A stretch of DNA of 51,236 nucleotides from an uncultured Pseudomonadota bacterium (GCA_937898875.1 CALDKM010000013.1:1-51236), one strand, 5' to 3'; counted from the stretch's first letter, positions 1-51,236 are shown. The notes: generated by a model not told the origin, from the letters alone. Numbers and translations: made by a program.

Positions 1-552
1 GTCGCCGGCGGCGACGGCGACGGCTACTCGATCGGCGGCAACCACTTCCTGCACGCGTGCCGGCGCAACGTCGACATGACCTACATCGTGATGGACAACC
101 ACGTGTACGGCATGACGAAGGGGCAGCCCTCGCCGACGACCGAGCCGGACTGGGACTCGAAGCTCGCGCCGGGCGGCACCGGCGTGCGCGCGTTCCACCC
201 GCTGGTGATCGCGCTCGCGTCGGGCGCGAACTTCGTCGCGCGCGCGTTCGCCGGCGACCCGAACGGCACCGCGGACATCATCGCGCAGGCGATCCGCCAT
301 CCCGGCTTCTCGTTCGTCGAGATCCTATCGCCGTGCGTGACGTTCCGGCCCGAGCAGCGGAGCTGGAAGGAGCTCGTGCACCCGGCGTCGGTCACCGTCA
401 CCAACGACCCGGCGCGCGCGGCGCGTCGCGTGATGACCGACGACGGATTCAACATCGGCGCGCTGTACGCGGGCGATCGGACGCCGTTCCCGCTCGGGCC
501 ACGCCGCCCGTCCGCCGCGCTCGCCGACCTCGAAGCGGAGTTCGCACCGTGA
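1..552 (+). CDS. 2-oxoacid:ferredoxin oxidoreductase beta subunit (5'-truncated by window edge)
   Basis: Frame open from base 1: VAGGDGDGYSIGGNHFLHACRRNVDMTYIVMDNHVYGMTKGQPSPTT (TPP-binding GDGD...N motif) and later EILSPCVTF. Confidence 0.93.
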   Translation, partial: VAGGDGDGYSIGGNHFLHACRRNVDMTYIVMDNHVYGMTKGQPSPTTEPDWDSKLAPGGTGVRAFHPLVIALASGANFVARAFAGDPNGTADIIAQAIRHPGFSFVEILSPCVTFRPEQRSWKELVHPASVTVTNDPARAARRVMTDDGFNIGALYAGDRTPFPLGPRRPSAALADLEAEFAP

Positions 553-1343
553 CCGCCGCGCGCAGGAAGACAGCAGCGAAGACCGCAGTCGCCCGCAGCA
601 GGACGAAGGCCGCGGAGGCCCGCAAGGTCGCCGCGAAACGGCCGGCGGCGAAGACGACCGCCGGGAAGCCCGCCGCGAGGAAGGTCGCCGTCGGGAATCG
701 CCCGGCGACGAAGCCGGCGGTGAAGAGGCCGGCGGTGAAGAGGCCGGCGGTGAAGAAGCCGGCGACGGGCAAGGCTCCCGCCGGGAAGGCGCCGGCGAAG
801 TCGAAGCCGGTGGCCCGCGCGGTCGCGACCAGGGGCGCGACGTCGTCGATCGGGACGCTGATGACCTACGCGCTGTGGCTCGAGCTCGACGCGGTCGAGC
901 GCTACCGCGAGCTCGCCGACGCGATGGAGATGCACAACAACCGGGACGTCTCCGATCTGTTCCGCAAGATGTCGACGATCGAGGGCAGGCACGCCGACAA
1001 GATCATGAAGCAGATGGGATGGACGAAGGTCCCGCCGCTGCCGCAGGGCGCCGCGCCGTGGCCCGGGTTCGAGAGCCCGGAGACCGTCGCGCACGACGAC
1101 GTCCACTACCTGATGCAGCCGTACCACGCGCTCGCGCTCGCGCTGAAGGGCGAGGAGCGCGCGCACCGGTTCTTCGACACGCTCGCGCGAGCCGCGACGA
1201 CGCCGGCGGTGAAGCGTGCCGCGGTCGAGATGGCGGAGGAGGAGCGCGAGCACGTCGAGCTCGTCCGCGCGTGGATGGCGAAGGTCCCGCGGCCCGACGA
1301 CGACTGGCGCGACGATCCCGATCCGCCGCGCTACACGGACTAG
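549..1343 (+). CDS. Rubrerythrin/ferritin-like di-iron protein with Lys/Ala/Pro-rich N-terminal extension
   Basis: GTG overlaps the upstream TGA (GTGA 549-552). Carboxylate/His pattern ELDAVERY..EGRH..EERAHRFF..EEREH. Start codon uncertain. Confidence 0.82.
   Translation: MTAARRKTAAKTAVARSRTKAAEARKVAAKRPAAKTTAGKPAARKVAVGNRPATKPAVKRPAVKRPAVKKPATGKAPAGKAPAKSKPVARAVATRGATSSIGTLMTYALWLELDAVERYRELADAMEMHNNRDVSDLFRKMSTIEGRHADKIMKQMGWTKVPPLPQGAAPWPGFESPETVAHDDVHYLMQPYHALALALKGEERAHRFFDTLARAATTPAVKRAAVEMAEEEREHVELVRAWMAKVPRPDDDWRDDPDPPRYTD
714..758 (+). repeat. 15-bp tandem repeat x3 encoding PAVKR/PAVKK
   Basis: ccggcggtgaagagg ccggcggtgaagagg ccggcggtgaagaag. Confidence 0.9.
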
Positions 1344-1372
1344 GCCGTACCACTGACTGGAGGGGAGGACCG

Positions 1373-1768
1373 ATGGAAGTGCTGCTGCCGCCCGGCTGGG
1401 CGCCCCCGATCGGCTACGCGAACGGCATCGCGGCGAAGCCCGGCCGGATCGTCTTCATCGCGGGCCAGGTCGGCTGGGACGCGCAGCAGCGCTTCCATTC
1501 GGAGGACGTCGCGCCGCAGTTCGAGCAGGCGCTGAAGAACGTCCTCGAGGTGCTCGCGCAGGCGGGCGGCAGGGCCGAGCACATCTGCCGGATCACGGCG
1601 TTCTGCTGCGACAAGCCCGCGTATCTCGCCGCGCGCCCGGAGCTCGGGCGCATCTGGCGTGCGCAGATGGGCAGGCACTTCCCGGCGATGAGCATGATCT
1701 TCGTGTCCGACCTGCTCGACAACCCGGGCAAGATCGAGCTCGAGGCGACGGCGGTCGTTCCCGGCTGA
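1373..1768 (+). CDS. RidA/YjgF/UK114 family protein
   Basis: GGAGG RBS. PPIGYANG, VFIAGQVG, FPAMS, KIELEATA motifs. Confidence 0.9.
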   Translation: MEVLLPPGWAPPIGYANGIAAKPGRIVFIAGQVGWDAQQRFHSEDVAPQFEQALKNVLEVLAQAGGRAEHICRITAFCCDKPAYLAARPELGRIWRAQMGRHFPAMSMIFVSDLLDNPGKIELEATAVVPG

Positions 1769-1789
1769 CCCCGGGAGGCGGGCCGCGCG

Positions 1790-2476
1790 TCAGTGCTCGG
1801 GACGCGCGAGCTCCGCGAGCGCCTTCGCGTCGAGGACGCGGATGCGCTCGCGGCCGAGCTCGACGTAGCCCCGGTCCTCGAACGAGCGCAGCAGGCGCGT
1901 TACGATCTCGCGTACGCTGCCGAGCTCGTCTGCGATCGCCTGGTGCGTCGCGTGGATCGTCGATTCGTCCCTGTCCCTGCGCACGAGCAGCGCGGCGAGC
2001 CGCTGGTCGAGCTTCTGATAGGTGATCGCCTCGACGAGCGCGAGCAGCGACGCGAGGCGCTCGCCGAACAGCGAGAACACGTATTCGCGGAACGACGAGT
2101 CCTCGACGACGAGCGCGCGGAAGTCGTCGGGCGGGATCACGGCGAGCTCCACGTCGGACTCCGCGGTGCCGGTCGCCGGGTACTGGGTCCGGCCGAGCAG
2201 GCACGACGACGACAGCACGCAGGACTCGCCCGGGCTCACGCGGTAGAGCTGCATCTCGCGACCGTTCGGGTAGCGCTGGACCACGCGGATCCTCCCGGCA
2301 AGGACGAGCGGAAAGCCCGAGCACGGCTGGCGTTCGCCGAACATCTGCGTGCCGGCGGGGACCTGCCGCAGGATCGCGCGCGACGCGATCCGCTCGAGCG
2401 TTCGCCGGCCGGCGAGCGCGAGCGTCGGGAAGGCCGCGCCGATGCGGTCGGCGAGGGCGGCGGCGGGATCGCTCAT
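1790..2476 (-). CDS. Crp/Fnr family transcriptional regulator
   Basis: cNMP-like beta-roll (GREMQLYRVSPGESCVLSSSC) plus C-terminal HTH THQAIADELGSVREIVTRLL. Confidence 0.93.
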   Translation of the reverse strand: MSDPAAALADRIGAAFPTLALAGRRTLERIASRAILRQVPAGTQMFGERQPCSGFPLVLAGRIRVVQRYPNGREMQLYRVSPGESCVLSSSCLLGRTQYPATGTAESDVELAVIPPDDFRALVVEDSSFREYVFSLFGERLASLLALVEAITYQKLDQRLAALLVRRDRDESTIHATHQAIADELGSVREIVTRLLRSFEDRGYVELGRERIRVLDAKALAELARPEH

Positions 2477-2559
2477 GGCGGGCTCGGGTGTCGGGCGGGA
2501 CCGGCTGGGGATCGAGGATTCTACAATCAGGTCCCGCGCCCGATGCGCGGACACCGCGC

Positions 2560-3219
2560 ATGGACCTCTCCCGACTCGCCCTGCCCGACGCGTGGACGCT
2601 CGCCTCGTGGATCGTCGCGCTGCCGCTCCTGGCGCTGGCCGCCTGTAAGGTCCGTTGGCGTGAGGTCGCATCCGGGCCGGCCGCGCAGGTCTGGCCCGCG
2701 GCCCTCGCCGCGCTCGTCGCGCTCTGGAGCATCCGCGGCAGCGTCGAGCCGCACTTCGCGTTCCACCTGTCGGGCATCGCCGCGCTGGCGCTCGCGAGCG
2801 GGCCGTGGCTCGCGCTGGTCGGCGGCGCCGTCGTCGTGGCGGTGACGCTCGCGCTCGGCGGCGCGCCCTGGGCGAACGCGGGGATCGCGTGGCTCGCCGG
2901 CGTCGCGCTGCCCGCCGGCGTCGTGCTCGCGGTCCTGGCGACGACCCGGCGCCTGCTTCCCCCCAACTTCTTCGTCTATGCGATCGTCGTCGCGTTCTTC
3001 GGCGGGGCGGCCTCGTACCTCGCCACCGGCATGGCGGGCGCCGCGGTGCTGGTCGGCGCCCTGGGCGTCCCCGCGGGTCTCGCGTTCGGCGACTACCTGA
3101 TCTACGTCGGGACGCTCGCATTCGGCGAGGCGACCCTGACCGGCATGCTGATCTCGCTGGGCGCCGTCTACCGACCCGCCTGGGTCGCGACGTTCGACGC
3201 GGACCGCTATTTCGGCTGA
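2560..3219 (+). CDS. Energy-coupling-factor S-component-like membrane protein (CbiM/NikM-related)
   Basis: About 6 hydrophobic helices, with FHLSG, LPPNFFVY, FGEATLTG and YRPAWVATFD motifs typical of this proteobacterial family. Confidence 0.75.
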   Translation: MDLSRLALPDAWTLASWIVALPLLALAACKVRWREVASGPAAQVWPAALAALVALWSIRGSVEPHFAFHLSGIAALALASGPWLALVGGAVVVAVTLALGGAPWANAGIAWLAGVALPAGVVLAVLATTRRLLPPNFFVYAIVVAFFGGAASYLATGMAGAAVLVGALGVPAGLAFGDYLIYVGTLAFGEATLTGMLISLGAVYRPAWVATFDADRYFG

Positions 3220-3298
3220 CCGGGGGGCAGCGCCCGGTGCGAATCCGGGGTAGGGATCGCGAGGAACGACCTCGCGGCGCCCGGGCAGGGGGGCACAA

Positions 3299-3341
3299 TG
3301 TGATTCAGGTCACGGAATCCACGGCGTGTCGCCCCTACAGT
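3299..3341 (+). promoter_or_regulatory. CRP-type site with -10 element (class II geometry) upstream of the sqr/RND operon
   Basis: TGTGA-ttcagg-TCACG at 3299-3314 and TACAGT at 3336-3341, placing the site centre at about -41.5. Confidence 0.7.
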
Positions 3342-3375
3342 GGCCCCCTGGCCGGTCAATCACTCGGAGGTCGTC

Positions 3376-3573
3376 ATGGAAGCGAACGTCGGTGGAATCG
3401 ACCGCACGGTCCGGATCGTCGCGGGCATCGTGCTGCTGTCGCTGTTCTTCGTGCTCGAGGGCAATGCGCGCTGGTGGGGTCTCCTCGGGGTCGGATTGCT
3501 CGCGACGGGCCTGCTGCGCTTCTGCCCGGCCTACCTGCCGTTCGGCATCCGGACCTGCCCGTCGAAGAAGTAG
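3376..3573 (+). CDS. DUF2892 / YgaP-like small membrane protein
   Basis: GGAGG RBS. NVGGIDRTVR...two TM helices...FCPAYLPFGIRTC. Confidence 0.9.
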   Translation: MEANVGGIDRTVRIVAGIVLLSLFFVLEGNARWWGLLGVGLLATGLLRFCPAYLPFGIRTCPSKK

Positions 3574-3580
3574 TTCGCCG

Positions 3581-4603
3581 ATGAGACGTCCGGCCGTCCT
3601 CGCCGCACTCGCCTTCGCGCTTGCCGGATCGGCGGGCGCGCAGGCGCCGGCGCTCGACACGATCAAGGTCGCGCCGCGCGAGTTCGCGCTGGCCGTCGCC
3701 GCCGAGGCGACGATCGAGGCGGTGAAACAGGCGACGCTGGGCGCCCAGGTCGCGGGGCGCATCGTCGAGTTGCCGGTCAAGGCGGGCGACGCCGTGCGCG
3801 CGGGCCAGGTCCTCGCGCGCATCGACGCGCGCGCCGCGGATGCCGCGGTCGCGGGCAGCCGCTCCCAACAGGCCGAGGCCGAGGCCAACCTCGCGAACGC
3901 GAAGCGCGTCCACGAGCGGAACAAGGCGCTCGTCGCGCAGAAGTTCGTGAGCCAGGCGGCCGTCGACCAGTCCGAGTCCGCCTACCAGGCTGCGCTCGCG
4001 CAGGTCGAGGTGGTCCGGGCGAACGCCGGCTCCGCCGTCGTCGCGCGCGACTGGACGACGATCGTCGCCCCCTACGCCGGCGTCGTCGGCGAGACGCTCG
4101 CCGATCTGGGCGACATGGCGACGCCGGGCAAGGCGATCGTCACGGTGTTCGATCCGCGCGAGATGCGCGCGGTCGCGTACGTCCCGCAGGCCACCCTCGG
4201 GAAGGCGAAGCTCGACGGCGCGCGCGTCGACCTGCCCGCGCTCGCGACGACGGTGAAACCCGTCCGCGCGACTGTGATCCCGCTCGCCGATGCGAAGAGT
4301 CACACGACGCGCGTGCGCTTCGACCTCCCGCCGACCGAAGGGCTCGTGCCGGGGCAGTACGCGCGCGTCCGCCTGCCGGTGGGCGTCGCGACGATGCTCG
4401 CGGTGCCCGAGTCGGCGCTCGTCCGGCGCGGCGAGGTGACCGGCGTGTACGTGATCGACGACAAGGGCGCTCCCCGGCTCCGGCAGCTGCGGACGGGGGA
4501 GCGCGTGGGCGACGGCGAGATCGAAGTGCTCGCCGGGTTGAGCGGCGGCGAGACGATCGCCGCGAACCCGGTGGCCGCAGGGATGCGAACGGCGGCGCGC
4601 TGA
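3581..4603 (+). CDS. RND efflux periplasmic adaptor (membrane fusion protein)
   Basis: Signal peptide, lipoyl-like VAGRIVELPVKAGDAVRAGQVL, alpha-hairpin, APYAGVV, GLSGGETI. Confidence 0.92.
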   Translation: MRRPAVLAALAFALAGSAGAQAPALDTIKVAPREFALAVAAEATIEAVKQATLGAQVAGRIVELPVKAGDAVRAGQVLARIDARAADAAVAGSRSQQAEAEANLANAKRVHERNKALVAQKFVSQAAVDQSESAYQAALAQVEVVRANAGSAVVARDWTTIVAPYAGVVGETLADLGDMATPGKAIVTVFDPREMRAVAYVPQATLGKAKLDGARVDLPALATTVKPVRATVIPLADAKSHTTRVRFDLPPTEGLVPGQYARVRLPVGVATMLAVPESALVRRGEVTGVYVIDDKGAPRLRQLRTGERVGDGEIEVLAGLSGGETIAANPVAAGMRTAAR

Positions 4604-4638
4604 AGCCGCTTCATTGATTCGCCACAAGGAGGAGAGCC

Positions 4639-5922
4639 ATGGCGCACGTCGTGATCCTGGGAGCGGGCCTCGGAGGCATGCCGATGGCCTACGAGATGAA
4701 GCAGGCGATGCGCAAGGACGACCGGCTGACGGTCGTCGGCAACGGGCCGAACTTCCACTTCGTTCCTTCGAACCCGTGGGTCGCGGTCGGCTGGCGGACG
4801 CGCGGCGACATCGAGTTCCCCGCCGGAGCGCCGCTGGCGAAGCGCGGCATCGCGTTCGAGCCCGCCGGGGCGAAGCGCGTGCATCCGGCCGAGAACCGCG
4901 TCGAGCTCTCCGACGGCCGCTTCCTCGATTACGACTACCTGGTGATCGCGACCGGGCCGAAGCTCGCGTTCGACGAGGTCGAGGGACTGGGCCCGAACGG
5001 ACACACGCATTCGATCTGTCACGTCGACCACGCCGTGAAGGCGGAGGGCGCGTGGCAGTCGTTCGTCAAGGATCCGGGCCCCGTCGTCGTGGGCGCGGTG
5101 CAGGGCGCCTCGTGCTTCGGTCCCGCCTACGAGTTCGCGTTCATCATGGACACGGACCTGCGCCGCAGGAAGCTGCGCGATCGCGTCCCGATGACCCTCG
5201 TGACCTCGGAGCCCTATATCGGCCACCTGGGCCTCGGCGGCGTCGGCGACTCGAAGACGATGCTCGAGTCGGCGCTGCGCGAGCGGCACATCAAGTGGAT
5301 CTGCAACGCGAAGGTGACGAAGGTCGAGGCCGGCACGATGCACGTCACCGAGCACGACGAGGAAGGGAAGCCGAAGAAGGAGCATGCGCTTCCGTTCAGG
5401 CACTCGATGATGCTGCCGGCGTTCAAGGGCATCGACGCGGTCGCCGGCATCGAGGGGCTCACCAACCCGCGCGGCTTCATCCTGATCGACGCGCACCAGC
5501 GCAACCCGAAGTATCCGAACATCTACGCCGTGGGCGTGTGCGTCGCGATCCCGCCGGTCGAGGCGACGCCGGTGCCGACCGGCGCGCCGAAGACCGGATA
5601 CATGATCGAGTCGATGGTGACGGCGACCGCGAAGAACATCGGGGCCGCGCTCGCCGGCCGCGCGCCCGCCGAGAAGGCGACGTGGAACGCGCTGTGCCTC
5701 GCCGACATGGGCGACACCGGCATCGCATTCGTCGCGCTGCCGCAGATCCCGCCGCGCAACGTGAACTGGTTCTCCGAAGGCAAGTGGGTGCACTACGCGA
5801 AGGTCGCGTTCGAGAAGTACTTCATCCGGAAGATGAAGAAGGGCACCTCGGAGCCGTTCTACGAGAAGTTCGTGCTGAAGGCGATCGGCGTGGTCCGGCT
5901 GAAGGACAGTCCGAAGGGCTGA
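4639..5922 (+). CDS. sqr: Sulfide:quinone oxidoreductase (type I, SqrA-like)
   Basis: AAGGAGGAG RBS. FAD-binding GAGLGG, the three conserved Cys (SICH, SCFGPAYE, CLADMG) and KTGYMIESM. Confidence 0.93.
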   Translation: MAHVVILGAGLGGMPMAYEMKQAMRKDDRLTVVGNGPNFHFVPSNPWVAVGWRTRGDIEFPAGAPLAKRGIAFEPAGAKRVHPAENRVELSDGRFLDYDYLVIATGPKLAFDEVEGLGPNGHTHSICHVDHAVKAEGAWQSFVKDPGPVVVGAVQGASCFGPAYEFAFIMDTDLRRRKLRDRVPMTLVTSEPYIGHLGLGGVGDSKTMLESALRERHIKWICNAKVTKVEAGTMHVTEHDEEGKPKKEHALPFRHSMMLPAFKGIDAVAGIEGLTNPRGFILIDAHQRNPKYPNIYAVGVCVAIPPVEATPVPTGAPKTGYMIESMVTATAKNIGAALAGRAPAEKATWNALCLADMGDTGIAFVALPQIPPRNVNWFSEGKWVHYAKVAFEKYFIRKMKKGTSEPFYEKFVLKAIGVVRLKDSPKG

Positions 5923-5929
5923 CCTCCGC

Positions 5930-9154
<3,225 letters not shown>

Positions 9155-9198
9155 CCGCGCCCATCGTCCTTCGTCAACCGCTGCACCAGGGAGTTCTC

Positions 9199-9417
9199 AT
9201 GACCACCGAACGTTACATCCGCGTCCTCGCCGGCCTCGTCGTTCTCCTGTCGCTCGCGCTCGGCGCGCAGGCGAGCCCGCTCTTCGTCAGCGCGAACTGG
9301 CTGTGGCTCACCGCCTTCGCGGGCGTGAACATGCTCCAGAGCGGGTACACGCGCTTCTGCCTGCCGGAGATCGTCCTGCGCAGGCTCGGCGTGCCGTCGG
9401 GCTCGTGCAGCCGGTAG
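9199..9417 (+). CDS. DUF2892 / YgaP-like small membrane protein (second type)
   Basis: MTTERYIRVLAG...WLWLTAFAGVNMLQSGYTRFCLPEIVLRRLG. Confidence 0.88.
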   Translation: MTTERYIRVLAGLVVLLSLALGAQASPLFVSANWLWLTAFAGVNMLQSGYTRFCLPEIVLRRLGVPSGSCSR

Positions 9418-9442
9418 CACCGCCGCGGCGGCAACCCGCCCG

Positions 9443-10339
9443 TCACGCCGGCGGGGGCGACCCGTCGTCGAGCCGGTCGCCCAACCGGGTGGCCAGTCGC
9501 GCGAGATCGGCGCGCAGCGCCCGCAACTCGGCGTGCATCTCGGCGCGGACCCGGAGTTCCTCGGCGTCGAGCAGGCGTGCGATGTCGGCATGGAGCGACA
9601 CGATCTCGCGGTGCAGGTCCGAGCGCAGCGCGGCCTCCTCGCGCCCGAGGAACATCGCGACGATGTTCGCGGTGAACAGCGACAGCAGCGCCCAGCCGAT
9701 CAGGACCGCGACGATCGCCACGATGCGCGACGCTGTCGTAGTCGGGTAGACGTCGCCGTACCCGACGGTCGCCCCGGTGACGAACGCGAGCCACATGCCG
9801 TCCCAGAAGGTGGCGATCTTCGGGTCGAGCACGTAGAACAACGCGCCGGTCACGAGCGTTGCCAGGAAGGCGGCCCCCGCGAGGAGCGGAGCGCCGCGCC
9901 GCGTGAACAGCACGCGCATCTCGGCGACGGCGCGGATCATGATGAGCCCCGCGACGGCGACGCGGGCGATGCGGACCAGCGCGAAGCCTTCGGTGGCCGC
10001 GCCGAACAGGGCGGCGCCCGCGCCGAGGATCACGACGACGTTGAGCCAGTTGCCGGCGAGGTAGCGGAACGGTTCGCGAGTCAGGCGCAGCATCCACGCG
10101 AGCTCGAGCGCGAACGCGAGGACGATGAACGCGTCGATGGCGGTCGCGGCGCGATGCCACACCGCGTCCGGCTCGGCCGAGTCGAAGATGTACGCGGGGA
10201 CCGACAGCAGCGCCACGGCGACCATCGGCCAGTGCAGGCGCCGCTGCCACTCGCGCGCGGCCGGCGCATCGTCCGGGCTGGTGCCGGCGAGACCGATCCA
10301 GGCGAGCGGTTCGCGTGGGCCTGCGGGACGCTCGGACAT
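9443..10339 (-). CDS. Potassium channel family protein (6TM-like) with C-terminal coiled coil
   Basis: Selectivity filter TVGYGD and Arg-containing S4-like segment LVRIARVAV. Confidence 0.9.
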   Translation of the reverse strand: MSERPAGPREPLAWIGLAGTSPDDAPAAREWQRRLHWPMVAVALLSVPAYIFDSAEPDAVWHRAATAIDAFIVLAFALELAWMLRLTREPFRYLAGNWLNVVVILGAGAALFGAATEGFALVRIARVAVAGLIMIRAVAEMRVLFTRRGAPLLAGAAFLATLVTGALFYVLDPKIATFWDGMWLAFVTGATVGYGDVYPTTTASRIVAIVAVLIGWALLSLFTANIVAMFLGREEAALRSDLHREIVSLHADIARLLDAEELRVRAEMHAELRALRADLARLATRLGDRLDDGSPPPA

Positions 10340-10345
10340 CGGACC

Positions 10346-10386
10346 ATGCTAGCCCGCCGGCCGGACACGGCATTGACGGCCGTCAA
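10346..10386 (-). promoter_or_regulatory. FNR-type box plus -10 upstream of K+ channel gene
   Basis: Perfect palindrome TTGAC-ggcc-GTCAA at 10373-10386 and minus-strand TAGCAT at 10346-10351. Confidence 0.65.
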
Positions 10387-12194
10387 GGCGTCGGACGGCC
10401 CTCGGCAGGAGGTTCGCCGCCGCCGAGCCACACGGCTGCGCGCACGAGGGATCGGCTCTCGAGCGTGCGCATCCGCGCGGCGAGGTCCTCGTGGCGCGCC
10501 CTGAGCGATGCGAGCTCGGCCGTGCGCAGCTCGAGCTGCTCCTCGAGGCCCGCCGTGCGGACCGCCGAGTCGGTGATCGCGTCGGCCATCCGATCGGCCT
10601 CGGCCGACAGGTCGGCCGTACGCCGTTCGCGTTCCTCGATCGCGGTGCGTAGCTCGTCGGCGGCGCGAGCCAGCGAGGCCTCGCGCTCGGCCAGGCGCTC
10701 GCCGCTCTCGCGCCTCAGGCGTTCGAGCGCGCGCAACGCGTCGTCGCGCTCGAACCGCAGCGTGTCGCCTTCGCGGCGCAGCGCCTCGATCTCGTTGCGG
10801 AGATCGGCTTCGCGCACGCGCAGCCCGTCGGCCTCGGCGGCGAGCCGCGCGCAGTAGTCCTCGCGCGCGACGAGGGCGGCGCGCGTCTCTTCGATCTCGA
10901 CGGCGAAGCGCTCGAGATGGTGGCGCGCCGACTCGAACCGGTGCGCGTGGCCGTCGGCCTCGCGGCGCGCCGCCTCCAGCGCGTCGGCGAGCCTGGCGAT
11001 CGAGGCACGCTCGTCGGCAAGCTCGCGCTGAGCCTGGCCGAGTTCGGCGCGCAGTCCGGCTTCCGCCCGCGGGACCTCGGCCAGCGAGGCGGTGATGCGC
11101 GCGAGCTCGCCGCGCGCCGACGCGAGCTCCGCCGTCAGGTGGTCGCGCTCGCGCGCCTGGTCCGCGCGCAGCGCCTCGAGCCGGGCGGTCATCGCTTCGC
11201 GCTCGCGCGCCTGGTCGGTGCGCAGGGCCTCGAGCTGCCCGGTCAGCCCTTCGCGCTCGCGCGCCTGCTCGGTACGCATCCCTTCCACCTGGGCGGCGAG
11301 GGCGCGCGCGTCGCGCGGGGCCGCGGCGAGGTCCCGGGCCGCTCGCTCGGCCCGAGCGGCGTGGCCGGCGGCCATGTCGGCGAGCGTCTGCATGCGCGTG
11401 CGGTCGGCCTCGATCTCCTGCGCCAGCCACGGAGGGATCGCGCTCTGGACCGCCGGCCGTGCGGCGAGCGCCAGCGCGTCGACCGAGCGCTTGAGCTCGC
11501 CCGAGACGGTGGACGAGAGCCTCCGGTAGCCTGCGTCGAGCGCGGCGTCGAGTCCCGAGCCCAGCCCGAGCGGCGGCGGGACGAGGGCGGGCTGCTTCGC
11601 GCCGGGCGGCGCCTTCGCGGCGACCGCAGCCGGGGGAAAGCGCGTTGCCTGCGCGAGGCGTTTCATGCCGGAGGCGGGGTCGGCGAGGAACGTCTCCTCG
11701 GTGACGACGGTGCGCGCGGCCCCGCGCGTCGCCTGCTCGAACTCGACCAGGTGCGCGAGCCACAGCGCCAGCGACTTCTCCGGCGCGAACTGGCGGCGGC
11801 GGGCGAGTGCCGCCGCGGCGCTGCCCGGATGCGTGAGCCACAGTACCGTCGAGAACGCCCGCTCGGCCGCCTCGGCGCGTTCGCGCCACATCGCGACGAT
11901 TCGCGTCGCGAGCGGCTCGGCCACCAGCAGCGGGGCATCCGAGGGCATGCGCTCGAGGAAGACGTCGATCGCCGCCCTGGCGGCATCGAGACCGGGAGCC
12001 CTCGCGAGGCGTGCGGGCATCGGCGCGAGCGAGTCCCAGCGCATGCCGCAGGCGGCCAGCGCGTGCTGGGACACGCCGGCCGGGTCGCCCGCTGGGGGGC
12101 CGGCCAGCGCGGCGCCCGCGCGGACGAGCGCGTCGGAGAGCGCGGACGTGCCGCTCTCGGGCACTCCAAGCAGCAGGAGGACCGGGGAAGCCAT
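10383..12194 (-). CDS. Sulfotransferase-like P-loop domain fused to a long coiled coil
   Basis: N-terminal LLLLGVPESGTSAL resembles the GxxRSGTS PAPS-binding loop. SLALWLAH motif, then a long E/R/A/L heptad region. Confidence 0.7.
   Translation of the reverse strand: MASPVLLLLGVPESGTSALSDALVRAGAALAGPPAGDPAGVSQHALAACGMRWDSLAPMPARLARAPGLDAARAAIDVFLERMPSDAPLLVAEPLATRIVAMWRERAEAAERAFSTVLWLTHPGSAAAALARRRQFAPEKSLALWLAHLVEFEQATRGAARTVVTEETFLADPASGMKRLAQATRFPPAAVAAKAPPGAKQPALVPPPLGLGSGLDAALDAGYRRLSSTVSGELKRSVDALALAARPAVQSAIPPWLAQEIEADRTRMQTLADMAAGHAARAERAARDLAAAPRDARALAAQVEGMRTEQAREREGLTGQLEALRTDQAREREAMTARLEALRADQARERDHLTAELASARGELARITASLAEVPRAEAGLRAELGQAQRELADERASIARLADALEAARREADGHAHRFESARHHLERFAVEIEETRAALVAREDYCARLAAEADGLRVREADLRNEIEALRREGDTLRFERDDALRALERLRRESGERLAEREASLARAADELRTAIEERERRTADLSAEADRMADAITDSAVRTAGLEEQLELRTAELASLRARHEDLAARMRTLESRSLVRAAVWLGGGEPPAEGRPTP
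11125..11280 (-). repeat. 54-bp (18-aa) imperfect tandem repeat x3 in the coiled coil
   Basis: tcgcgctcgcgcgcctg recurs at 11143, 11197 and 11251. Protein: EQAREREGLTGQLEALRT/DQAREREAMTARLEALRA/DQARERDHLTAELASARG. Confidence 0.85.
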
Positions 12195-12248
12195 GGATGG
12201 CACCGGTGTCGCAAGGCGCGTGCCAGCCGCCGCCCGGGCTGGGCGGAG

Positions 12249-12977
12249 CTACCGGTCCGGAGCGGAATCGCGCTGCGACGCCTCGTCGCGCTGCACCCGT
12301 CGCCACTCGATCTCGAGGCCGATCAGGCGGGCGATCAGCACCGCGATGTAGAGCTGGCCGACGATCGCCTCGAACGTCGCGAGCGAGCGCACGTACGGGT
12401 GAACCGGCGTGACGTCGCCGTAACCGGTCGACGTCAGCGTGATGAAGCTGAAATAGGTGAACCGGTGCTCGATGGCCGACGCGTCGGCCGGCGTCCCTCC
12501 GACGGCGAACGAATGCGGCAGGTAGAGGGCGAGCAGCCGGTAGGCCTGCGAGAACACGAGGCCCAGCATCAGGAACGAGCCGCACGCGCCCATGATCCGG
12601 TGCATGTTGATGCGCCCGTCGCGCGTCGCGCGCTGCAGGAACAGCGCGCCCAGCGCGAGCGACAGGACCATCACCAGGGTCGAATCGATCGTGGCGAGCG
12701 CGCGCGACGGCGCGTGGTACTCGGCGAGGCGGGACACGACGGCCAGCACGAGCAGGACGAGCAGCGCCCGGACGAGCGGGCGCGGCTCGAAGAAAAGCGT
12801 CGCGCAGGCGATCAGGAACACGCCGAACGCGACGTCGAGCCACCCCTTGGCGATCGCGCCGACCTCCGCCATCGGGTAGACCGCGAACAGGAAGAGCGCG
12901 AGGATCGCGACCGTGATCGTGAGCCCGCCGTCGCCGCGGACGAACCGGTACGCGCGGGCGACGATCGGGAGCGGCAC
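12249..12977 (-). CDS. Potassium-channel-family (ion channel domain) membrane protein
   Basis: YFSFITLTSTGYGDVTP pore signature followed by EAIVGQLYIAVLIARLIG. Confidence 0.88.
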   Translation of the reverse strand: MPLPIVARAYRFVRGDGGLTITVAILALFLFAVYPMAEVGAIAKGWLDVAFGVFLIACATLFFEPRPLVRALLVLLVLAVVSRLAEYHAPSRALATIDSTLVMVLSLALGALFLQRATRDGRINMHRIMGACGSFLMLGLVFSQAYRLLALYLPHSFAVGGTPADASAIEHRFTYFSFITLTSTGYGDVTPVHPYVRSLATFEAIVGQLYIAVLIARLIGLEIEWRRVQRDEASQRDSAPDR

Positions 12978-12995
12978 GGCGTGAGGAAGGGTGGG

Positions 12996-13069
12996 TGGGC
13001 CCGGCTGGGATCGAACCAGCGACCAAACGATTATGAGTCGTCTGCTCTAACCGACTGAGCTACAGGCCC
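12996..13069 (-). tRNA. tRNA-Ile2 (CAU anticodon, lysidine-modified type)
   Basis: GGGCCTG TA GCTC AGTCGGTTA GAGC A GACGA CTCATAA TCGTT TGGTC GCTGG TTCGATC CCAGC CGGGCCC A. The anticodon arm resembles E. coli ileX. The discriminator is followed by CCCA rather than CCA. Confidence 0.93.
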
Positions 13070-13174
13070 GGTGCGCATGGAGGCGCGGCGTCACGCGGGC
13101 TTTACGGGGCGCCGGCGCGAGTATAGCGAATCGCCCGGTTCGAGGCGCCGGCCTCGGCTACACTCGCGGACCAG

Positions 13175-15844
13175 ATGCACCACTACCTGAGATCGCTGCT
13201 CAAGCCCGCTTCGTTCGCGCTGGTGGGCGCGTCCGAGCGCCCCGGCTCGTTCGGACGCGTCGTGCTCGAAAACGTCGCGGCGGCCGGCTACACGGGCGAT
13301 TTCTACGCCGTCAACCCGGCCCACCGCAAGCTGCTCGGCCAGCGGTCGTGGCGCAGCGTGCACGCGATCGGGAAGCCCGTCGAGCTGGTCGTGATCGCCG
13401 TTCCCTGCGGCGCGGTCCCCGGCGTGCTCGAGGACGCCGCGCGCGCGAAGGCGAAGGCCGCCGTCCTGCTGACCTCGGCGCCCGCGGGCGACCCGGCCGA
13501 GGCGAAGCGCTGGTCGAAGGACGTCGCGGCGATCGCCGCCAGGCACGGCATCCGGCTCGCCGGCCCTGGCGCCTTCGGCGTGATCCGCACCGACATGGGG
13601 CTCAACGCGACGGTCTCCGACGTGCCGGTGCTGCCCGGAAGGCTCGCGCTGGTCGCGCAATCCGGTGCCGTCTGCACGGCGATGCTCGATTTCGCGTACC
13701 CCGGCGGCATCGGCTTCTCGACCGTGCTCTCGCTGGGCGGCGTGATCGACGTCGACTACGGCGAACTGCTCGATGCGCTGCTCGCCGACGGGCAGACCGA
13801 CGGCATCCTGCTCTACATCGAGCAGGTGCACGACGCGCGACGGTTCATGTCGGCGCTGCGCGCCGCCGCGCGCACGAAGCCGGTCGTGATGCTCAAGGCC
13901 GGCCGGTCGGTCGAGGCCGTCGAACCGGTCGGACCGGCTGCCGACGCCGTTTTCGACGCGGCGATGCGGCGCGCGGGGACGGTTCGCGTGCGCACGTACA
14001 CGCAGCTGTTCGCGGCGGCCCGGCTGCTGGCGTCGGGCCGGATCCCGCGCGGCGACGGGATCGCGGTGGTCGCGAACGGCCGCGGGCCCGCGCTCCTCGC
14101 CGCGGACAGCGCGCGCGATGCGGGCATCCCGCTCGCGGAGTTCGACCCTCCTACGCTCGCGGCGCTCGACAGCCTCCTGCCCGAGGAGAGCGTGCGCGGC
14201 AATCCCGTGGACGTGCGCGGCGACGCGCCGCCGGAACGGTTCGCGGCCGCGGTCGGCGCGGTGCTCTCGGACCCCAACGTCGACGCCGTCATCGCGTTGC
14301 ACGTCCCCCGGCCGGTCGACCCGCCGACCGATGCGGCGCGCGCGGTCGCGGCCGTCGCGCGCGGCTCGCGCAAGCCGGTGCTCGCGGCGTGGCTGGGCGC
14401 GATCGACCGGCGCGAGGCGCGCGACGCGCTCGAGGCGGGCGGAATCGCGAACTTCTACACGCCGGAGAACGCGGTCGAGGCGTTCGCCTTCCTCGCGTCC
14501 TACCGTCGCCACCAGGAGCTGCTGCTCGAAGTCCCGCCGCCGATGCCGGATCCGGAGCCGGCGGACCTCGCGGTCGTCGCGCGCCTGCGCGATGCGATCG
14601 GCGATCGACGCACGCTGCCTGCGAGCGAGCTCGCGCAGCTGCTCGGCGCATTCGGGCTGCCGGTGCCGAAGATCGAGCGGGCCGACACGCTGGCCGACGC
14701 GCTTTCGATCGCGCGCCGCTTCCGCTATCCGGTGTCGCTCGCGGTCGACGCGCCGGTGCCGCTGCCGCTTCCGACCCGCGGTCCGGTGGCGAACGGCCGC
14801 GCGCTGGCCAAAGCGTACGGCATGCTGCTGGAGGACGCACGGACGATGCTGCGCGGGATCGGATGGGGCGGACACGTGTTCGTGCGGAAGTCGCCGCGGA
14901 TCGACCATGCGCGCGAGCTCGCGATCGGCGTGGCGCACGATCCCGTGTTCGGCCCGGTGATCACCTACGGCACGAGCGCCCGGCCGCCGCTGCCTCCCGG
15001 CGAGCGGGCGATCGCGCTCCCGCCGCTCAACCGCAGGCTCGCGATCGACCTCGTCACCGGCGAGCGCCGGTTGCGTGCCGCCGGCACGGGGGTCGCGAGC
15101 GAGGCGGAGCTCGAGCCGCTCGTGCGTTTGCTGCAGCGGTTGTCGGCGCTGGTCTGCGCCTGTCCCTGGGTGCACGAGCTCGACCTCGATCCGGTGCTCG
15201 TCGCGCCGGGGATCGCGGTGATCGGCGCCGCGCGCATCGTGGTCGACCCGCGGCGCAAGGCGCGCCGCGGCTACGGCCACATGGCGATCCACCCGTACCC
15301 GATCGAGCTCGAAGGCACGATACCGGTCAAGGGCGACAGGACGCTCGCGGTCCGCCCGATCCGTCCCGAGGACGCAGAGATGGAGAAGGCGTTCATCGCC
15401 GGTCTGTCGGAGGAGTCGCGCTACTTCCGCTTCTTCTACCGGCTGCACGAGCTGACGCCGCAGATGCTCGCGCGCTTCACCCAGGTCGACTACGACCGCG
15501 AGCTCGCCCTCGTCGCGCTCGCGCCGGACGGCGCGGGCGACGGCAGGAAGATCGTCGGCGTCGCGCGCTCGATCCGGAACCCGGACGGCGAGAGCGCGGA
15601 GTTCGCGGTCGTCGTCGACGACGCGTGGCAGGGCATGGGCGTAGCGCGCGGACTGATGCGGCTGCTGATCGACTGCGCGCGCCAGCGCGGGCTCGCGCGC
15701 CTCGAGGGCGCGGTGCTGCGCACGAACCACAGCATGCTGCGGTTCGTCCAGGCGCTCGGCTTCTCGATCGCCGACGATCCCGAAGACTCCGAGCAGGTGA
15801 TCGCCTCGCTCGAACTGCCGGGCGGCGGCGCCGCGATCGGGTAG
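13175..15844 (+). CDS. pat: Protein lysine acetyltransferase Pat/PatZ (acyl-CoA-synthetase-like domains plus C-terminal GNAT)
   Basis: LVGASERPGSFG, AQSGAVC, NPVDVRGDA, HMAIHPYP, VRPIRPEDA, SRYFRFF, TQVDYDRELALVA, WQGMGVAR. The phospho-His SHTG motif of true NDP-forming ligases is absent. Confidence 0.9.
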   Translation: MHHYLRSLLKPASFALVGASERPGSFGRVVLENVAAAGYTGDFYAVNPAHRKLLGQRSWRSVHAIGKPVELVVIAVPCGAVPGVLEDAARAKAKAAVLLTSAPAGDPAEAKRWSKDVAAIAARHGIRLAGPGAFGVIRTDMGLNATVSDVPVLPGRLALVAQSGAVCTAMLDFAYPGGIGFSTVLSLGGVIDVDYGELLDALLADGQTDGILLYIEQVHDARRFMSALRAAARTKPVVMLKAGRSVEAVEPVGPAADAVFDAAMRRAGTVRVRTYTQLFAAARLLASGRIPRGDGIAVVANGRGPALLAADSARDAGIPLAEFDPPTLAALDSLLPEESVRGNPVDVRGDAPPERFAAAVGAVLSDPNVDAVIALHVPRPVDPPTDAARAVAAVARGSRKPVLAAWLGAIDRREARDALEAGGIANFYTPENAVEAFAFLASYRRHQELLLEVPPPMPDPEPADLAVVARLRDAIGDRRTLPASELAQLLGAFGLPVPKIERADTLADALSIARRFRYPVSLAVDAPVPLPLPTRGPVANGRALAKAYGMLLEDARTMLRGIGWGGHVFVRKSPRIDHARELAIGVAHDPVFGPVITYGTSARPPLPPGERAIALPPLNRRLAIDLVTGERRLRAAGTGVASEAELEPLVRLLQRLSALVCACPWVHELDLDPVLVAPGIAVIGAARIVVDPRRKARRGYGHMAIHPYPIELEGTIPVKGDRTLAVRPIRPEDAEMEKAFIAGLSEESRYFRFFYRLHELTPQMLARFTQVDYDRELALVALAPDGAGDGRKIVGVARSIRNPDGESAEFAVVVDDAWQGMGVARGLMRLLIDCARQRGLARLEGAVLRTNHSMLRFVQALGFSIADDPEDSEQVIASLELPGGGAAIG

Positions 15845-15881
15845 ACTGTCGCCAGCATGTCGGCGCAGGGAAAGGCAAGCC

Positions 15882-16307
15882 ATGAAGGTTCTGATCGCCA
15901 CCGACGGTTCGAAGCACGCGCTCGACGCGCTCGAAGCGTTCCTCTCGAAGCTCGCCTGGTTCCGCGAGGCGCCGTCGGTCGAGCTCGTCCACGTCCATCC
16001 GCCGATTCCCTATGGCCGCGCCGCGGCGTGGGCGGGCAGGGAGGCGGTCGAGCGGTACTACTCGGAGGAGAGCGACGAGGCGCTCAAGCTGGCGGCCGAG
16101 ACCCTGACCAAGCGCGGGGTGGCGTTCCACCCGGTGAAGCTCGTCGGCGATCCCGGCCACGAGATCGTGCGCCACGCGCAGGCGTCCGGCTGCGACCTCG
16201 TCGCGATGGGAACGCACGGCCACACGGCGATGGCGAACCTCGTGATGGGTTCGGTCGCGACGAAGGTGATCGCCGGGTCCAGGGTGCCGGTGCTGCTCCT
16301 CAAGTAG
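15882..16307 (+). CDS. Universal stress protein (UspA family)
   Basis: KVLIATDGS...VAMGTHGH...MGSVATKVI...VPVLLLK. Confidence 0.95.
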   Translation: MKVLIATDGSKHALDALEAFLSKLAWFREAPSVELVHVHPPIPYGRAAAWAGREAVERYYSEESDEALKLAAETLTKRGVAFHPVKLVGDPGHEIVRHAQASGCDLVAMGTHGHTAMANLVMGSVATKVIAGSRVPVLLLK

Positions 16308-16331
16308 CGCGCGGGCCGCGCGCCGGCGCGT

Positions 16332-16910
16332 TCAGCGCGGCTTCGCGAACGGCCACATCAGCGCGAGCGTGTTGTCGCGCATCACATAGTGGTGCCACAG
16401 CGCCGCCGCGGCGTGCAGGCCGACGAGCGCGTACCCGGCCTGTCCCGCGACCTCGTGGATCTTCTCGAGCGGCTTGACCCACGCCTTGTCGGGCCCGATC
16501 GGCATCGGCAACGGGATGCCGGCAAGCGTGATCGGCCGGCCCTCGGCGCCCACGGCGAGCCATCCCAGCAGAGGCAGCGCGATCATCAGCGCGTAGAGCG
16601 CGACGTGGGCGAGCTTCGCGACCCGCTCCTGCCAGGGCGGTGGCGGCGGGGCGATTCCGGGGGGGCGCGTCGAGGCGCGTACGAGCAGGCGAACGAACAC
16701 CGCCGCCAGCACCGCGAGCCCGAGTCCGTAGTGCCACAGCCGCATGGCGGCGCGCTCCGGGCTCGCTTTCGGGAACAGGTCGCGCAACTCCATCGTCGCA
16801 TAGGCGCCGATCATCAGCAGGAGCACGAGCCAGTGCAGCGCGATGACGCCGCCGGCATAGCGCGCCGGGCGGGAAACGGCAACGGGGTCGGCGGAGGACG
16901 AGGCGGGCAT
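16332..16910 (-). CDS. Cytochrome b561 (CybB/YceJ family)
   Basis: IALHWL, WHYGLG, AHVALY, IHE..LHAAAALWHHYVMRDNTL. Four TM helices with heme-ligating His. Confidence 0.9.
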   Translation of the reverse strand: MPASSSADPVAVSRPARYAGGVIALHWLVLLLMIGAYATMELRDLFPKASPERAAMRLWHYGLGLAVLAAVFVRLLVRASTRPPGIAPPPPPWQERVAKLAHVALYALMIALPLLGWLAVGAEGRPITLAGIPLPMPIGPDKAWVKPLEKIHEVAGQAGYALVGLHAAAALWHHYVMRDNTLALMWPFAKPR

Positions 16911-17018
16911 GGCGGCGAAGCCTGCGTTGCGGGCGCGGCGTGCAGTGCGCATGCTAGCCTCGCCGTTCCGGTCCGGCAACCGCGCCTCGGCTGCCTCGCA
17001 GGTATGCTTGCGCCCACG

Positions 17019-17846
17019 ATGCCACCGACGCGCGCGAGACGCCGTGCCCTGCGGACCCTCGCTGCCGCGATGGTGCTGGCGGCATGCGCCGCGCCGTCGG
17101 GGCCGATACGCAGCCTCGACGCGGCCGCTCCGCGTGTGCTGCTGCTGGGCGAGGTTCACGACAATCCCGACGGGCACGCGCGACGCTACGCGTGGCTCGT
17201 GGCGCGCGTCGACGCCGGCTGGCGTCCGACGATCGCGATGGAGCAGTTCGACCGCGACCGGCAGGCCGACCTCGACCGTGCGCTCGCCGAGTGCGCCGAC
17301 GCCGCCTGCGTGATCCGGCGCGCGGAGCCCGACGGCCAGCGCTGGGAGTGGCCGCTCTATGCGCCGGTGATCGAGCTCGCGCTCGCCCGCAGGCTGCCGC
17401 TGCGCGCGGCCAATCTCTCGCGGGCCGACGCGTCGCGCGTCGTGCGCGAGGGTTACCGCGCCGCGCTCGACGACGCGACCATCGCCTCGTTCGGCCTCGA
17501 CCGCCCGCTGGCGCGCGATCTTGCCGACGGGCAGCGGCGCGCGATCGACGACGGTCACTGCCATCAGCTCCCGGCGTCGACCGCGGAGGGCATGGTGCGC
17601 GCGCAGGTCGCGCGCGACGTCTGGATGGCGAAGGTGGTGGCCGCGGAGGCGGAGCGCGGCGACGGCATCGCGCTCCTGGCGGGCAACGGCCACGTGCGTC
17701 GCGATCTCGGCGTACCGCGCTGGCTGGAGGGAACGGCCGCTGCCCGCGCGTTCAGCGTCGGCTTCGTCGAGGAGCCGGCCGAAGGCACGTTCGACGAGCG
17801 CGTGGCGATCGCTCCGCACGCGCGCGTCGACCCCTGCGCGAAATAG
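17019..17846 (+). CDS. ChaN-family lipoprotein (heme-uptake-associated)
   Basis: Lipobox LAAC. LLGEVHDNPDGH, MEQFD, AQVARDVWMA, LLAGNGHVRRDLGVP. Confidence 0.85.
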   Translation: MPPTRARRRALRTLAAAMVLAACAAPSGPIRSLDAAAPRVLLLGEVHDNPDGHARRYAWLVARVDAGWRPTIAMEQFDRDRQADLDRALAECADAACVIRRAEPDGQRWEWPLYAPVIELALARRLPLRAANLSRADASRVVREGYRAALDDATIASFGLDRPLARDLADGQRRAIDDGHCHQLPASTAEGMVRAQVARDVWMAKVVAAEAERGDGIALLAGNGHVRRDLGVPRWLEGTAAARAFSVGFVEEPAEGTFDERVAIAPHARVDPCAK

Positions 17847-17853
17847 CCCGATC

Positions 17854-18645
17854 CTACGCGGCGAAGCGCACGACGGCGTCGACGAACGCGGCAGGCTGCT
17901 CGGTGTGCACCGCGTGCGCGGCGCCCTCGACGACGGCGAACGCCGCGCCGGGAATCCGGCGCGCGAACGCCTCGCATTCGTCAGCGGGGAACAGGACGTC
18001 CTCGCGCCCGGCGACGACGAGCGTCGGAACCGCGATCGCGGCGAGGTCCGCGCCACCGTCGTGCGAGACCACCGCCACGGCCTGCCGCCGGAACCCGGGC
18101 GCGGATTGCGGATACGGGTAGTCGAGCGCCCATGCCATGACGGCATCCGCCTTCGCGGGATCGCCGAGGAACCGCTTCGTGAAGATCGCCTCGAACAGGC
18201 GTCGGAACCAGCGCTCGCGATCTTCCCCCGCCTCGAGCCGCGTGGCCAAGTCCTCGAAGATCGCCGCGCCGAGCGCGCCGGCGCGCGTGCCGGTGGCGAC
18301 GAGAACCAGTCGGTCGACGAGGGCGGGATGGCGGACCGCGATCCGTTGCGCGACGAATCCGCCCATCGAGTGGCCGAGCACGCTCGCGCGATCGACGCCC
18401 AGGTGCCGGAGCAGCGCCGCGCAGTCGTCCGCGATCGCGTCGATCGAGCAGGGGCCGTCCTGCGGGCGCGTGCGCCCGGCGCCGCGGTTGTCGGGCATGA
18501 TCGTGCGGAACCGCGCCGCCAGCGGGGTCGCGACCGGCAGCCAAGAGAACGAGTCCGACGCGATGCCCGCGACGAGCAGCAGCGGCGGGCCGCTGCCGCA
18601 GTGCTCGTAGTGCAGCGAGAGGTCGGGGAGTTCCAGCGCGGGCAT
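17854..18645 (-). CDS. Alpha/beta fold hydrolase
   Basis: DNRGAG, nucleophile elbow GHSMGG, GREDVL, GAAHAVHTE. Confidence 0.92.
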   Translation of the reverse strand: MPALELPDLSLHYEHCGSGPPLLLVAGIASDSFSWLPVATPLAARFRTIMPDNRGAGRTRPQDGPCSIDAIADDCAALLRHLGVDRASVLGHSMGGFVAQRIAVRHPALVDRLVLVATGTRAGALGAAIFEDLATRLEAGEDRERWFRRLFEAIFTKRFLGDPAKADAVMAWALDYPYPQSAPGFRRQAVAVVSHDGGADLAAIAVPTLVVAGREDVLFPADECEAFARRIPGAAFAVVEGAAHAVHTEQPAAFVDAVVRFAA

Positions 18646-18903
18646 GGACGGGAGGCAACGGCGCGACGCGCAAGTGTAGGGCCCGCCGGCGTTTCCCGGG
18701 CCCCGCGAGCGTCCCTGCAGCGTCGAAGGGCCCTGGCGGTTCCCGCACGCAGGCACGCTCCGCCGCGAATGCGCCGGATGACCGCGGCGCTTCGCGTCGA
18801 TGGCGTGCGACGGCATCGGATACACTGGCCAGCCGTCCCGGCCGGGTGCGACGCGCGATACCGCCTGCGCATCCTCCGGACCCTGCCGCGCGCGCGCCGA
18901 GCC

Positions 18904-20121
18904 ATGTCCCCTTCCGCCGTCGATTCGCCCCAGTCCTGGACGCGCCTCGCCGTCGCGCTCGCGATCGCCACGATCGGCGGCGTGGGCATGTGGTCCGTCG
19001 TCGTGGTGCTGCCCGCGGTCCAGGCGGAATTCGGCGTCGCGCGTGCGGCGGCGTCGCTCCCGTACACGCTCACGATGCTCGGTTTCGGCGCCGCGGGCAT
19101 CGCGGTCGGACGATGGTCGGACCGATTCGGCATCATGCGCCCGGTCCTCGCCGCTTCGGTCGCGCTCTCCGTCGGCTACGTCGCGTCGGGATACGCGACG
19201 ACGCTCACCGGGTTCGCGCTCGCGCAGGGACTGCTGATCGGTGCGGGCAGCTCGGTGACGTTCGGTCCGCTGATCGCGCACGTGTCGATGTGGTTCGAGC
19301 GGCGGCGCGGCATCGCGGTCGCGGTCGTCGCGAGCGGCAACTATCTCGCCGGCGCCGTCTGGCCGCCGATCGTGCAGCACTTCACGGAGACCGCCGGCTG
19401 GCGGGCGGCGTACTTCGGCGTCGGCGTGTTCGTGCTCGCGACGATGCTGCCGCTCGCGCGGCTCCTTCGCCGTCCGCCGCCCGCGCACGCCGCGCGGTCC
19501 GGGGGCGCGCCTGCCTCGACGCACGCCTCGCGGCAGGCACTCGGCCTCTCGGGCGGCACGCTGCAACTGCTGCTGGTGGTCGCGGGGGTGGCCTGCTGCG
19601 TCGCGATGGCGATGCCGCAGGTCCACGTCGTCGCGTACTGCGCCGACCTGGGCTACGGACCCGCGCGCGGCGCGCAGATGCTCTCGCTGATGCTCGCCTG
19701 CGGGATCGTCAGCCGCATCACGTTCGGCTTCATCAGCGACCGCATAGGGGGGCTGCGCACGCTGCTGCTCGGCTCGGCGCTGCAGTGCGTCGCGCTCGTG
19801 CTGTTCCTGCCGTTCGACGGGCTGGTGTCGCTGTTCCTGATCTCGGCGCTGTTCGGGCTCTTCCAGGGCGGCATCGTGCCGTCCTACGCGATCGTCGTGC
19901 GCGAGTACTTCCCGCCGGCCGAGGCGGGCGGCCGCATCGGCCTCGTCGTCATGGCGACCCTCGTCGGCATGGCGCTAGGCGGCTGGGTGTCGGGCGCGAT
20001 CTTCGACCTCACGGGCTCCTATCGCGCGGCGTTCGTCCACGGCATCGCGTGGAACCTCGTCAACCTGTCGATCGCGTCGTGGCTGCTGATGCGCACGCGC
20101 ATGCGGACGGCGCCGGCCTGA
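18904..20121 (+). CDS. MFS transporter
   Basis: About 12 TM helices. GRWSDRFG and GFISDRIGG motif A, WFERRRGIA. Confidence 0.92.
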   Translation: MSPSAVDSPQSWTRLAVALAIATIGGVGMWSVVVVLPAVQAEFGVARAAASLPYTLTMLGFGAAGIAVGRWSDRFGIMRPVLAASVALSVGYVASGYATTLTGFALAQGLLIGAGSSVTFGPLIAHVSMWFERRRGIAVAVVASGNYLAGAVWPPIVQHFTETAGWRAAYFGVGVFVLATMLPLARLLRRPPPAHAARSGGAPASTHASRQALGLSGGTLQLLLVVAGVACCVAMAMPQVHVVAYCADLGYGPARGAQMLSLMLACGIVSRITFGFISDRIGGLRTLLLGSALQCVALVLFLPFDGLVSLFLISALFGLFQGGIVPSYAIVVREYFPPAEAGGRIGLVVMATLVGMALGGWVSGAIFDLTGSYRAAFVHGIAWNLVNLSIASWLLMRTRMRTAPA

Positions 20122-20248
20122 ACGGGGTCGCGCGCGCGGATGGTGCGGCGCCGCGGCGCACGAATCCTTCGCGGTGACGGACCATCGCCGGGGAAGCGGC
20201 CCTATCCGGCCCTTCCTTGACCGCCGGGCGCGGGCAATGGCGCGCGGG

Positions 20249-20289
20249 TTGATCCGGGTCAATTTCCGGGACGGGAGCGCTGCTAGCCT
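20249..20289 (+). promoter_or_regulatory. FNR-type box plus extended -10 upstream of hypothetical gene
   Basis: TTGAT-ccgg-GTCAA at 20249-20262 and TGcTAGCCT at 20281-20289. Confidence 0.65.
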
Positions 20290-20328
20290 CTTACCGTACA
20301 CGGTGCGAACCGCGGTATCGGAGGGGCG

Positions 20329-20733
20329 ATGGGGACGGCGACGATGCAGCCGACGAGCGTGTTCCTGGCCACCGGCCCGCTCTACGCAATGCGGCGCACG
20401 GGCCAGGACATCGAGACGCGGCCGGCATGGTACGCGTCGCTCTTCGACCGGAATCCCGGGCTGGAGCAGGCGGTCGCCGACTTCTCGCACGCGTGGCGTG
20501 CCCGAAGCCGCTGCGTCGCGATGGCGGCGCTGATGGCGCGCCGCCCTTCGCCGCCGCGTCTCGATCCGGTGACGTTCCTGCGGTTGGTGGGCCGCGACGT
20601 GCGCGAGCATCCCGACAACTGGGCGCACGACATCGAGGCGTCTCCCGACCTCGGCCGCGATCTCGCGCGCCTGTCGCGCGCGCTCTCGCAGTCCGTCGCG
20701 GCGCTCGCGCGCGAGGGCGGGCGCGCTACCTGA
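20329..20733 (+). CDS. Hypothetical protein
   Basis: GGAGGGG RBS, upstream promoter-like signals and protein-like composition. No family recognised. Confidence 0.6.
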   Translation: MGTATMQPTSVFLATGPLYAMRRTGQDIETRPAWYASLFDRNPGLEQAVADFSHAWRARSRCVAMAALMARRPSPPRLDPVTFLRLVGRDVREHPDNWAHDIEASPDLGRDLARLSRALSQSVAALAREGGRAT

Positions 20734-21133
20734 GCGAGACGCAGGCGGGCAGCCTCACGCGCAGCACCGCCTCCTGCTCGAACCGCTTCCGGTAGTCGGT
20801 CATCACCTCGCGCACCGCGCGCTCCGAATCCGCCGAGCTGGCGTGCACGAGCTGCAGCACGTAGGACGCCTCGTGCTCTAGCTTCCCGGTCTCGGAGCGC
20901 CACTGCCCCGACGCTCGCCACGACGTGATCCCCTGCGGGAAGCGCGGCGTCACGCCCGTCGCGAGGAAGTCCTGCCATTCGTCCGCGGAAACGACGCCGC
21001 CCGGCTTGTTCGTGCCGAAGTAGAGGGTGTCGGCGACGACGGCCTCCTCTCCGGGGCGGCAGATCGGGAAGGGCGCGACCGTGCACGCCGCGAGGGCGAG
21101 TGCGCCGGCCAGAGTGAGGGCGTGTCGAAGCAT
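20726..21133 (-). CDS. DUF3574-family lipoprotein
   Basis: Lipobox LAAC. LYFGT..VSADEWQDFL..VTPRFPQGIT..GQWR..YRKRFEQEAVLRV. Confidence 0.85.
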   Translation of the reverse strand: MLRHALTLAGALALAACTVAPFPICRPGEEAVVADTLYFGTNKPGGVVSADEWQDFLATGVTPRFPQGITSWRASGQWRSETGKLEHEASYVLQLVHASSADSERAVREVMTDYRKRFEQEAVLRVRLPACVSLR

Positions 21134-21268
21134 TGGTCGAGCGTCCGGCGCCGCAGCCGACCACGGCGGACGGCGGGCCAGCGCTCCTGCGCCGATGCTA
21201 CAGCGATCCGGCCGGGCGGTGGAGCGTTCCCGCCGTGCCGCGGCGAGCGCCCTCGCGCCCCTGCGCGC

Positions 21269-22057
21269 TCAATGCAGCGTCCGGCTCCCCGGAGGCTCGG
21301 TCGATCCCGGCGCGGCGATCGCATGGAGGCGCCCGCCGTCCTGGATCCAGCGCGCGACGTCGGGCGCGGCCGGTTCGGTCGGTTCGGCCGGGCCCGGCCC
21401 GCGCGACTCGTGGTCCAGATCGACGGCCCCTTCGTTCTCCCAGTCGTAGCGCACCTTCGGCACGACGTCCCGATGTCGCAGGATCACCGCGAGCGCGAGA
21501 CCGATCAGTGCGGCGGCGAGGTGCGTTTCCCACGAATGCCCGCGCTGGATCGGCAGCACGCCCCACACCGACGCGCCGTACATGAACGCGACGAGCAGCG
21601 ACGCCGCGATCGCCCGGCGGTCGCGGCGGACGAGCCCCGCCGCGAACACGCAGGCCGCGAGGCCGTAGATGAGCCCGCTCGCGCCGACGTGGACGCCGCC
21701 TCGCGCGAACAGCCAGACCGCGATGCCGGGGCCGAGCCAGATCGCGGGCAGCACGACGCGACTCGACTGCGGGTACAGGTGCAGCATCGCGATCGAGGCG
21801 ACGGCGAGCGGCAGCGTGTTCGCGACCAGGTGGTCGAATCCGGCGTGCACGAGCGGCGCGAACAGGACGCCCGCGAGTCCGCCGAGCGTGCGCGGCCGGA
21901 CGCCGAAGGGCACGACGTCGAGGTCGAGGCCCCAGTTCGTGAGCTGGATCGCCCAGAGCAACCCGACGAACGCGAGCGAGAGACGCACCGCGAGGTGGAA
22001 GCCGGCCCGCGCGCTCCGCGAGCCGGTGTAGCGGGGATGCGGCGTCTCGAAGTCCAT
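21269..22057 (-). CDS. Rhomboid family intramembrane serine protease
   Basis: HAGFDHLVAN, catalytic GASG, SWETHL. Confidence 0.92.
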   Translation of the reverse strand: MDFETPHPRYTGSRSARAGFHLAVRLSLAFVGLLWAIQLTNWGLDLDVVPFGVRPRTLGGLAGVLFAPLVHAGFDHLVANTLPLAVASIAMLHLYPQSSRVVLPAIWLGPGIAVWLFARGGVHVGASGLIYGLAACVFAAGLVRRDRRAIAASLLVAFMYGASVWGVLPIQRGHSWETHLAAALIGLALAVILRHRDVVPKVRYDWENEGAVDLDHESRGPGPAEPTEPAAPDVARWIQDGGRLHAIAAPGSTEPPGSRTLH

Positions 22058-22177
22058 GGGGGCGGATCGCGATCCCCCGCGAGCTGCGGGATCGATCGAA
22101 GCATAATCGGTCCTGATCGGCGCGTTTCAACCCCGGGGCCGGTCGGCCGGGCGGCGTCCGCCGGCGAGGCGCCGCGT

Positions 22178-22942
22178 TCAGCCGACGTCGACGGTGAATC
22201 CGGCGTCGAACGACGGGTTCTCGTTCGCGCCGTCCTTCGCGTAGCCGCGCGGGTTGCACACGACGCGCGTCCCTCCGACGTCGTAGTCGAAGCTGTCGTG
22301 CGTGTGCCCGTGGATCCACAGGCTCGCGCGATCGCCGCCGAGGAGACGCGTCGCGTCCGAGACGAAGCCTGCGTTCAGGAGCGAGCCCGCGTAGCGGGGG
22401 TGGATGCTCCGGCGCGCGGGCGCGTGGTGCGTGACGACGACCGTCGGTCCGTCGTGACGACTCGCGAGCCTCGAGTCGAGCCAGGCCGCGTGGCGCGCAT
22501 GCCTTGCCGCCGCATCGTCGGGCGTGAACGGCGCGTCGCCGCGGTCCGCGGCGCGGATGCGCGAGAAGTCGCGCAGGAAGCGGCGCGCGTCCGCCATGGC
22601 GGCGGAGCGGAGCTCGCCGTCGCCGTAGAGCATGAAGTCGGTCCACAGCGTGCTTCCGAGGAAGCGCACGCCGTCCACGACGAGCTCGTCGTCGTCGAGC
22701 ACCCGCACCTTCGTGCGGGCGGCGAGCCGTCGCAGGTCGCGCAGCGTCGCCTCGATGCTCGACCCGTAGAACTCGTGGTTGCCCGGCACGTAGAGCACGG
22801 GCTTCCCGAGCCCCGCGGCCCAGGCGATCGCTTCGCGCGGACGCGCGATGTCTCCCGCCAGCACGAAAAGGTCCGCGTCCGTCGCCGGAATCGGCGGGAC
22901 GCCGCCCGAGAGGTGCAGGTCGGAGAGGATCTGGAGACGCAC
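22178..22942 (-). CDS. Calcineurin-like metallophosphoesterase
   Basis: SDLH, AGD, GNHE, THHAP, HGHTH. Confidence 0.93.
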   Translation of the reverse strand: MRLQILSDLHLSGGVPPIPATDADLFVLAGDIARPREAIAWAAGLGKPVLYVPGNHEFYGSSIEATLRDLRRLAARTKVRVLDDDELVVDGVRFLGSTLWTDFMLYGDGELRSAAMADARRFLRDFSRIRAADRGDAPFTPDDAAARHARHAAWLDSRLASRHDGPTVVVTHHAPARRSIHPRYAGSLLNAGFVSDATRLLGGDRASLWIHGHTHDSFDYDVGGTRVVCNPRGYAKDGANENPSFDAGFTVDVG

Positions 22943-22983
22943 GGCTGCCTCGACGCGCGATGGGCGCCACGATATGATGCACC

Positions 22984-23436
22984 ATGCCCGGCAAAAAACC
23001 GCGCCCGTCTGCGCCCGCGATGACGAAGGACGAGTTCGAGGCGCTCGCGCAGTTCCGCTACGATCTGCGACGGTTCCTCCGCTTCAGCGAGCAGGCGACG
23101 CACGAGCACGGCGTCACGCCCCTGCACTACCTGCTCCTGCTGCAGATCAAGGGCTATCCCGGCCGCGACTGGGCGACCATCACCGAGCTGGCGGAGCGCC
23201 TGCAGGCGAAGCACCACGGCGTGGTCTCGCTCGTGACCCGCTGCGAGTCCGCGGGGCTCGTACGGCGGAGCACGAGCACGGAGGATCGCCGTCGCGTCGA
23301 AGTCCGGCTGACCGCGAAGGGAGCGAAGCTCGTCGAGCGGCTCGCGAACCTCCATCGCCTCGAGCTCATGTCGTTCCGCGACGTCTTCCACGTCTCCGGC
23401 GTGACGGCGCCGCGCGCGGACCGTTCCTGGCGCTGA
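22984..23436 (+). CDS. MarR family transcriptional regulator
   Basis: [16 protein letters not shown], winged [12 protein letters not shown], wing [11 protein letters not shown]. Confidence 0.9.
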
Positions 23437-23452
23437 GCGCGCCGCGCGACCG

Positions 23453-24061
23453 TCATCCGGCCGCCCCGGGCGCCTTCCGCCGCCATACGAGGCAGCGGTT
23501 GTTCGCCGGCATCGCGCGATCCTCGATCCGCTCCAGCCCCGCGCGGCGGGCGAGTTCGTCCACCGCCTCGACGTCGCGCAATCCCTGGTGCGGCGCCTTC
23601 GCCCTGAGCGATGCGTCGAACGAGGCGTTGCCCTCGCTCGTGTGGCGGCCGCCGACGTTGAACGGTCCGTAGATCGCGACCCTCACGTCCGGTGCCAGGA
23701 TCGCGGGCAGTCCCGCGAACAAACGCTCGACCTCGGACCATCCCATGATGTGCAGCGTGTTCGCGCTGAACACCGCGTCGTAGCGGCGGGTCGGCCACGG
23801 GCCGTTCACGTCGAACGCGAAGGGCGCCGGCGTGTTGGGCAGCGCCGCCTCGTCGAGCCAGAGCCGGATGCCCGGGAGATTCTCATCGCGGTCCGAGCAC
23901 TGCCAGACGAGATGCGGCATCGCCGCGGCGAAGTGCACGGCGTGCTGCCCGGTCCCGCTGCCGATCTCGAGCACCTCGCGGCGGTCGGCGAAGTGCTCGC
24001 GCAGCACGGCGAGAATCGGCTCGCGGTTGCGATCGCAGGCAGGGGCGAAGGGCTTGTCCAT
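23453..24061 (-). CDS. DUF938-family class I SAM-dependent methyltransferase
   Basis: [37 protein letters not shown]. Confidence 0.9.
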
Positions 24062-24203
24062 CGCGATCCGGCCGGTCGGGCCGGCGGGAGCCTCCATTGT
24101 CGCCGAACGGCGGCTTTGCACAATGGACGCGGCGTCGCACCGATCCCGAGCTCACGGCCGCCGCGTCGCCGAAGAGCGCAGTCGGCGAAGGCACGCGCGG
24201 CGA

Positions 24204-24232
24204 TTGCACTCCGGCCGGGAGGCGTGTTCAAT
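24204..24232 (+). promoter_or_regulatory. Putative sigma70 promoter of the Mo-enzyme/sox-like operon
   Basis: TTGCAC-17 nt-TTCAAT, flanked by a cgattg/caatcg inverted pair. Confidence 0.4.
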
Positions 24233-24292
24233 CGAGCCCATGGCGCCGGCGCCCGCGGCGCTTCATGGATCCACGCGCGCAAGGAGGCATCG

Positions 24293-24796
24293 ATGGCCCG
24301 GTTGACCGTCAACGGCAAGGTCCGCGAGTTCGAGGCCGAGCCGGATACGCCGCTGCTCTGGGTGCTGCGCGAGCAGCTCGGGCTCACCGGCACCAAGTAC
24401 GGATGCGGCGTGGCGCAGTGCGGGTCCTGCACCGTCCACGTCGACGGCGTCGCGGTGCGCAGCTGCGTGCGTCCGGTCTCGACGGTCGGCGAGGCCGAGA
24501 AGATCGTGACGATCGAGGGACTGTCGCCCACGGGTTCGCATCCGGTGCAGAAGGCCTGGGCCGCGCTCGACGTGCCCCAGTGCGGCTACTGCCAGGCGGG
24601 CATGATCATGGCCGCCGCGTCGCTGCTGCGCTCGACCCCGAATCCGACCGACGCCGACATCGACGCCCAGATGACCAACATCTGCCGCTGCGGGACGTAC
24701 AACCGCGTGCGTGCCGCCATCAAGGCCGCCGCGAAGGGCGGCGACACGAAGAGCGCCGGACTCGCGATCCGCCACGCCGACGGGAGCACGACGTGA
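24293..24796 (+). CDS. (2Fe-2S)-binding small subunit, IorA/CoxS-like
   Basis: [39 protein letters not shown]. Confidence 0.94.
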
Positions 24797-26967
24797 CCCC
24801 GTCGATCTCGCGTCGCCGCTTCATCGTCGCGTCGGCCGCCGCCACCGGCGGCCTCGTCGTCGGATTCCACGTTCCTTTCGCGGGGCCCGCGAACGCGCAG
24901 GCAACCGCCGCGCCCGAGGTCAACGCCTGGGTCGTCGTGCAGCCGGACGACGTCGTCGTGATCCGCATCGCCCGCTCGGAGATGGGTCAGGGCACGCTGA
25001 CCGGACTCGCGCAGCTGGTCGCCGAGGAGCTCGACTGCGACTGGGCGAAGGTGCGTACCGAGTTCCCGACGCCCGGACAGAACCTCGCGCGAAACCGCGC
25101 CTGGGGCAGCTTCTCGACCGGCGGCAGCCGCGGCATCCGCGAGTCGAACGAGTACGTGCGCAAGGGCGGCGCTGCCGCGCGGACGATGCTCGTGCAGGCG
25201 GCGGCGGACCGGTGGGGCGTGCCGGCGGCCGAGTGCGTCGCGGTGAAGGGCACGATCACGCACGCCCCGACCGGACGCCGGACGACCTACGGCAAGGTGG
25301 CCGAAGCGGCGTCGAAGCTCGCGCCGCCGCCGAACGTGCCGCTCAAGGATCCGAAGGACTGGACGATCGCGGGCCAGCGCCTCGCGCGCCTCGACACCGT
25401 CGACAAGACGACCGGCGCGCTCGTGTACGGCATCGACCTCGCGATGCCCGGCATGCTGAACGCGGCGATCCGGGACTGCCCGGTGTTCGGCGGGAAGGTG
25501 AAGGGCTTCGACGCCGCCGTCGCGATGAAGCGCCCGGGTGTGAGGAAGGTGATGCGCATCGGCGACTCGGCGGTCGCGGTGGTCGCCGACACGTGGTGGC
25601 ACGCGAAGTCCGCACTCGACGCGCTGCCGATCGACTGGGACTACGGCCCGCATGCGGACGCGTCGAGCGCGAAGTTCGCGGCGGTGATGAAGGACGGACT
25701 CGACGCGCAGGTCGCGGCGGTCGGCAACCAGGTCGGCGACGCGAGAGCCGCGATCGCGGCGTCGCCGCGCAGGATCGAGGCGGTCTACGCGTATCCGCAT
25801 CAGAATCACGCGACGATGGAGCCGATGAACGCAACGGCCCGCTGGACGCCGGAGCGCTGCGAAGTGTGGACGCCGACGCAGAACGGCGAGGCCGCGCTCG
25901 CGGCGGCGTCCGAGGCCTCGGGCCTGCCGCTCGCGAAATGCGAGGTCTACAAGACGCTCCTGGGCGGCGGCTTCGGACGGCGCGGCGCGGTGCACGACTG
26001 GGTGCGGCAGGCGGTCGCGATCGCGAAGGAGATGCCCGGCACGCCGGTCAAGCTCGTCTGGTCGCGCGAGGAGGACATGCAGCACGGGCGTTACCACCCG
26101 GTCACGCAGTGCAGGCTCGTCGCGGGCCTCGACGCCCAGGGCGACGTTACCGGGCTGCACATGCGGATCTCGGGCCAGTCGATCCTGGCCGGCGTGTTCC
26201 CGGACAACGTCCGCGACGGCAGGGACCCGGCCACGTTCCAGGGCCTCAATCCGCCGGGGCCGGAGGCGTCGATCGGCTACACGTTCCCCGCGCTGCTCGT
26301 CGACCACGCGATGCGCAACCCGCACGTGCCGCCGGGGTTCTGGCGCGGCGTCAACCTCAACCAGAACACGATCTACCTCGAGTGCTTCATCGACGAGATC
26401 GCGCATGCGACCCGGCAGGATCCGCTCGCGCTGCGGCGCAAGCTGATGGCGAACCACCCGAAGCACCTCGGCGTGCTGAACGCGGTCGCGGAGCGCGCGG
26501 GCTGGGGCAGGCCCGCGCCGGCGGGCGTCCACCGCGGGCTCGCGCAGGCGATGGGCTTCGGGAGCTACGTCGCCGCGTGCGCGGAAGTGTCGGTGAGCCG
26601 GGACGGGACGCTGAAGATCCACCGGATCGTCGCGGCAACCGATCCGGGCCACGCGGTGAATCCGCAGCAGATCGAGGCGCAGGTCGAGGGCTCGTTCGCG
26701 TATGGCCTGTCGGCCGCGCTCTACGGCGAGTGCACGGTGAAGGACGGGCGCATCGAGCAGGCCAACTTCGACACCTACCGCATCCTGCGGATGGACGAGA
26801 TGCCGCGCGTCGAGACGATCGTGATGCCGTCGGGCGGATTCTGGGGCGGCGTCGGCGAGCCGACGATCGCGGTCGCGGCGCCCGCGGTGCTCAACGCGAT
26901 CTTCGCGGCGACCGGCAAGCGGATCCGCGAGTTGCCGCTCAAGAACCACAGTCTGGCGAGCGCGTGA
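24793..26967 (+). CDS. Xanthine-oxidase-family molybdopterin-binding subunit (IorB-like) with Tat signal
   Basis: SRRRFIV twin-arginine signal. [40 protein letters not shown]. Confidence 0.93.
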
Positions 26968-27458
26968 GCAGAGGCCCCGGGAGCCGGCGCAAGGTGCTCG
27001 CGGCGCTCGCGTTCGCCCTGCCTGCGCCGCTCCTCGCCCAGTCCCCGATCCGGGTGCCGCTCGTGCCGTTCGAGGTCGTCGGCGACGCGATCCCTGCCCC
27101 GCTCACCGGCGTGCCCGGGGACGCCGCCCGGGGACGCGCGATCGTCGTCGATCGCCGGACGGGGATGTGCCTGCTGTGCCACGCAGGTCCCTTTCCGGAG
27201 GAGCGCGCCCAGGGCACGATCGGCCCCGACCTGAGCGGGGTCGGCGTGCGGCTCGACCGGGCGCAGCTGCGCCTGCGGATCGTGGATGCGCGGCTGGCGC
27301 AGGCGGCGACCACGATGCCCTCGTACTACCGCATCGACGGCCTGACGCGCGTCGGGACCGCCTGGCGCGGGCGGCCGATCCTCTCGGCGCAGCAGGTCGA
27401 GGACGTCGTGGCGCTGCTCGCGTCGCTCGGGGACCCGACGAAGCCCGCGACCCGATGA
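26964..27458 (+). CDS. soxX: SoxX-like monoheme c-type cytochrome
   Basis: GDAIPAPLTGVPGDAARGR, CLLCH, GTIGPDLSG, TTMPSYY. Confidence 0.88.
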   Translation: MSRGPGSRRKVLAALAFALPAPLLAQSPIRVPLVPFEVVGDAIPAPLTGVPGDAARGRAIVVDRRTGMCLLCHAGPFPEERAQGTIGPDLSGVGVRLDRAQLRLRIVDARLAQAATTMPSYYRIDGLTRVGTAWRGRPILSAQQVEDVVALLASLGDPTKPATR

Positions 27459-27925
27459 GAGCTCCCTCCCGCTCCGATGGCACCAGGCGCCGGCTGCTCG
27501 TCGCGGGCGCGGGGCTCGGCGCCTGGCTCGTCGTGCGCCCGGCCGCCGGCGCGTCCGAGGACCTCGCCGCGGCGATCCGTGCCTACACGGGCGGCGCCGA
27601 CGCGCGGCCGGGGAGGGTGAGGCTCGACGTGCCGAAGCTCGTGGACAACGGCAACTCGGTGCCGCTCACCGTGAGCGTCGACAGCCCGATGACGCCGTCG
27701 GACCACGTCGCGGCGATCGCGATCTTCAACGAGCGCAATCCCGAGCGCGACGTGGCGCGCTTCGCGCTCGGGCCCCGCTCGGGGCTCGCGCGCGTGTCGA
27801 CGCGCATCCGACTCGCGACGTCGCAGAGGCTCGTCGCGGTCGCGAGGACGAGCGACGGCGCTCACTGGTCCGACGCGATCGACGTCGTCGTCGTGCTGGC
27901 GGCCTGCATCGAAGGGGAATCGTGA
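27455..27925 (+). CDS. SoxY-related AACIE-arm sulfur-carrier paralog
   Basis: Tat-like TRRRLL, DNGNSVP, VSTRIRL. C-terminus is VVLAACIEGES instead of the canonical GGCGG. Confidence 0.9.
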   Translation: MRAPSRSDGTRRRLLVAGAGLGAWLVVRPAAGASEDLAAAIRAYTGGADARPGRVRLDVPKLVDNGNSVPLTVSVDSPMTPSDHVAAIAIFNERNPERDVARFALGPRSGLARVSTRIRLATSQRLVAVARTSDGAHWSDAIDVVVVLAACIEGES

Positions 27926-28245
27926 TGGCACGCGCGATCGTCTCCGTGCCTCCTGCTGCGAAGCGCGGCGACGTGATCGAGATCCGTACGCTGATCGCGC
28001 ACCCGATGGAGACAGGCTTTCGCGCGGATGCCGAGGGACGGCGCGTGCCGCGCGATCTCATCCGGCGCTTCACGTGCCGGTACAACGGCGAGGTCGTGTT
28101 CGCCGCGGAACTCTTCCCGGCGGCGGCCGCGAATCCGTCGCTCGTGTTCCACACGATCGCGGTCGAGAGCGGGACGCTCGCGTTCACCTGGGAGGGCGAC
28201 AACGGGTTCGCGCAGACCGAGACGGCCGCGATCCGCGTCACATGA
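27925..28245 (+). CDS. soxZ: SoxZ-like protein
   Basis: LIAHPMETGFR, AANPSL. No signal peptide (consistent with piggyback export on SoxY). Confidence 0.9.
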   Translation: MARAIVSVPPAAKRGDVIEIRTLIAHPMETGFRADAEGRRVPRDLIRRFTCRYNGEVVFAAELFPAAAANPSLVFHTIAVESGTLAFTWEGDNGFAQTETAAIRVT

Positions 28246-29024
28246 GCGCTCGCCGCGCGGCGCTCGCCGCCACCGCATTCGCGGTTGCCGGGGCGTGCGC
28301 GTCGTTCGCGTCCGGGCAGGCCGACACGCGCCGCTCCGGCGCCGAGTTCATGAGTCCGGCGACGCAGGCGATCGAGCGCGACGACACGCAGAACCCGGCG
28401 ATGCTCTGGGTCGCGGACGGCGAGGCGCTCTGGATCCGCAAGGCGGGCAGGGCGGGCAGGGCCTGTGTCGACTGCCACGGCGACGCGCGAATCTCGATGC
28501 GGGGCGTCGCGGCGCGCTACCCGGCGTTCGACGCCGTCGCGGGGCGACCGGTCGACCTCGGGCAGCGCGTCGACCTGTGCGCGCAACGCCATCAGCAGGC
28601 CGAATCGCTCCCGCCCGAAAGCGGCCCTCGTCTGGCGCTCGAGAGCTACGTCGCGCTTCAGTCGCGCGGCATGCCGATCGCGCCGCCCGCCGATCCGCGG
28701 CTCGACGCCTGGCGAGACCGCGGGGACGCACTCTACCGGCAGCGGATCGGCCTGCTCGACCTCGCGTGCGAGCAGTGCCACGACGCACTGTCGGGCCGGC
28801 GGCTCGGCGGCAGCGTCATCCCGCAGGCGCATCCGACCGGCTATCCGATCTATCGCCTCGAGTGGCAGACGATGGGCTCGCTGCAGCGGCGCCTGAGAAG
28901 CTGCATGAGCGGAGTGCGCGCCGAGGTGCCGCCCTACGGTGCGCCGGAGCTCGTCGAGCTCGAGCTCCACCTCATGTCCAGGGCGGCCGGCATGGCGGTC
29001 GACGCACCCGGCGTGCGACCTTGA
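28242..29024 (+). CDS. soxA: SoxA-like diheme c-type cytochrome
   Basis: DDTQNPAMLWV, CVDCH, CEQCH, GYPIYRLEWQTMGSLQRRLRSC (active-site Cys), C-terminal PGVRP. Confidence 0.9.
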   Translation: MSARRAALAATAFAVAGACASFASGQADTRRSGAEFMSPATQAIERDDTQNPAMLWVADGEALWIRKAGRAGRACVDCHGDARISMRGVAARYPAFDAVAGRPVDLGQRVDLCAQRHQQAESLPPESGPRLALESYVALQSRGMPIAPPADPRLDAWRDRGDALYRQRIGLLDLACEQCHDALSGRRLGGSVIPQAHPTGYPIYRLEWQTMGSLQRRLRSCMSGVRAEVPPYGAPELVELELHLMSRAAGMAVDAPGVRP

Positions 29025-29284
29025 GGGCGGGTCCGCGGGGGATGGCACCCTGTCGTCCCGCGCGCCTGCGAGGCGCGCCCGTCGGGACCGTGCGCAGAGC
29101 GCGGGAGTCCCGATGATCCACGCCGCCGCCGACATCCCCTGCTGCACACCTGGAGCGCGCCGTTCGGCCAGTCGCCGTCCGAGCGCATCGGGCCTTCGCA
29201 CGTCGTCCCGGCGCGCGACGAAGTAGACTGGCGGCTTTCGGGCATCGCCGGCGGTCCCGGCGCGCCGCTTGAGGGGGGTCTTCG

Positions 29285-30448
29285 ATGAAATGCACGCTGG
29301 TCGGTTCCCGCTACTTCGGGGCCGCGGTACTCGACGCACTGCTCGGGGACGGCACGCACATCGTGCGCGTCGTCGCGCCCGCGGCCGACGACCGGCTCGC
29401 GCTCGCGGCGCAGAAGGCGGGCATTCCGGTGCACGTCCTGGCGAATCCGAAGATCGTTCCCGGCGACGCGATCGCCGACGGCACCGACCTGATCGTCGCC
29501 GCGCACACCCACGCGCGCGTGAGCAACGAGGCGCTCGCCCGATCGCGCCTGGGCGGCATCGGCTACCACCCGTCGCTGCTTCCGCGCCACCGCGGCATCG
29601 CCGCGGTCGAGTGGACGATCATGGAGAACGACCCGATCGCCGGCGGCTCCGTCTACCACCTGGCCGACGGGTGGGACGCGGGCGGCGTCGCGATGCAGGA
29701 CTGGTGCTTCGTCGCGAAGGGCGAATCCGCGCGGGAGCTGTGGGAGCGCGCGCTCGCGCCGATGGGCCTCGATCTGCTGAAGCGCGTCGTGCGCCATGCG
29801 AAGGAGCACGGCTCGCTTCCGTCGCACAGGCAGGACGAGCGCTTCGCGACGAAGGCGCCCATGATCAGGCGCACCGTCACGCTGACCGAGGGACACCGCG
29901 CGCCGACCGCGTCGCTCGCGGTGACCGTCGTGGGGCCCGATCGCCCCGGCATCGTGAAGCTCCTCGCCGAGCGGGCGAAGGGCTTCGGCGCCAACTGGAC
30001 GGCGAGCCGCATGGCCAACCTCGCCGGCCAGTTCGCCGGCATCGTGCACCTCGACGTGCCCGCGGAGAACGCCGACGCGCTCGCGAACGCGCTGTCCGCG
30101 CTCGAGTCGACCGGCCTGCGCGTCGTGATCGCGAAGAGCGAGGCCGTGGCCGCCCCGGCGGGACGTCGCGCGATCAAGCTCGAGCTCGCGGGACCGGACC
30201 GCCCCGGCATCGTCCGCGACCTGTCGACGAGCCTCGCCGAGCGCGGCGTGTCGATCGAGGACCTGCACACCGAGGTCGTCGACGGCGCGGGCGCGGCCGA
30301 GCACGTCTTCGAGGTCCGGGCGCTGCTGTTCGTGCCCAACGCGCTCTCCAACGACGACCTGCAGCGCGCCCTCGACGCGCTCGCGAGCGAGATGAGGATG
30401 GACCTCGCGCTGGGCGAGAAGCAGGGGCTGGGCGCCGCGCGCGCCTGA
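29285..30448 (+). CDS. Formyltransferase/10-formyl-THF hydrolase-like domain fused to two GcvR-like ACT domains
   Basis: YHPSLLPRHRG..DGWDAG, then VGPDRPGIV..SRMANLAGQFA and AGPDRPGIV..SIEDLHT. Confidence 0.85.
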   Translation: MKCTLVGSRYFGAAVLDALLGDGTHIVRVVAPAADDRLALAAQKAGIPVHVLANPKIVPGDAIADGTDLIVAAHTHARVSNEALARSRLGGIGYHPSLLPRHRGIAAVEWTIMENDPIAGGSVYHLADGWDAGGVAMQDWCFVAKGESARELWERALAPMGLDLLKRVVRHAKEHGSLPSHRQDERFATKAPMIRRTVTLTEGHRAPTASLAVTVVGPDRPGIVKLLAERAKGFGANWTASRMANLAGQFAGIVHLDVPAENADALANALSALESTGLRVVIAKSEAVAAPAGRRAIKLELAGPDRPGIVRDLSTSLAERGVSIEDLHTEVVDGAGAAEHVFEVRALLFVPNALSNDDLQRALDALASEMRMDLALGEKQGLGAARA

Positions 30449-30475
30449 GTCCCGCCCGCGGGCGGAGGGAGACCG

Positions 30476-31432
30476 ATGGCCGGCACCGGCCTGATCGCGC
30501 TGATCGACGACGTCGCGAGCATCCTCGACGACGTGTCGGTGCTGACGAAGGTCGCGGCGCAGAAGACGGCCGGCGTGCTGGGCGACGACCTGGCGCTCAA
30601 TGCCCAGCAGGTCTCCGGCGTCCGGGCCGAACGCGAGCTGCCGGTCGTCTGGGCGGTCGCGAAGGGATCGACCGTCAACAAGGCGATCCTCGTTCCGGCG
30701 GCGCTCGCGATCAGCGCGTTCGCCCCCTGGGCGATCATGCCGCTCCTGATGGCGGGTGGCGTGTTCCTCTGCTACGAGGGCTTCGAGAAGCTCGCGCACC
30801 GGCTCCTGCACGGCGGTGACGTCGAGGCGGCGAAGGAGCGAAAGCTGCGCGAGGCGTTCGCCGACGCGTCGACCGACCTGGTCGCGTTCGAGCGCGGCAA
30901 GATCCGGGGCGCCGTGCGCACCGACTTCATCCTGTCGGCGGAGATCATCGTGATCGCGCTCGGCACGGTCGCCGGCGCCGCGTTCGCGACGCAGGTGTCG
31001 GTGCTCGCCGGCATCGCGGTCCTGATGACCGTCGGCGTCTACGGCATCGTGGCCGGCATCGTGAAGCTCGACGACGCGGGGGCGTGGCTCGCGCGCCGGG
31101 CGGGGGAAGGAACGTGGGCGCGGGCGCAGCGAGCTTGCGGCGCCGCGATCCTCTCCGCCGCACCGTGGTTGATGAAGACGCTGTCGGTCGTCGGGACCGC
31201 CGCGATGTTCCTCGTCGGCGGCGGCATTCTCGCGCACGGCATCCCATGGCTGGGCCACGGGATCGGGGCGCTCGCCGCGAAGGCGGCCGCCATTCCCGTC
31301 GGCGGGGCGGCGATCGGGCACCTCGGATCGTTGCTCGGCAATGCGATCGTCGGCGTTGTCGCGGGGGCGCTGGCCGTCGCGGTCGCGATCCTGGTGCGGC
31401 GCGCCATCCCGTCGCGGGGCGCGCCGGCATAG
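30476..31432 (+). CDS. yedI: DUF808 (YedI-like) inner membrane protein
   Basis: [67 protein letters not shown]. Confidence 0.9.
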
Positions 31433-31623
31433 ACGTCGCGAGCGGGTCGGCGATCCCGCGGAAGTCGTCCTGCCGGCGCCGGGCGCGCGGACGGCGTCGC
31501 CATTCTGCCGCGAAGCGTTCCCCCCCGCGCGCGCGCGTGGCACAATCGCCGCGCCGCCGCGGGCGCCCGTGCCCGCGGGACGAGCGCCCGGATCGCCGAC
31601 GCGGAGAGTCTCGAGGACCGTGC

Positions 31624-33420
31624 ATGCCGCATGACGTCACGCTGATCGCCACGTTCGCGGTGGGCTTCGTGCTCGCGTTCATCTTCGGCTACGTCGCGAA
31701 CCGGCTCCGGCTGCCGCCGCTCGTCGGCTACCTCCTCGCCGGCGTCGCGATCGGCGTCTTCGCGCCGGACCTCGTCGCCAACGCCGAGATCGCGGGCCAG
31801 CTGGCCGAGATCGGCGTGATCCTGCTGATGTTCGGCGTGGGCCTCCACTTCTCGGTCGCCGACCTGATGGCGGTGCGTCGCGTCGCGATCCCCGGCGCGG
31901 TCGCGCAGATCGTCGTCGCCACCGCGGTCGGGGCCGCGATGGCGATGCTGTGGGGCTGGTCGCTCGGCGCAGGCATCGTGCTCGGCCTGTGCCTGTCGGT
32001 CGCGAGCACCGTCGTGCTGCTGAAGGCCCTCGAGGAGCGCAACGCCGTCCAGACGACCAACGGCCGCATCGCGGTCGGCTGGCTGATCGTCGAGGACCTC
32101 GCGATGGTGCTCGTGCTGGTGCTGCTGCCCGCGCTCGCGGAAGCGCTCGGAGGCAAGGTGCCGGGCGCCGGCCACGGCGCCGGCGACCGCGGACTTCTCG
32201 TCTCGCTCGGCATCACGCTCCTCAAGGTCGGGGCCTTCGGCGCGATCGTGCTGACCGTGGGTCCGCGCGTGATGCCGTGGATCCTGACGCAGGTGGCGCG
32301 CACCGGCTCGCGCGAGCTCTTCACGCTCGCGGTGCTGGCGCTCTCGGTCGGCATCGCGTTCGCGTCGGCCGAGCTCTTCGGCGTCTCGTTCGCGCTCGGC
32401 GCGTTCTTCGCCGGCGTCGTCCTGAACGAATCGGACCTCTCGCACAAGGCCGCGCAGAACTCGCTTCCGCTGCAGGACGCGTTCGCCGTGCTCTTCTTCG
32501 TGTCGGTCGGCATGCTGTTCGACCCCTCGATCGTCGTGCGTGAGCCGCTGATGCTCGCCGGGGTGCTGCTGCTGATCCTCGTCGGCAAGGCGATCATCGC
32601 GCTCGCCGTCGTCATGGTGATGGGATACCCGGCGAGCACGGGCATCTACGTCTCCGCGGCGCTGGCGCAGGTGGGGGAGTTCTCGTTCATCCTCGCGGGA
32701 CTCGGCATCGCCTTCGGGCTCCTGCCGCCGGCGGGCCTGAGCCTGATCCTCGCGGGAGCGATCATCTCGATCACGCTCAACCAGTTCGCGTTCGTCGTGG
32801 CCGACGGACTCAACGCGTTCGTTGCCGCGCATCCCGGGCTGAAGCGCCGCCTCGAGGAAGCGCACGGCGCGCGACTCGCGCAGGTGCAGGCCGATCTCGA
32901 CGTCGCGAAGGCGCGCGCCGAGGAGCGCGCCGCCGCGCATCGCACCCTCACGCCGGAGGAACTGGTCGACCACTTCCCGATGTTCGGGTCGCTCACGTCG
33001 GAGCAGCGCGAGGTCGTGCTGCTGCACCTCCAGCCGCATGCCGCGCAGCCGGGCGAGCGGGTGATCCATCGTGGAGACGTCGCGGACGCGGCCTACTTCA
33101 TCTCGGCGGGCGAGGTCGAGGTCGCGGTCGCCGGCCAGCACATCCGCCTCGGTCCCGGCAACTTCTTCGGCGAGATGGCGCTCGTCAGCGGGCAGCCGCG
33201 CTCGGCCGACGTCACCGCGCTCGACTACGGCCGGTTCCTGAAGCTCACCACCGACGACTTCAACGAGATCCTTCGCCGCTACCCGGACATCAAGGCCCAG
33301 ATCGTCGACCAGGCGGCGAAGCGCGAGGAGATGAACCGCCGTCGGGCGGAGCAGGCGGTGCAGACCGCGAAGGGAGCCCTGGGCGAAGGCGCCGACGAGG
33401 GCGACTCGCCACGCCGCTAG
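31624..33420 (+). CDS. CPA2 cation:proton antiporter (YbaL/RosB-like) with C-terminal cNMP-binding domain
   Basis: LPPLVGYL, EIGVILLMFGVGLHFS, SVASTVV, WLIVEDL, QVGEFSF. Tail GNFFGEMALVSGQPRSADV. Confidence 0.9.
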   Translation: MPHDVTLIATFAVGFVLAFIFGYVANRLRLPPLVGYLLAGVAIGVFAPDLVANAEIAGQLAEIGVILLMFGVGLHFSVADLMAVRRVAIPGAVAQIVVATAVGAAMAMLWGWSLGAGIVLGLCLSVASTVVLLKALEERNAVQTTNGRIAVGWLIVEDLAMVLVLVLLPALAEALGGKVPGAGHGAGDRGLLVSLGITLLKVGAFGAIVLTVGPRVMPWILTQVARTGSRELFTLAVLALSVGIAFASAELFGVSFALGAFFAGVVLNESDLSHKAAQNSLPLQDAFAVLFFVSVGMLFDPSIVVREPLMLAGVLLLILVGKAIIALAVVMVMGYPASTGIYVSAALAQVGEFSFILAGLGIAFGLLPPAGLSLILAGAIISITLNQFAFVVADGLNAFVAAHPGLKRRLEEAHGARLAQVQADLDVAKARAEERAAAHRTLTPEELVDHFPMFGSLTSEQREVVLLHLQPHAAQPGERVIHRGDVADAAYFISAGEVEVAVAGQHIRLGPGNFFGEMALVSGQPRSADVTALDYGRFLKLTTDDFNEILRRYPDIKAQIVDQAAKREEMNRRRAEQAVQTAKGALGEGADEGDSPRR

Positions 33421-33517
33421 GATTTCGCTGCTTGACCCTGCGGCGTGTCGCGCATCCGCGCGCTGCGCACGGCGTCACCGATCGATCTTCCATGCGTGTT
33501 GCATTGCGCCTTCTCCC

Positions 33518-34225
33518 ATGCGAGCTCGCGGACATATCCTGCTGATCAGCCACCAGCGCAGTCATTCGACGCTGCTCGCCCACATCCTCGGCAGCCACCC
33601 CGAGATCGACGGCTACAGCGAACTGCACCAGCACTACCTGAGCCCCGTCGACCTGCGTTCGATGACGCACCGGATCGAGGAGGCTACCGGCAGGCCCCGG
33701 CGCGGGCGGTATGCACTCGACAAGCTGCTGCACAATCAGGGCCGGGTCGATCCATCGATCCTTCGCCGCGACGACGTCAGGGTCGTGTTCCTGCTTCGCA
33801 ACCCGCGCGACACGATCACGAGCATGGTGCGGATCGCCGGCGGTCGCGAAACCCCGCAGGGCGCGGTCGACTACTATGTCGACCGCCTCGCGCGAATCGA
33901 CCAGTACAGCACGCTGACGGGAGCGCGTGCCGCGTTCGTCGAAGCGGAGAAGCTGGTGTCGGACACGGAACGCGTGCTCGCACGGCTGACGCGCTACCTC
34001 GAGCTCGCGACGCCGCTCGAGCCGACCTACGAGCGGTTCCGGCTGAGCGGGCAGCCGGGCCACGGCGACTTCTCGCCGAACATTCTCGCCGGCAGGATCC
34101 TGCGCGACGACGAGCGCGATCGCGGAACCGGGAAGCCCGTCGAGATCCCGGCGGAACCGTTGCGCGCGGCGGTCGTCGCGTACGAGTCGCTGCTTTCGGC
34201 GATGCGGTCGCGTCACCCCGACTGA
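33518..34225 (+). CDS. Sulfotransferase-family protein
   Basis: SHQRSHSTLLAHILGSHP (PAPS loop), DKLLHN, FLLRNPRDTITS. Confidence 0.75.
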   Translation: MRARGHILLISHQRSHSTLLAHILGSHPEIDGYSELHQHYLSPVDLRSMTHRIEEATGRPRRGRYALDKLLHNQGRVDPSILRRDDVRVVFLLRNPRDTITSMVRIAGGRETPQGAVDYYVDRLARIDQYSTLTGARAAFVEAEKLVSDTERVLARLTRYLELATPLEPTYERFRLSGQPGHGDFSPNILAGRILRDDERDRGTGKPVEIPAEPLRAAVVAYESLLSAMRSRHPD

Positions 34226-34285
34226 GGGCGCGCCTCCGGCGATCCGGCCGGCGCGCCGCGCATGCGAGGGCGACGCCGAGCTTCC

Positions 34286-35302
34286 CTAGATCAGCAGCAG
34301 CGTCGCGAGGCCGAGGAACGCGCCCATGCTCACGACGTCGGTCGCCGTCGTGAGGAAGATGCTCGACGCCGTGGCCGGATCGGCGCCCATGCGCTGGAGC
34401 GTCGTCGGCACGAGCACGCCCGAGATGCCGCTGATGACGCATGCGACGACCATCGCGAGCCAGGTCACGCAGGCGAGCATCCACGCCTGCGGGTTCCCCT
34501 GCATCCACGCGTAGACGAACATCCCGGCGCCTGCCGAGACGCCCACCAGCGCGCCGTTGCACAGGCCGAGGATCGCCTCCTTGAACACCGCGGCCGGCGT
34601 GCCGCCGGGCTTGAGTTCGCCCAGCGTCATGCCGCGCAGCGTCACCGCGAGCGCCTGGCAACCGGTGTTGCCCGACTGTCCGGCGAGCACGGGCAGGAAC
34701 ACCGCGAGCAGCACGATCTTCTGCAGCGTGCCCTCGAACAGCCCGACGACGAACGCGGCCACGAACGCGGTGAGCAGGTTGAGCTGCAGCCACGGGTGGC
34801 GGAACAGGAGGCTTCGGGACCAGGGCGTAGTCAGTCGCTCCTCCTTCGTCACGCCGACCATCGCGCCGGCCTGTGCCGAGAGCTCGACCGCCTGCGCCTC
34901 GAACATTCGCTGCCCGCGCACGGTGCCCTTGAGCCGCCCCTCGTCGTCGACGACCGGATAGACCGGGTAGTGCTTGTCGAGCGTGAGCTTCATCGCGTCG
35001 AGCAGCGGCATCGTCGTCGTCAGCGCGAACACGTTCCGCAACATGATCTCGCCGAGCGTCTGCGACTTCTCGGAGAAGAGCAGGTCGCGCATCGTGATTA
35101 CGCCGACGAGCTTGCCGTCGGCCTCGAGCACCCACGCGTAGGTGATGAACGCCTGCTTGACGAGCTCGCGGATCGTCTCGATCGCCTCGCTCACCGTCTG
35201 CTGCGGAAGGAACACCGCCAGCGGCGGCTCCATCAGGCGCCCGATCGAATCCTCCGGGTACGGCGAGTCGCTCGACGCCTTCGACTTCCTCCTGAGCCTC
35301 AT
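34286..35302 (-). CDS. mgtE: Magnesium transporter MgtE (CBS pair plus TM domain, N-domain absent)
   Basis: SIGRLM, two CBS repeats, RHPWLQLNL, GQSGNTGCQ, DPATASSIFLTTATD. Confidence 0.9.
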   Translation of the reverse strand: MRLRRKSKASSDSPYPEDSIGRLMEPPLAVFLPQQTVSEAIETIRELVKQAFITYAWVLEADGKLVGVITMRDLLFSEKSQTLGEIMLRNVFALTTTMPLLDAMKLTLDKHYPVYPVVDDEGRLKGTVRGQRMFEAQAVELSAQAGAMVGVTKEERLTTPWSRSLLFRHPWLQLNLLTAFVAAFVVGLFEGTLQKIVLLAVFLPVLAGQSGNTGCQALAVTLRGMTLGELKPGGTPAAVFKEAILGLCNGALVGVSAGAGMFVYAWMQGNPQAWMLACVTWLAMVVACVISGISGVLVPTTLQRMGADPATASSIFLTTATDVVSMGAFLGLATLLLI

Positions 35303-35436
35303 GGCGATCCCCTGTCGACGCTGCGTTGGACGGCGTAGGGTCGAGCCGGGCCGCATTCGTGCGGCCGGGCACCACCGCGCTCTTATACCGCAACCCCGGG
35401 GCCCGTGGGTCGCGCGCCGACTCGCGGACGCTGCGA

Positions 35437-36273
35437 CTATTCCGGCGGACGCTCGGGCAGGGCCGGGTCCGCGGCGACGGGGCGGTCCGTGCCGCCGTCC
35501 CGCGCTCCGCCCCCGAAGCCCGCGTGCGCGGCGGTCAGCAGCTCGAGCGCCGCCAGCACGGTCTCGCTGCGGATGGCCAGCGTGAGCGAATCCGTCGCCC
35601 GGCCGCACAGCCTCTGGCAGAAGCCGTCGGTGGGGCCCTCGAAGTCGCAGTGCGACGCGCCGTCGAACTTCTTCGCGCGTACCAGCCGGCGCACGGACTG
35701 GGCGAACGTGCGTGCGCTGCCCGCCAGGTTGCACGCGGACGCGTTGCCGAAGAGGACGATGGCCGGCGCCTCGAGGATCGACGCCGCGTGGATGCCGGTG
35801 CCCGAGCGGTCCACCGGGTCGAGGCCGATCCAGCCCGCGATGCCGGGCAGCTTCGTCGCGGCGAGCGCGGTGGCGAGGCCGCCTGCGGACGTGCCGATAA
35901 GCACGAGCGACGACGGCAGGACCGGCTGCAGACCGAGCGCGCCGGCTTCGAGCTGGCGCGCGAGATCGACGATCGCCGAGCCGTTGCCCCACAGGTCGAT
36001 CACGTTCGGCAGGTCCGGAATCACCGCGACGACGCCCGCTTCGGCGAGTGCGATTCCGACGTCGCGGTGCTGCTCGCGCGACCGCGTCCACCCGTGCGCG
36101 ACGATCGCCATGCCGACGACGTCGGTCGTGCCGGGTTCGTGCACGTCGACCGTCATCGGCTGCCCGTCGATCTCGATCGTCACCGTGCGCAGCTGCGCCG
36201 ACGGCTGTGCCGCCGCCGTCGCGGCGAAGAGAAGCAGGACGAGGAACAGCGCGGAACGCGACAAGCGATTCAT
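35437..36273 (-). CDS. Secreted alpha/beta hydrolase (chlorophyllase/cutinase-like)
   Basis: Signal peptide, AHGW, GTSAGG nucleophile elbow, GLDPVD, GASHCDF. Confidence 0.75.
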   Translation of the reverse strand: MNRLSRSALFLVLLLFAATAAAQPSAQLRTVTIEIDGQPMTVDVHEPGTTDVVGMAIVAHGWTRSREQHRDVGIALAEAGVVAVIPDLPNVIDLWGNGSAIVDLARQLEAGALGLQPVLPSSLVLIGTSAGGLATALAATKLPGIAGWIGLDPVDRSGTGIHAASILEAPAIVLFGNASACNLAGSARTFAQSVRRLVRAKKFDGASHCDFEGPTDGFCQRLCGRATDSLTLAIRSETVLAALELLTAAHAGFGGGARDGGTDRPVAADPALPERPPE

Positions 36274-36395
36274 GCGGGGCGACGGCCGGGGTGAAGAGGG
36301 TACCCTGCAAATCGCCCGCGCACGAGCCCACTCCGGATTGCCGCCTATAATTCCCGGGTCTGCGGGGACGTTCCCGCCGTCGCAGGAGTCCCGTC

Positions 36396-36974
36396 ATGAG
36401 CGATTCCCTGGTCCAGGCCGTCGTGGAAGGCGATACCGTTCGGGTGCGCTCGCTGCTGGCATCGGGCGCGGACGCCAACGCGCGCGACGCGGATGGCGCG
36501 ACCGCGCTGATGCGCGCGGCGCACCTGGGACGACTCGACGTCGTGCGCGCGCTCGTCGACGGCGGCGCCGACGTCAATGCCACCGACGAACGCGGCTGGG
36601 GGGCGCTCGCAAAGGCCGTCCACAACGCCGACCTCGATCGCGGCTTCGCCGACGTCGTCGGGTTCCTGATCGAGCGCGGCGCGAACGTCGAGGCCCCGAT
36701 CGGCTACGGCATCCGGCCGCTGATGCTCGCCGCCGGCTACGGGGAGATCGCGGTCGTCGAGGCGCTGCTCGCGGGCGGCGCCGACGTCCTGGCGCGAAAC
36801 GATGGCGGACTCTCGGCTCTCATGATGGTGAAGGAGAAGTTCTACGTCGACGTGATCAACCGCCTGCACGAGGCCGAGCGCGACGCCGGCGTCGACGAAG
36901 GGAGTTGCGGCACGAAGAACGCGCCGGGCTCGAACGTGATCACGTTCCTGAAGCCGATGGCGCGCAAGGACTAG
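36396..36974 (+). CDS. Ankyrin repeat protein
   Basis: Repeated GxTALMxAA...LLxxGADVN units. Confidence 0.92.
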   Translation: MSDSLVQAVVEGDTVRVRSLLASGADANARDADGATALMRAAHLGRLDVVRALVDGGADVNATDERGWGALAKAVHNADLDRGFADVVGFLIERGANVEAPIGYGIRPLMLAAGYGEIAVVEALLAGGADVLARNDGGLSALMMVKEKFYVDVINRLHEAERDAGVDEGSCGTKNAPGSNVITFLKPMARKD

Positions 36975-37040
36975 GCTTCGAGGGAGGGTGCCCGGCGAAG
37001 GATCCGTTTCGCGTCGACCGCCCCGGTACGCCCGGGCGCG

Positions 37041-37069
37041 TTGCCGGGCGTGTGCAATCTTGATATGCT
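37041..37069 (+). promoter_or_regulatory. Putative sigma70 promoter (extended -10)
   Basis: TTGCCG-17 nt-TATGCT with TG at -15/-14. Confidence 0.55.
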
Positions 37070-37110
37070 CCCATGGTCTTTGGGCGTTTCGCCCCAGAGG
37101 GGAGACATCG

Positions 37111-37662
37111 ATGCATGGAAGATTCATCCGCGGGCTCGCCGTCGCGGCGCTCGCTTGCCTGACATCCGGTGCGGTGCAGGCCGCAGGCGAGACGTTCAAG
37201 GTGATCAGCGTCAACACGCCGGGCTGCAACTCCGGCGACTTCGCCATGACGGTCGAGCGCGCCAACCTGGACGGTGGCACGTACACGGTCCACACCGTAG
37301 TGACCATCGGCGCATTCGTCTACATGAACGAGAACGCGTCGATCAGCGTCAACGGGCTGAGCGGCTGGAACGTCTTCAACAACTTCACCTATGGCCCGGT
37401 TCCCAACCCGGGAACCTATCCGATGCCGTCGGGGCAGCAGATGCGCCTCGACTTCACGCTCGAGCGCCCGCTCGGCACGCCGCTCTACGCGTGGACGCTG
37501 ATCGTCGACGGCTGCGACACCGGCAACATCCTGTTCAACGGACCGAGAGCCATCTCGAGCGCGGCGACGCCGGTGCCGACGCTGTCCGAGTGGGCGACCA
37601 TCGGCCTCCTGTCGTTGCTCATGCTTGCCGGACTCGCGCGCCTGCGCTCGCGCCGCCGCTGA
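37111..37662 (+). CDS. Secreted protein with IPTL-CTERM sorting signal
   Basis: Signal peptide ending AVQA. C-terminal VPTLSEW, TM helix and RLRSRRR. Confidence 0.88.
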   Translation: MHGRFIRGLAVAALACLTSGAVQAAGETFKVISVNTPGCNSGDFAMTVERANLDGGTYTVHTVVTIGAFVYMNENASISVNGLSGWNVFNNFTYGPVPNPGTYPMPSGQQMRLDFTLERPLGTPLYAWTLIVDGCDTGNILFNGPRAISSAATPVPTLSEWATIGLLSLLMLAGLARLRSRRR

Positions 37663-37779
37663 GCGCACCCTGCCTTCCCGCCATCGCCCGCCCCGTCGGG
37701 CGGTGGCGGTCAGCACCTCCCATCCGCCTGCCGACGCGGGGGCACCTGCGCGACCCCCGGGGGCATCGAACGCCCGGGA

Positions 37780-38964
37780 TCAGGTCAGCCAGGCCGGCTC
37801 GAGCAGCATCACGGCGCCGAGCGCGATCATCACGGCGCCGCTCGCGAGCTTGAGCCAGCGGCCGCCCCGCTCGGTGAGCTTGCGGCTGCCGAGCGCGACT
37901 ACCGCGACTGCGACCATCAGCGCGTCGTCGGCGATGTAGCCGGCGATGTAAAGCGCGAGGTAGCCGTAGCGCGCTGCCGGCGTCAGGTCGTGCTGCGCGA
38001 GCACCGCGGTGAAGACGGCGGGCAGGCCGGCGGTGCACAGGATCTCGACGAAGTTCACGACGACCGCGAGCGCGGCGACCGCGACGAGCGACGCCCCGAT
38101 CGCCCGGGCGCTCATCACCGCGCGCATGCGCGCGTAGATTCCCGGCTTCGCCCCGTCCGGGATCGACAGCGACGGGCCTCGGCCCCAGGCGAAGAAGTCC
38201 TTCACGTTGAACGCGCCGATCGCCAGCGCGACCAGCGCGAGGCCCCAGCGCAGCGGGGTCGACATCCCCGCGATCAGGAACAGGTTGAGCCACGCGGCCA
38301 TGAACGCGAAGTAGACCGCCCCGCTGGCGAGCACGAACGTGCCGGCGACGAGCGCCATGCGCCTGCGGTCCCGGAATCGGACGAGCAGCGACAGCAGGAA
38401 CAGGAGCACCCACGTCGCGCAGGGATTGATACCGTCGAGCAGTCCCAGCGCGAGCGTGAACAGCGGCAGTCCGAGCCGCGACGCGGACAGCGTGCCGAAC
38501 GCGGTCGCCTCGACCTGGTCGCCGCGCGGCTGCGCGTCGTCGATCAGCGCGAGGAGCGCCGGGCCGCCCTCCATTGCGTCGAAGCCCGCCATCACGCGAC
38601 CGTCGATCACGAACGTCGGCACGCCCGGCGGCCAGACGCCTGCCCGTTCCGACAGGGTGAACAGCGCTTCGCGCGCGGCGGGGTCCCGGTCGACGGGACG
38701 ATAGACGATCGAGAGGTCCGGGCGTGCGGACGAGAGGTTCCCGAGGAACGCCTTGGCATCGGCGCAGTGCGGGCAGCCGTCGCGCACGAAGACCTCGAGC
38801 GTGCGCGCCGTCGGGGCAACGGGCGATTCGTCGTTCGATGCGCGCGCCGGGGCCGGTCCGGCCGCCACGGAGACCGCGAGCAGGAAGGCGAGCGCCGGGA
38901 GGGCGCGTCGAGCGGCGCTCGCCGAGGACGCATGCCGGTCCGGCGGAGACGTGCATGCGCGCAT
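37780..38964 (-). CDS. Glutaredoxin-like (CPHC) domain fused to a CcdA/DsbD-like membrane domain
   Basis: GCPHC..GVPTF..GF, then TM helices with DGINPCA and EILCTAG. Start uncertain. Confidence 0.8.
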   Translation of the reverse strand: MRACTSPPDRHASSASAARRALPALAFLLAVSVAAGPAPARASNDESPVAPTARTLEVFVRDGCPHCADAKAFLGNLSSARPDLSIVYRPVDRDPAAREALFTLSERAGVWPPGVPTFVIDGRVMAGFDAMEGGPALLALIDDAQPRGDQVEATAFGTLSASRLGLPLFTLALGLLDGINPCATWVLLFLLSLLVRFRDRRRMALVAGTFVLASGAVYFAFMAAWLNLFLIAGMSTPLRWGLALVALAIGAFNVKDFFAWGRGPSLSIPDGAKPGIYARMRAVMSARAIGASLVAVAALAVVVNFVEILCTAGLPAVFTAVLAQHDLTPAARYGYLALYIAGYIADDALMVAVAVVALGSRKLTERGGRWLKLASGAVMIALGAVMLLEPAWLT

Positions 38965-39015
38965 CGTTCGGGGCGGGTTGCCGGCAGCGGGGACGACCGC
39001 CTGCCGGCGGGCCGG

Positions 39016-39837
39016 TCAGTCGGGCCGGTCCTGCTCCTCGCGCGTGCCGCGCAGGTACGCGACCCAGTAGACGCCCGCGACGAGCAGCGTGCCGCCGACG
39101 ACGTTTCCCGCGGTCACGGCGGCGAGATTCGTGGCGATGCCCGCGAGCGGCACGGCGCCGTGCGGGGCGATCAGGAAGCCGTAGGGCAGGAAGAACCAGT
39201 TGGCGATCGAGTGCTCGAAGCCGATCGCGACGAACGCGGTGATCGGGAAGAGGATCGCGAGGATCTTGTCGGTGACGCTGCGCCCTCCCATCGCCAGCCA
39301 CACCGCCAGGCACACGAGCGTGTTGCAGAGCACGCCGCGCGCGAACGCCTCGCTCGCCGAAAGGCCGGCCTTCGCGCTCGCGATGCGTATCGCGGTCTCG
39401 CCGATGCCGCCGTTGCCCAGGCTCGCGATGTCGCCCCACAGCACGAGGACGACGGTGCCGAGGCAGCCGATCACGTTGCCTGCGTAGACCACGAGCCAGT
39501 TGCGGACGACGTCGCGCGTGCCGATGAGGCCGTCCGCCCACGCCATCGCCAGCAGGTTGTTGCCGGTGAAGAGCTCCGCACCGGCCACGACGACGAGCAC
39601 GAGGCCGAGGCAGAAGGCGAGTCCGCCCAGGAGTCTCGCGATGCCGAAGCCGAGCTTCGCATCGGTGACGACGGTGATGAAGAACAGCGCGCCGAGCGAG
39701 ATGAACGCGCCGGCGAGGATCGCCAGCACGAGCAGCGTGAGGCCGTCGGTGCGCGCCTTCGCGACGCCGAGGCGCTCGACCTTCGATGCGATCTCGCGTG
39801 GCGTGTACGCGTCGACGATGTGCGTTTCCTGGTCCAT
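39016..39837 (-). CDS. Formate/nitrite transporter (FNT) family channel
   Basis: LAGAFI, GAELFTGN, GNVIG, LCNTLVCLAVW, GFEHSIAN, GNVVGG. Confidence 0.94.
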   Translation of the reverse strand: MDQETHIVDAYTPREIASKVERLGVAKARTDGLTLLVLAILAGAFISLGALFFITVVTDAKLGFGIARLLGGLAFCLGLVLVVVAGAELFTGNNLLAMAWADGLIGTRDVVRNWLVVYAGNVIGCLGTVVLVLWGDIASLGNGGIGETAIRIASAKAGLSASEAFARGVLCNTLVCLAVWLAMGGRSVTDKILAILFPITAFVAIGFEHSIANWFFLPYGFLIAPHGAVPLAGIATNLAAVTAGNVVGGTLLVAGVYWVAYLRGTREEQDRPD

Positions 39838-39896
39838 GGGGCTGCAGGTGTCCGGGTCGGGTGGGAAGGGGGCGACTCGCGATCGACGATCGCGCC

Positions 39897-40727
39897 TCAC
39901 GCGTCGGGGGCGAAGGTCCAGACCGCATAGCCCTCGCGCCGCATGCGCTCGGCCTGCGGCGAGCGCAATTGCGGCAGCAGGCCGGGGCGCCAAGCGTGCA
40001 CGCGATCGGTGATCGACGCGGTGGCGGTCGCCAGCCAGCCGGCCGACTCGACCGCCTCGCGCGGGTGGCGGTCGCCCGGGACGAACGGCGTGCCGAGCGC
40101 CGCGAAGCGCTCGGCGGTGTCGCGCCCGAACCAGCGCAGGAACGCTCCGTTCGTCAGATCCGCGATCAGTTGCGCTCGCGGCAGCGCTGCCCGGACCGCG
40201 CCGGCGAGCGCGCCGAGAGCGTCCTGGCCGAGGTAGACCGACACGCCCTCCAGCACGACGAGCGCCTCGTCGTCGCCGGCGAGTGGCGCGAGAACGCCCG
40301 CCAGCGACTCCCGCCGGTGGTCGAAGGCGATGCGCGTCAGAGGATTGGGGGCCGCGCGCTCGGGCAGCGTCGCCTCCTTGATCGCGAGGATCGCCGGGTG
40401 GTCGAGCTCGAGCCACCGGCCGCCTCCGAGGCGAAAGGCCCTCGTGTCGAGTCCTGCGCCGACGATCAGCACGCGGCGGCCGGGATCGCGCGTCAGGGCG
40501 TCGCGGACCAGGTCGTCGATGAGGCGATGCCGCGCCATGTTGCACGCATGAGCGGCATCGTCGCCGAGCAGCGGCGCGAGGCGCCGGCGCAGCGCATCGT
40601 CGAGGAAGCGGGACGCGTAGCGATCCCCGCACAGCGAGTCCGCGTCGCCCGCATCGCGCTCGCGCTGGGCGCAACAGTAGAAGGCGGTAAGCTCGACGTT
40701 CGCGATCGTTCCGGGATGCGTGCGCAT
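39897..40727 (-). CDS. Class I SAM-dependent methyltransferase (LCM/TcmP-like)
   Basis: ARHRLIDD, VGAGLDTRAFRL, ELDHP, LEGVSVYL. Confidence 0.88.
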   Translation of the reverse strand: MRTHPGTIANVELTAFYCCAQRERDAGDADSLCGDRYASRFLDDALRRRLAPLLGDDAAHACNMARHRLIDDLVRDALTRDPGRRVLIVGAGLDTRAFRLGGGRWLELDHPAILAIKEATLPERAAPNPLTRIAFDHRRESLAGVLAPLAGDDEALVVLEGVSVYLGQDALGALAGAVRAALPRAQLIADLTNGAFLRWFGRDTAERFAALGTPFVPGDRHPREAVESAGWLATATASITDRVHAWRPGLLPQLRSPQAERMRREGYAVWTFAPDA

Positions 40728-40846
40728 GTGTGTGCTCACCCGCAACGGGCGGCGTGGGACCCCTGTGCCGTTCGCCGGGAACCGGAAGGCGCGCGACCGA
40801 CCGACACGCACGGTGGAACCGAATCGGCGATCACGAGCGATCCCCG

Positions 40847-41530
40847 CTATTCCGTTCGCGACACGATGCGGACGGCGATGTCGCCATGGTGGCGGAATCC
40901 CATTCGTGCATAGAGCGCACGCGCACGGTCGTTGCCTGCCATCACGTGCAGGAACGGCAGCTGGCCGCGAGCGAGCTGGCGCCGGACGAGCTTGTGCATC
41001 AGGCGCCGCGCGAGCCCCCGGCCTCGAAAATCCGGATGCGTGCACACACCGCTGATCTCCCTCAGCGTGCCCGCCGCCATCCGCTCGCCTGCCATCGCAG
41101 CCAGGCGCTCGCCCTCGAAGGCGCCCCAATACTCGCCGAGCTCGACGGTCCGCTCGCCGAACGGCCCGGGCTGCGTGAGCGCCACGAGCTCGAGCATCTT
41201 CGGCACGTGCTCGCGTCCGAGCCGTACCGCGGCGAGCGGGGCGTCGTCCTCGGGCGCGCCGCGCTCCCAGACCATCTGGTGCGCTGCCGTGTCGGCGTCG
41301 ACGTGCCAATCGGAGGGCGTCGGGCCGGACCACGCGGCGCAATAGAGATGCTCGCCGGACTCGCAGTACGGCGCGATCGCGGCGAAGTCGGGTCGCTGCG
41401 GATCCGCGAAGCCGACGATCGGCGAGAAGCCGCGCGCGTAGCGGCGCGCGGTGTCCGTGCCCTCCGCGTGCCTCGCCTGCGGTCCCGCCAGCGAATGCCA
41501 GACGACGTTGCCGAGGAGCGAAAGCGTCAT
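40847..41530 (-). CDS. GNAT N-acetyltransferase (FR47-like)
   Basis: TQPGPF, AMAGER, EISGVCTHPDFRGRGLA, FLHV..N..A..LY..GF. Confidence 0.9.
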   Translation of the reverse strand: MTLSLLGNVVWHSLAGPQARHAEGTDTARRYARGFSPIVGFADPQRPDFAAIAPYCESGEHLYCAAWSGPTPSDWHVDADTAAHQMVWERGAPEDDAPLAAVRLGREHVPKMLELVALTQPGPFGERTVELGEYWGAFEGERLAAMAGERMAAGTLREISGVCTHPDFRGRGLARRLMHKLVRRQLARGQLPFLHVMAGNDRARALYARMGFRHHGDIAVRIVSRTE

Positions 41531-42102
41531 CGCGACGTCGGCCCGCTCGCGAAGTCGATCCGGTAGCGCAATCCGGGCGCGCTTCCGAACTGGGGAGGCT
41601 TCGTGAACCGTTCGACGAGCACGCCCCCGTTCGACTCGATCACGCGCTGCGAGGCGACGTTGTCGGGGTCGGTCGTGATCTCGACGTAGGCGAGGCCCTC
41701 GGCGCGCGCGTCCGGCAGGAGCTGGCGCAGCGCCGACCTCGCGCAGCCCCGGTTACGCTTCCAGGGCACGACCGCGTATCCGATGTGGCCGAGGCAGTGC
41801 GGCGGCAGCGCCTCGGTGCCGCGCTGCCAGCGAAAGCCGACCGCGCCGCAGAACTCGCCGTCCCACATCCAGCGCCGGTAGCCGGGAAGCCGCGCGGCGG
41901 CCGAGCCGTCGGGGAGCGTCACCGGGCCGCCCTTCGCCTCGCGGTCGACGAGGCCCGCGAGGAAGCGTTCGCCGTCCTCGGCGATCCGTCCGAGCTCCTC
42001 GTCGGCGGCGGCCTTGCCGCGCACGTCGTCCGGCGACCAGCCGCGTTCGAGCGCGGCGACGTAGCCGGCGAGGTACTCGCGGGAGGGCCAGACGAGCTTC
42101 AC
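41527..42102 (-). CDS. GNAT N-acetyltransferase
   Basis: GHIGYAVVPWKRNRG, TDPDNVASQRVIESNGG. GTG start inferred. Confidence 0.88.
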   Translation of the reverse strand: MKLVWPSREYLAGYVAALERGWSPDDVRGKAAADEELGRIAEDGERFLAGLVDREAKGGPVTLPDGSAAARLPGYRRWMWDGEFCGAVGFRWQRGTEALPPHCLGHIGYAVVPWKRNRGCARSALRQLLPDARAEGLAYVEITTDPDNVASQRVIESNGGVLVERFTKPPQFGSAPGLRYRIDFASGPTSR

Positions 42103-42133
42103 AGGGCGAATGGTACCTGCCGACGCTCGCGGG

Positions 42134-42871
42134 TCACCGCGGGCCGGGCTTGCCCGACGCCGTTCCCTCGAGGATGGCCGTGAACGCGCGCACGCGCTTC
42201 GCGTTCGCGCCAAGGTCGCTCCTGCCCACGCGCGACACCGAGCGGACGTCGATGCGGCTTCCGCGCGCGGCCGGCGCGACGCGGATCACGACGTCGTCGC
42301 TGAAGCCGAACCACGGCGTCGTCGCCGTCGCCTCGATGCGTCCCGACGCCGGGTCGGACGCGACGATCGTCCATCCCATCGACCGCGCAGCGGCGAGCGC
42401 GGCGTCGAACGCGGCGGCCGGATCCTTCGCGACGACGATCGGCACGATGTCCGGGTACGCGGTGCGTTGAGCGCTCGCGGTCGCCTCGCCTGCGTAGCTC
42501 GCGGGCACGGGCGCCTTCGCGCGGAGCGGCAGGATCGCGACGAACACGGGCGGATCCGCCGTATCCGTCGAGATGTCGTTGATCGGGGGCAGCGCGCGCG
42601 CCTGCAGCAGCAGCGTGAGCGGGACCGCGGCGGCGGACGCGGCGAGCGCGAGCGCGACGACGAGTGCGCCGGGCCCGCGCGCCCGCAGCTTCGGGACGAG
42701 CAGCGCGACGAGCGAGATCGCCGCGAGCCCGAGCGCCGCGTAGGTGCCCCAGCGCAGGATCGTGAATCCGGCACGCCAGTCCCAGACGCCGAACCGCGCG
42801 CCGAAGCCCGACGCGACGATCGCCGCGGCGGCGAGGGCGGCGAGGAGGGCAGGCAGGCGCATCGCGTTCAT
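42134..42871 (-). CDS. DUF1499-domain membrane protein
   Basis: Three N-terminal TM helices. PINDISTD..PP, QRTAYPDI, WFGFSDDVVIRV, DVRSVSRVGRSDLGANAKR. Confidence 0.9.
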   Translation of the reverse strand: MNAMRLPALLAALAAAAIVASGFGARFGVWDWRAGFTILRWGTYAALGLAAISLVALLVPKLRARGPGALVVALALAASAAAVPLTLLLQARALPPINDISTDTADPPVFVAILPLRAKAPVPASYAGEATASAQRTAYPDIVPIVVAKDPAAAFDAALAAARSMGWTIVASDPASGRIEATATTPWFGFSDDVVIRVAPAARGSRIDVRSVSRVGRSDLGANAKRVRAFTAILEGTASGKPGPR

Positions 42872-42908
42872 CGGGCTCTCCTCGTCGCGGGGGGCGGGCA
42901 AACTTCGG

Positions 42909-43295
42909 TCAGCGTCCGGCGGATCCGCGGGCGAGCGCGTCCGCCGGCCGGTCCAGGCGATAGATGCGGGTCTCGCCGTGGTTCTTGGCGAGCCGCGTGC
43001 GGCCGACATATTCGAGCACGAAATCGCCCTGGCCGAGCGCCGCGAGCGTCGCGGCGCAGGCCTCGCTCGCGTAGACGCTTCCCGGCGGCGTCACCGGTCC
43101 CGTGCGCGCGATCGCCTCGTCGAAGGGCCGCACGCATTCCGGGCCGCCGAGCGCCACGCTCGCGCGGACGAAGTCGTCGCGGTCGAATGGCAGCACGAGG
43201 TCGACCTCCGCCCTTGCGCGGAGGGCGGCGTCGAGGAACAGAAGGCCGGCGCCGCCGGCCGCGGAGGCGTAGACGATGGGCGTCGCCGCGGGCGG
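42909..43295 (-). pseudogene. Internally deleted remnant of a multidomain class III adenylate/guanylate cyclase-like gene
   Basis: Open frame with no good start: YASAAGGAGLLFLDAAL..EVDLVLPFDRDDFVRASV joined directly to the cyclase C-terminus AR..PVTPPGSVYASE..EYVG..LAKNHG..YRL. In-frame TGA at 43296-43298. Confidence 0.6.
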
Positions 43296-43373
43296 TCAAA
43301 CGCGCACGGCGGGACGAAGCGCCGGCCTCGCCTGCCGCGGATCGATCCGCCGCAGGGGAGAACGTCCGGGCCG

Positions 43374-44564
43374 TCATGTCCCTGGCCGACCCTTCGCTCT
43401 CAGGCATTCGGCGTACGCCGCGACTATGCGGTCCACGTGGCGATCGATCGTCAACTCGGCGAGGGCACGCGATCGCGCGGCGTCGCCCAGGCGCTCCGCG
43501 TGTCCGTGGTCGCGGACGACGCCCTCCAGCGCTGCGGCAAGCGCTCCCGCATCGCCCGAGGGCACGAGTTCGCCCGTCTCGCCGGGCACGACCTGCTCGG
43601 CCAGGCCCCCGCCCGCGCTCGCCACGACCGCCGTCCCGCGCATCATCGCCTCGGCCGCGACGAGGCCGAACGGCTCTTCCCAGCGCGACGGCACCGCCTG
43701 CACCCACGCGGTGCCGAGCGCGCGCTCCATCTCGTCCTGGGCGAGGTGGCCGGCGAACTCGACCGCGTCGCGGATGCCGAGTTCGCGCGCGAGTCGCTCG
43801 AGCCCGATCCGCTCCGGGCCGTCCCCGGCGACGATCAGCCGCACCTCGGGCATGCGCTCGCGCAGGAGCGCGATCGCCCGCAGGAGCACGTCGACGCCCT
43901 TCTTGGGGACGAGCCGGCCCGCGAAGCCGACCACGGGCGTCGTCCCCAGCGGAGGGCGTGGCGGACGCATCGGCACGCCGTTGGGGATCGCCTCGTCGAC
44001 GCGGATGCCCTCGGCCCGCAGCCGCCGAGCCACCCATTCGCTGTTCGAGACGACGCGATCGAACACGTCGAGCGCGGTCAACCGACGCTGCACGAGCGCG
44101 CGCGCCACGCCCGGCCAGGACATGCAGCCCGCCGCGTGGCAGGCGATCCCCGCACGATGCCGGCAGGGCGTGCCGTCGGGCAGCGTCTTCGTGTTGATCG
44201 GGCAGACGAGGTTGTAGTTGATGACGTGGAGCAGGCTCGGGAACGGCCGCAGCAGCGGCAGGACCAGCGGCGACAGCTGCGTCAGGAACATCTTGACGTG
44301 CACGACGTCCGGCCGGAACTCGCGCAGCACGGTGCGCAGGCGCGCCGCCGCGTGCGGATTCGCCGCCTGCAATACGCGCCGCAACGGCGACACCGTGCCG
44401 AAGCACTGCTGGTCGGACACGAGCGGCAGCGGCAGCGGGAGCGCGGTGCTCGTGAACAGGATCGCCTCGTGGCTCCGGCGGCGCAGCGCGTCGCGCAGCG
44501 CCACGATCATCACTTCGGCGCCGCCGCTGAGCGTGCCGTAGTCGTGCAGCAGGAGAACCCGCAT
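43374..44564 (-). CDS. Glycosyltransferase family 4
   Basis: GGAE, FAGRLVPKKG, PSRWEEPFGLVAAEAM. Confidence 0.93.
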   Translation of the reverse strand: MRVLLLHDYGTLSGGAEVMIVALRDALRRRSHEAILFTSTALPLPLPLVSDQQCFGTVSPLRRVLQAANPHAAARLRTVLREFRPDVVHVKMFLTQLSPLVLPLLRPFPSLLHVINYNLVCPINTKTLPDGTPCRHRAGIACHAAGCMSWPGVARALVQRRLTALDVFDRVVSNSEWVARRLRAEGIRVDEAIPNGVPMRPPRPPLGTTPVVGFAGRLVPKKGVDVLLRAIALLRERMPEVRLIVAGDGPERIGLERLARELGIRDAVEFAGHLAQDEMERALGTAWVQAVPSRWEEPFGLVAAEAMMRGTAVVASAGGGLAEQVVPGETGELVPSGDAGALAAALEGVVRDHGHAERLGDAARSRALAELTIDRHVDRIVAAYAECLRAKGRPGT

Positions 44565-44572
44565 CGCGGCGG

Positions 44573-45550
44573 CTACGCCATGAAGCGCGCGCGGTCCGCG
44601 GCGTCGAGGTGCGGCTCGCGGTCCAGGTCGTAGAGGCCGGCCTTCACGGCGCTGCGGCCCGCGCCGAACGCGAAACCGGCGGCCTGGGCGACGGCGTCCA
44701 GCACCAGCGCGAGCGCGAGCAGCGGCGCGATGACCGGCATCTCCACGCGGGCGGGGTGCGCGCGCAGTCCCGGCCACATTGCGCGCAGCCGGAGCAGCGG
44801 AAAGGCCGGGCTCGCCGCCGCGTACAGCACTCTGCGCCCGCGCGACCATCCCTCGGCGCGCGCGCGCGTGTCGGCGGACGCGCGCCCCGAGTGGAACCGC
44901 AGTCGCAGCATCGAGCGCATCAGGGAAGGATTGAGGTGCCCCATGCGCGCGCCGGTCTCGCGAAAGAAGCGGTGGCCGTCGCGCCGGAGCGTGTCGAGGA
45001 GGCCGCCGTCGCGCGCGAGCGCGTCCGGGAGGCCGTCGCCGAAGGCCAGGAGCGCGTCGCGGCGGAAGGCCGAGTTGTTGCGCGGTATGCGCGCGACCTC
45101 GCCTCCCCTCGCCGTCTCGTCGTGCCGGCCGTAGGTCATCAGGTGCTCGACCCAGCTCGTCGCGGTGTCCGTGTTCGCGTTGGTGATGATGCTGCCGACG
45201 GCCGACCACGGCCCCTCGAACGCCCGCACGATCGCCGCGGCCCAGCCCGGATCCGGATACACGTGGTTCTCGAGGAGCGCGACGAGCGGGGCGGAGGCCA
45301 GGCGGATGCCGGGGACGAACGCGCGCTCCACTTCCTCGAACGGCCCGACGGCAAGGCAGCGCCACCGCGCGAATCCGGCCGTCTCGGAAGGCGCGAGATC
45401 GTCGAACGCACCCGCTTCCGGGCCGATGAGGATGACCTCGACGCGATCGGCGATCGTCTGCGCGCACAGGTGGCGCAGCGTCCGCCGCACGGTCCGGCCG
45501 CGACCGCTCGTCGCGACGAGTACGGTCAGCGCGGGCGCCGCGGCCGTCAC
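44573..45550 (-). CDS. Glycosyltransferase family 2 (ENH in place of DxD)
   Basis: LTVLVAT, VALLENHVYPDPGW, NNSAFRRDAL. GTG overlaps the upstream stop. Confidence 0.78.
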   Translation of the reverse strand: MTAAAPALTVLVATSGRGRTVRRTLRHLCAQTIADRVEVILIGPEAGAFDDLAPSETAGFARWRCLAVGPFEEVERAFVPGIRLASAPLVALLENHVYPDPGWAAAIVRAFEGPWSAVGSIITNANTDTATSWVEHLMTYGRHDETARGGEVARIPRNNSAFRRDALLAFGDGLPDALARDGGLLDTLRRDGHRFFRETGARMGHLNPSLMRSMLRLRFHSGRASADTRARAEGWSRGRRVLYAAASPAFPLLRLRAMWPGLRAHPARVEMPVIAPLLALALVLDAVAQAAGFAFGAGRSAVKAGLYDLDREPHLDAADRARFMA

Positions 45551-46437
45551 GTCTCCGCTCCGTCCTTGCGTCCCGATCGCGCACCCCGCGGCTCGCGCGG
45601 CGCTGCGGCGATCCATCCGCCGTGGTAGCAGGCCACGCCCGCGACCAGCAGCGCGAGCAGATAGGCGGACTCGCGCCACGACAGACCGGACGCGGCGACG
45701 GTGTCGCGGAAGATGCCAAGCCGCTCGCCGTTCGAGAGCGGCCTCGCGGGCACGATCGTCGAGTAGCGGCGCGCGCTCCTGCCGTAGAGAAAGGCCTTGC
45801 GGAAGTAGGCGGACGCCCGGTCGATCTCGAGGTGGTCGACCACCGCGTCTGGCTGGTAGCGCACCGCATCGACGCCCCAGCGGGCGAGCACCCGGTGCAC
45901 GAAGATGACGTCCGAGCCGCGCGCCCCCTCGTCGAACGCCCCGACGGCGTCGAACGCGTCGCGGCGGGCCGCCATGTTGTTCGTGTGGCCGTAGTAGACG
46001 GCGGGGTCCCGGCTCCCGAGCACGAAGACCTCCTTTCGATGGTCGTACTCGCCGAGGAGCCGCACCGCGGTCGTCTTTCCCGCGGGCAGGTCCCGGCCCA
46101 TCACCACCTGCACGGTCGGATCCGCCAGCGGCGAGGTCAATCGCCGCAGCCAGTTCGGCCGGGGGACGCAGTCGCCGTCCGTGAAGACGATCCATCGTCC
46201 CTGCGCGTGCGCGAGACCGCGGTTGCGGGCGGCGTACGCGCTCTGCCGCGGCTCGGCGAGCAGCCGGACCGACGCGCGGCGACGCGCGACCGCCGCCGTG
46301 GCGTCGGTCGAGTTGTTGTCGACGACGATGATCTCGCGCGAGTGCGTCGGCAGGTCCTGCCGCTCGAGGCCGTCGAGGCAGGCATCGAGGGTCCGCGAGG
46401 CGTTGAACACGGGCACGACGATCGAGACGTCGATCAT
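45547..46437 (-). CDS. Glycosyltransferase family 2
   Basis: SIVVPVFN, VVDNNSTD, AARNRG, FTDGDC. Confidence 0.93.
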   Translation of the reverse strand: MIDVSIVVPVFNASRTLDACLDGLERQDLPTHSREIIVVDNNSTDATAAVARRRASVRLLAEPRQSAYAARNRGLAHAQGRWIVFTDGDCVPRPNWLRRLTSPLADPTVQVVMGRDLPAGKTTAVRLLGEYDHRKEVFVLGSRDPAVYYGHTNNMAARRDAFDAVGAFDEGARGSDVIFVHRVLARWGVDAVRYQPDAVVDHLEIDRASAYFRKAFLYGRSARRYSTIVPARPLSNGERLGIFRDTVAASGLSWRESAYLLALLVAGVACYHGGWIAAAPREPRGARSGRKDGAET

Positions 46438-47480
46438 GGCGCGACCCGAACGCCTTCGCGCGCCGAGCGCTCGGCCGCGAGCACGACCGCGAGGCTCGCC
46501 ATCCCGTCGTCGAGGTCGGGCTTCGTCGGGCCGCCGCCGCGGGCCGCAGCGACGAACGCCCGCAGCGCGAGCGCGAACGTCGTGTCCCGCGGCGGAAACA
46601 GCGCGTCGCGAAGCGCGCGCGGTACCCCGCCGGCGACCCCCAGCGCCGACAGAAGACGCGCCGCCGTCCCGAAGTCCCGGTGTCCGGGCGACCGGTGCAG
46701 GCGCGACGAACGGTAGCGGTCGAACACCAGCCGGCCCCGCGTGCCATGGACCTCGATCCGGTCCTCCTCCGTCGCGGCGAGCGACGCGCACAGCGAGACG
46801 AGCGGTCCCGTCGAAAGCCGCAGCGCCGCGACGGCCGTGTCGCCGTCGCTTCGCGCGGACATCGAGAGCGCGCTCACGTCGACGATCTCGGCGTCGAACA
46901 GGAACCGCAGGAGATCGACCTGGTGACCCGCGAGGTCGAGCAGCGCGCCTCCCCCGGTTTCCCGGAGCCGCTTCCACTCCGGAAGCGCGCGCCGCGCGCC
47001 GGAGAAGCTCGTCCGCACCAGCGTCACGTCGCCCGCGCGGCCGCGCGCGACCTCGCTCTTCAACGCCAGCGCCAGCGGATGGAACCGGTGGTTGAATCCG
47101 ACCATCCCGGCGGTGCCGGCGCGCCGCCACGCATCCAGCATCGCGCGTCCTTCGTCCGCCGAGATCGCGAGCGGCTTCTCCACGTAGACGTGCAGCCCGC
47201 GCGCGAACCCGGCCACCGCCGCGTGCGCGTGCAGCGCCGGCGGCAGGCAGATCACGATCGCATCGAGAGGCTGCGCGTCGAGCAATTGGGCGAAGTCTGC
47301 GTGGCAGGCGGCGCCGGGCGCCAGCGCCCGGCATGCTTCGCGCGCTTCGGCCACCGGATCGGCGATCGCGGCGAGCGCGACGCCGGGCATCGAGGCGAGG
47401 ATCGGCAGGTGGAAGCGGCGCGCGATGCGCCCGGCGCCGAGCAGTCCGACGCGCAGGCGGCCCGCGCCCTCGTTCCGCAT
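46434..47480 (-). CDS. Gfo/Idh/MocA family oxidoreductase
   Basis: GAGRIA, HVYVEKP, GFNHRF, GGGALLDLAGHQVD. Confidence 0.93.
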   Translation of the reverse strand: MRNEGAGRLRVGLLGAGRIARRFHLPILASMPGVALAAIADPVAEAREACRALAPGAACHADFAQLLDAQPLDAIVICLPPALHAHAAVAGFARGLHVYVEKPLAISADEGRAMLDAWRRAGTAGMVGFNHRFHPLALALKSEVARGRAGDVTLVRTSFSGARRALPEWKRLRETGGGALLDLAGHQVDLLRFLFDAEIVDVSALSMSARSDGDTAVAALRLSTGPLVSLCASLAATEEDRIEVHGTRGRLVFDRYRSSRLHRSPGHRDFGTAARLLSALGVAGGVPRALRDALFPPRDTTFALALRAFVAAARGGGPTKPDLDDGMASLAVVLAAERSAREGVRVAP

Positions 47481-47544
47481 TACGTCCCGGGCAATCACGG
47501 CCTGTCCTTCGGAAGCGACTCCGACGGTGCTTCCGGGCCGCCGC

Positions 47545-48153
47545 TCAGGCCGCCGCGAACGCGCGGTCGATCTCGCGGCGCAGTTCGCCGTAGGTCCGCG
47601 TCACGGGGAACTGCGGGAATTCGCGGATCACGTTCTCGGGCGGATGGAACAGGATGCCGCCGTGCGCCTCGCCGAGCATCGCGGTGTCGTTGTAGCTGTC
47701 GCCCGCCGCGACGATCCTGAAGTTGAGCTCCTTCAGGCGTTTCACCGCTTCCCGCTTCTGGTCCGGCATCCGCAGCCGGTAATCCGCGATCATGCCGTCG
47801 CCGTCGACCACCAGCGAGTGGCAGAAGAGCGTCGGCGCTCCGAGCTGGCGCATGAGCGGGCGCGCGAACTCGTAGAACGTGTCCGACAGGATGATCACCT
47901 GGTAGTCGTTACGCAATGCGTCGAGGAAGTCGCGCGCGCCCGGCATCGGTCCCATGGCGCCGATCGCGTCCTGGATCGCGGCGATGCCGAGCCCGTGCTG
48001 CTTCAGGATCGCGAGCCGCGCCTTCATCAGCTTGTCGTAGTCGGGCTCGTCGCGGGTCGTGCGCCGGAGCTCGGGAATGCCGGTGCGCCGGGCGAATTCG
48101 ATCCAGATCTCCGGGACCAGGACGCCTTCGAGGTCGAGACAGACGATGCGCAT
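47545..48153 (-). CDS. thrH: Phosphoserine phosphatase / homoserine phosphotransferase ThrH
   Basis: CLDLEGVLVPEIW, TTRDEPDYD, LSDTFYEF, AGDSYND. Confidence 0.95.
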   Translation of the reverse strand: MRIVCLDLEGVLVPEIWIEFARRTGIPELRRTTRDEPDYDKLMKARLAILKQHGLGIAAIQDAIGAMGPMPGARDFLDALRNDYQVIILSDTFYEFARPLMRQLGAPTLFCHSLVVDGDGMIADYRLRMPDQKREAVKRLKELNFRIVAAGDSYNDTAMLGEAHGGILFHPPENVIREFPQFPVTRTYGELRREIDRAFAAA

Positions 48154-48242
48154 GCAGGTGCTCGCGGGAAGAGGTTCGCCGGGACGCGGCGGGGGGGCGC
48201 CGCGGCCGGCGGCAGCGGCGCGTCGGCTGCATCACCCGTCGG

Positions 48243-48264
48243 CTCGACCCGGCGCCGGGTCGAG
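48243..48264. repeat. Perfect 22-bp palindrome in the thrH upstream region
   Basis: ctcgacccggcgccgggtcgag. An extended -10 (TGgTAGAAT) lies on the minus strand at 48273-48281. Confidence 0.8.
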
Positions 48265-48437
48265 GTGGCGGCATTCTACCAACCGGGACGCCGTCGGCGC
48301 GGCGTGTGCGCGCGCGCCAGCCGGAGCGACCTCCGAGCGAAGATGCGGACCGGGCCTGCCGGGGCCGGAACCTCCTTCGACCCTCCGGGGCCCGCAACCC
48401 CCGCGAACGTCCTCGCGGGGCGACGCCCCGGGAAGCG

Positions 48438-49088
48438 CTACTGGTTTTCGAGCACGATCTCCTCGATCGTGTGCGCGGCCCGCTTGCAGTTGTAGAGGAC
48501 GTCTTCCTGTGCCGTGTAGAAGCGGCGCATCTTGATCGCGTGCCAGGCGGCCGCCTCGTCGCCCTCGACGGCGAAGAGCTTCGTGATCGCCTCGCGCATC
48601 GTGGCCGCGCCGCGGTCCTCGAGCTGCTCGATCTCGTGGCAGATCGCCGTGACCTCCGCCTGGCGCCTGCGGTCGGCGAGGACGATCACCGCGCGATGCA
48701 GGCGCTGGCAGGCGTCGGCGCCGAGCGACGCCATCACCCGCGCCTCGGACGTCGAGCTCCCGATGTGGTACATGCGAACCGCGTTCGCGACGCTCTGCAG
48801 CGTGTCGAGCACGCGATCGAGGTCCTTCATCAGCGTGTGCATCTGCTGGCGGTTGAGCGGCGTCGTGAACGACTCGTACAGAAGCCGGATGTACTGCGCC
48901 TTGATGTCGTCGGCGCTGTTCTCGTTGACGTTCACCTCGTCGATCAGCTTCGCGGGGTCCTGCACGGCGGGGGCGCCCAGCGCCGTCAGCAGCCGCATCG
49001 TGGCGGTCGCGCCGCCGACCAGCCGGTCCGTGTGCGAAGCGAGGAGCTGGAAGAACGTCCCGCGCTTCGGCATCACCTTGTCGAGCAT
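48438..49088 (-). CDS. DUF47 (PhoU-like) Pit accessory protein
   Basis: ENSADDI..LYESFTTPLNR..EDRG..WHAIK..C..AAHTIEEIVLEN. Confidence 0.9.
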   Translation of the reverse strand: MLDKVMPKRGTFFQLLASHTDRLVGGATATMRLLTALGAPAVQDPAKLIDEVNVNENSADDIKAQYIRLLYESFTTPLNRQQMHTLMKDLDRVLDTLQSVANAVRMYHIGSSTSEARVMASLGADACQRLHRAVIVLADRRRQAEVTAICHEIEQLEDRGAATMREAITKLFAVEGDEAAAWHAIKMRRFYTAQEDVLYNCKRAAHTIEEIVLENQ

Positions 49089-49104
49089 GGCGTGGGCCTC
49101 GCGC

Positions 49105-50118
49105 TCAGAGGAAGCTGCGTCCGAGGTACCAGAACAGCGCGGCGACGAGCCCCGCGGCCGGAATCGTCAGCACCCACGCGGCCACGAGATTGAACGTGAT
49201 GGCCCACCGCACCGCGCGCACGTCCTGCGCGGTTCCCACGCCGACGATCGAGCCGGTGATCGTGTGCGTGGTCGACACCGGGATGCCGCCGGCGGTGGCG
49301 AGCCCCAGGCTGATCGCCCCGCCCATCGACGCGCAGGAGCCGCTGACCGGCGTCAGGCGCGTGATCTTCGAGCCCATCGTCTTCACGATCCGCCAGCCGC
49401 CGAGATACGTGCCCCACGCGATCGCGCCGTAGCACGCGTAGACGACCCACATCGGCAGCGTGGCGACGTCCGTCGTCGAGACGCCGGCGGTGATCAGCAG
49501 CAGCCATATGATGCCGATCGTCTTCTGCGCGTCGTTGCCGCCGTGGCCGAGGCTGTAGGCGGCCGCTGCGAAGAGCTGGCCGAAGCGGAAGTAGCTGCCC
49601 GCCTGGTGCGGCGTCCGGTTCCGGAAGATCCACGCGACCGCCACCATCAGGAGTCCGCCTATCAGGAACCCGATCAGCGGCGAGATGACGATGAAGGCGA
49701 GGATCTTGCCGAAGCCGTTCCACACGATCGGCGCGAAGCCGCCGGCCTTGGCCACCGTCGCGCCCACGAGGCCCCCTATCAGCGCATGCGACGACGACGA
49801 CGGAATGCCGAAGTACCAGGTGACGACGTTCCACGCGAGCGCGCCCATCAGCGCGCCGAAGATCACGATGTGGTCGACGAACTGCGGGTCGACCGTCCCC
49901 TTGCCGATCGTCGCGGCGACCTTGAGCTGGAACACCCAGAGCGCGAGGAAGTTGAAGGCCGCCGCGAAGACCACCGCCTGCTTCGGCGTCAGGGCGCCGG
50001 TCGCGACGATCGTGCTGATCGAGTTCGCGCCGTCGTGGAACCCGTTCATGAAGTCGAACGCCAGCGCGACGGCGACGAGCAGCACGAGCGTCCAGAGGCT
50101 GATGGTCAGCTGTTCCAT
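49105..50118 (-). CDS. pit: Inorganic phosphate transporter (PiT family)
   Basis: NGFHDGAN, GIPSSSSHALIG, HGGNDAQK, GIPVSTTH. Confidence 0.95.
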   Translation of the reverse strand: MEQLTISLWTLVLLVAVALAFDFMNGFHDGANSISTIVATGALTPKQAVVFAAAFNFLALWVFQLKVAATIGKGTVDPQFVDHIVIFGALMGALAWNVVTWYFGIPSSSSHALIGGLVGATVAKAGGFAPIVWNGFGKILAFIVISPLIGFLIGGLLMVAVAWIFRNRTPHQAGSYFRFGQLFAAAAYSLGHGGNDAQKTIGIIWLLLITAGVSTTDVATLPMWVVYACYGAIAWGTYLGGWRIVKTMGSKITRLTPVSGSCASMGGAISLGLATAGGIPVSTTHTITGSIVGVGTAQDVRAVRWAITFNLVAAWVLTIPAAGLVAALFWYLGRSFL

Positions 50119-50170
50119 GGTCGTCGGGCCCGTCGGTGCCGCCCCCTCTCGGCCTGCCGCCGCGCGGTGC

Positions 50171-50809
50171 CTACGTGTTCTCGATCAGGATCTCTTCGAT
50201 CGTCTTGGCGGCGTCCTCGCAGCGGTCGAGGACCTCTTCCTGGAGCGCGTAGAACTCGCGCAGCTTGATCGCCGTCCACACGCTCGCCTCACCGCCGAAG
50301 AGGGCCGCGATCGCCTTGCGCTGGACGCGGTCCGCCTGCGACTCGATCGCGTCGATCTCCCTGCACAGGTCGACGGTCTCCTTCCGGTGCGTCTTGTCGG
50401 GCAGCGCGATCACGGCACGGCTGAGGCGCATGCACGCGTCGGCGCCGAGCGCCGCGAGTTCGCGTGCCTCGGCCGTCGATTCCATGATGTTGTACATGCC
50501 CACGGCGTTGGCGACGTCCTGGATCGCGTTGAGCACCAGGTCGAGACCGATCGTCAGCGTGTGGATCTGGTCGCGGTTGATCGGCGTGGTGAACGAACGG
50601 TGCAGCAGCTGGATGAGCTCGTACTTGATCCTGTCGCCGGCCTGCTCGTTCAGGTTGACCTCCGCGATCAGCACCGGGATGTCCGCGGTGCCGCTGCCCA
50701 GGCCGTTCATCAGGTGCAGCACGGCGTTCGCGCCGGCGACGACGCGGTCGGCATGCGCCGCCAGCAGCTCGTAGAACTCCTTGCGCTGAGGCATCAGGCT
50801 GCTGAACAC
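50171..50809 (-). CDS. DUF47 (PhoU-like) Pit accessory protein
   Basis: EQAGDRI..LHRSFTTPINR..ESQAD..WTAIK..DRCEDAAKTIEEILIEN. Confidence 0.9.
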   Translation of the reverse strand: MFSSLMPQRKEFYELLAAHADRVVAGANAVLHLMNGLGSGTADIPVLIAEVNLNEQAGDRIKYELIQLLHRSFTTPINRDQIHTLTIGLDLVLNAIQDVANAVGMYNIMESTAEARELAALGADACMRLSRAVIALPDKTHRKETVDLCREIDAIESQADRVQRKAIAALFGGEASVWTAIKLREFYALQEEVLDRCEDAAKTIEEILIENT

Positions 50810-50952
50810 GAAGGGCTCCTCGATGCGACGGCCGATTCCGGATCCGGCGTGCGGACAACGCGCGATGCTGCCGCCCGGGAAAACGGGGGTCGGGGCGTCG
50901 CCGTCATCGGTCGCGACGCCGGACGTCTGCGGCAGTCACCTGCGCGCGGTCG

Positions 50953-50993
50953 AGCATACGCGGCGAACCCGCACCGGCATTGACGCGGGTCAA
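50953..50993 (-). promoter_or_regulatory. FNR-type box plus -10 upstream of DUF47-pit-DUF47
   Basis: TTGAC-gcgg-GTCAA at 50980-50993 and minus-strand TATGCT at 50953-50958. Confidence 0.68.
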
Positions 50994-51054
50994 GCCGGGG
51001 GCGGCGCACCCTCGTACGCCGATCCGCCGCGCGAGCCCGTCGGCCGGGAAATGC

Positions 51055-51081
51055 AAACGCCCCGCGCGAAGCGGGGCGTTT
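51055..51081 (-). terminator. Intrinsic terminator downstream of rpoD (possibly bidirectional)
   Basis: Perfect 11-bp inverted repeat aaacgccccgc-gcgaa-gcggggcgttt with short T tracts. Confidence 0.75.
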
Positions 51082-51119
51082 CACATGCGTCCGCCTCAAG
51101 CCGGACGCTCAAAGGCTCG

Positions 51120-51236
<117 letters not shown>

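What the first reader, a model, noticed from the sequence alone, without database searches (positions are those of the whole stretch)
24293..29024. Uncharacterised periplasmic system: Tat-exported molybdoenzyme coupled to paralogous SoxX-Y(AACIE)-Z-A
Seen: all five junctions overlap (GTGA 24793, GTGA 26964, ATGA 27455, TGATG 27923, ATGA 28242), indicating one translationally coupled operon. The Mo subunit and SoxY have twin-arginine signals. SoxA keeps two CxxCH motifs and the active-site Cys. The SoxY arm is AACIEGES rather than GGCGG. No soxB, soxCD or FAD subunit gene is present. Established: canonical Sox needs SoxB and usually the sulfite-oxidase-family SoxCD, most xanthine-oxidase-family enzymes need a labile Mo=S ligand, and to my knowledge the AACIE-arm SoxY family has no assigned function. 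Inference, option A: SoxAX loads sulfur on the AACIE arm to (re)sulfurate the periplasmic Mo centre. Option B: the Mo enzyme replaces SoxCD/SoxB and oxidises an arm-tethered (organo)sulfur substrate, with the c-type hemes as electron exit.
Basis: partly seen in the sequence, partly recalled or inferred. Interest (0 to 1): 0.9.

Follow-up and report, generated by a model that had tools for sequence, protein, structure and literature searches.

The report
Molybdoenzyme docking a private Sox arm
This six-gene operon, which recurs across many proteobacteria, encodes a likely exported molybdenum enzyme and its own variant sulfur-carrier protein, predicted to dock at the mouth of the enzyme's active-site funnel, so it likely forms an unstudied periplasmic sulfur relay separate from ordinary thiosulfate oxidation.

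Summary
In detail: iorA-iorB-soxX-soxY(AACIE arm)-soxZ-soxA with five overlapping junctions. The genome keeps an ordinary soxYZAX-soxB cluster elsewhere. The arrangement is in print for Starkeya novella (2013, function unknown), and this scan found it before on other DNA.

What I can add:
- 45 of 45 fetched AAC-arm soxY loci sit beside this IorB clade.
- SoxYZ is the constant neighbour. A four-gene iorAB-soxYZ form occurs in 20 fetched loci, while soxXA and a flavocytochrome c move or drop out.
- A complex prediction supports IorB-SoxYZ binding (0.72, best control 0.00; mark reached by 116 of 157 solved and 2 of 215 mismatched pairs), with the arm cysteine at the funnel rim.
- The module occurs both without soxB (8 of 22 genomes) and beside soxC-family genes (25 of 44), so it is not a SoxCD stand-in.
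- XdhC is present in 44 of 44 module genomes, so first-time sulfuration is probably conventional.

Best reading (0.4): the enzyme oxidises sulfur carried on the arm. Sulfur delivery to molybdenum, as repair or for C-S bond formation, remains open (0.35 together). No substrate is shown.

The parts
24293..24796 (+). iorA: two-[2Fe-2S] small subunit of a xanthine-oxidase-family enzyme; no signal peptide seen, so co-export with IorB is inferred
   Evidence: Fer2 and Fer2_2; translation
24793..26967 (+). iorB: Tat-signal Mo subunit, IorB/AldH type; Glu689 and Arg518 invariant in 80 of 80 linked copies, Gly398 at the funnel in 74 of 80
   Evidence: TIGR01409; MoCoBD_1/2; 8GY3_C E 6e-72, TM 0.82; residue tallies
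26964..27458 (+). soxX: monoheme c cytochrome (one CxxCH)
   Evidence: TIGR04485 72.7 bits, cut-off 61
27455..27925 (+). soxY paralogue with AACIE arm; carrier Cys151
   Evidence: TIGR04487 met, TIGR04488 not met; Cys151 invariant in 43 of 43 aligned
27925..28245 (+). soxZ
   Evidence: TIGR04490 78.7 bits, cut-off 76
28242..29024 (+). soxA: diheme type, two CxxCH and active-site Cys221
   Evidence: TIGR04484 202.7 bits; 1H31 E 1.9e-39; both CxxCH and the RxxC motif kept in all 47 module-type SoxA listed

Best explanation
The operon encodes a likely periplasmic xanthine-oxidase-family molybdoenzyme (IorAB) that is predicted to bind its own SoxYZ carrier at the mouth of its substrate funnel and would oxidise a sulfur species carried on the arm cysteine. 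Step 1 (shown): the genes, motifs and conserved linkage. Step 2 (predicted, about 0.8): IorB binds SoxYZ, with arm residues 147-152 at the funnel rim. Step 3 (inferred from known Sox chemistry): SoxXA, and in many relatives a flavocytochrome c sulfide dehydrogenase, load sulfane sulfur on Cys151; where soxXA is missing from the locus, another SoxXA in the genome would do this. Step 4 (inferred, weakest): the sulfane cargo bridges the last stretch to Mo and is oxidised to an oxyanion released as sulfite or thiosulfate, with electrons leaving through the two [2Fe-2S] clusters to c-type hemes. The stiffer, longer AAC arm would keep this pool apart from SoxB. The net role would be periplasmic clearing of sulfide or sulfane sulfur rather than growth on thiosulfate.
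For: Linkage: 23 of 23 loci and 22 of 22 from a phylum sample. Reverse direction: 23 of 28 clade IorB copies lie beside soxXYZA, and 63 of 78 lie beside a module-type soxY in an order sample (counted by hand from coordinates). SoxYZ is the constant neighbour: four-gene iorAB-soxYZ in L096-L110, L159, L160, L168 and, in other branches, L156 and L157; iorAB with soxXA but no soxYZ was seen once (L076). Complex: score 0.72, best of 3 controls 0.00; mark reached by 116 of 157 solved and 2 of 215 mismatched pairs (counts hold only roughly: own alignments, three chains); runs agree in at least 78% of contacts, partner pLDDT at least 89. The interface includes IorB 364-374, 398-401, 463-476, 506-510 and SoxY Cys151. 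Gly398 is kept in 74 of 80 linked copies and 0 of 6 sister enzymes. Sulfur-loading parts are intact: SoxA cysteine; flavocytochrome c in 24 of 43 loci. The module stands without soxB in 8 of 22 genomes, each with only one TIGR04487 match. [quoted passage not shown]
Against: No substrate or product is shown. The family's chemistry is hydride transfer from C-H to Mo=S (PMC13653126 section 2.3); I know of no member that oxidises sulfane sulfur (recalled). XdhC in 44 of 44 module genomes suggests an ordinary sulfido centre. The S. novella cluster is barely expressed on glucose, methanol or thiosulfate, and its authors suggest it may lack function (PMC3797975 passages). Clade members live without a module-type SoxY: 9 copies in about 5 lineages, and 5 of the 9 keep Gly398. 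The listed interface does not include Arg518, Glu689 or 394-397, and I had no coordinates to measure a Cys-Mo distance. How the product leaves the arm without SoxB is unexplained. Interface drift in orphans is weak per sequence (p 0.09) and comes from two lineages.
Confidence: 0.4

Rival explanations
1. Repair: IorAB is an ordinary aldehyde or heterocycle hydroxylase, and the persulfurated arm restores a lost Mo=S ligand in the periplasm.
For: Same docking. Catalytic Glu689 is invariant. The closest structure is an aldehyde dehydrogenase subunit. Orphan copies exist, one with a plain cytochrome c gene beside it (L079). soxY2 is not needed for thiosulfate oxidation in B. diazoefficiens (PMC5748708, passage citing its ref. 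3; that soxY2 is this gene type is recalled, not tested). SoxYZ-like proteins beside PQQ dehydrogenases are proposed to serve maturation or protection (PMC12997753 section 15).
Against: The XO-family sulfido ligand is described as relatively stable to O2 and lost only in the reduced state with superoxide or peroxide (PMC13653126 section 4 part 1). The six sister IorB loci fetched have no Sox genes. Four to six tightly overlapping genes is a large outlay for repair. XdhC is always present.
Confidence: 0.2
2. Catalytic sulfur transfer: the arm re-sulfurates Mo at every turnover and the enzyme builds (or, in reverse, strips) a C-S bond on a small molecule, for example aldehyde to thioacid or heterocycle to thiol.
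For: Docking at the funnel and intact loaders. Precedent in another metallopterin family: ergothioneine synthase MES moves desulfurase sulfur onto trimethylhistidine (PMC9516567, abstract only). Mo=S model complexes transfer sulfur in preference to oxygen (PMC13653126). Fits the XdhC dependence.
Against: No recurring transporter, regulator or pathway gene points to an organic substrate: across 43 loci the only widespread extras were the flavocytochrome c pair. MES belongs to a different family and occurs in anaerobes.
Confidence: 0.15
3. The Sox parts are electron exit and shield: SoxXA hemes replace the triheme cytochrome of AldFGH, and SoxYZ only caps the funnel or scavenges inhibitory sulfur species.
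For: No AldF-type cytochrome at the locus, whereas one sister locus has one (L082). L076 keeps iorAB-soxX-soxA in a single-contig genome with no TIGR04487 match.
Against: L076 is one case against 20 loci that keep soxYZ and lack soxXA. The SoxA catalytic cysteine and SoxY Cys151 are invariant.
Confidence: 0.15
4. Redundant isoenzymes of the canonical thiosulfate pathway, or a relic without function.
For: Low expression in S. novella (PMC3797975); 14 of 22 module genomes have soxB.
Against: Present without soxB in 8 of 22 genomes. Mean column identity is 71% for IorB and 52% for SoxY over 43 loci. Kept in genomes of 1.7-2.1 Mb.
Confidence: 0.05

Closest known systems
Second sox cluster of Starkeya novella (soxX2Y2Z2A2F2, Snov_1982-1977, with XO-family Mo enzyme Snov_1975/1976; PMC3797975)
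   Same: soxX, Y, Z, A without soxB or soxCD, in one operon with a xanthine-oxidase-family enzyme (passages).
   Different: No flavocytochrome c at this locus (one lies on another contig). I did not see the Snov sequences, so their arm type is untested. The passages read give no mechanism, no breadth and no direct IorB-SoxYZ link.
NCBIfam TIGR04487, SoxY-related AACIE arm protein
   Same: Member, 198 bits against a cut-off of 172.
   Different: The IorB-linked carrier family is wider than the model: AACLIG, AACVVL, SACLD and GCG-type arms fall in the same clade (support 0.86).
Canonical Sox system (SoxXA, SoxYZ, SoxB, SoxCD; Paracoccus/Rhodovulum type)
   Same: Gene order X-Y-Z-A as in L088-L090; diheme SoxA closest to 1H31; carrier cysteine at the same position.
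   Different: AAC arm with an acidic tail; no soxB or soxCD in the cluster; an XO-family enzyme is the neighbour.
Membrane-bound aldehyde dehydrogenase AldFGH (PDB 8GY3) and IorAB-type enzymes
   Same: Best sequence and fold match; Tat signal; separate Fe-S subunit; no FAD subunit.
   Different: No triheme cytochrome subunit; clade-specific funnel residues (Gly398, Trp684, mostly Arg113); sox neighbours.
SoxYZ-like carriers beside PQQ alcohol dehydrogenases (TIGR04557) and other divergent SoxY (PMC11237559, PMC12997753)
   Same: A SoxYZ paralogue attached to a periplasmic dehydrogenase, function untested.
   Different: Those are fused SoxYZ with SoxH and a rhodanese; this SoxY fails TIGR04557 (54 bits, cut-off 140). 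A word search of PMC11237559 found no mention of molybdenum, xanthine or aldehyde.

Membership tests
TIGR04487 AACIE-arm SoxY | Score over the curated cut-off and AACIE-type C-terminus | tested here: met
   198.1 against 172; ends AACIEGES
Canonical SoxY (TIGR04488) | Score over cut-off and GGCGG arm | tested here: not met
   86.2 against 125
Canonical Sox thiosulfate-oxidising cluster | soxB (and usually soxCD) in the cluster | tested here: not met
   No soxB hit in the window; soxB on C230; soxC not found in the genome
Canonical Sox thiosulfate-oxidising cluster | SoxXA with heme motifs and active-site cysteine | tested here: met
   TIGR04484 and TIGR04485 over cut-off; Cys221 aligns to 1H31
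Canonical Sox thiosulfate-oxidising cluster | Thiosulfate-dependent cytochrome c reduction with SoxB and SoxCD | not testable with these tools
   Needs reconstitution
Starkeya second-cluster type | soxXYZA plus XO-family Mo enzyme, no soxB or soxCD | tested here: met
   description in PMC3797975
Starkeya second-cluster type | soxF-like flavocytochrome c in the operon | tested here: not met
   Absent at this locus; in 24 of 43 related loci and on C105
Starkeya second-cluster type | Orthology to Snov_1975-1982 by sequence | not tested
   Snov sequences were not fetched
Xanthine-oxidase family, IorB/AldH type | MoCoBD domains, fold, catalytic glutamate, two-[2Fe-2S] partner | tested here: met
AldFGH aldehyde dehydrogenase | Triheme cytochrome c subunit in the operon | tested here: not met
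   Only monoheme SoxX and diheme SoxA
Xanthine-oxidase family, IorB/AldH type | Mo=S ligand and hydroxylase activity | not testable with these tools
   XdhC co-occurrence is indirect

The most novel reading that the evidence does not exclude
SoxY persulfide hands sulfur directly to the molybdenum of a periplasmic xanthine-oxidase-family enzyme: either the first in vivo repair of a desulfo molybdoenzyme in bacteria (a 2026 review, PMC13653126, says none has been identified) or a hydroxylase-fold enzyme that makes C-S bonds with carrier-borne sulfur at every turnover.
Probability: 0.35. Interest if true: 0.9.

Novelty: new variant of a known kind. Interest (0 to 1): 0.7.

Why it matters
All leading readings give a xanthine-oxidase-family enzyme a protein-tethered sulfur partner, which none of my 10 paper searches found described. 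The Mo-subunit clade is common: 71 of 301 sampled genomes of the window's order and 27 of 401 of its phylum carry it, and most of them carry the carrier too. A role would explain the curated but unassigned AACIE-arm family and the 'second sox clusters' dismissed as duplicates, and would correct annotations that read these soxXYZA genes as thiosulfate oxidation. The four-gene form and the predicted contact residues make the question directly testable with four proteins.

Tried and rejected
Paper searches (10 of 10 used):
- soxY+soxA+isoquinoline gave 0; AACIE gave 23 hits, the 20 listed unrelated.
- soxY2/soxA2/Bradyrhizobium gave 1; SoxYZ+paralog+aldehyde+molybd+periplasm gave 2, and the passages read in PMC2864759 do not cover this cluster.
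- SoxAX+xanthine+soxF gave the Starkeya paper; one search gave 4 listed papers.
- The AldFGH structure paper was not found.
- Recalled locus tags bll2732-2737 gave one passage, a predicted Irr site upstream of bll2737-bll2736 (PMC1698941); that these tags are this cluster is recalled and untested.
- One search gave reviews. Three papers were not held. No supplements were read; proteomic tables of PMC3797975 may bear on expression.

Other dead ends:
- RNA runs hold only contigs with at most 0.33 of the words; they show neither expression nor co-transcription.
- No sigma-70 promoter or terminator match.
- No IorB-SoxY fusion among longer proteins; the 3 hits are singletons, and the two read look like chimeric or frameshifted calls (weak search).
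- I suspected the four-gene genomes held the module's soxXA elsewhere. Rejected: the 16 fetched SoxA loci are monoheme, 23-30% identical and outside the module clade. But 28 of 29 such genomes do have some SoxA, so independence from SoxXA is not shown.
- Arg113 as a cargo-binding marker is weak: its loss in one orphan lineage is shared with linked neighbours L115 and L116.
- A C1 link (formyltransferase downstream here, purU near 4 loci) is not conserved enough to use.
- Complementary distribution with soxC was rejected (the model may also catch SorA).
Full report
Observation. The six genes are intact and overlap at all five junctions as stated. IorA carries Fer2 and Fer2_2 domains; IorB carries MoCoBD_1/2 and a Tat signal over cut-off; SoxX, SoxZ and SoxA pass their NCBIfam models; SoxY passes TIGR04487 and fails canonical TIGR04488. 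SoxA is diheme and closest to 1H31, with the active-site cysteine aligned. IorB's best match by sequence and fold is the aldehyde dehydrogenase large subunit 8GY3_C (E 6e-72; TM 0.82 on a model with mean pLDDT 82.5). The genome (93% complete) has a separate soxYZAX-redoxin-soxB cluster with a GGCGG arm (that SoxY is 31% identical over 95 residues), a flavocytochrome c pair on C105, two xdhC matches and no soxC match.

Linkage from the carrier side. One has a frameshifted iorB (L006) and one a 4.7 kb insert between soxX and soxY (L015). In 401 phylum genomes, 14 passed TIGR04487, including the window's. I fetched the 13 others, 8 near-cut-off hits with xAC arms and G279; all 22 have iorAB beside soxXYZA. 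The five GGCG-type loci fetched at length (L088-L092) have no iorB; three have soxB after soxA.

Linkage from the enzyme side. In the same 401 genomes, 28 IorB matches score 931 bits or more, and the next scores 572 (at most two candidates scored per genome). Of these, 23 are in full modules, 1 has soxXA only, and 4 stand alone. In 301 genomes of the order, 78 matches at E 1e-200 or better fall in 71 genomes; 63 of the 78 lie within about 4 kb of a module-type soxY, and 66 of the 71 genomes have one somewhere (counted by hand). Kin are not independent, so I give no p-value. In a FastTree tree, linked and orphan IorB form one clade (1.0) against six sister enzymes, a small outgroup. The linked SoxY proteins also form one clade (0.86).

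What is constant. The order sample revealed a four-gene form, iorA-iorB-soxY-soxZ, with short GCG- or SC-type arms: all 15 loci of that spacing fetched (L096-L110) and three more (L159, L160, L168). Two AAC-arm loci in other branches also lack soxXA within the fetched 4-7 kb (L156, L157; both genomes have a module soxXA elsewhere), one has soxYZ moved ahead of soxXA (L158), and one lacks only soxX (L111). The reverse, soxXA without soxYZ, was seen once (L076). Of 29 genomes of the short forms, 28 have a SoxA somewhere; the 16 such loci fetched are monoheme clusters outside the module clade. So SoxYZ is the enzyme's fixed neighbour, and SoxXA may be supplied from elsewhere. A flavocytochrome c pair is in 24 of 43 loci, between iorB and soxX or after soxA. 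In family f67 the operon lies among moa genes (7 of 7 loci), an xdhC-mocA fusion and, in three loci, tauE.

Relation to canonical Sox. Of 22 module genomes from the phylum sample, 14 have soxB and 8 do not; those 8 show only one TIGR04487 match each. Of the 23 genomes behind L001-L023, 14 pass the SoxB cut-off, 2 have fragments and 7 have none (completeness not given). TIGR04555 is over cut-off in 25 of 44 module genomes and 0 of 7 in f67. XdhC is in 44 of 44 module genomes and 30 of 31 others. In single-contig G246 and G392 the module's iorB holds the only MoCoBD_1 matches. The module is therefore its own unit, not a spare part for SoxCD, and its Mo centre is likely matured in the usual way.

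Predicted complex. IorB (38-724) scored against SoxY (33-156) plus SoxZ gave 0.72, best of three controls 0.00. The mark was reached by 116 of 157 solved and 2 of 215 mismatched pairs; these counts hold only roughly because I supplied the alignments and three chains. Runs agree in at least 78% of contacts and partner pLDDT is at least 89. I recall no solved complex of an XO-family enzyme with SoxYZ. Contacts join SoxY 60-65, 119-122 and 145-155 (including Cys151) and SoxZ 30-39 to IorB 98-108, 364-380, 398-401, 463-480 and 506-516. Gly398 follows the GGGFGRR motif and aligns to the proline of 5Y6Q; that this is the xanthine oxidase Glu802 position at the funnel is recalled. The invariant Arg518 and Glu689 are not among the listed contacts, so the arm appears to stop at the rim and its cargo would have to span the rest. 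The model supports binding; it does not show it, and a close-cousin control (canonical SoxYZ) was not run.

Independent check of the interface. At 17 conserved interface positions, 8 IorB copies from genomes without a module-type SoxY deviate 0.257 against 0.103 at 235 other conserved positions (permutation over positions p 0.00085). Seven unlinked copies in genomes that keep the carrier deviate 0.126 against 0.095 (p 0.25). Per sequence the contrast is weak (p 0.09); only 4 of 8 orphans show it and they form two lineages. Funnel residues also change with substrate. This is mild support only.

Mechanism. Shown: genes, motifs, linkage. Predicted: binding at the funnel. Inferred: SoxXA and the flavocytochrome load sulfane sulfur (SoxAX chemistry and the sulfane carrier form from PMC5336275 passages; flavocytochromes yield polysulfide, PMC9774590 passages). 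I favour oxidation of the arm-bound sulfur (0.4), because in soxB- and soxC-free genomes the loaders have no other identified sink and the carrier is the fixed neighbour. Against it, the family's known chemistry is C-H hydride transfer (PMC13653126 section 2.3). Repair of Mo=S (0.2) fits the docking and the orphans, but the ligand is described as fairly stable (section 4 part 1). Catalytic C-S formation (0.15) has a precedent in another family (PMC9516567, abstract) but no substrate clue. Electron exit or shielding (0.15) rests on one locus.

What is known. PMC3797975 (passages) describes the S. novella second cluster with its XO-family enzyme, finds it barely expressed, and leaves its role open. 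PMC5748708 (passages) states that only soxY1 is essential for thiosulfate oxidation in B. diazoefficiens. PMC11237559 (passages and section 24 part 1) and PMC12997753 (passages and section 15) describe other SoxY paralogues beside dehydrogenases. [quoted passage not shown] Five earlier notes of this scan report the same operon on other DNA; none of the lines shown mentions the four-gene form or a predicted complex. I had found the Starkeya paper before the first look-up.

Verdict. A real, widespread, uncharacterised system whose gene arrangement was noted in 2013. The four-gene form and the predicted arm-to-funnel contact move it from a gene neighbourhood to a specific, testable enzyme-carrier pair. 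Novelty: new variant of a known kind. Interest 0.7.

Noticed in passing
window 4639-5922 (+): 427-aa flavoprotein resembling a sulfide:quinone oxidoreductase (NF049943 E 3.5e-30, below cut-off), sitting between the adaptor and permease genes of an RND efflux operon.
   Followed up: partly
window 29285-30448 (+): Formyltransferase fused to two ACT domains directly after soxA; purU-like genes lie near four related loci. Link not established.
   Followed up: partly
G000:C230 (L024 1674-6437): Canonical soxY-soxZ-soxA-soxX-redoxin-soxB cluster; no soxC match in the genome.
   Followed up: yes
G000:C105 (L095 2488-4111): Cytochrome c plus Tat-signal flavocytochrome c flavoprotein, 62% identical to the one in related locus L001; may serve the module from elsewhere.
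   Followed up: partly
L096-L110, L159, L160, L168: Four-gene iorA-iorB-soxY-soxZ operons with short GCG- or SC-type arms that TIGR04487 does not name; likely annotated as ordinary soxYZ.
   Followed up: yes
L076 (G206:C1 about 2354800-2358900): iorA-iorB-soxX-soxA with no soxYZ, in a single-contig genome without a TIGR04487 match.
   Followed up: partly
L119, L121, L124: soxXYZA transcribed divergently from iorAB; in L126, L131, L163 and L165 soxXYZA lies apart from iorAB in genomes that have both.
   Followed up: no
L068, L069, L071, L081: Small ModE-like regulator, xdhC-mocA fusion and moaA-D-E-B-C-moeA directly after soxA (moeA beyond the fetched end in L081); tauE in L071, L074 and L081.
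   Followed up: partly
L135 2501-7725: Cytochrome c, two flavocytochrome c flavoproteins and a soxYZ pair with a SGCGM arm, without iorB, soxX or soxA.
   Followed up: no
window 33518-34225 (+): Stand-alone sulfotransferase-family gene 4.5 kb downstream of the operon; not seen as a recurring neighbour.
   Followed up: no
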